DNA from: Shigella phage SFN6B
Sequence record: KY684082
Length of the DNA: 43,036 nucleotides
Strand: one strand, 5' to 3'
Shown here piece after piece: positions 1 through 43,036 of this stretch (positions are counted from its first letter, which is position 1; the number at the start of each line of letters is the position of its first letter). Made by a program: the position numbers and the translations under genes. The notes beneath the pieces are model-generated. The model saw only the letters and a list, made by a program, of their open reading frames with translations, was not told the DNA's origin and did not search any database.

Positions 1-14
1 CTCCCCCCCCCCCT
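1..14. repeat. Terminal homopolymer tract CTCCCCCCCCCCCC, also present at the right window end; putative terminal-repeat or assembly junction
   Basis: The window starts ct+c(11)+tg and ends cccct+c(11); the shared ~13-nt string sits at both extremities. Confidence 0.5.
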
Positions 15-245
15 GTAGTTGGGGGGCTTTTCCTTTTGTAGGTTAGTATTTATAAGCACTATTCCAGGTGCATATATGAAGTTATCTGCAAGTGGGTACA
101 AGAGAAGCGCCTGGAACATCACAAGGACTTCTCCCCTGCGCAGGTGTATACCTGAACTCGAAATTTGTTAGACTCACGCGAGGCCCTCCCTCACCCTCAA
201 CGCGCCCAATTGCCCCCATAGGGGGTGTCTAGCGTATAAATGAGG

Positions 246-256
246 GGGGGGGGGCC
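246..256. repeat. Poly-G tract (11 G) followed by GGCCGTCTAG-type short direct repeats
   Basis: Read directly: gagggggggggggccgtctagacgtctagatggccagctgtgggccgtctaggg. Confidence 0.6.
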
Positions 257-390
257 GTCTAGACGTCTAGATGGCCAGCTGTGGGCCGTCTAGGGCGGAC
301 CAGGAGGGCCGTAGAAGCTCGCTGCGCGGCCTAATGGCTATTGCTAGTGCTATCCTATGCCTATCGCTATAAGCTCCTTGTAGGGCCGCT

Positions 391-433
391 GGGAAGCTCT
401 GGGAGGCACTAGGGAGGCACTAGGGAGGCACTA
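391..433. repeat. Tandem repeat, 11-bp unit GGGAGGCACTA x3 plus one degenerate copy
   Basis: Read directly: gggaagctct gggaggcacta gggaggcacta gggaggcacta. Confidence 0.85.
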
Positions 434-482
434 AGTGGGCCGTGGGGACGCGCTCCGTCTTGCTTATTTTGTGCGCCTATTG

Positions 483-545
483 CGGGCTTCCATTGTGGGC
501 TTCCAGTGCCCGCATTGTGGGGCCATAGTGGGGGCCATAGTGGGC
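483..545. repeat. Cluster of short direct repeats (GGGCTTCCA x2, CATTGTGGG x2, GGCCATAGTGG x2)
   Basis: Read directly from the sequence; overlaps the probably spurious ORF 435..671. Confidence 0.75.
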
Positions 546-561
546 CGCCCAGTGCGCCGTG

Positions 562-590
562 GTGCTATCGCTAGTGCTATCGCTAGTGCT
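562..590. repeat. Tandem repeat, 12-bp unit GTGCTATCGCTA x2.4
   Basis: Read directly: gtgctatcgcta gtgctatcgcta gtgct; related GTGCTA(T/C)CCCTAG copies near 664-680 and 961-990. Confidence 0.8.
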
Positions 591-717
591 TTACATTGTG
601 CCGATTATATGCTACTCTGCGCGCTCCCCACTGAGGCGCACTTCCACTACCCACCACACGCCGTCACCTAGTGCTATCCCTTCACCCTTACTTTCATTCG
701 AAAGCTAATAAGAAATG

Positions 718-734
718 ATGTTACAGGAGTAGGA
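718..734 (+). promoter_or_regulatory. Candidate phage-RNAP promoter, copy 1 of exact 17-mer ATGTTACAGGAGTAGGA (left non-coding end)
   Basis: Exact 17-mer shared with 20183..20199 and 32788..32804; ends in ...GAGTA|GGAG, resembling the -1/+1 region of T7-family promoters. Confidence 0.4.
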
Positions 735-890
735 GGGTTTTAGGGCACTACATACATACTACTTACTACTACTCACTAGTATCCCCTAGTAATGCCCTAT
801 ATTACGACCGTAGGGAGTAAGCATTACCTACACAGTAACTGCATTGCTCCGTGTCCTTTCACTTCGTACGGACACTACGCACTGCTTTAT

Positions 891-940
891 GTAGTATTAG
901 ATAGTGTTAGGTAGTATTGGTTAGTATTGGTTAGTGGTGG
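891..940. repeat. Degenerate tandem repeat, ~10-bp unit (GTAGTATTAG / GGTTAGTATT) x5
   Basis: Read directly: gtagtattag atagtgttag gtagtattgg ttagtattgg ttagtggtgg. Confidence 0.75.
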
Positions 941-1201
941 CGAGCAGTGGCTACAGCTAGTAGCTGCATAGTGCTACCCCTAGTGCTATCCCTAGAATAG
1001 AAGCATTGGCTAAGTATTTGCCCCGCTTACCCCTTTTGCTCTCAGTGATAAAAGTTTAAAAAAAAGTGCTTGCTTCTTTTGGTTAGTTAGCGCTATAGTT
1101 CAATCACCGGGAGGCACTGAGGCGCTGAACGGGGTAGAGTCGGGAGACTCCACCGGATTAAAGCTAGATAGTGTGAAGGGTTAGATACTCGATAAAAAGA
1201 G

Positions 1202-1230
1202 TTGACACCGCGAAGAACATAGGCTAGATT
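1202..1230 (+). promoter_or_regulatory. Sigma70-like early promoter (TTGACA - 17 bp - TAGATT)
   Basis: Perfect -35 hexamer TTGACA, 17-bp spacer, -10 TAGATT (4/6); lies in the non-coding leader upstream of the first ORFs. Weaker candidates near 1070-1099 (TTGCTT-18-TATAGT) and 1274-1302. Confidence 0.5.
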
Positions 1231-1575
1231 GAATCCCGAAGTAAGCAGTTAGGTAGTACACAGAAACAAACGCTTGACAAGTTCAGATTCACCTAGTAAC
1301 TTAGATAGCGAACAACGTAGTAAGCTGATTTGCGGGGAGGCCCAGTACCTTGACTGGTACGATGACGACTGAGCCTATACAATCAGTGTAGTAAAGAAGT
1401 AACGTCAAGAGCTGAGACGACAAACGGCTGGGGCGCTGAGGCGCTGCCCCTTAAAAGAATAGCGTCGAGACCTGAGCCACAGGTTCCACGGTTGTGCAGT
1501 GGGTAACAAGGTGAAAGATTAGCGTCCAGCTAGATACTGCTAGGGCGTTAATCTTTGACTTTGATGGAGGACACA

Positions 1576-1791
1576 ATGAAATATCGTGAGAAGTTAGCCC
1601 AACAATTCGCCGGACTTGAGAAGTTATCTGGTCCGGAATTGAGAAAACGCCGGGACGCGTTGAATCGTGCCGGGTATATGCGGATGAAACAATCTGCTAC
1701 ATTCAGCACGAACGTACGCGGTAAGACCAAAACAAGGGGAAGTAGCAAGGCCCCGCAAGGCTGGTACACTGCCGGGCAGTTCGGACGCTAA
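1576..1791 (+). CDS. Hypothetical early protein (basic, ~71 aa)
   Basis: ORF track 1555..1791; in-frame ATG at 1576 with GGAGGA a few nt upstream; first ORF after the non-coding leader. Confidence 0.45.
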   Translation: MKYREKLAQQFAGLEKLSGPELRKRRDALNRAGYMRMKQSATFSTNVRGKTKTRGSSKAPQGWYTAGQFGR

Positions 1792-1797
1792 TTACAG

Positions 1798-1828
1798 CCT
1801 ATAGCATCCTACGGGGTGCTATGTGAAG
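1798..1828 (+). promoter_or_regulatory. Conserved inverted-repeat element, copy 1 (CCTATAGCATCC-tacg-GGGTGCTATGTGAAG)
   Basis: 9-bp stem with 4-nt loop; same motif family at 2646..2675 and 9606..9637; ~39 bp upstream of the gene starting at 1867. Confidence 0.5.
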
Positions 1829-1866
1829 TAATTCGATAAGTAAACAACCAATCAAAGAGGTGTATC

Positions 1867-2451
1867 ATGACTAATATGACTAATGCAACCAAAAAAGTAT
1901 TCAAATTAACCGCCGCCGGCAATATCCGTAAAGCACTGCGCGATGTAGTAGAAGCCAAGCGTAATATCACTATCAGCGCTCTGTTCCACGGCCTGATTAG
2001 TAGCAACGTTTCTTGGGCGACGGATATGCAGCGCAGTGATGCCGCTGACTTTGATATGGTGCTGCGTACACTGCTGCCCATCAAGTTCAACAAGGAATCT
2101 GGCAAGTACGAGTTCCACGCTAAAAAGTGCTATGCGTCGGCTGAGAAGTTGGGTATTGAGCTGGATACTATGCGTCTGGACTATAAACAAGCTGACAAGC
2201 AAGGCCGTGAAGAGATTGTTGCCAGCTTCTACAGCGCTTGTATGGCCCTGTACAACGCTGAAGCGGATAAGGTGAAGAATGATGCCTTAGATGCCGATGC
2301 CGTGCGTCTGCAAGCTCTGGGGCGCGTTAAAAACGCCATCAAGAAAGCTAAGGAAACTGGTGTAAGCGATTCCGATCTGGTGAGTATGCTCATCAGTCAG
2401 GGTGTTGATGTGCGTGCTGTACTGGATGCAACTTTGAAGGTGGCGGCATGA
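1867..2451 (+). CDS. Hypothetical early protein (194 aa)
   Basis: ORF track; ATG preceded by AAAGAGG; no recognisable catalytic motif. Confidence 0.7.
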   Translation: MTNMTNATKKVFKLTAAGNIRKALRDVVEAKRNITISALFHGLISSNVSWATDMQRSDAADFDMVLRTLLPIKFNKESGKYEFHAKKCYASAEKLGIELDTMRLDYKQADKQGREEIVASFYSACMALYNAEADKVKNDALDADAVRLQALGRVKNAIKKAKETGVSDSDLVSMLISQGVDVRAVLDATLKVAA

Positions 2452-2525
2452 GCATGGAACTTGTAGGACTCATTCTAGTGATTGCGCTACTGGTCATAGT
2501 AATAGCAGAGTGCAGACGCTTATGA
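2448..2525 (+). CDS. Putative 25-aa hydrophobic mini-protein (MSMELVGLILVIALLVIVIAECRRL)
   Basis: Not in ORF track (too short); ATG overlaps the upstream stop in an ATGA arrangement; almost entirely a single TM-like helix. Confidence 0.3.
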   Translation: MSMELVGLILVIALLVIVIAECRRL

Positions 2526-2645
2526 TTATCAAGTGCTGGGCCTTATGCCCAGCGGCCAACGATACCGACGCCTTTGACGTGCCAACCCGGGGGCGCCATA
2601 ACAAGTGGTGCTACGAAGGTTTAGGGGAGTACGTATAGTGTCAAG

Positions 2646-2675
2646 CCTATAGCGCCTTAGTGGGCGCTATGTGAA
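2646..2675 (+). promoter_or_regulatory. Conserved inverted-repeat element, copy 2 (CCTATAGCGCC-ttagtg-GGCGCTATGTGAA)
   Basis: Perfect 8-bp stem ATAGCGCC/GGCGCTAT; ~25 bp upstream of the ATG at 2700. Confidence 0.5.
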
Positions 2676-2699
2676 TGCCACTAATAAGTGAGGTTTCAA

Positions 2700-2921
2700 A
2701 TGAAAGCAAAGATAATCCATCCGGGGCACGTACTCTGGCCCGTGTGGTGCAACCAAGTGCACCCAGAGTATAATTACACTGTGATGATATTCTCTGACCT
2801 AGATACTGATCAGGAATTCCCTTTAGACCTCGTTGATACTTATACCGAAACGGCGGCGCGCACTCTGCTGGACGCCGTGAATCTAGGTGTTATTACCGAC
2901 TGGAAGCAACTTTATGGCTAG
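2700..2921 (+). CDS. Hypothetical early protein (73 aa)
   Basis: ORF track 2688..2921; ATG at 2700 has GAGG upstream. Confidence 0.5.
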   Translation: MKAKIIHPGHVLWPVWCNQVHPEYNYTVMIFSDLDTDQEFPLDLVDTYTETAARTLLDAVNLGVITDWKQLYG

Positions 2922-3102
2922 TAAGTACGGGAAGAATCCTGAAACGCTGCTGATGCGTAGGCAGCAACCAACGATCGAGGGACTGGCGCGGGAGTACAGC
3001 GCGAAGGCAGCACTGCGTCAGCACTATGAGAAACAAGCGAAGCGCCTGGGTATGACCCTGCGCGGTTACTGTCAACGTTTTAATGTACGAGGTGTAGTAT
3101 GA
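2914..3102 (+). CDS. Hypothetical early protein (62 aa)
   Basis: ORF track 2887..3102 trimmed to the first ATG after the upstream gene (MASKYGKN...). Confidence 0.45.
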   Translation: MASKYGKNPETLLMRRQQPTIEGLAREYSAKAALRQHYEKQAKRLGMTLRGYCQRFNVRGVV

Positions 3103-3296
3103 ATGAACTAGTTAAGTATGATTTATACAGACGCCGGAATGGGTTACTGTACCGGGTGTCACTGCATGGCGCACTGTACGGGCCCGCTGAGTTTTACGCC
3201 ACCGGTTGTTGGGTACAATCACACCTAACAATTTTTGGTGTAATAACAGGTAGTGCGAGCACGCTAGTGGCCCGCAACGTAGTATTCAAGGATTAA
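3099..3296 (+). CDS. Hypothetical early protein (65 aa)
   Basis: ORF track; ATGA overlap with the upstream gene. Confidence 0.45.
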   Translation: MNELVKYDLYRRRNGLLYRVSLHGALYGPAEFYATGCWVQSHLTIFGVITGSASTLVARNVVFKD

Positions 3297-3298
3297 AT

Positions 3299-3643
3299 AT
3301 GCTCACAGTAGACGAAACAGCGCTACTGTGTTGGCGCTTGCTAGAGACGCAAGGCAAGTGCGGCTGCAGTTGGGAAACATTCAAAGAGGTCCCTAATGAA
3401 CTCAAGCGAATCGTACCGGTCGAGCGTAGGCCCCTCCGAGTTCGTAAGCAGGATTCTACGGTGGTGCTCACCGCATACCGGGAGTATACAGAATCTGCCG
3501 CGCGGCAGTTGCAAGAGCACCTTGCATTCAATGTGGTTGCAGCGCTACGGCAGTATGGATATAGGGGAGCTTTTACGCGATTTAAAGCCGCAGTGCGAGC
3601 CTATTACAAGCAGCAACAACTCTCTGCGTGGTATGCACGCTGA
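3299..3643 (+). CDS. Hypothetical early protein (114 aa)
   Basis: ORF track; AAGGA Shine-Dalgarno upstream. Confidence 0.55.
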   Translation: MLTVDETALLCWRLLETQGKCGCSWETFKEVPNELKRIVPVERRPLRVRKQDSTVVLTAYREYTESAARQLQEHLAFNVVAALRQYGYRGAFTRFKAAVRAYYKQQQLSAWYAR

Positions 3644-3689
3644 ACTTTTAACGTATGATGAGATACTAGTAACACCGGAGACAAAGAAA

Positions 3690-5405
3690 ATGCAAGAGAC
3701 TAACAAAGTAAACGTAGATGCAAACGTACCTGCAAATGTACCTGCCTACGAGGGTTGGACCATCAAATTTCCAGAAGGGGCCAACGCTCTTCCGCTGAAG
3801 AAACAGATGTACTCTTCCGGGGATTACTGGTGCCAACTTCCCTACCTATCAACTCGAGGCCATGCGCGCGTGCAAAGTAACAAAACCCGTGCGCTTTTGA
3901 ATGGCATTTATATGTGGTCAAAGGTGCTGCCGGGATATATTGTAGCACTTGGCAACTTTACAGCTGCAGGAGAGGAGTTGAGTGTATATACTGGGCCGCT
4001 GGGAGCAGTTGATATTAGTGACACTCTCCTGCATAAGCTCCTTGACCGTGCAAGTACCTGCGACCGGGCATTCGGTTTATACAGCAGAACCTTCTATGAT
4101 GGCCCTGACGTAGTTACAGAGCGCGTAGTAGAGGCGGTGCAATACTTCACTGGATACAAGGTGCACAAACAGGCTATAGAGTTGTTCGAAGAGATTATGC
4201 TAGCACCTACGTACTCCCTCCGGGCCAAATACACTCGCGGCGCGTACAGTGAGCGTGATGGAGATTACTGGGCAGCAACCTTGCTTATGCAGTTGCACGG
4301 GTTCGTGGTGTCTAGGTTTGCAATCCCGCTGGGTTTTGGATTCCGAAACGGTGAGCCTGTAGTAATGCTGGGGCAGCCGCGACTACACAAAGATTATGCT
4401 GCAATTACCGAGTATCGCTGCGTGGAGATGCGCGTGGGTAAATGGCTTGCTAACTACTACGGTAGTGGGGTAGACTTCCGGGAATGTATTGAAGACCTCA
4501 AAGCTATGAATGTAGACCCAACCACGTATCTTTGTAAGACCGAAGAGGAGTGGTACAACGCATACGAGAAAGGCCCGCGTAGCTGCATGACCGGATACAA
4601 CTTCGAGTATAGCCCGGTGCGTGTATACGCTACGACGAGTCACGGCTTGCCGGATAATGGGCTGCGCTTGTTCATCCAGTATACCGGTGAACTTTTTGGC
4701 GACGACTTTAAAGTGCAAGCCCGCGCTATCGTTAACATCGAAACCAACGAATACGTCCGTGCATACGGAGATGCTGCGGACGCCATTCTACGTGCTAATG
4801 GGTATGAGCACGATACAGACTGCTTAGATGGCGCACTACTGGCACGCATTCCGCACCCAGAGAATGAAGGTGCCGTGCTTATGCCGTACTTAGACGGGAA
4901 TCAAGATGGCGTGGATGAAGAGGGGAATAATGCGTTCGTTATCTGCGACTGCTATGACTATGAAGCACAGGATGCTGACGGGTACATTTGGATTGATGAC
5001 GATCGCTGCGCTTGTACAGAGTGTGGGGAACGTTTCGACGAGGAGGACATGTACGTATCTTGTGACGGTGGTTATGTATGCTCGCACTGTATCGGTGATA
5101 CTTACGTACAGGTAGTGGGCCGCAGCGTAGTGTACCCATCATGGGATTGCTCATGGTCTGACTACCACGACTCTTGGGTACTTGACCAGGACGTAGCAGA
5201 TTGTGCTGTAGAGGGTACAGTGCATGATGAAGAGCCAATGGTGTGCGTACAAGGGTACAATGTTCTGAGTGTGCATGCCGAAGAGCACCCAGTGCACGGT
5301 ATGATTCTCACGGAGTATGCTGCGTCCGTATTGGATGAACCCTACCTCGGTAATGAAGAAGCCGAAGAAGACAAGGAAGCTAAAGCAGAACAGGAGGCAG
5401 CTTAA
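3690..5405 (+). CDS. Large early protein of unknown function (~571 aa) with C-terminal Cys-rich zinc-ribbon-like cluster and acidic tail
   Basis: ORF track 3396..5405; start moved to ATG 3690 (GGAG upstream; avoids overlap with 3299..3643); alternative ATG at 3633. Cys cluster CDCYDY...CACTECGERF...CDGGYVCSHC; C-terminus EEAEEDKEAKAEQEAA. Confidence 0.65.
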   Translation: MQETNKVNVDANVPANVPAYEGWTIKFPEGANALPLKKQMYSSGDYWCQLPYLSTRGHARVQSNKTRALLNGIYMWSKVLPGYIVALGNFTAAGEELSVYTGPLGAVDISDTLLHKLLDRASTCDRAFGLYSRTFYDGPDVVTERVVEAVQYFTGYKVHKQAIELFEEIMLAPTYSLRAKYTRGAYSERDGDYWAATLLMQLHGFVVSRFAIPLGFGFRNGEPVVMLGQPRLHKDYAAITEYRCVEMRVGKWLANYYGSGVDFRECIEDLKAMNVDPTTYLCKTEEEWYNAYEKGPRSCMTGYNFEYSPVRVYATTSHGLPDNGLRLFIQYTGELFGDDFKVQARAIVNIETNEYVRAYGDAADAILRANGYEHDTDCLDGALLARIPHPENEGAVLMPYLDGNQDGVDEEGNNAFVICDCYDYEAQDADGYIWIDDDRCACTECGERFDEEDMYVSCDGGYVCSHCIGDTYVQVVGRSVVYPSWDCSWSDYHDSWVLDQDVADCAVEGTVHDEEPMVCVQGYNVLSVHAEEHPVHGMILTEYAASVLDEPYLGNEEAEEDKEAKAEQEAA

Positions 5406-6439
5406 TGTATGGTGTTGACCTTAAACTACTGACAAAGATACTAACAACGCACCGACCTAGCTGGGGCAGTACCAAATGGTTTGAGCCGCTACTTAGTAGC
5501 GCTCTTGCTGGTGCAGAACACTACGTTAGGGACGCTCATGGTAACTACTTTGTGCTTATTGGTAACTCTGAACAGAGTGACGTAGCATTTACATCACACC
5601 TCGACACAGTGGCCCGGCCTGGTAGTGCTGCGCCAGACATTGCAATCACTAACAAGGGCATAATGTTCCTGCGGAATCCACAGGTGGCGGATTGTCTAGG
5701 TGCAGACTGCGGTGCTGGTATCTACCTGATGCTAGAGATGATTAGGCACGGTGTGCATGGGCGCTACTGCTTCTTCGTGGATGAGGAGGTAGGTTGTGAG
5801 GGCAGCAGAGCATCAGCCAAAGATGATACAGGGTTCTGGACTGGGGTCAAGGCGATGATTAGCTTCGACCGCCGGGGTGATGGTATCATTACGCATCAAC
5901 GGTACATGCGCTGCTGCTCTGATACGTTCGCAAAGGAACTAGCGGCCCGACTAGGACGAACGGAGGCGCACTTACAGAAGGGGGTATACACGGACTCCGC
6001 TGAGTTCGTAAGTATTATCCCAGAGTGCACTAACGTAGGCGTAGGGTACATGCACGAACATACACCAGACGAGGTGCTGGACTTAAACATCCTTGGTCAG
6101 GTACTGGAGCGTGTACTGCAAGCAGGCACATTCAAGCACCTACCGATTGAACGGGATCCAAAGGTAGTGGAACCGGATGCGTGGTTATCTGCCTCTGCGT
6201 ATCCTTTTGATATGTCACTAGATGTTCCCTATGCGGAAGACCCGCATTTACTTGCAGCATTCAAGGAGGTGTCACAGCTTTCTAAGCAGCAACTGATTAG
6301 TTGGGTATTGGATAACCCAGCAAGGGCGGCGGAGTACATCATGGTGTTCTCCGATTATGGCTTCAAAGAGGAACTGATTGAACTTGGCACCCGAGTTGTA
6401 GAGGACTGGGGTGGATACGAGAATATTGTGGAGGGTTGA
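5405..6439 (+). CDS. Putative MH-clan (M20/M28/M42-like) zinc metallopeptidase
   Basis: Ordered motifs matching the co-catalytic zinc peptidase pattern: SHLDTV (H-x-D), LGADCGAG (bridging Asp), FFVDEEVGCEGS (Glu-Glu), later Asp and His (MHEHT). Motif-level reading only. Confidence 0.5.
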   Translation: MYGVDLKLLTKILTTHRPSWGSTKWFEPLLSSALAGAEHYVRDAHGNYFVLIGNSEQSDVAFTSHLDTVARPGSAAPDIAITNKGIMFLRNPQVADCLGADCGAGIYLMLEMIRHGVHGRYCFFVDEEVGCEGSRASAKDDTGFWTGVKAMISFDRRGDGIITHQRYMRCCSDTFAKELAARLGRTEAHLQKGVYTDSAEFVSIIPECTNVGVGYMHEHTPDEVLDLNILGQVLERVLQAGTFKHLPIERDPKVVEPDAWLSASAYPFDMSLDVPYAEDPHLLAAFKEVSQLSKQQLISWVLDNPARAAEYIMVFSDYGFKEELIELGTRVVEDWGGYENIVEG

Positions 6440-6441
6440 TT

Positions 6442-6912
6442 ATGTCTAAGTTTAAAGTTGGTGATAAAGTTGTCCGCAAATCACCCGACGACAGTTCATC
6501 GTTTAAGAAGCACCAAGGGGATTTTGATTACTACACAGTTACAGATATGTCCCCAAGCGGCCACTGGCTGCAGTTGGACAACTTTACTATCGACGATGAC
6601 TATTACCCGTGGTGTGCAACTAACTTCGAGCTGTACCAAGAGCTGGACGACGAGCTGCCGCCTGCACCAACCTCAGTACTCTATTACCATAGCACTGCGG
6701 ATGCATATAACTTGCAGCATATGATCGTGCAACCACATTGGGAGTTAGAGGGACATCTCAGTATCGCTATCGTGAAGAGCGGTAAAAAGTTCGATCCCCT
6801 GGCTTACGGTGATGCATTATCCCTCAACCTGGAACCCGATGCAGCCTTGCAGTTGGCACATGACCTATGCCGCATGGCTATGGATATTAAACGTAAGGAG
6901 AAAGCACAGTGA
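6442..6912 (+). CDS. Hypothetical protein (156 aa)
   Basis: ORF track 6436..6912; ATG at 6442 preceded by GGAGGG. Confidence 0.6.
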   Translation: MSKFKVGDKVVRKSPDDSSSFKKHQGDFDYYTVTDMSPSGHWLQLDNFTIDDDYYPWCATNFELYQELDDELPPAPTSVLYYHSTADAYNLQHMIVQPHWELEGHLSIAIVKSGKKFDPLAYGDALSLNLEPDAALQLAHDLCRMAMDIKRKEKAQ

Positions 6913-7370
6913 AGTATGAGTACAACCCGGATACCGGGGAGATACTGCGCTATGGGAAACCGGTAGGGTCTAAGGACTCCTCCGGGTACCTGGTGGTGTG
7001 GGTGGATGGTAAGTGCTGGCGTGCCCACCGTCTGGCCTACCACCTACAAGGCTTGCCGGTACCTAGACAAGTGGACCACATTAATGGAATCAAAGATGAT
7101 AACCGGTGGGTCAACTTACGTGCAGCCACTAACTCTCAGAACCAGTACAACCGCAAAGGTTGTGCTGCATCAGGAAACCTAAAGGGCGCATACTACAACA
7201 AGGCTATGCGCAACTGGTACTCCCTAATTCGTGTAGGTGGTAAGCGTAAATACTTAGGCTCTTACCGTTCGGAAGCTGAGGCCCACGCAGCCTATGTAAA
7301 GGCCTCTCAACAAATGCACGAGGGGTTTGATGTATGGACGAGCCGTGGCTTAGAGCCTGCAAGCGCCTAG
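6909..7370 (+). CDS. HNH homing endonuclease (HNH plus AP2-like DNA-binding region), paralog 1
   Basis: VDHINGIKDDNRWVNLRAATNSQN HNH core; GTG start with AAGGAG upstream; paralogs at 13318, 24732 and 35743. Confidence 0.8.
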   Translation: MKYEYNPDTGEILRYGKPVGSKDSSGYLVVWVDGKCWRAHRLAYHLQGLPVPRQVDHINGIKDDNRWVNLRAATNSQNQYNRKGCAASGNLKGAYYNKAMRNWYSLIRVGGKRKYLGSYRSEAEAHAAYVKASQQMHEGFDVWTSRGLEPASA

Positions 7371-8122
7371 CGATAGGGCAATCGAGTAGGTTCCGCTGCT
7401 GCGGCAAGACTCCTGCAGCGGTAATCTACAATAAACCTGACACCTGGAGCATGTACTGCTTTAGGTGTCACAAGACTGTTAATGAGCGCAAGCAGTACCA
7501 GCGCATACAGTTACAGGAAGAGCCGAGGGTGCAGCCCTCTGCACCTGCAGATGCAATTTGCATTAGCCAAGCGCCTGCGGAAACACAGAATTTTATTTAC
7601 GGATTCCTTGCTACAAAAGGAATCATGCCTGAAATGGTGGGGGATGCAGAATGGAGCAAAGAGAAACAGCGGATACTATTCCGTGCCGGGGGTGCTGTAC
7701 TGGGCCGCGCTGTTCATGCCCGACAGCAACCGAAGTGGGTAATGTACGGCCAGCCAATAGCTTTCGCTGTCGCGGCACCTGCCGTAGCACCGGCTGTAGC
7801 TGCGGCCGCACCTCTAAAGGTCGTGCTCACCGAGGACTTACTCTCAGCCCGGAAGATACAGCACGCAGTTACGAGCTACAGTGCGTTGAACGTGCAGGCT
7901 ATAGCTATGCTGGGTACACGCTTGCCCACGCAGCTAAGGGCCTGGCTGATTCAGAATCGCCCGGAAGTGATTCTGATGCTGGATAATGACCCGGCAGGGC
8001 ATGCTGGGGTAGTAGCAGCACGCAAAGCACTGCGCCCGTTCATGCAGTGCCGAGAACATTACTTCGCTGCGGATCCTAAGGACGCAGAAATCAAAGAGAT
8101 ACTGGAGGCGCTTAATGCTTAA
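7334..8122 (+). CDS. DNA primase (zinc-binding domain plus TOPRIM)
   Basis: CCGKT...CFRCHK zinc-finger pattern; TOPRIM-like VVLTEDLLSARK and VILMLDNDPAGHAG; sits immediately upstream of the helicase. Confidence 0.8.
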   Translation: MDEPWLRACKRLAIGQSSRFRCCGKTPAAVIYNKPDTWSMYCFRCHKTVNERKQYQRIQLQEEPRVQPSAPADAICISQAPAETQNFIYGFLATKGIMPEMVGDAEWSKEKQRILFRAGGAVLGRAVHARQQPKWVMYGQPIAFAVAAPAVAPAVAAAAPLKVVLTEDLLSARKIQHAVTSYSALNVQAIAMLGTRLPTQLRAWLIQNRPEVILMLDNDPAGHAGVVAARKALRPFMQCREHYFAADPKDAEIKEILEALNA

Positions 8123-8321
8123 GAACAAATACAGGGTAGTGCAGGACAACTACGCAGGATTTGAGGCGCAGGTTAAGTTCTGGTGGTTTCCGGTGCGCTG
8201 GTGGCAACTGTGCAGATCTGGGCGTGGGGTGGGTACTAACACGTACCCCAATCTTCATGAGGCAGAGAGCCTGTGTCGAGTACATGCCAGAAAGAGTACC
8301 ATCTACAAAGTGGAGGTTTAA
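8115..8321 (+). CDS. Hypothetical small protein (68 aa) between primase and helicase
   Basis: ORF track; exactly fills the gap between the two genes. Confidence 0.4.
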   Translation: MLKNKYRVVQDNYAGFEAQVKFWWFPVRWWQLCRSGRGVGTNTYPNLHEAESLCRVHARKSTIYKVEV

Positions 8322-9602
8322 TTGGACCTAATAGTAGTCAAGGCAATGTGCACACAGAAGGTCTGGAACCGACTGCGAGAGCAGATACCCAAGTCTATGC
8401 TAGCGCCAGATACATCAAACCTACTGGACTGGGTGGGGCTGTACTGGAACACGTACCCGGAGCACCAGGAGGTGCAGTGGGACGCGATGCAAAGCATGCT
8501 CAATCTCCGGGCCGGACACTTGTCCCGTGAAGAGCGGGTGATTATGGACGAGCTTATGCGGGGAGTACAAGCCGTGCCACAGGATTCTGTGGTGGGGATT
8601 GTTCAGACCCTGAATGAGTTAGCATACAGTGGGGAGGTTGCTGCACTTACACAGCGCTACCAAGACGGTGAGGAGGTTGATTACCTGCTGGAGATGAAGC
8701 ACCTCCAGCGCAAGTACGGTGATGGTGCTGCTGTTCATGATTCGCTACTGGAATGGGAGAGCGGAAGTGTTGATGAGATACTTGCCGCGACTGATGAAAG
8801 TGGCGGTCTTAAGCTGGGTGTGTTTGAGCAACTGTCGAGTAGCATTCGTGGGCTTCGCGGAGGTGATTGCATCGCCGTTGCTGCCCCTGTTGATTCTGGT
8901 AAAACTAGTCTACTCGCTGCTATTGCCGTGGACTTTGCTAAGCAGATGCAGCAACAACCCGAAGTATATGGGGACCGTCCGATTCTGTGGTTGGTTAACG
9001 AAGGCCCGGCGACGCGTACAGTGCCGAGGGTATATCAAGCGGCGCTGCATTGGACTTTGGCTGAGATTAAGGACAGGCACAGTAGGCAAGAGTTTGTGCC
9101 AGCCTATCTGGAGAAAGTAGGCAGGGCTGACCGCATCCGTATCAAGGCAGCGCACTCCCTTACGATGGCCCAAATCTCTACACTCATGGAGGAGATGCGT
9201 CCGGCGGTAATCATCATAGATATGGTGGCTAACATCCGTGGTGGTACTATGGAGAGCGAACACCAGAACCTAGAGGCGAAGTGGCAGGAGCTGCGTATCC
9301 TGGGGTGTGAGAATGACTGTGCTGTTATCGGTACTATGCAGCTTTCGCTTGAAGGTTACAACCTGCTGTTCCCGCCGCTCACGGCGATGAAGCAGAGTAA
9401 GATTGGTGTACAAGGTGCTTTGGATTTGGCGATTATGATGGGGTGCTTAGACAGGAACGAGCAGCCGCACATGCAAAACATTCGTGGTATCAGTACACCC
9501 AAGAACAAGATGGCGCTATCAGGCAAGGAATCGCTACTGCAATTCGAGGTAGCATTCGACCCAGGTAGATGCCGCTTTAACGAAGGGCAGATTAACAAGT
9601 GA
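8322..9602 (+). CDS. DnaB-like replicative DNA helicase
   Basis: Walker A AAPVDSGKTSLL and Walker B AVIIIDMV; TTG start 5 nt after GGAGG. Confidence 0.85.
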   Translation: MDLIVVKAMCTQKVWNRLREQIPKSMLAPDTSNLLDWVGLYWNTYPEHQEVQWDAMQSMLNLRAGHLSREERVIMDELMRGVQAVPQDSVVGIVQTLNELAYSGEVAALTQRYQDGEEVDYLLEMKHLQRKYGDGAAVHDSLLEWESGSVDEILAATDESGGLKLGVFEQLSSSIRGLRGGDCIAVAAPVDSGKTSLLAAIAVDFAKQMQQQPEVYGDRPILWLVNEGPATRTVPRVYQAALHWTLAEIKDRHSRQEFVPAYLEKVGRADRIRIKAAHSLTMAQISTLMEEMRPAVIIIDMVANIRGGTMESEHQNLEAKWQELRILGCENDCAVIGTMQLSLEGYNLLFPPLTAMKQSKIGVQGALDLAIMMGCLDRNEQPHMQNIRGISTPKNKMALSGKESLLQFEVAFDPGRCRFNEGQINK

Positions 9603-9605
9603 CTT

Positions 9606-9637
9606 CCCTAGCGCCTTCCTAGAGGGCGCTATGTAGG
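9606..9637 (+). promoter_or_regulatory. Conserved inverted-repeat element, copy 3 (CCCTAGCGCC-ttcctagag-GGCGCTATGTAGG)
   Basis: Same motif family as 1798 and 2646; ~27 bp upstream of the DNA polymerase ATG. Confidence 0.5.
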
Positions 9638-9663
9638 TACATGGTATGGGAGGTATAAGTAGT

Positions 9664-12027
9664 ATGACAACCAGTATAATGCACATCGATTTGGAGACAG
9701 AGAACCATGAATATTATGGCTCTAAAGCAAGCCCATACTGCCCTGACAACTATGTTGTTGAGTCAGCATGGCGTATCGACACAACACAAGCTGACGGTAC
9801 TACCACTGTTGGCGCGACTCAATCAGTGCGCTTCAATTCAAGAGCTGATTTCTTGGCGGGAAACAGTGCAGCAGAAGGCTGCCGGTGGTTTCATATTCCA
9901 GAGGATTGTTGGCTTATTGTTGCACACAATGCCGCCTATGAAATCTCCTGGTTCCTCACGTATCAGAGACAGCAGTTCGAAGCCTTCCTCAAGCGCGGCG
10001 GCAGGGTGTTCTGCACGATGCACGGAGAATACATCGCCTCGGACTTTCAGAGCATGTATCCGTCACTGGACGAGACGGCTCCTAAGTACGGCGGTACGCA
10101 CAAAGTAGATGGGGTTAAGATTCTCTGGGAGCAAGGTGTATTAACCTCCCAGATTGATCCTATGCTATTGCATGACTACCTAGTGAATGGGGATATACCG
10201 AACACGGCCCTGTGCTTCTACGGCCAGTGCGCTACGTTCGCCCAGCGTAATCAGATGCAGTACGTGTGGGAGCGTATGGATGCGTTGCTGGCATGGGCAT
10301 ACTGTGAATGGTTTGGACTGTTCGTGAATATGCCTATTGCTCGCAAGAACCAAGAGGAGCAGGAGCAGCGTATCCTGGAGATTAAACAGGAACTGCAGCA
10401 GTACATACCGAAGGACTTGCCGGAGACCCTGGATTTCAACTTCGGTTCAGACTTTCATATGTCCGCACTGGTGTACGGCGGGCCTATCAAGTACCGCAAG
10501 AAGGTTCCCTATGACCCGCCGCAGTATGTTAAAGACGATTACTACCGCCTATTAGATGGTGGGAAGGTTCTGTGCAGGAACGTGGGTGGAGATGACTGGG
10601 ACCAGAAGGTAGTTAAGTATGCCTCAGGGAAGAACAAGGGCCTTCCCAAAGTATTCCGCCTTGATACAGAGGAGGAGAAACTCAAATGGGAGGACGACCT
10701 ATACTTCTGCCCGGGCCTGGTTAACATCCAAGAACTTCCAGAGGTGCTCCGAGAGAAGTATGCTGAGCGTGGGGAATTCAGGCAAGCACGGTGCCTGCAG
10801 GATGGGACACCAATCTACAGCACCAGCACAGATGCAATGGAAGCCCTAGCACGTAATGGATTTGAGTTCTGTCGATTGGTGAACGAACTAGGCGCTCTGG
10901 AGAAGGACACAGGAACCTACTACCTGCGAACAGAGTACAACGAAGATGGGTCAGTTAAAAAGACCTCGGGCATGCTTCAGTACGTCATACCTCAGAACTC
11001 CGATGACTCAGGTATTATTCACCACCGCCTTAATACTTGTGCTACTGTTACCGGGCGACTATCTGGCTCTAACCCAAACCTCCAGAATCTCCCGCGAGAT
11101 GGAACTAGTAAAGTAAAACAGATGTTCACTTCCCGTTTCGGTGAATCCGGTCGTATCACTGAGGTTGACTACTCCGCCCTGGAAGTGGTTATGTCTTGTG
11201 TTCACACCGGAGACAGGAAGCTGTTGGGTTTGCTGCAGAACGGCACGGATATGCACTGCTACCGCCTAGCGTTCAAGGAGGGCAAAACCTACGAAGAGAT
11301 GTATGACCTCTGCCACAACGCCAATGGGCCGGACTACAAATACTGGAAGCAGCAGCGTACGGACATTAAGCCTCCGAGCTTTGCTGCACAGTACGGGGCT
11401 ACGGCTAAAGGGATTGCGTTTGCTACAGGCTGTACAGTGGAGTATGCGCAGTCGTTCCTGGATAACGAGGCGAAGCTGTTCCCAGACACCATCGGATTCC
11501 GGGCGGTAGTGAAGGAGGAGGTAGAGCGCACCGGGGCGGCTGGGCGCATTTACCGGGAGCAGGCGGATGATGGCAGCTACCGCATCTACCGCATTGGCAC
11601 CTGGACCAGCCCAGCTGGTGCACGGTACAGCTTCCGCCAGAAGGAGCAGTGGAAGGAAGTAGTCCCTGGCCAGCGCAAACAAAAGGTGATGGACTACAAA
11701 GAAACTGAGATGGCTAACTACTGGTGTCAGGGTGAGGCATTCTTCCTGATGGCGGTAGCAGCTGGTATGGTTCTGCGTGCAATGCTGGCGCGTGATTGGT
11801 TCGATAATCAGGTGTGTTTGATTACGAACGTACACGATGCATTGTATCTGGATAGTGCTAATCCGGAAGTAGGCAGAGAAGCGAGCCTGTTGGTTAAGCA
11901 GTGTATGGAGGATGCGCCTAAGCGTATTCACCAGCTCTGGCCTAACTACGGCATCATTGGCGAAGTCCCGTTCCCAGCGGAAGCTGAAATGGGTACAAGC
12001 ATGTACAGTAAGGAGAAAGTAGAATGA
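9664..12027 (+). CDS. DNA polymerase, family A (T7 gp5-like)
   Basis: Exo motif HIDLETE; pol motif A DYSALEVV, motif B KPPSFAAQYG, motif C NVHDALYLD; track start 9646, ATG 9664 preferred because of GGGAGG upstream. Confidence 0.9.
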   Translation: MTTSIMHIDLETENHEYYGSKASPYCPDNYVVESAWRIDTTQADGTTTVGATQSVRFNSRADFLAGNSAAEGCRWFHIPEDCWLIVAHNAAYEISWFLTYQRQQFEAFLKRGGRVFCTMHGEYIASDFQSMYPSLDETAPKYGGTHKVDGVKILWEQGVLTSQIDPMLLHDYLVNGDIPNTALCFYGQCATFAQRNQMQYVWERMDALLAWAYCEWFGLFVNMPIARKNQEEQEQRILEIKQELQQYIPKDLPETLDFNFGSDFHMSALVYGGPIKYRKKVPYDPPQYVKDDYYRLLDGGKVLCRNVGGDDWDQKVVKYASGKNKGLPKVFRLDTEEEKLKWEDDLYFCPGLVNIQELPEVLREKYAERGEFRQARCLQDGTPIYSTSTDAMEALARNGFEFCRLVNELGALEKDTGTYYLRTEYNEDGSVKKTSGMLQYVIPQNSDDSGIIHHRLNTCATVTGRLSGSNPNLQNLPRDGTSKVKQMFTSRFGESGRITEVDYSALEVVMSCVHTGDRKLLGLLQNGTDMHCYRLAFKEGKTYEEMYDLCHNANGPDYKYWKQQRTDIKPPSFAAQYGATAKGIAFATGCTVEYAQSFLDNEAKLFPDTIGFRAVVKEEVERTGAAGRIYREQADDGSYRIYRIGTWTSPAGARYSFRQKEQWKEVVPGQRKQKVMDYKETEMANYWCQGEAFFLMAVAAGMVLRAMLARDWFDNQVCLITNVHDALYLDSANPEVGREASLLVKQCMEDAPKRIHQLWPNYGIIGEVPFPAEAEMGTSMYSKEKVE

Positions 12028-12245
12028 CTATTAAACCGGGTAGTATTGTGGAGATACTAGGACTTGGGCCGGAACCCTTAGAGCCTAGACATCGTGATTA
12101 CTTTGCACCAGGCACACAGCATCGTGTGATATCTTATGATCCTGAACTCTGGGAGGTGGAATTAATCAATCCAGACAACAACTCAGAGAAGCCTGGGGAT
12201 GGTATTACCTTCTTCTCTGGGGAGTACAAACTTATAGCGGAGTGA
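12024..12245 (+). CDS. Hypothetical protein (73 aa)
   Basis: ORF track; ATGA overlap with the DNA polymerase stop; AGGAG upstream. Confidence 0.55.
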   Translation: MTIKPGSIVEILGLGPEPLEPRHRDYFAPGTQHRVISYDPELWEVELINPDNNSEKPGDGITFFSGEYKLIAE

Positions 12246-12407
12246 TGATAGGTGTACCCTCGGGTGGTGTAGGGGGTTAGGGTAACATGAGAATTAGCCA
12301 GGGTCAAGTAGATAATTAAATAAAATTATTTGTTGACTCTGGCTTGATTCTGTGATTTACCGAGAATTAATGTGATACGAGTAGGAACAACATAAGAGAG
12401 GCAAACC

Positions 12408-13388
12408 TTGGCTAAAATTAGTTTGATTAACCTGTTCAGCAAAGACCAGCACGAGGAAGTGCTGAGTTATCATAAAGACAACACGGCGGCAGCTGCAGCC
12501 TACACAGCTATGACGGATGGGAAATACCCAGTGTCCCGCCAGCTTGTACGCTACTGGCGCAGCATCTTTATGGATAATAATGGTAGCAAGGCAAAGGCTA
12601 ATAATGCTTTGATGCAAGCCCGCAAACTAATCCAGCCCTCCCCAACGGATGACATTGGGGATACGTTTGTACCGGAAACCTGTCGACGTATTCTCGTTAT
12701 CGGGGACCTGCACGAACCGTACACACACCCGGACGCGTATGACTTTTTATGCACTGTGAGGGATGAGTACTGCCCAGACATTGTGGTGCAGATAGGCGAT
12801 GAGACAGATGGACACGCTATTAGCTTCCATGATAGCAGTCCGGAGTTAGACAGCGCTGGAGTGGAATTAGAGAAGGCCAAGCTCGGTCTGGAGAGGCTTC
12901 ATGCTCTGTTCCCTAACATGCTCCTGTGCGACTCTAACCATGGCTCCCTTGTATACCGTAGAGCCAAAGCTCATGGACTCCCTGTACAGTTCATTAAGAA
13001 GTATCGGGACATCCTGTTCCCAGAGCACGGAGCGCCGGGGTGGAGTTGGGGTGATGCTTGGGATTTAAATACTCCGATGGGTACTGTGCGATTTCAACAT
13101 CAAGTATCTGGGGACCTTCTGCTCAACGCAGCTCATGAACGTAAGTCCATGGTAATTGGACACTTCCATGGGAAGTTAGATATACAGTATGCGGCGAGCA
13201 GCACTGCTTTGTACTTTGGTGCGCACTGCGGTTGTTTAATCGACAATAAGAGTCTGGCATTTGCTTATGGTAAGTTGTCAAGAAGCAAGCCGATTCTAGG
13301 GTGTATGGTGATTACAGATGGATGCCCACAAATCATCCCCATGCTATTGGACGACACCGGCCGGTGGTGTTCTAGAGTACAACCCTGA
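12408..13388 (+). CDS. Calcineurin-like metallophosphoesterase (putative nuclease or phosphatase)
   Basis: MPP signature blocks GDLHEP, GDETDGH, DSNHG, GHFHG; TTG start after GAGAGG. Confidence 0.7.
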   Translation: MAKISLINLFSKDQHEEVLSYHKDNTAAAAAYTAMTDGKYPVSRQLVRYWRSIFMDNNGSKAKANNALMQARKLIQPSPTDDIGDTFVPETCRRILVIGDLHEPYTHPDAYDFLCTVRDEYCPDIVVQIGDETDGHAISFHDSSPELDSAGVELEKAKLGLERLHALFPNMLLCDSNHGSLVYRRAKAHGLPVQFIKKYRDILFPEHGAPGWSWGDAWDLNTPMGTVRFQHQVSGDLLLNAAHERKSMVIGHFHGKLDIQYAASSTALYFGAHCGCLIDNKSLAFAYGKLSRSKPILGCMVITDGCPQIIPMLLDDTGRWCSRVQP

Positions 13389-13827
13389 TACCGGGGAGTT
13401 CACATGGGTTAAAGTTGTTAGTAACCGTGCCAAGTTGGGAAGTACTGCTGGGCACGTAAGACCTGATGGGTACTTGGTATTGCCGTGCGGAACCCGTGCT
13501 AATGTTGCAGCGTGTATGTTGTTGGGCCTAGATGTTCCTGATGGATATGTGGTGGACCACATTAACAGGGACACCCTGGATAACCGCGCGTGCAATCTTA
13601 GGGTTGTGTCAAAGAAGGTTAATGCACACAACACGGGGCTCCGGGCCACCAACAAAACAGGTGCTCGCGGAGTCTCTTGGGATTCTAGCAGAGGCAAGTA
13701 CCGGGCCGCTCTGATGGTGGACGGAAAGCAATACAGCAGGCGCTTTGACAGCTTAGAAGAGGCCTCAGAGTGGTACCACAGTGTGGCCGACAAACACGGG
13801 GTTAGGCAATACCAGCAACCTGCATAG
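13318..13827 (+). CDS. HNH homing endonuclease, paralog 2
   Basis: YNPDTGEF... then VDHINRDTLDNRACNLRVV HNH core and AP2-like GVSWDSSRGKYRA; overlaps the 3' end of the metallophosphoesterase gene by ~70 nt; start uncertain. Confidence 0.75.
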   Translation: MDAHKSSPCYWTTPAGGVLEYNPDTGEFTWVKVVSNRAKLGSTAGHVRPDGYLVLPCGTRANVAACMLLGLDVPDGYVVDHINRDTLDNRACNLRVVSKKVNAHNTGLRATNKTGARGVSWDSSRGKYRAALMVDGKQYSRRFDSLEEASEWYHSVADKHGVRQYQQPA

Positions 13828-13896
13828 ATGTTCTTAAACCGTTAAGCCCTGCATCTGCACATAAATTTTATTTAAACTAAACGAGGACATAATTAT

Positions 13897-14721
13897 ATGA
13901 CTATGAATGCACTGGATACTCTGAACTCCCTGGTAGCTGCTGCGATTGAAACGCAAGATGTTGATATGACGGAGACCGCCCAGGGTGGGGCATATGAGGA
14001 CGTACTGCTGCCGAAGGGTGAATACTATGGTTACTTCACTGAGTACGTGGAAATCGGTAAGCGCCTCCCGACTAAGGGTGGTAAGCCTACTGGTAAGCCT
14101 GCAGCGGCAAACGTGCGTATCGGGGTTGTGGTGTACGGTCCGAACGGTGAGGTGAAGCGTATCCGTCCGTATCCGATGACTATCAGCAACTTTGAGCGCG
14201 CGGGCTTCAAGAAGTTCTTCGACAAGCTCAACTACGATGGCAGCATTAAGCACGCCGCACAGCGACTGGGACAGGCGTTTGTGTTCCCAGTGGATGAGCA
14301 CACCAGTGCAGCAGGTAAGAAGTCCAACATCGTAGACCTCGCGGCAATCCGTCCGATTCCGAAATTCGACCCGAATACCGGTGAGCCGATTAAAATGCCT
14401 GAGCTGGATGCTTCCGAGATTAAGCTATTCTTGTGGAACAACCCGACCAAGGAAACCTGGGATAGCTTATATATTGAGGGGACCAAGGACGACGGTAAGA
14501 GCAAGAACTGGATTCAGGAGGATATGTATAAGGCAGTGGACTTCCCAGGCAGTGCTCTGGATATTCTGCTGAACGCTAGCTCAGTTCCTAGTCCGGCAGC
14601 TATGCAGACCCCAGCAGCCCCAGCTGCTCCTGCTGCTCCAGCTACACCAATAGCTCCGGCTGCACCAGTGGCTCCAGCGGCCCCTGTAGCACCAGCAGCG
14701 CCTGCTGCACCTCAAGCATAA
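13897..14721 (+). CDS. Hypothetical protein with C-terminal Pro/Ala-rich repeat (274 aa)
   Basis: ORF track; C-terminus PAAPAAPAAPATPIAPAAPVAPAAPVAPAAPAAPQA encoded by a degenerate 9-nt repeat. Confidence 0.65.
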   Translation: MTMNALDTLNSLVAAAIETQDVDMTETAQGGAYEDVLLPKGEYYGYFTEYVEIGKRLPTKGGKPTGKPAAANVRIGVVVYGPNGEVKRIRPYPMTISNFERAGFKKFFDKLNYDGSIKHAAQRLGQAFVFPVDEHTSAAGKKSNIVDLAAIRPIPKFDPNTGEPIKMPELDASEIKLFLWNNPTKETWDSLYIEGTKDDGKSKNWIQEDMYKAVDFPGSALDILLNASSVPSPAAMQTPAAPAAPAAPATPIAPAAPVAPAAPVAPAAPAAPQA

Positions 14722-14744
14722 GCAACCATACTACTAACTAATAC

Positions 14745-14761
14745 GGCCCCGCCCAGGGGCC
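14745..14761 (+). promoter_or_regulatory. GC-rich hairpin (GGCCCC-gccca-GGGGCC), possible terminator or processing site
   Basis: 6-bp perfect stem directly downstream of the stop at 14721; no clean U-tract. Confidence 0.35.
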
Positions 14762-14778
14762 TTAGAGAGAGGGTTTAG

Positions 14779-15057
14779 GTGAATATAATCACATGGGTTA
14801 AGGAGCGTTACGTCGTATTTCTACTGTTACGCGCTGAGCACTTGCAAACGCGGGCAGACGACTATAGACGAGCAGCCTACCTTTACGCACGTAGGGCAAA
14901 CCTAATAGGCAACAAGGTTAGTGTACACCGTTACCACTTGAATCACCAGTGTGCCAAGTCCAGTAGACGTGCATACACGTTGGGTGCGAAAGCTGCTGCC
15001 ACTGAAGTTAAAGCGCACAACTTCATTTATAAACATAAGCTTAAGGGGTTTGATTGA
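14779..15057 (+). CDS. Hypothetical basic protein (92 aa)
   Basis: ORF track; GTG start after GAGGG. Confidence 0.45.
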   Translation: MNIITWVKERYVVFLLLRAEHLQTRADDYRRAAYLYARRANLIGNKVSVHRYHLNHQCAKSSRRAYTLGAKAAATEVKAHNFIYKHKLKGFD

Positions 15058-15437
15058 TGGATAAAGTATTGGATGCATATAAGAATCTGGCTATTACGGT
15101 TGGTGCTGCAGTGTATGATGCAGCGGCGTGCGGTATACACGATATTAGCCTGGACAACATCTATGATGCCCTAGACGAACTGGCCGCCTTGTACGGTATG
15201 GATCTAGAGTTAGCAGCCACTGCCTTCAAGGAGCACAACGACCTGGCGGCACATGCCGACAAGCTGAAGGGGGATGATCTAGCGGTTATCCGTGTGGTGG
15301 GCACGCTCAGCGTTGGTCTGGCGGAGATTGGCTCCTGCATCTACGACGTAGACCAGAGCCTGCGTACTCCGGAAGTAATTGGGGACATGCTGGGTACTGT
15401 ACTGGTGCTGTCTGAGCTGGAGGGTAGTGATGCGTAA
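15057..15437 (+). CDS. Hypothetical strongly acidic protein (~126 aa)
   Basis: ORF track 15054..15437; second codon is ATG; very Asp/Glu-rich with few Lys/Arg. Confidence 0.6.
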   Translation: MDKVLDAYKNLAITVGAAVYDAAACGIHDISLDNIYDALDELAALYGMDLELAATAFKEHNDLAAHADKLKGDDLAVIRVVGTLSVGLAEIGSCIYDVDQSLRTPEVIGDMLGTVLVLSELEGSDA

Positions 15438-15591
15438 CTTCTTTGCTAAAGCCTTTTACTTCCTGTTAGTAGCCCCTCTAGTACCAGTAGCCTTCCTGTG
15501 CTGGGTATTTGAGAAGATAGAAAACAGTAAAGCACTTATCGCATGGGAATCCTGGGCGCGTAAGCTAGCCAAGAAGGTTACGGGGGTCTGA
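15430..15591 (+). CDS. Small membrane protein (53 aa)
   Basis: ORF track 15379..15591 trimmed to ATG 15430 (GGAGGG upstream); hydrophobic FYFLLVAPLVPVAFLCWVF. Confidence 0.45.
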   Translation: MRNFFAKAFYFLLVAPLVPVAFLCWVFEKIENSKALIAWESWARKLAKKVTGV

Positions 15592-16559
15592 TGATTATCA
15601 ACGGGGTTGACTTGTCCCAGCTCGGGGAGCAGTTAGCTCCGCAGAACGCTGGGAAGATTCTGCTGTACGACGCGGACTTTTGCGTGTACAAAGCCGCTGC
15701 TACAGTGAAACGGCTAGATACCGCGATACGCCGCTTCTATCAACTGGTGCTTGAGGATATGTTCTTGGTCGGTTGCTCAGAAGCAGTGGCGTATCTAACG
15801 CCTACGGGCTGTGCTAAGTGCTTGCGATGGCACCTCCCTACGGCTAAGCCCTACCAGGGGCAGCGCATTAATCGGCAGGAGCTACCTCTAAAGGCGCCAT
15901 TGAAGCGGCACTTAATTGAGAATCCCGACCAGTACTATGAGCAAGGTATCCAGGTAGTTAGTAGTGACTTCTTCGAGGCGGATGACTTGTTCGTAATGGA
16001 TTCATACGCTTTCGGAGAACGTGGTATTCTGATGTCACAGGATAAAGATTCCTGGCTCAGCCCCATGGCTAGATTTGATATTCCAACCGGTACAGTGTGG
16101 CCTGCACTGAAGGATCCCTTCGGCTGGATTAAGTGGGATGATACCCAGGCTATGCCGGTACGAGCACACGGCTTGAAGTTCTTCTGGTGGCAGATGCTAG
16201 CGGGAGATGATGCCGATAACGTCAAAGGCATCACGTTGCTTGATGGGAAGCCCTGTGGCAAGCGAACGGCCTTTGATGCTATCTACCCTATTACCTCAGA
16301 GCAAGACGCCGCAGAGTTCGTTGTAGCGGCTTATGCTAGAAACAACCAAGATGTACTCGCAGAGGCTGAATGCCTGTTCCTGCGGCGCTCCCAATCAGAT
16401 TCTGCCTATCAGTATCTGATGTCACTGTTGACTACTCCCAGTCTACGTGACTGGGTGCAGTCGCTGCACGAGTACCATAAACAGCACATACAGTGGATAC
16501 AGGAGCACCCAGACAATGGCGAAGATGTCTGCGAAGGAAATGAGCCTGCGGGCGATTGA
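15591..16559 (+). CDS. 5'-3' exonuclease (T7 gene 6-like, FEN family)
   Basis: N-terminal ILLYDADFCVYKAA and later GLKFFWWQMLAGDDADNVKGI parallel T7 gp6 blocks (VMDGDWLVFQA, WWHLFQTIKGDITDGYSGI) as recalled. Confidence 0.8.
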   Translation: MIINGVDLSQLGEQLAPQNAGKILLYDADFCVYKAAATVKRLDTAIRRFYQLVLEDMFLVGCSEAVAYLTPTGCAKCLRWHLPTAKPYQGQRINRQELPLKAPLKRHLIENPDQYYEQGIQVVSSDFFEADDLFVMDSYAFGERGILMSQDKDSWLSPMARFDIPTGTVWPALKDPFGWIKWDDTQAMPVRAHGLKFFWWQMLAGDDADNVKGITLLDGKPCGKRTAFDAIYPITSEQDAAEFVVAAYARNNQDVLAEAECLFLRRSQSDSAYQYLMSLLTTPSLRDWVQSLHEYHKQHIQWIQEHPDNGEDVCEGNEPAGD

Positions 16560-16713
16560 GTTATACTACGAGGGGAAACATGATGAACTTGAAACTATTC
16601 TGGATGCGCTGCGTGAACGAGCACCCAAAACACATCGAAGAACGGTTGAGCGTTTGGATTCTATCATTCACGACAATGCTATGTTGGATTTAGTTGGGGA
16701 GATTGAATTATGA
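16516..16713 (+). CDS. Hypothetical small protein (65 aa)
   Basis: ORF track 16447..16713 trimmed to the ATG downstream of the exonuclease stop region. Confidence 0.4.
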   Translation: MAKMSAKEMSLRAIELYYEGKHDELETILDALRERAPKTHRRTVERLDSIIHDNAMLDLVGEIEL

Positions 16714-16913
16714 AATTGAACGTTGAGGCACCACGCCAAAAGAACAGAGAGTGTGTAACATGCGACCCCTGTCCCTTTTCGTACATGTGGGCCGTTAGTA
16801 GCCCTAGCGAAACTTACTACTGGTTCTTCTGGGCGCGCCCTACTAAGAAGCAACTACGCAGGTTGCAGCGCACCTACCGCAGAATCTTGGTAGATGGGGA
16901 TTGTATTGCATGA
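16710..16913 (+). CDS. Hypothetical small protein (67 aa)
   Basis: ORF track; ATGA overlap with the upstream gene. Confidence 0.45.
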   Translation: MKLNVEAPRQKNRECVTCDPCPFSYMWAVSSPSETYYWFFWARPTKKQLRRLQRTYRRILVDGDCIA

Positions 16914-17332
16914 GCCTGCGTAAAATTACACGGGCACAGATTCGCTCTGTGGCTATTAAACTCGCCAAAGACCAGGGAGGCATATGCCTCCTTTGTGGTA
17001 AGCCTTTGGACTTTACAATCAAGGGGGTGACTGGTGATTCTGTTGTCGTTGACCACTGTCATATTACTGGGCGTATTCGGGGTGCTCTTCATCGCTCATG
17101 CAATGGAGGAGAGGGCAAGGTGGCATCTGCCGCTGGGCGCTGGATTGTTGGTAGCATGCAATCTTCTGGGGCTATTGCTGAATCTCTGCGTAGGGTTGCC
17201 GACTACCTAGACCGGGAACCGACGGATATGTTATACTACACATATAAGACTCCGGAAGAACAGGCACAGGCACAGAGGCTCAAGGCACGCAAGGCCAGAG
17301 CTAGACGTAAAGCGCGGGAGATTATTAAATGA
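16910..17332 (+). CDS. Endonuclease VII-like Holliday-junction resolvase
   Basis: Motif VVVDHCHITGRIRGALHRSCN matches the Endonuclease_7 His-Cys box (DHxH...G..RG.L...CN); track start 16901 is TTG, ATG at 16910. Confidence 0.75.
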   Translation: MSLRKITRAQIRSVAIKLAKDQGGICLLCGKPLDFTIKGVTGDSVVVDHCHITGRIRGALHRSCNGGEGKVASAAGRWIVGSMQSSGAIAESLRRVADYLDREPTDMLYYTYKTPEEQAQAQRLKARKARARRKAREIIK

Positions 17333-17565
17333 GCGATGCAGTAAATTCGCCTAAACACTACCAATTCTTTCCAGACTTGGAAGCTATTTCTGTGATTGCC
17401 CGCAGCATGACCCGGGAACAATTCTATGGGTACTGCCTGGGAAATCGGCTCAAGTACAGACTCCGTGCTGGTAACAAGGATAAGCTGGAGCAGGATATTG
17501 CTAAATCTGACAAGTACTTAGAGCTGTATGAGCAGCATAAGGGGGAGTGTATTGACACCGAGTGA
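17329..17565 (+). CDS. DUF3310-like small protein
   Basis: SPKHY...GNRLKYRLRAGNK resembles the DUF3310 signature as recalled from phage proteins. Confidence 0.5.
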   Translation: MSDAVNSPKHYQFFPDLEAISVIARSMTREQFYGYCLGNRLKYRLRAGNKDKLEQDIAKSDKYLELYEQHKGECIDTE

Positions 17566-17706
17566 GTGGTGCCACTGGATGTGGCAGAAAGCAATAGAGC
17601 GGGGTGATGAAAGCGCCGCTAATGATTACCTGGCGATGTATAATCTCTGGGTAAGTAGAAACCAGTAGTTAGAAATATCGGACATAACCAAGGAGATTAA
17701 GCGCCT

Positions 17707-20175
17707 ATGATTAGCGCCCTGAATACGGTTGTAGTACCCGAGGAAGCACTGGTGGAACGCCAGTTGGAGCTTGAAGAGACTTACAAGATTCGCGGCATTG
17801 AACGTGCTCGCAAATTGATTACCGACGCTCTACAAAACGGCGGGATTATGAACCTGCCTATGACTCAGCGCATGCTAACCTCTGCGTACGACGTGGCCTC
17901 TGCAGCCATTGAGGAAATGCGTAACACCAAAGCCCCGGGTATTGGTGGAAAGTACCGCCGATTCCTACGCTTAGTCCCCTTGGATGTCCTAACTACTCTG
18001 AGCCTGTGCACAATGTTTGAGGCGTTCAGTGTTGCTCCTGGTGAGTCCGCCAGTCGCCGCCAAACAGCTCAGGCAGTGATGTCCGCTCTGGGTAGGAATG
18101 TACAGTCAGAGCTGCTGGCCCTACAACTACGTAATGTTGCCCCAGCGTATATGGACCGGGTATATGAATACCTCACTGAGCGCCGTACTAAGTCGCCTAC
18201 GCACATTCTGCGTACGCTCCGCGCCAGTGCTGAGAACGTGCACTATGGGCATGAGCCTTGGACCAACGCTCAGAATATTTCTGTGGGACGTCTGCTGTGT
18301 TCCGCAGTGTTTGAGACAGGGCTGTTCCAGTGGAAGACTGGTAGCGGGAACTTGAGTATGCTCTATCCCGCAGATAATGTTATGGAAGCATTTCAGCAGT
18401 TAGTGGAATCTGCTGACACTGTAACTATGAAGCCTCCGATGCTGGTGCCTCCGGTGCCACATACTACACTGTGGGATGGTGGCTACCTCACCCCAATAGA
18501 TAACCGTGGGACGTACCACAACTCACACATTGACCGCGCCAGACTGCGTGAAGTAGCGGAAGCATTTAAGTCTGCGGACGGTATCAAGAAGGCACTTAAT
18601 AAGGCGCAGGAAACTCCTTATCGCATTAATAAGCGAATACTGGAACTGGTACAAGAAGCACGGGCCTTAGGTATTGGTGTAGGTATGCCGCGCTCAGTGC
18701 CAGAGCCGAAACCTGAGTGGTACTTAGATGGTGTACCAAAAGAGAATTACACCGAGGAGGAACTCGACCGCTTCGGAGAGTGGAAGACGCGTATGTCCTT
18801 ATGGTACAGCGCAGACCGTAAGCGTGTGTCACAATTACGTAGCCTATTGACCACGCTAGAGATGGCAGAGGAATTCAAAGATGAGAAAGCCCTGTACTTC
18901 CCAACCTGTGTGGATTGGCGGTACCGGCTGTACTTCAAGTCCTCACTGCACCCCCAAGGTTCTGATTTGCAGAAGGCACTTCTTGAATTCGGACGAGGTA
19001 AACCTCTGGGAGAGAGAGGGTTATTCTGGCTTAAAGTGCACGTCGCTACCTGCTTTGGTTATGACAAAACCCTATTCGAAGACCGTGCAGCTTGGGTTGA
19101 TGCAAACTTTGCAGAGATTGAGCAGCTCGCGGATTCCCCTTTTGATTGCCCTGCTTTTACCTCCGCTGACAGCCCTTGGTGCTTCCTGGCAGCCGCTATT
19201 GACTTGGTTAATGCTGTACGTTCTGGATGCCCAGAAGAGTACATTAGCCGAATCCCGGTTGCTATGGATGCTACAAACTCAGGTGGGCAGCACCTCTCAG
19301 CGCTCCTGAGAGACCCTGTAGGCGGACGCCTGACGAACCTGTACTGGGAGGGTAACGACAAGAAAGCGGATCTGTATATGGACGTGAAGCGCCGTACGGA
19401 CGAGAAGGTGATACTGGACCTGGACAAAGAGGATTTCGTTATCCAGAGCACGTACTGGAGAGAGAACGAAATCACTCGAAGCATGACCAAGCGTCCTAGC
19501 ATGACCTACTTCTACAGCGCCACGGTGCGCAGCTGCAGCGACTATATCTTTGCCGGGGCCTGTGAAGAGGGGTATGAAGGAACGGATACGCACAGTCTTT
19601 GGAACCTTTCCTGCTACCTGGCTCCCAGAATGCGCAGTGCTATTGAGGAAGCTAACCCGGCAGCAGCAGCAGCTATGGGGTATCTGCAGAACCTCGCTAG
19701 GCGTGTACCTGCTAGTCAGCATCTGCAGTGGAAGACTCCGCTAGGTGGGCTGGTGATGAACCGGTACTCTCAGCGAGAGGAGGTACGTGTACGTATTGAC
19801 TGCATGAACCTGTCCGCCGTGCTGGTACACAACCGTGACTTTAAGACCTGTAATAAGCGCAAGGCCGCCTCTGGTATTGCCCCGAACTTTGTACATAGTC
19901 TGGATAGTACGCACTTGATGATGGTACTCTGTGCGGCAGAAGGTCTGGATATTGTCCCGATTCACGATTCGATGGCGACTCACGCGGCTGATGTAGATGC
20001 CCTGCACCGACATATCCGTGAACAGTTTGTGAAGCTGTACGAGGAGCACGATCTTCTGGGGGATATTACCAGGGCAGCTGCCGAAGCAGGGGCAGACCTG
20101 ACGGACCTGGATATGCCTGCGGTTGGTACTTTGGACATTCGGCAAGTGCTAGAATCTCCGTTCTTCTTTTCATAA
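17707..20175 (+). CDS. Single-subunit DNA-directed RNA polymerase (T7-like)
   Basis: 822 aa; motifs VAMDATNSGGQH, RSMTKRPSMTYFYSA, APNFVHSLDSTH, PIHDSMATHA parallel T7 RNAP motifs A, B and C; GGAG upstream. Confidence 0.95.
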   Translation: MISALNTVVVPEEALVERQLELEETYKIRGIERARKLITDALQNGGIMNLPMTQRMLTSAYDVASAAIEEMRNTKAPGIGGKYRRFLRLVPLDVLTTLSLCTMFEAFSVAPGESASRRQTAQAVMSALGRNVQSELLALQLRNVAPAYMDRVYEYLTERRTKSPTHILRTLRASAENVHYGHEPWTNAQNISVGRLLCSAVFETGLFQWKTGSGNLSMLYPADNVMEAFQQLVESADTVTMKPPMLVPPVPHTTLWDGGYLTPIDNRGTYHNSHIDRARLREVAEAFKSADGIKKALNKAQETPYRINKRILELVQEARALGIGVGMPRSVPEPKPEWYLDGVPKENYTEEELDRFGEWKTRMSLWYSADRKRVSQLRSLLTTLEMAEEFKDEKALYFPTCVDWRYRLYFKSSLHPQGSDLQKALLEFGRGKPLGERGLFWLKVHVATCFGYDKTLFEDRAAWVDANFAEIEQLADSPFDCPAFTSADSPWCFLAAAIDLVNAVRSGCPEEYISRIPVAMDATNSGGQHLSALLRDPVGGRLTNLYWEGNDKKADLYMDVKRRTDEKVILDLDKEDFVIQSTYWRENEITRSMTKRPSMTYFYSATVRSCSDYIFAGACEEGYEGTDTHSLWNLSCYLAPRMRSAIEEANPAAAAAMGYLQNLARRVPASQHLQWKTPLGGLVMNRYSQREEVRVRIDCMNLSAVLVHNRDFKTCNKRKAASGIAPNFVHSLDSTHLMMVLCAAEGLDIVPIHDSMATHAADVDALHRHIREQFVKLYEEHDLLGDITRAAAEAGADLTDLDMPAVGTLDIRQVLESPFFFS

Positions 20176-20182
20176 AAATTTA

Positions 20183-20199
20183 ATGTTACAGGAGTAGGA
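20183..20199 (+). promoter_or_regulatory. Candidate phage-RNAP promoter, copy 2 of exact 17-mer ATGTTACAGGAGTAGGA
   Basis: Sits between the RNAP stop and the first downstream gene, abutting its ATG. Confidence 0.45.
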
Positions 20200-20640
20200 A
20201 TGAAGTTAAAACACACTAGTAAAACTTCCGACTATACTCTCAAGGTTCTGCATAAGTCTGACGATATTACAGACGCAGTGAAGCAACTGCATGAACTAGG
20301 CCACGGCATTAGTCGGGGCCTTACCACAGAGCAACACTATTGGAGAGTACTAAAAAGTATACTAGGTAAACAGTATATACTAGGAGTCTATGACTCCCGG
20401 GGCGATTTAGTAGGTGCTGCCAGTTACTACCCAGAAGCTATAGAGGACTGCCATTACGTAGAGCCTGTGTTGTATACAGACTTCTTCGTATTGAAACCAG
20501 GAAATAGTGAGGCAATGCTTGTAGTTATGAAGGGTCTGCAAGCAATCGCTAAGTGTATGCGAGCTGGGCGCATCGCTATTAGTCGCAATACATCGGATAA
20601 TACTTACAAAACAACTTACCATTTAGTGAGGTCAGCATGA
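20200..20640 (+). CDS. Hypothetical protein (146 aa)
   Basis: ORF track; first gene after the RNAP. Confidence 0.6.
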   Translation: MKLKHTSKTSDYTLKVLHKSDDITDAVKQLHELGHGISRGLTTEQHYWRVLKSILGKQYILGVYDSRGDLVGAASYYPEAIEDCHYVEPVLYTDFFVLKPGNSEAMLVVMKGLQAIAKCMRAGRIAISRNTSDNTYKTTYHLVRSA

Positions 20641-20900
20641 GCGGTGGATTAGGTAAACTGTTAGGTAAGGCCACGGATATGCTTGGCCTTACTGATAACG
20701 AAGGATTAGAGCAACAGCAGCGCATGGCTGAGCAGCAGGCTGAGGCAGCAAAACAGCAGGCAGCCTTAGAGGCGAACAGTGCAGCTGACAATATTGCTGA
20801 GATCAACCCCTCCGGGGCGGCCTCTGCATCTGCAGATGCAATTACGTCTGAGCAGAAGAAACGGCGACGGGCAGGGCAGAGCAACCCCCTGGGCCTGTAA
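20637..20900 (+). CDS. Hypothetical Gln/Ala-rich small protein (87 aa)
   Basis: ORF track; ATGA overlap with the upstream gene. Confidence 0.5.
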   Translation: MSGGLGKLLGKATDMLGLTDNEGLEQQQRMAEQQAEAAKQQAALEANSAADNIAEINPSGAASASADAITSEQKKRRRAGQSNPLGL

Positions 20901-20909
20901 GGAGGAAGC

Positions 20910-22505
20910 TTGGACTATAAAAAGACATTAGCGGAACTGTTCCTGGGGGACCAGGATGCTGGCGTACTGGATGCGTCAGAGAAGTTTGCTGAGTGGACGC
21001 TACCTACAATCTTTACCAGAGAGCTCTATACTGATGGGCGGCGTATGCAGCTTAGTCGAGACTATCAGAGTACAGGTGCTCAGCTGGTCAATACAGCAGC
21101 GACTAAAATTGTAGGTGCATTATTCCCGCAAGGTACTAGCTTCTTTCGGTTCTCTAAGAGTGCGGCCCTTGACAACTTTATTAGTAGTCTGGGAAGTTCT
21201 AGCACTGCGGAATCCCGTTTATCCGAGGTAGAGAACACCGCCTCTCAGAAGGTGTTTGAGAAGGATGGGTATGCTGCTAAGCTTCAAGCTGTGAAATTGC
21301 TGCTTATCACCGGGAACGCATTGGAGTATATCGATGAAAGAACCGGGAAATCCATTATCTACTCGGTCCGTAACTTTACCGTTCGAAGGGATGGTAGCGG
21401 GAACGTGCTGCGACTCATTATCAAAGAGCGCGCCAGCATCCAGGACCTACCAGAAGACATTCAAAAAGCACACTACAATGGTCGAGACCCATACAGCGAC
21501 ATTGATATCTACACTGCCGCTTGTCGTAAGATTAAGCACCTTCCAAATGGAGAAGAAGCAGTAAGCTATGAGGTGTATCAAGAAGTTGATGGCCGTCGCC
21601 TAGGCGAGAGCAGCACCTACCCTGAGCTGGAGCTTCCGTATAACGTATTGGTGTGGAACCTGGTTAATGGTGAGCACTATGGACGCGGTCTGGTGGAAGA
21701 CTATGCAGGTGACTTTGCGCGACTGTCTGTGTTGACCGAAGCGTTGACCAACTACGAGATTGAAGCCTCACGTCTTATCCCTATGGTCGATGCCAGTTCA
21801 GGCTTGGACGTTGATGAGTTCTCTCAAGCCGAGACCGGTGAGGCAGTACAGGTTGGTGGCGGTGGTAGTAATGGTAACACCAAGTCCCCTGTAACAGCTT
21901 ACGAGGGTGGTGCAGCTCAAAAGATTCAGTGGATTGCAAGCGACATTCAGATGCTTGAGCAGAAACTGGCCCGTGCGTTTATGTACACCGGCAATGCTCG
22001 ACAGGGTGAGCGTGTAACTGCTTACGAGATTCGTCAGAATGCTAAAGAGGCAGAGTACGCTATGGGTGGTGGATTCAGCATCCTCAGTGACTCCTGGCTG
22101 CGTAAGCTCGCGTACCTGTATACTATCGTGGCATATCCTAAGTTCAAGGTGTACCTCACCGAGGGTGTAGTGGATATCAACGTGATGGTAGGTACTGCAG
22201 CACTGGCTAAAGCAGCAGCAGCAGATAAACTGCTAGAAGCTACCCAGGCTATGCAGCTGGCTATTCCTGTGCTCAAACAGCTTACTCCTCGCTTTAATGA
22301 GGATGCATGCGTAGATTGGTACTTGGATGCATACGGTATTGTAAGTGGACCGTTCATGCTCACAGAAGAGCAACTACAAGAGAAGCAGCAAGTTCAAGAG
22401 AATGCAGCGGCGGCATCGGCAGCTCAAGCGCAATCACAGGTACAAGACCTACAGGCAGCGGACCCAACCGTAGCAGGACAACAACTAGGCCTGTTACCGG
22501 GCTAA
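20910..22505 (+). CDS. Portal (head-tail connector) protein
   Basis: 531 aa; block GERVTAYEIRQNAKEAEYAMGGGFSILSDSWL matches T7 gp8 GERVTAEEIRYVASELEDTLGGVYSILSQEL as recalled; TTG start after AGGAGG. Confidence 0.9.
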   Translation: MDYKKTLAELFLGDQDAGVLDASEKFAEWTLPTIFTRELYTDGRRMQLSRDYQSTGAQLVNTAATKIVGALFPQGTSFFRFSKSAALDNFISSLGSSSTAESRLSEVENTASQKVFEKDGYAAKLQAVKLLLITGNALEYIDERTGKSIIYSVRNFTVRRDGSGNVLRLIIKERASIQDLPEDIQKAHYNGRDPYSDIDIYTAACRKIKHLPNGEEAVSYEVYQEVDGRRLGESSTYPELELPYNVLVWNLVNGEHYGRGLVEDYAGDFARLSVLTEALTNYEIEASRLIPMVDASSGLDVDEFSQAETGEAVQVGGGGSNGNTKSPVTAYEGGAAQKIQWIASDIQMLEQKLARAFMYTGNARQGERVTAYEIRQNAKEAEYAMGGGFSILSDSWLRKLAYLYTIVAYPKFKVYLTEGVVDINVMVGTAALAKAAAADKLLEATQAMQLAIPVLKQLTPRFNEDACVDWYLDAYGIVSGPFMLTEEQLQEKQQVQENAAAASAAQAQSQVQDLQAADPTVAGQQLGLLPG

Positions 22506-22519
22506 CAACAGAGGTATAA

Positions 22520-23392
22520 ATGGACGGCGTAGAAACCACTCAAACTAACGTAACAACTACCCAGGTAGAGAACCAAGGCGGCCCTAAGATTCCGGGTCTG
22601 GGCGCTCCTCTTAACGCCCCAAATAATCAGGGTGTGCAGGATGCGCAGATCTCTATGCAGCAGCAACAGGGCAAAGATTCCCCTGCACCTGCAGTAGTTC
22701 CGGCAGTAGCTCCAACACAGATTCCTCTGGATATCGAAGCCCTAAAAGCGGCCCTTAATGACAAGGGTGGCGAAAGCGCCAAAGAGCAGCCTCAGGAGCT
22801 GGCTCAAACAGGCAATCCGACAATTGATGCCGGTGTAGCAATGTTGAAGCAAGTCTCTGGGTTAACTGACTCGGACATGGTGCGGGCACTTAGTAAGGCC
22901 CTGGAGTATCAGGACCCTAACCTAATCGATACGGCCTTCATCAAGGAGCGCTTCGGTGAGCATGCTGCGTATGCAGAGCTGCTGGCTAAGGCGTATCTTG
23001 AAGACCAGGTGGGACAAGCCACTAAGGCTGTACAGGAAGCGTATGACCTCGTAGGCGGGAAGGAGAATTGGGAGGTAGCGGCGCAGCTATTTAATTCCAA
23101 GGCCCCAGAGCCTCTGCGTAAGGCTGCACGAGTCCTAGCTGATTCTGGTGAGCTTAAACAGGCAGCAGAGTTAGTGGCAGGTTATTGCCGTGATATGGGT
23201 CTTATCAAGACCTCAAATCCATTAGTACGTGGTGTCCCTGGCAACAATGCCTTGTCCGCTGCGGACTTCAAAGTAGAGTATGCTAAACTGCGTCAGGAGG
23301 CAGGGAACCGAAGCTTGGAATCTCAGCAGTTCAGTCAACGTTATCACGATTTACTCGCACGCCGTGAAGCCGGTAAACGCGTAGGTCTTTAA
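22520..23392 (+). CDS. Scaffolding protein
   Basis: 290 aa, acidic and Gln/Ala-rich, between portal and capsid as in T7 gp9. Confidence 0.7.
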   Translation: MDGVETTQTNVTTTQVENQGGPKIPGLGAPLNAPNNQGVQDAQISMQQQQGKDSPAPAVVPAVAPTQIPLDIEALKAALNDKGGESAKEQPQELAQTGNPTIDAGVAMLKQVSGLTDSDMVRALSKALEYQDPNLIDTAFIKERFGEHAAYAELLAKAYLEDQVGQATKAVQEAYDLVGGKENWEVAAQLFNSKAPEPLRKAARVLADSGELKQAAELVAGYCRDMGLIKTSNPLVRGVPGNNALSAADFKVEYAKLRQEAGNRSLESQQFSQRYHDLLARREAGKRVGL

Positions 23393-23416
23393 TATCATTT
23401 AAAAGGAAAGTAATAC

Positions 23417-24436
23417 ATGGCAGATACTATTTATAAAGCTGGTGACACGCGGGCACACTGGGGCGGAGCGGCGTCCGACGTCGATATTCACCTGGAAGTG
23501 TACCAGAACGAAGTGGACACCCGCTTCCAGTACCAAGCGCTGTTCCTAGGCCTCTCTAGCCAGCGCTCTATCAGCGGCTCTAACACCTACCGTATCGACC
23601 GCCTGAATACCTCTGCGGTGAAGGGTCGTCGTTCTGGCGAAGCGCTGGATAGCACTCCGGTCCGTAACGATAAGATGATTATCGTAGTGGATACGGTGCT
23701 GTACATCCGTAACCCAATCGACTACCAGGACGACTGGACTGGTCCGGACTTCCTCTCTGAGATGGGTCAGAACAACGGTTCCGAATTCGCGGAGACCTTC
23801 GACCAGGCGCACCTGATTCAGCTCATCAAGGGCCGTTCCTGGGTTGCACCAGCGCACCTGAAGCCTGCGTTCAACGACGGTATTGAAGTCGGTGCCTCCA
23901 TCCTCGTAGCAGGTAGTACGCCGGATAAGCAGCTGACCCAGGCTGAGATGGAAGCCAACGCCATGAACATCAACCTGGCTCACAAGGCCGGTATCGATGA
24001 GCTCATCAAGCGTAAGACCCCGCTGATGGATATGATTACTCTGGTGGACGTAGATACCTACTCCCGACTGTTGGAGCATCCGAAGCTGTTAAATCTCGAG
24101 TTCGGCGCAACCAACGACGACGGTTACAAGAACCGCCGAGTTGTGAAGATGAATGGTGTGCCGGTAGTAGAGTGCACCGAGTTCCCGACTGCTGCTGGTA
24201 CGCATCCGCTGGGTACTGCTTACACGGTCACTGAGGATGATGCGAAATGTCGCATGGTAACTTTCAGTAAGTCCAAGACCTTGGTGACGGTAGAAGCTAA
24301 GCCGTTCACTTCTCGTATCTGGGATGACCAGCGCGAGTTCAACAACGTTCTGGACTGCTACGCGATGTACAACATCGGCCTGCGTCGTCCGGATACAGCG
24401 GCAGTGACTAAGTTCACCTTCACCACTAAAGTCTGA
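23417..24436 (+). CDS. Major capsid protein
   Basis: 339 aa; position and C-terminal similarity to T7 gp10A (YAMYNIGLRRPDTAAV vs YAMGHGGLRPEAAGAV as recalled). Confidence 0.9.
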   Translation: MADTIYKAGDTRAHWGGAASDVDIHLEVYQNEVDTRFQYQALFLGLSSQRSISGSNTYRIDRLNTSAVKGRRSGEALDSTPVRNDKMIIVVDTVLYIRNPIDYQDDWTGPDFLSEMGQNNGSEFAETFDQAHLIQLIKGRSWVAPAHLKPAFNDGIEVGASILVAGSTPDKQLTQAEMEANAMNINLAHKAGIDELIKRKTPLMDMITLVDVDTYSRLLEHPKLLNLEFGATNDDGYKNRRVVKMNGVPVVECTEFPTAAGTHPLGTAYTVTEDDAKCRMVTFSKSKTLVTVEAKPFTSRIWDDQREFNNVLDCYAMYNIGLRRPDTAAVTKFTFTTKV

Positions 24437-24447
24437 TTGGAGGTTAA

Positions 24448-24645
24448 ATGGCAGTGATCGCCGTGTTCGGTCTGGAGACTCTTCAAGCCAACGCTGCTCA
24501 ACGTGAGGCGGTAAAAGCCGCCTCCGAGGTCGCGAAGCACATTCAAGTAGGTTCGGTCGAATCTGGCCGCAAAGCTACTAAGCGTACCCGCAAAGCTGTT
24601 GATGCAGTAGCTGATGCAGCAGCAGGTACAGAAACTAAAGAGTAA
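24448..24645 (+). CDS. Hypothetical small protein downstream of capsid (65 aa)
   Basis: ORF track; GGAGG upstream; lies between the capsid gene and a terminator. Confidence 0.45.
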   Translation: MAVIAVFGLETLQANAAQREAVKAASEVAKHIQVGSVESGRKATKRTRKAVDAVADAAAGTETKE

Positions 24646-24650
24646 TATGC

Positions 24651-24687
24651 GCCCCTGGTGCCTTCGGGTGCCGGGGGCTTTTTTTTG
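24651..24687 (+). terminator. Rho-independent terminator after the capsid region
   Basis: GCCCCTGGTGCC-ttcg-GGTGCCGGGGGC forms a 12-bp stem (with G-U pairs) and UUCG loop, followed by T(9). Confidence 0.8.
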
Positions 24688-24731
24688 TCCCTGTCTTAAG
24701 GGTCCTAGGGGTCTTTAATAGAGGAACAAAT

Positions 24732-25199
24732 ATGAGAGAGTTGCTGATGTATGACCCAACGAGTCCTAGCGGGCTGCGTTGGAAGGTTGATGGTTACAGA
24801 AACACGTACCGGGCTGGGGACGTAGCTGGATGTACCCACTCTGGGACTACTGGGTATTATCAAATCGTTATTCGCGGTAAGAAATATATGAGTCATAGGG
24901 TGGTATACTTCTTAGTGCACGGGGAGTGGCCGGATACCGTAGATCACGTTAACGGTGATCGCAAAGATAATCGCATCGAGAACCTACGAGCGGCTACTAT
25001 GCGACAGAACCTGTGTAACCTGACGCGAGCCAAAGGTTTCTACTTCTCCAAAGTAAGTCATAAATTCATAGCCCAAATATGCAATTACGGTAAGAATCGC
25101 ACACTTGGCAGTTTTGACACTGCACTAGATGCGAGAGCTGCGTACCTGCGGGCTAAACTGGAAGAGCACGGTTTCGTGCCGGGGGTGGTTTATTCGTGA
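24732..25199 (+). CDS. HNH homing endonuclease, paralog 3
   Basis: YDPTSPSGLRW... VDHVNGDRKDNRIENLRAATMRQN; inserted between capsid and tail tubular A. Confidence 0.8.
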   Translation: MRELLMYDPTSPSGLRWKVDGYRNTYRAGDVAGCTHSGTTGYYQIVIRGKKYMSHRVVYFLVHGEWPDTVDHVNGDRKDNRIENLRAATMRQNLCNLTRAKGFYFSKVSHKFIAQICNYGKNRTLGSFDTALDARAAYLRAKLEEHGFVPGVVYS

Positions 25200-25752
25200 A
25201 TTAGATGCTATTAACTTAACGCTGGAAGCCTTAGGGGAGTCTCGCGTTATGGATATCAATACTTCAAACCCTAGTGCGGGGTTAGCACGCTCTGCTCTCG
25301 CGCGTAATCGCAGAGGGTTGCTCAGTACTGGTTACTGGTTCAATGTAGTTGAGCGAGAGGTTACTCCTACGACTGACGGTTTTATTAAAATTCCGTGGAA
25401 CCAACTAGCAGTATATGATGCGTGCTCCGATAATAAGTATGGTGTACGTGATGGAAACCTTTACAACCTGGTAGAGCAGGATGAATACTTCGATTCTCCT
25501 GTTAAGGTTAAAGTGGTGCTAGACCTCAACTTTGAGGACCTGCCGGAGCACGCTGCTATGTGGATTGCAAACTACACTGCTGCACAGGTGTACCTGAATG
25601 ACCTTGGCAGTGATGGCAACTACGCCAACTACGCCGCAGAGGCAGAGCGGTACAAGTCCTTGGTGTTGCGAGAGCATCTGCGGAACCAGAAGTACAGTAC
25701 AAGCAAGACCAGATTCGCACGTCGTATTCGTCGTGCACGCTTCGTGATTTAA
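25129..25752 (+). CDS. Tail tubular protein A (T7 gp11-like)
   Basis: 207 aa; alignable with T7 gp11 from the N-terminus; no in-frame start codon lies downstream of the HNH stop before the conserved region, so the start appears to be inside the HNH gene (71-nt overlap). Confidence 0.75.
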   Translation: MRELRTCGLNWKSTVSCRGWFIRELDAINLTLEALGESRVMDINTSNPSAGLARSALARNRRGLLSTGYWFNVVEREVTPTTDGFIKIPWNQLAVYDACSDNKYGVRDGNLYNLVEQDEYFDSPVKVKVVLDLNFEDLPEHAAMWIANYTAAQVYLNDLGSDGNYANYAAEAERYKSLVLREHLRNQKYSTSKTRFARRIRRARFVI

Positions 25753-25761
25753 GGAGAGCAC

Positions 25762-43036: not shown

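Follow-up and report, generated by a model that had tools for sequence, protein, structure and literature searches.

A 17-bp sequence, ATGTTACAGGAGTAGGA, recurs in the genome of Shigella phage SFN6B (KY684082), and one of its copies follows closely on the gene for a single-subunit RNA polymerase. The question raised by this locus is whether the repeat serves as the promoter of that polymerase. The whole stretch of 43,036 nt was analysed and is referred to here as the window. It contains exactly three perfect copies of the 17-mer, at positions 718-734, 20183-20199 and 32788-32804, all on the + strand, which also carries all long ORFs of the window. In dinucleotide-preserving shuffles, matches averaged 0.08 even when up to three mismatches were tolerated, and four were never reached. 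Copies 2 and 3 have the 19-mer TAATGTTACAGGAGTAGGA in common while copy 1 starts with TGATG instead, and the flanks of the three copies are unrelated to one another. All three run on into GGA after GAGTA, which places a G at +1 as a matter of sequence and not of initiation. The preliminary description had reported three identical copies, 19 nt common to copies 2 and 3 and a recurrence beyond chance, and these points were all reproduced at the same coordinates. Its 17-bp repeat is likewise real but does not give the extent of the unit, as the functional unit is 16 nt long and starts 2 nt farther upstream.

The window represents a whole, circularly permuted genome of a Drulisvirus (KP34-like phage). 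In the alignment, nt 1 of KP34, the start of its terminal repeat, corresponds to window position 188; therefore the record is a whole genome which was opened about 187 nt before the terminal repeat. Both ends of the window (within 1-187 and 43020-43036) are poly-C runs, suggesting that the assembly was opened within a homopolymer tract. When the 6-kb segment 17000-23000 was used as query, 256 phage records matched, nearly all of them Drulisvirus-type podoviruses of Klebsiella or Escherichia. The closest over this segment were IK_ECO1, KPV811, Hope and Minorna with 95-96% identity, while typical KP34-like phages showed about 83%. A search against Rfam gave no match anywhere in the window.

Identity of the motif with the strong promoters of KP34

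The polymerase of KP34 has been characterized by Lu et al. 2019 (PMC6834552). The purified enzyme gave transcripts from a template spanning the end of the polymerase gene, and most 5' ends were located by 5'-RACE at nt 22213, so that +1 is the G directly after GAGTA (PMC6834552). Two strong promoter sequences were described, S1 (TAATGTTACAGGAGTA) at nt 22197-22212 and 33721-33736 and S2 (TGATGTTACAGGAGTA) at nt 475-490; both 16-mers were transcribed with similar efficiency in vitro, while the 14-mer common to them was much weaker alone (PMC6834552). The three 16-mers of the window (promoters 1 to 3 in Table 1) are the same as the KP34 strong promoter T(A/G)ATGTTACAGGAGTA, letter for letter. 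The number of sites, their order (S2, S1, S1), strand and syntenic positions and the GGA at +1 to +3 are also the same in the two phages, and the similarity extends to the flanks, for example GGAATGAAGTTAAA after site 2. The junction between -1 and +1 had been placed at GAGTA/GG in the preliminary description, and the same junction is the one mapped by 5'-RACE in KP34. KP34 and SFN6B are nevertheless distinct phages: KP34-type genomes show about 83% nucleotide identity to the window over the 6-kb query, and KP34 gp48 lacks an insertion of about 190 aa which is present just upstream of site 3 in the internal virion protein gene of the window.

The polymerase of the window is identical to that of KP34 at 788 of 821 residues (96%). 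The core of its specificity loop, CMNLSAVLVHNRD (CMNLSAVLVHNRDFKTCNKRKAAS), and the recognition-loop motif KAPGIGGKYRRFLRL show no difference from the KP34 enzyme. The elements of a KP34-type strong promoter, namely the 16-nt sequence, a cognate polymerase with matching loop, three co-directional positions and G at +1, were all found in the window. From KP34 we infer promoter activity for the sites of SFN6B. The polymerase of KpnP (907 aa) was set aside as a comparison, being nearer in size to the 884 aa of the T7 enzyme (PMC12272871). A full-text literature search with the motif or with the sequence of the fourth site described below matched no paper, and the KP34 polymerase paper was the sole route to the motif. 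The thrice-repeated motif is an already known feature and ordinary for KP34-type phages.

Table 1. Positions in the window of the predicted promoters and of the features discussed together with them
Feature	Position	Strand	Remarks
Predicted promoter 1, S2 type TGATGTTACAGGAGTA	716-731	+	Corresponds to KP34 nt 475-490; predicted +1 G732
Host promoter, sigma-70-like, TTGACA-17-TAGATT	1202-1230	+	Corresponds to KP34 host promoter 931-959 by position and -35 sequence
Fourth promoter-like site TAATGTGATACGAGTA, then GGAACAAC (+1 to +8, to 12391)	12368-12383	+	13/16 bases of the strong promoter; +1 would be G12384
Single-subunit RNA polymerase gene, 822 aa	17707-20175	+	Pfam RNA_pol (E 3.9e-90), RPOL_N
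Homologue of KP34 'weak promoter', ACTTTGGACATTCGGCAAGT	20128-20147	+	Two synonymous mismatches; inside 3' end of polymerase gene
Predicted promoter 2, S1 type TAATGTTACAGGAGTA	20181-20196	+	Corresponds to KP34 nt 22197-22212; predicted +1 G20197
First gene after promoter 2, 146 aa	20200-20640	+	No Pfam match; ATG at +4 of the promoter 2 transcript; counterpart of KP34 gp38
Strong intrinsic terminator after capsid block, GCCCCTGGTGCCTTCGGGTGCCGGGGGC then T8	24651-24686	+	Homologous to KP34 terminator 26623-26660
Internal virion protein gene, 1420 aa	31479-35741	+	Holds promoter 3; homologue of KP34 gp48
Predicted promoter 3, S1 type TAATGTTACAGGAGTA	32786-32801	+	Corresponds to KP34 nt 33721-33736; predicted +1 G32802

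Conservation in relatives and the polymerase specificity loop

To follow the motif in relatives, syntenic loci were taken from IMG/VR by way of three anchor proteins (the polymerase, an early protein and the internal virion protein) and were joined by contig with three complete genomes. This protein-anchored retrieval was used instead of a scan of IMG/VR with the exact 14-mer, which returned mostly single chance matches in unrelated contigs. All three sites were found wherever the region was covered, in about 65 relatives. Site 1 is kept in 39 relatives, and site 2 follows the polymerase gene in all 64 tabulated genomes in which the region is covered, the window included. Site 3 is kept in 56 of the 56 Drulisvirus loci examined, including gene alleles with only 56% identity in protein. 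In more distant relatives (47-50% protein identity) the motif is missing at the place of site 3. The absence from close relatives which would have spoken against the promoter reading in the preliminary description was thus not observed.

Within this conserved motif, one base varies together with the polymerase. At -7 (position 10 of the 16-mer), A is found in genomes with the specificity loop CMNL-SAVL-VHNRD and C in those with TIMR, rarely TILR or TIVR, in place of SAVL, with no exception. The numbers of A/SAVL and C/TIMR-type genomes were 23 and 16 for site 1, 32 and 32 for site 2 and 28 and 29 for site 3, though phylogenetic dependence among the relatives means that these counts overstate the number of independent events. 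At site 3 the change at -7 converts ACA to ACC, both of which encode threonine, so it is synonymous. Both classes of base are present on the same alleles of the gene around site 3, including the divergent 56% allele, and because of this the base at -7 tracks the type of polymerase and not the local history of the gene. Third codon positions around site 3 also differ in their variability: 3 of 7 vary inside the motif (plus GGA) as against 16 of 20 in the flanking codons.

In a MAFFT alignment with a 5-residue gap nearby, the variant loop residues (window region 19800-19811) correspond to residues 753-756 of the T7 polymerase, and the position carrying L or R corresponds to T7 Arg756. The T7 polymerase-promoter crystal structure of Cheetham et al. 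1999 reportedly has hairpin arginines reading template-strand guanines. The change of L to R paired with that of A:T to C:G would fit such a reading of guanine by arginine. SAVL with A and TIMR with C look like two natural classes of polymerase-promoter specificity in a single genus.

The preliminary description had proposed the repeat as a candidate promoter of the phage RNA polymerase, and this proposal is well supported. By analogy with KP34, the three copies are very probably promoters of the phage's own T7-type single-subunit RNA polymerase, because the sequences proven in KP34 are identical, the synteny is kept, the polymerase is nearly identical (96%), the sites are conserved in relatives and the base at -7 co-varies with the specificity loop.

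Alternative readings and other promoter systems

Three other readings of the repeat were weighed. The one with the best footing, itself very unlikely, takes the motif as a strand-specific nick or other DNA-level signal, for recombination or packaging, as in phiKMV-like phages. The nick consensus of the phiKMV group is CGACxxxxxCCTA/CTCCGG (PMC3517423). Reverse-complementing the nick core gives the segment from -8 to +2 of C-type promoters, CCGGAGTAGG, so that C-type relatives match the core at 10 of 10 bases; the corresponding core of the window, GGAGTAGG (reverse complement of CCTACTCC; 724-733, 20189-20198 and 32794-32803), matches at 8 of 10, and a Drulisvirus, fHe-Kpn01, is known to have nicks. 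None of the three copies, however, has the CGAC half where the spacing calls for it, GTCG being missing 5 nt downstream, and the full consensus of a phiKMV-type nick site on one strand was found at none of them. In fHe-Kpn01, moreover, the only additional peak of read coverage reported apart from the genome ends, which was attributed to a nick, is at nt 7873, a position within the primase gene that coincides with no promoter. A role in nicking would in any case leave the promoter activity proven in KP34 standing. With the CGAC half absent, the match between promoter core and nick core may be a coincidence. At the position in the window corresponding to the fHe-Kpn01 nick at nt 7873, the primase gene contains a palindrome, GGTGCAGCCCTCTGCACC (7528-7545). 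Six nucleotides before this palindrome lies TACAGTTACAGGAAGA (7506-7521), which is promoter-like at 12 of 16 bases and is also present in KP34.

More improbable still is a role in translation, with the motif as a Shine-Dalgarno block (AGGAG) plus fixed spacer that is reused before genes. This reading draws on copy 2. Promoter 2 is separated by 5 nt from the polymerase stop codon and by 3 nt from ATG 20200, the 17-mer itself running right up to this ATG, and its AGGAG (-7 to -3) lies 5 nt ahead of this ATG, a layout which is the same in KP34. Judging from the sequence, promoter 2 probably doubles as the ribosome-binding site of gene 20200 in read-through RNA from upstream; AGGAG would be carried solely by this read-through RNA and not by RNA initiated at the promoter. 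At the other two sites the translation reading fails. Copy 1 has no ORF behind it, and GGAGGGTTTTAGGGCAC... after it offers no start codon at a usable distance; copy 3 lies in frame inside the 1420-aa ORF with no start codon within range. A ribosome-binding site has no need of 16 invariant bases and should not co-vary with the specificity loop of a polymerase. The remaining reading, that the repeats are functionless products of chance, recent duplication or a shared coding constraint, could appeal to the protein encoded across copy 3 for part of the conservation, but it is scarcely credible in view of the shuffle mean of 0.08 matches, the non-coding location of two of the three copies, their unrelated flanks, and constrained synonymous positions in copy 3, one of which co-varies with the polymerase.

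The promoter reading places the motif beside those of other single-subunit polymerases. As in T7, T3 and SP6, it is a short duplex promoter recognized through the specificity loop. The T7 promoter and the motif of the window both start with TAAT, have TA at -2/-1 and initiate with GG(A). The T7 class III promoter TAATACGACTCACTATAGGGAGA, however, has 17 nt upstream of +1 as compared with 16 in the window, and the central bases are unrelated. T7 also has 17-18 promoter copies as against three, and its polymerase gene is located in the early region, whereas that of the window stands at the end of the DNA-metabolism block. The polymerase of the window is about 28% identical to that of T7, and the combination which marks a promoter of the T7 group (Teseptimavirus), the consensus TAATACGACTCACTATAGGGAGA together with a T7-like polymerase, was not found. 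The motif is, by analogy, one that works like a T7 promoter without belonging to the T7 family. In T7, the phiOL promoter precedes the host promoters near the left end of the genome, and promoter 1 of the window resembles it in this position.

In layout, the window is closer to the phiKMV-like phage LUZ19, which has few phage-specific promoters, one or two of them directly after the polymerase gene and one more in the structural region (Putzeys et al. 2024, PMC10914365). Promoters of the LUZ19 type are highly conserved within the genus, and the sparse layout was discussed for KP34 too (PMC10914365). The sequence of the LUZ19/phiKMV promoter, GgtTATGTCACacACAnnGG, is unrelated to that of the window. 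Pantoea phage LIMElight, with its putative promoters, and contigs like Erwinia phage Zoomie also carry a repeat directly after the polymerase gene, although their consensus GACACGTTATAGAGAGACA differs from that of the window. They possess a further copy after the DNA polymerase gene, which is syntenic with the fourth site of the window. This copy is near-perfect in LIMElight and the Zoomie-like contigs, while the site in the window deviates at 3 of 16 positions.

Two other promoter candidates were considered. The homologue of the KP34 'weak promoter', unlike the strong promoters, showed no sign of constraint at the DNA level, with 13 variants, mostly synonymous, among 61 relatives. The 32-nt motif proposed as the phage promoter of Kp34likevirus by Eriksson et al. 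2015 was rejected, as the KP34 polymerase did not transcribe from it in vitro (PMC6834552). In the window this motif, AGCCTATAGC...GCTATGTGAA, occurs twice (1796-1827 and 2644-2675), and the first copy folds as a 10-bp hairpin (z = -3.4); the motif may represent a site of RNA processing or attenuation.

Genomic setting, a fourth site and the proposed transcription scheme

The preliminary description had expected a late promoter between the RNA polymerase gene and the structural block. This holds for copy 2 alone, as copy 1 precedes the early region and copy 3 is internal to a late gene. Promoter 1 belongs to the left end, which is non-coding, and about 470 nt lie between it and the first sigma-70-like host promoter downstream. 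RNA from promoter 2 would begin with GGAAUG and have a leader of only 3 nt before the first ATG; correspondingly, KP34 gp38 starts at 22216, three nt past the mapped start at 22213. Such a short leader is awkward for the translation of gene 20200 from the promoter 2 transcript. Within the gene for the internal virion protein, promoter 3 falls on codons for ..T N V T G V G...

The surroundings of promoter 3 show further peculiarities. The insertion of about 190 aa that KP34 gp48 lacks covers window positions 32151-32732 (aa ~225-418 of ORF 31479-35741) and ends 17 codons before promoter 3. It contains a Pfam match to GNAT acetyltransferase (aa 309-401, E 1.3e-6) and was found in just two IMG/VR contigs (L189 and L190). 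A conserved island of about 80 nt around promoter 3 parts divergent gene modules on either side, and this island may be a recombination joint.

The search with the 17-mer also brought up a fourth site, at 12370-12386 with three mismatches, which is absent from the list of the preliminary description. Its 16-mer differs from S1 at -10, -8 and -6. The site is intergenic: the DNA polymerase gene and then a small ORF precede it, and a metallophosphoesterase-like gene follows. Of the 58 Drulisvirus genomes tabulated, 57 have an identical 16-mer, the exception being one TGATG variant, and -7 is A in all 58. The GGAACAA following it is nearly as constant, while a 7-nt patch just upstream varies freely. 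The 71-nt region around the site matched 243 GenBank phage records, with no annotated feature among the matches listed. Its counterpart in KP34 is at 12983-12998, which was not among the sites assayed in the KP34 study (PMC6834552).

Several features speak for a promoter at this fourth site. The 5' TAATGT and the 3' GAGTAGGA are as in the strong promoter, and a transcript would have a sensible 5' leader with a purine-rich ribosome-binding site. At the syntenic intergenic place, the Zoomie-like contig L179 has a near-perfect copy of the motif that also occurs twice right after its polymerase gene, and in the LIMElight record a "putative phage specific promotor" is annotated at the corresponding place. 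Against a promoter are the three mismatches, which fall where the specificity loop should read, and the A at -7 in both polymerase classes, which means no co-variation with the loop. That the site is a phage-polymerase promoter so far undescribed in Drulisviruses is put forward as a tentative reading, to which we give somewhat less than an even chance. One possibility is a weaker promoter of the middle class that polymerases of both specificity types could use; another, by analogy with the primary origin of T7, is a promoter coupled to a replication origin. A sigma-70 consensus was not detected at the site in the promoter scan; a reading by eye as TTGATT-N18-TAATGT is possible, with the variable patch in its spacer. 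The fourth site may be the sole part of this analysis that is new.

Positions 12296-12345, just ahead of the fourth site, form an inverted repeat of 50 nt whose centre is AT-rich (AGCCAGGGTCAA...TTGACTCTGGCT; RNA fold z = -4.7). Its arms GTCAAC...GTTGAC recur at the syntenic place in L179, and GTCAAT...GTTGAC is found in LIMElight (L307). Possible roles of this inverted repeat are those of a protein-binding palindrome, a site of RNA processing or a component of an origin.

Together with the host promoter and the terminator, the three predicted promoters suggest the following scheme of transcription. Host RNA polymerase would start at the sigma-70 promoters of the left end, such as 1202-1230, and read rightwards into the polymerase gene. 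The newly made phage polymerase would then bind T(A/G)ATGTTACAGGAGTA as a 16-bp duplex. On the model of T7, its N-terminal recognition loop would read the AT-rich 5' end and its specificity loop the central GTTACAGG in the major groove, while AGTA would be melted, and RNA synthesis would start at the G immediately downstream (G732, G20197 and G32802). Promoter 2 would serve the structural genes up to, and partly past, the terminator at 24651-24686, which probably attenuates its transcripts. Promoter 3 would add to the transcription of the distal late genes, including those for tail fibre, terminase, lysis and tailspike, and promoter 1, upstream of the whole early region, would let the phage enzyme transcribe the genome from its left end. 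We infer this division of labour among the three sites, and the contacts between residues and bases, from the related systems.

For SFN6B, the comparison with KP34 yields a transcription map by homology, with three starts for the phage polymerase, one host promoter region and one terminator, features which annotation pipelines leave unmarked in most related records. The pairing of a four-residue variant in the specificity loop with the base at -7 points to two pairs of polymerase and promoter that are orthogonal by nature. If the distinction between SAVL/A and TIMR/C is true, it would represent a naturally occurring switch in which one base separates the specificities of two polymerase classes of the same genus.

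Follow-up and report, generated by a model that had tools for sequence, protein, structure and literature searches.

In the genome of Shigella phage SFN6B (KY684082), an HNH endonuclease gene has taken over the ribosome binding site (RBS), the ATG and the first three to four codons of the gene for tail tubular protein A (tubA). The whole of this KP34-like (Drulisvirus) genome, 43,036 nt, was analysed and is referred to here as the window. The explanation that best fits the sequence is that the nuclease gene (HNH3) captured the start signals of tubA, and that a complete tubA is probably now initiated at an ATT codon at position 25192, preceded by a Shine-Dalgarno (SD) sequence embedded in HNH3.

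The window carries four paralogous HNH(-AP2-like) endonuclease ORFs, at 6909, 13318, 24732 and 35743:

6909–7370, + strand, HNH1; GTG start, between a hypothetical gene and the DNA primase gene
13318–13827, + strand, HNH2; between the phosphoesterase and SSB-like genes
24732–25199, + strand, HNH3; 155 aa, putative free-standing HNH(-AP2-like) homing endonuclease gene at tubA
35743–36231, + strand, HNH4; HNH endonuclease paralog at the tail fibre gene

These ORFs were recognised in the original prediction and are confirmed by matches of all four to Pfam HNH_3 above the curated cut-off (E from 1e-11 to 1.5e-20; 1.1e-15 for HNH3 and 1.5e-20 for HNH4) and to PHROG 99, 'HNH endonuclease' (E from 4e-40 to 8e-54, the latter for HNH3). 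Five of the six paralog pairs share 30–40% identity (blastp E 3e-20 to 1e-5), and the sixth 29.7%. The columns of the D-H...N...N-L-R motif are invariant in an alignment of eight sequences (D71, H72, N80, N84, L85, R86 and N96). When a profile of the paralogs was compared with the PDB, the HNH part matched I-HmuI, the intron-encoded HNH endonuclease of Bacillus phage SPO1 (PDB 1u3e), across its N-terminal DNA-binding and HNH region (E 1.2e-9); unlike I-HmuI, the HNH genes of the window are not intron-encoded. The HNH part of the earlier HNH-AP2 label stands, and the AP2 part is modestly supported: the C-terminal 50 residues of the profile (positions 103–155) matched AP2 proteins of the PDB at E 0.003–0.8 (WRI1 0.003, AP2IX-6 0.007), and Pfam AP2 matched HNH2 only, below threshold (16.9 bits against a cut-off of 33.3, E 0.008). 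These HNH genes remain intact, and purifying selection acts on them (pN/pS of 0.19 in HNH3, 0.115 in HNH4).

As proposed, HNH genes lie at the boundaries of essential genes, namely those for primase, tail tubular protein A and the tail fibre. The GTG start of HNH1 overlaps the stop codon upstream (GTGA), and its 3′ end runs 37 nt into the primase gene, the ATG of which is kept at 7334. HNH2 had been thought to lack a canonical start near its conserved N-terminus, and this is correct; its only canonical start, ATG 13318, is situated within the 3′ end of the phosphoesterase gene (a 71 nt overlap), 19 codons 5′ of the EYNPDTGE block.

The features around the HNH3 insertion are as follows:

24651–24686, + strand, intrinsic terminator with a 12-bp stem and T-run, 3′ of the capsid and small ORF genes
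24720–24725, + strand, AGAGGA SD; native tubA RBS, now in front of HNH3
24732–24742, + strand, captured tubA 5′ end (ATGAGAGAGTT); codes for M-R-E-L and now forms the first codons of HNH3
25129–25131, + strand, in-frame ATG, 63 nt 5′ of the native start position; earlier proposed tubA start, probably unused
25181–25188, + strand, GGGGGTGG SD within the last HNH3 codons, 3 nt 5′ of ATT 25192
25192–25752, + strand, tubA (tail tubular protein A, adaptor, T7 gp11-like); 186 codons, proposed ATT start
25197–25199, + strand, HNH3 stop (TGA); overlaps tubA codons 2–3; its first base is 5 nt 3′ of that of the ATT

Comparison with HNH-free relatives defined the insertion as 460 nt at the tubA start codon, wholly filled by the HNH3 ORF. 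The empty-site alleles of six phages continue from the RBS with AACAAAT ATG AGA GA(A/G) TTA GAC, and the DNA of the empty target locus is AACAAATATGAGAGAATTAGACGC. In the window, terminator and RBS are unchanged, and the ATG AGA GAG TT that follows now opens the HNH3 ORF. The terminator sequence is the same in relatives with and without HNH3, and AGAGGA is the annotated RBS of tubA in phage Minorna (anti-SD duplex −6.0 kcal/mol). HNH3 has no promoter or RBS of its own and, having captured the RBS, ATG and first codons of tubA, is made from the translation signals of that gene.

At the 3′ junction (25192) the sequence reads ATT CGT GAA TTA GAT (I-R-E-L-D) and runs on into full-length tubA, in the +1 frame relative to HNH3. 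Compared to the native gene, ATG has become ATT and Arg codon 2 has changed synonymously from AGA to CGT. From 25192 the gene is 561 nt long, the length of Minorna tubA; its translation, IRELDAINL..., matches the native MRELDAINL..., and the protein matches Pfam Tube (E 1.8e-25). The longer +1-frame ORF described previously (25129–25752) is real, overlapping HNH3 by 71 nt and matching Tube at residues 25–189, and it is also true that the window has no in-frame ATG, GTG or TTG from 25129 to the conserved N-terminus. The start then assigned to tubA, ATG 25129, is not upheld: the native start is kept at 25192 as ATT, along with all of the native codons, and of these two codons the ATT alone has an SD.

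Sequence conservation indicates that tubA is most likely initiated at ATT 25192 with the SD inside HNH3, and not at ATG 25129. The 34 HNH3-positive sequences fall into 25 haplotypes, of which 16 have ATT, nine have ATC and none has ATG at the native start position. The G-rich SD is kept in all 25, lengthened by a single G in four. In the window, its predicted anti-SD duplex before ATT 25192 has an energy of −9.9 kcal/mol (pairing ends 4 nt 5′ of the ATT), compared to +0.7 kcal/mol before ATG 25129. GGGGGTGG sits in the most conserved part of HNH3, the last 13 codons having four variable sites against 1.05 per codon overall (permutation p = 2.5e-4). Codons 2–20 of tubA are under the same selection (pN/pS 0.096) as the remaining tubA (0.093), and therefore are translated. 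The alternation of ATT and ATC would also be expected of a plain internal Ile codon. AUU, AUC and AUA are weak starts in E. coli-type systems, AUC being especially rare. In one published in vitro study, an AUA mRNA with an optimised initiation region behaved like the AUG mRNA at 20–40 °C (PMC5499595).

Initiation at ATG 25129 would add 21 residues to the N-terminus of TubA (207 aa in all), with peptides ...SCRGWFIRELDAINL and ...GWFIRELDAINL, and is unlikely. The codon is in frame, an open frame follows it in the window and in 20 of the 25 haplotypes, the underlying Asp codon is GAT in every sequence, and some GenBank records (Henu1_2, VAC25) annotate this start. However, the ATG has no SD, and an open frame of 21 codons has a chance expectation of about one in three. 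The extension peptide varies between phages (MRELRTCGLNW, MLVQRTCAPNL, MRAQRTYALNL), and its codons show a pN/pS of 1.39 in the tubA frame against 0.068 in the HNH frame; neither the purifying selection nor the RBS of an overlapping gene with an internal ATG was found. The upstream ATG is also dispensable, as in five of the 25 haplotypes no ATG, GTG or TTG lies upstream in this frame: a run of six Gs shifts it out of frame in four, including isolates QH1 (PV759417) and RCIP0072 (OR532866), and a substitution creates a blocking TAG in the fifth (L071). At the analogous tubB site (below), an upstream start is absent altogether. Sequencing errors in the homopolymer could account for the four 6-G variants; neither the TAG, which arose by substitution, nor the tubB case depends on them. 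No sequence has lost the ATG at −63, which could add some initiation where it is in frame and open. Still less probable is a start downstream of 25192, producing a truncated adaptor, either at codon 20 (ATG 25249, N-terminus MDINTSN) or, in some relatives, at GTG codon 7 or TTG codon 9. Such starts are annotated in F19 RefSeq, QH1, VLC4 and JKT5, and ATG 25249 is preceded by AGGGGAG, which resembles an SD (−7.8 kcal/mol), but the same internal ATG and SD occur in HNH-free phages, whose start is the upstream ATG, and the window has neither the GTG at codon 7 nor the TTG at codon 9. The TubA segment lost would presumably correspond to helix alpha1 of T7 gp11. The loop directly following this N-terminal helix touches the nozzle protein gp12 (PMC6702177), and retention of the N-terminal part of TubA is consistent with this contact. 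The constraint on codons 2–20 in HNH-positive phages also argues against a downstream start, and both the synonymous recoding of Arg codon 2 and the exact I/M-R-E-L frame would be unlikely without selection for translation.

Two other explanations were considered. In the first, HNH3 would be fused to TubA by programmed slippage at the G-run (+1 with G5, −1 with G6) or by a +1 shift at UCG-UGA; it is very improbable. The +1 frame of tubA relative to HNH3, the ability of GGG to re-pair on GGGGG and a G-run length of five or six are in its favour, as is an SD-like element 5′ of the stop that resembles the prfB frameshift site. In prfB, the SD-like element lies upstream of the stop with a spacing of 3 nt. 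Here the spacing is 7 nt, the UCG or CCG before the UGA re-pairs poorly in the +1 position, and these features do not fit a prfB-like programmed +1 frameshift; nor does a slow or rare A-site codon follow the G-run. A 340-aa nuclease fusion on each of 12 adaptor subunits would be hard to fit with tail assembly, and the tail fibre gene could not be read by such a shift, since there the HNH4 stop precedes both the SD and the ATA. The remaining explanation, that the HNH ORF lies within a self-splicing intron or an intein whose removal restores tubA, has next to no likelihood. An in-frame fusion of the exon-like junctions (ATGAGAGAGTT / AGATGCT) is conceivable in principle, but the 3′ copy holds its own recoded codons 1–3, which splicing would make needless, and the folding z-score is about 0. 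A search of positions 24300–25800 against Rfam families, including group I and II introns, gave no match at E up to 1, and the 460-nt insertion, being an ORF, leaves no room for a ribozyme core; a group I or II intron was rejected accordingly. An intein is excluded, as HNH3 and tubA are in different frames.

The same arrangement is seen at the tail fibre gene, where HNH4 begins on the native RBS and ATG GC. Its downstream signals are:

36232–36236, + strand, GGAGG SD, immediately 3′ of the HNH4 stop and 5 nt before the ATA
36242–37231, + strand, tail fibre/adaptor gene; proposed ATA start (ATA GCT TAC TCA TGG, I/M-A-Y-S-W)

The empty site in phiHAO78-1 reads TTAAT ATG GCA TAC AGC TGG, so that the Ser codon has been recoded from AGC to TCA. 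All eight HNH4-positive phages have ATA at the native start position and an SD of GGAGG or GGGGG, and the peptide coded 5′ of the ATA is not conserved. This sample consists of GenBank records, as IMG/VR protein-based and DNA-pattern scans gave only distant relatives or nothing. At a third gene, tubB, phages KPV811, VLC4 and VAC25 have ATA with an SD (GGAGGTG), and the frame is open for just 21 nt (seven codons) 5′ of the ATA, with no ATG, GTG or TTG. Judged by sequence, the start-capture architecture recurs independently at three genes (tubA, tubB and tail fibre) with three paralogs. In Pectobacterium phage Clickz_B4 (Phimunavirus), a 46%-identical HNH gene is located between annotated ORFs with abutting or overlapping coordinates; from the coordinates, it is no obvious further example.

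These features point to the following mechanism. A free-standing HNH3 gene would have inserted exactly at the tubA start and become fused to the tubA RBS, ATG and first codons. TubA would then be initiated with fMet at AUU 25192 by the SD GGGGGTGG embedded in HNH3, and ribosomes ending at the HNH3 UGA, 5 nt past the first base of the AUU, probably aid this start by termination-reinitiation. For endonuclease genes of T4, it is accepted that ribosomes can reinitiate a few codons away from a stop (PMC2988022). The predicted product is native TubA, MRELDAINL..., with the N-terminal peptide (f)M-RELDAINLTLEALGESR. At the tail fibre gene, HNH4, the SD GGAGG and ATA 36242 would act in the same way, giving a protein that begins MAYSWQEQIK, and tubB of VLC4 or KPV811 would begin with MASSLEGTIQ. 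Folding of the RNA gave no significant structure that might serve as a coupling switch (MFE z 0.03 at the tubA start and −0.43 at the fibre start). A 5 bp hairpin, GCACG-GUUU-CGUGC, is the sole element kept in the centroid fold and is without statistical support.

The distribution of the HNH genes is that of mobile elements. HNH3 is present in phages such as F19, BUCT631 and JKT5. It is missing in the closest relatives of SFN6B (ZH5, Hope, PSK2 and Minorna), and these phages and KPV811 have 93–95% identical flanks at this site without an HNH gene. The other three HNH sites are also polymorphic for presence or absence among close relatives, a pattern that mobile homing endonuclease genes should show. 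With an intact catalytic motif, polymorphism at a precise locus and no intron or intein, the HNH genes are, on sequence criteria, free-standing homing endonuclease genes with an unusual start-codon-capture architecture. A 77 nt query spanning the HNH3-tubA junction was covered by at least 80% in 41 GenBank records, and about 242 records matched the region. Phage records with relatives of this HNH number 1,407. Between lineages, HNH3 has diverged as far as tubA (pS 0.52 and 0.48) and the junction is identical in all of them, indicating that the insertion is old and has been patchily spread or lost. The original prediction of a recent, ongoing invasion needs qualifying in that the insertion is not of recent origin. 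The first 30 nt of tubA in the window are identical to those of a distant HNH-positive locus (L021; 30/30) and match the closest HNH-free relative, ZH5, at 23/30; this single short tract, after which the pattern reverses, may reflect co-conversion of markers next to the insertion. An ungapped identity profile of the upstream flank was uninformative in most comparisons owing to T-run indels. One deletion derivative (L025) keeps only the last ~120 nt of HNH3.

Parts of this arrangement have counterparts in other systems. In Aeromonas phage Aeh1, insertion of mobE splits nrdA. As in the window, a homing endonuclease gene lies inside a host coding sequence without an intron, but nrdA is divided into two polypeptides, whereas the insertion at tubA falls within the first four codons and leaves the host protein in one piece. 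Non-AUG starts are found in E. coli infC (AUU) and, internally, in the T4 baseplate gene 26 (AUU). The tubA and tail fibre genes resemble these in having an in-frame ATH codon (ATT, ATC or ATA) in place of the ATG of orthologues, with the same codons after it and a good SD at a functional spacing before it. In addition, a canonical start that retains the conserved N-terminus is not universally available, being absent from five of the 25 tubA haplotypes and from tubB in three phages. Unlike infC and gene 26, the proposed non-AUG start would be secondary to a mobile insertion, HNH-free relatives using ATG, and probably depends on an upstream ORF terminating alongside. Searches of the literature found no paper on this start-capture arrangement, and no N-terminal, proteomic or cryo-EM data for the adaptors of HNH-positive Drulisvirus. 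The seg and mob genes of T4-like phages are promoter-less cassettes between or in essential genes that use host expression signals, and the endonuclease ORFs hold signals for the downstream essential gene, which favours their retention (PMC2988022). The HNH genes described here share with them the lack of a promoter, embedded downstream signals, overlap and probably coupling with neighbouring ORFs and a patchy distribution (PMC2988022). In T4, however, the embedded signals are promoters and the neighbours keep their own AUG, whereas here the embedded signal is an SD, the nuclease gene takes the host RBS, ATG and first codons, and the host start becomes ATT, ATC or ATA with neighbouring codons recoded.

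The displaced gene appears to keep every codon, with the first two to four recoded at each 'silent' position; the change from ATG to ATH counts as silent since any initiator codon is decoded as fMet. Such recoding, including that of the ATG, may protect the HNH-positive allele from self-cleavage, and would also remove a direct repeat able to delete the element. Together with the embedded signals it may make the 3′ end of the nuclease gene indispensable, which the L025 derivative fits. A broader proposal, put forward tentatively and with slightly less than even confidence, is that an HNH-AP2-like lineage in KP34-like phages targets the starts of late structural genes, silent recoding conferring immunity and the embedded SD a translational addiction.

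GenBank records give at least three inconsistent versions of the starts of tubA, tubB or the tail fibre gene, and the conserved ATH is the annotated start in no record inspected. The inconsistency extends over dozens of Drulisvirus genomes of Klebsiella and Escherichia phages, many of them phage-therapy candidates. If the proposed starts are correct, many therapeutic Klebsiella phages would make essential virion proteins from AUU, AUC or AUA starts. In phage engineering, a clean deletion of the 'non-essential' HNH gene would leave an essential tail gene without its RBS unless the native ATG and RBS were restored. These phages offer a natural comparative case of essential genes apparently using AUU, AUC or AUA with a strong SD beside an upstream stop. 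The arrangement would extend the T4 idea of host signals embedded in a nuclease gene from promoters to translation initiation, and suggests that start-codon recoding can act as target-site immunity.

At 43 kb, the sequence looks like the complete genome of a podophage of the KP34-like group (Autographiviridae, Slopekvirinae, Drulisvirus), and segments of it show 80–95% nucleotide identity to Drulisvirus phages of Escherichia and Klebsiella. For the four window segments searched, identity exceeded 95% in no record of the phage collection. The four paralogous HNH ORFs first noticed at 6909, 13318, 24732 and 35743 (HNH1 to HNH4) were confirmed by position, by Pfam HNH_3 and PHROG 99 ('HNH endonuclease', E 4e-40 to 8e-54), each matched by all four, and by the invariant catalytic columns D-H...N...N-L-R in their alignment. 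Pairwise identity is 30–40% in five of the six pairs and 29.7% in the sixth. The paralog profile matches I-HmuI, an HNH homing endonuclease of solved structure (E 1.2e-9). Its last 50 residues match AP2 domains (E 0.003–0.007) but Pfam AP2 is sub-threshold, so the 'HNH-AP2' label appears reasonable, if modestly supported.

HNH3 is inserted at the start codon of the tail tubular A gene (tubA). HNH-free relatives (Minorna, ZH5, KPV811, phiKpS2, VR401 and RothG) carry, after the same terminator, AGAGGAACAAAT ATG AGA GA(A/G) TTA GAC GC..., encoding the TubA N-terminus MRELDA.... In the window, the HNH3 ORF is opened by a terminator, ribosome binding site (RBS) and ATG AGA GAG TT identical to those of the HNH-free relatives. 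The features, 5′ to 3′, are:

24651-24686, terminator, identical in HNH-free relatives
24720-24725, native tubA RBS, now that of HNH3
24732-24742, ATG AGA GAG TT, start of the HNH3 ORF
25197-25199, TGA stop of HNH3, overlapping tubA codons 2-3

The RBS, ATG and first codons of tubA have been taken over by the nuclease gene. The 3′ junction (25181 onward) reads ...GGGGGTGGTTT ATT CGT GAA TTA GAT GCT ATT AAC... (I-R-E-L-D-A-I-N); all tubA codons are kept, with ATG changed to ATT and the Arg codon 2 from AGA to CGT. Counted from 25192 to the stop at 25752, tubA is 186 codons long; Minorna TubA has exactly this length and nearly the same protein sequence. The insertion is 460 nt (3n+1), placing tubA in the +1 frame relative to HNH3. 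No intron was found at the locus by Rfam (24300–25800, E up to 1).

The original prediction started tubA at ATG 25129, inside HNH3. That ORF (25129–25752) overlaps HNH3 by 71 nt and includes the tail tubular 'Tube' domain, and from 25129 to the conserved TubA N-terminus the frame contains no further ATG, GTG or TTG. Several GenBank records place the start downstream instead, at ATG codon 20 (F19 RefSeq, QH1, VLC4) or GTG codon 7 (JKT5). These placements were compared with ATT 25192 in a set of 34 HNH3-containing sequences, drawn from GenBank isolates, IMG/VR and public metagenomes and representing 25 haplotypes. At the position of the native start, 16 haplotypes have ATT, nine have ATC and none has ATG, and the G-rich Shine-Dalgarno (SD) sequence is kept in all 25. 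Predicted anti-SD pairing before ATT 25192 (−9.9 kcal/mol) is as strong as that of the tail tubular B gene, tubB (−9.2), while ATG 25129 scores +0.7. In HNH-containing phages, pN/pS of tubA codons 2–20 (0.096) is indistinguishable from that of the rest of the gene (0.093), so these codons are translated, which argues against the downstream starts; in RCIP0072 the GTG at codon 7 is also missing.

The 21 codons between ATG 25129 and the ATT have a pN/pS of 1.39 in the tubA frame versus 0.068 in the HNH frame, and so evolve only as HNH coding sequence. The upstream ATG is dispensable, being disconnected from tubA in five of the 25 haplotypes. In four of these, the cultured phages QH1 and RCIP0072 and two IMG/VR contigs, the run is six G long rather than five, which might reflect homopolymer errors. 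The metagenomic contig L071 is not such a case: a C-to-A substitution there introduces a TAG stop 15 nt ahead of the ATT, with HNH3 and tubA both intact. Given the unfavourable anti-SD pairing, the tubA-frame pN/pS and these disconnections, a start at ATG 25129 is not supported. Variable sites are scarce in the final 13 codons of HNH3, where the SD and ATT lie: four, against about one per codon elsewhere (permutation p = 2.5e-4), indicating that a second constraint acts there.

The G-run in the SD (equivalent to window 25181–25185) has five or six G in four independent backgrounds. The six-G loci are L015, L022, L050 (QH1, PV759417) and L051 (RCIP0072, OR532866); with the sixth G, the HNH3 C-terminus changes from GVVYS* to GGGLFVN* or GGGLSVN*, and the upstream ATG is no longer in frame with tubA. 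The +1-frame ORF inside HNH3 begins ATG CGA GAG CTG (25129–25140), M-R-E-L, the first four residues of native TubA; this is probably coincidence, since relatives differ (MLVQ, MRAQ, MPAQ).

The same design is found at the tail fibre gene and tubB. The empty tail fibre site of phiHAO78-1 is TTAAT ATG GCA TAC AGC TGG CAA. In the window, HNH4 begins TTAAT ATG GCT GAG... and its 3′ junction is AGC TAA GGAGG TCATC ATA GCT TAC TCA TGG CAA, the tail fibre ATG having become ATA (36242) and the Ser codon AGC having become TCA, with a consensus SD 5 nt upstream. The ATA and SD are present in 8/8 HNH4-containing phages examined, and the peptide encoded upstream in the tail fibre frame varies freely among them. 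A fifth HNH paralog of 162 aa, outside the window and unannotated in KPV811, lies at the tubB start:

L004 1504-1992, KPV811 (KY000081)
L079 2750-3238, VLC4
L080 2749-3237, VAC25

Native tubB reads AAGGAGAGGTT ATG GCG CAA TCA TTA GAA, and the junction with the fifth paralog TTGGAGGTGTATC ATA GCT AGT TCA TTA GAA, with GGAGGTG as SD. Upstream of this ATA the open frame extends only 21 nt (seven codons) and includes no ATG, GTG or TTG, so ATA is the sole start preserving the conserved N-terminus. Annotators have shortened tubB of these three phages by ~30 residues. One design at three genes with three paralogs makes chance or sequencing error unlikely.

Capture with an ATT, ATC or ATA (ATH) start is not universal in the HNH family. 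The GTG with which HNH1 begins shares bases with the stop codon of the preceding gene (GTGA), and the ORF ends 37 nt into the primase gene, whose ATG is kept. HNH2 occupies the place of a small ORF of KPPK108.1 and the last phosphoesterase codons. As first noted, HNH2 lacks a canonical start near its conserved N-terminus; the only one is ATG 13318, in phosphoesterase sequence also found in HNH-free relatives. The KP34 orthologue of HNH2 (gp24, L062 801–1226, NC_013649) is annotated in RefSeq from ATA (IWVKVV...), so that the conserved EYNPDTGE N-terminus is lost from the annotation; the corresponding window codon is ACA. The HNH1 slot (6909–7370) holds an unrelated 68-aa ORF in Minorna (L005 892–1098), and the HNH2 slot (13390–13830) an unrelated 64-aa hydrophobic ORF in KPPK108.1 (L007 998–1192). 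Both slots behave like sites for exchangeable cassettes.

The favoured explanation, rated fairly likely, is that a homing endonuclease gene captured the start codon and that the essential gene restarts at ATT or ATA. Initiation would occur with fMet at AUU, AUC or AUA, which is plausible because an AUA mRNA with an optimised initiation region performed in vitro like AUG mRNA at 20–40 °C (PMC5499595). Ribosomes terminating at the HNH stop, which adjoins the start, probably help initiation; for several T4 endonuclease genes, the accepted model is local reinitiation within a few codons of the stop (PMC2988022). No RNA structure stands out at the tubA and tail fibre starts. The first codons are recoded (AGA to CGT, AGC to TCA, GCA/GCG to GCT, ATG to ATH). 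Speculatively, such dense recoding is what would arise if the nuclease targets the start region of the empty allele, so that the occupied allele has to avoid recognition, and equally if the direct repeat flanking the element must be broken against its deletion.

Of known systems, the free-standing seg and mob endonuclease genes of T4 come closest: promoter-less cassettes relying on host signals, they carry within their ORFs promoters that serve the downstream essential gene, which favours retention (PMC2988022). Here, by contrast, the captured and embedded signals act in translation, the start codon of the host gene has become ATH, and the design recurs at three genes. No published description of the arrangement was found in the searchable literature. 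GenBank annotations of the affected genes disagree with one another. In HNH-free RothG (L056 221–833, PQ657833), tubA is annotated 174 nt upstream of the conserved ATG, crossing the terminator, a further sign of inconsistent start calling.

All HNH sites are polymorphic among near-identical genomes: ZH5 has HNH4 and lacks HNH1 and HNH3, and Hope has HNH2 and lacks HNH3. Of the original interpretation, the paralogous mobile HNH genes are borne out. Purifying selection acts on both HNH3 and HNH4 (pN/pS 0.19 and 0.115), between-lineage divergence of HNH3 (pS 0.52) resembles that of tubA (0.48), and all lineages share one junction; on these comparisons the elements are old and patchily transmitted and appear to be functional. 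In a comparison with loci L021 and L002, the window's first 30 tubA nucleotides (25192–25221) are identical to those of a distant HNH-containing phage and the remainder matches HNH-free close relatives, a weak signature that may reflect a short co-conversion tract.

In one IMG/VR contig (L025, IMGVR_UViG_3300045988_001223, about 1245–1370), a deletion derivative of HNH3 has lost its first ~345 nt, including the ATG and HNH motif, and what remains, the last ~120 nt including the SD and ATT, now follows the native RBS directly. Under the capture arrangement, the nuclease gene's 3′ end would be indispensable.
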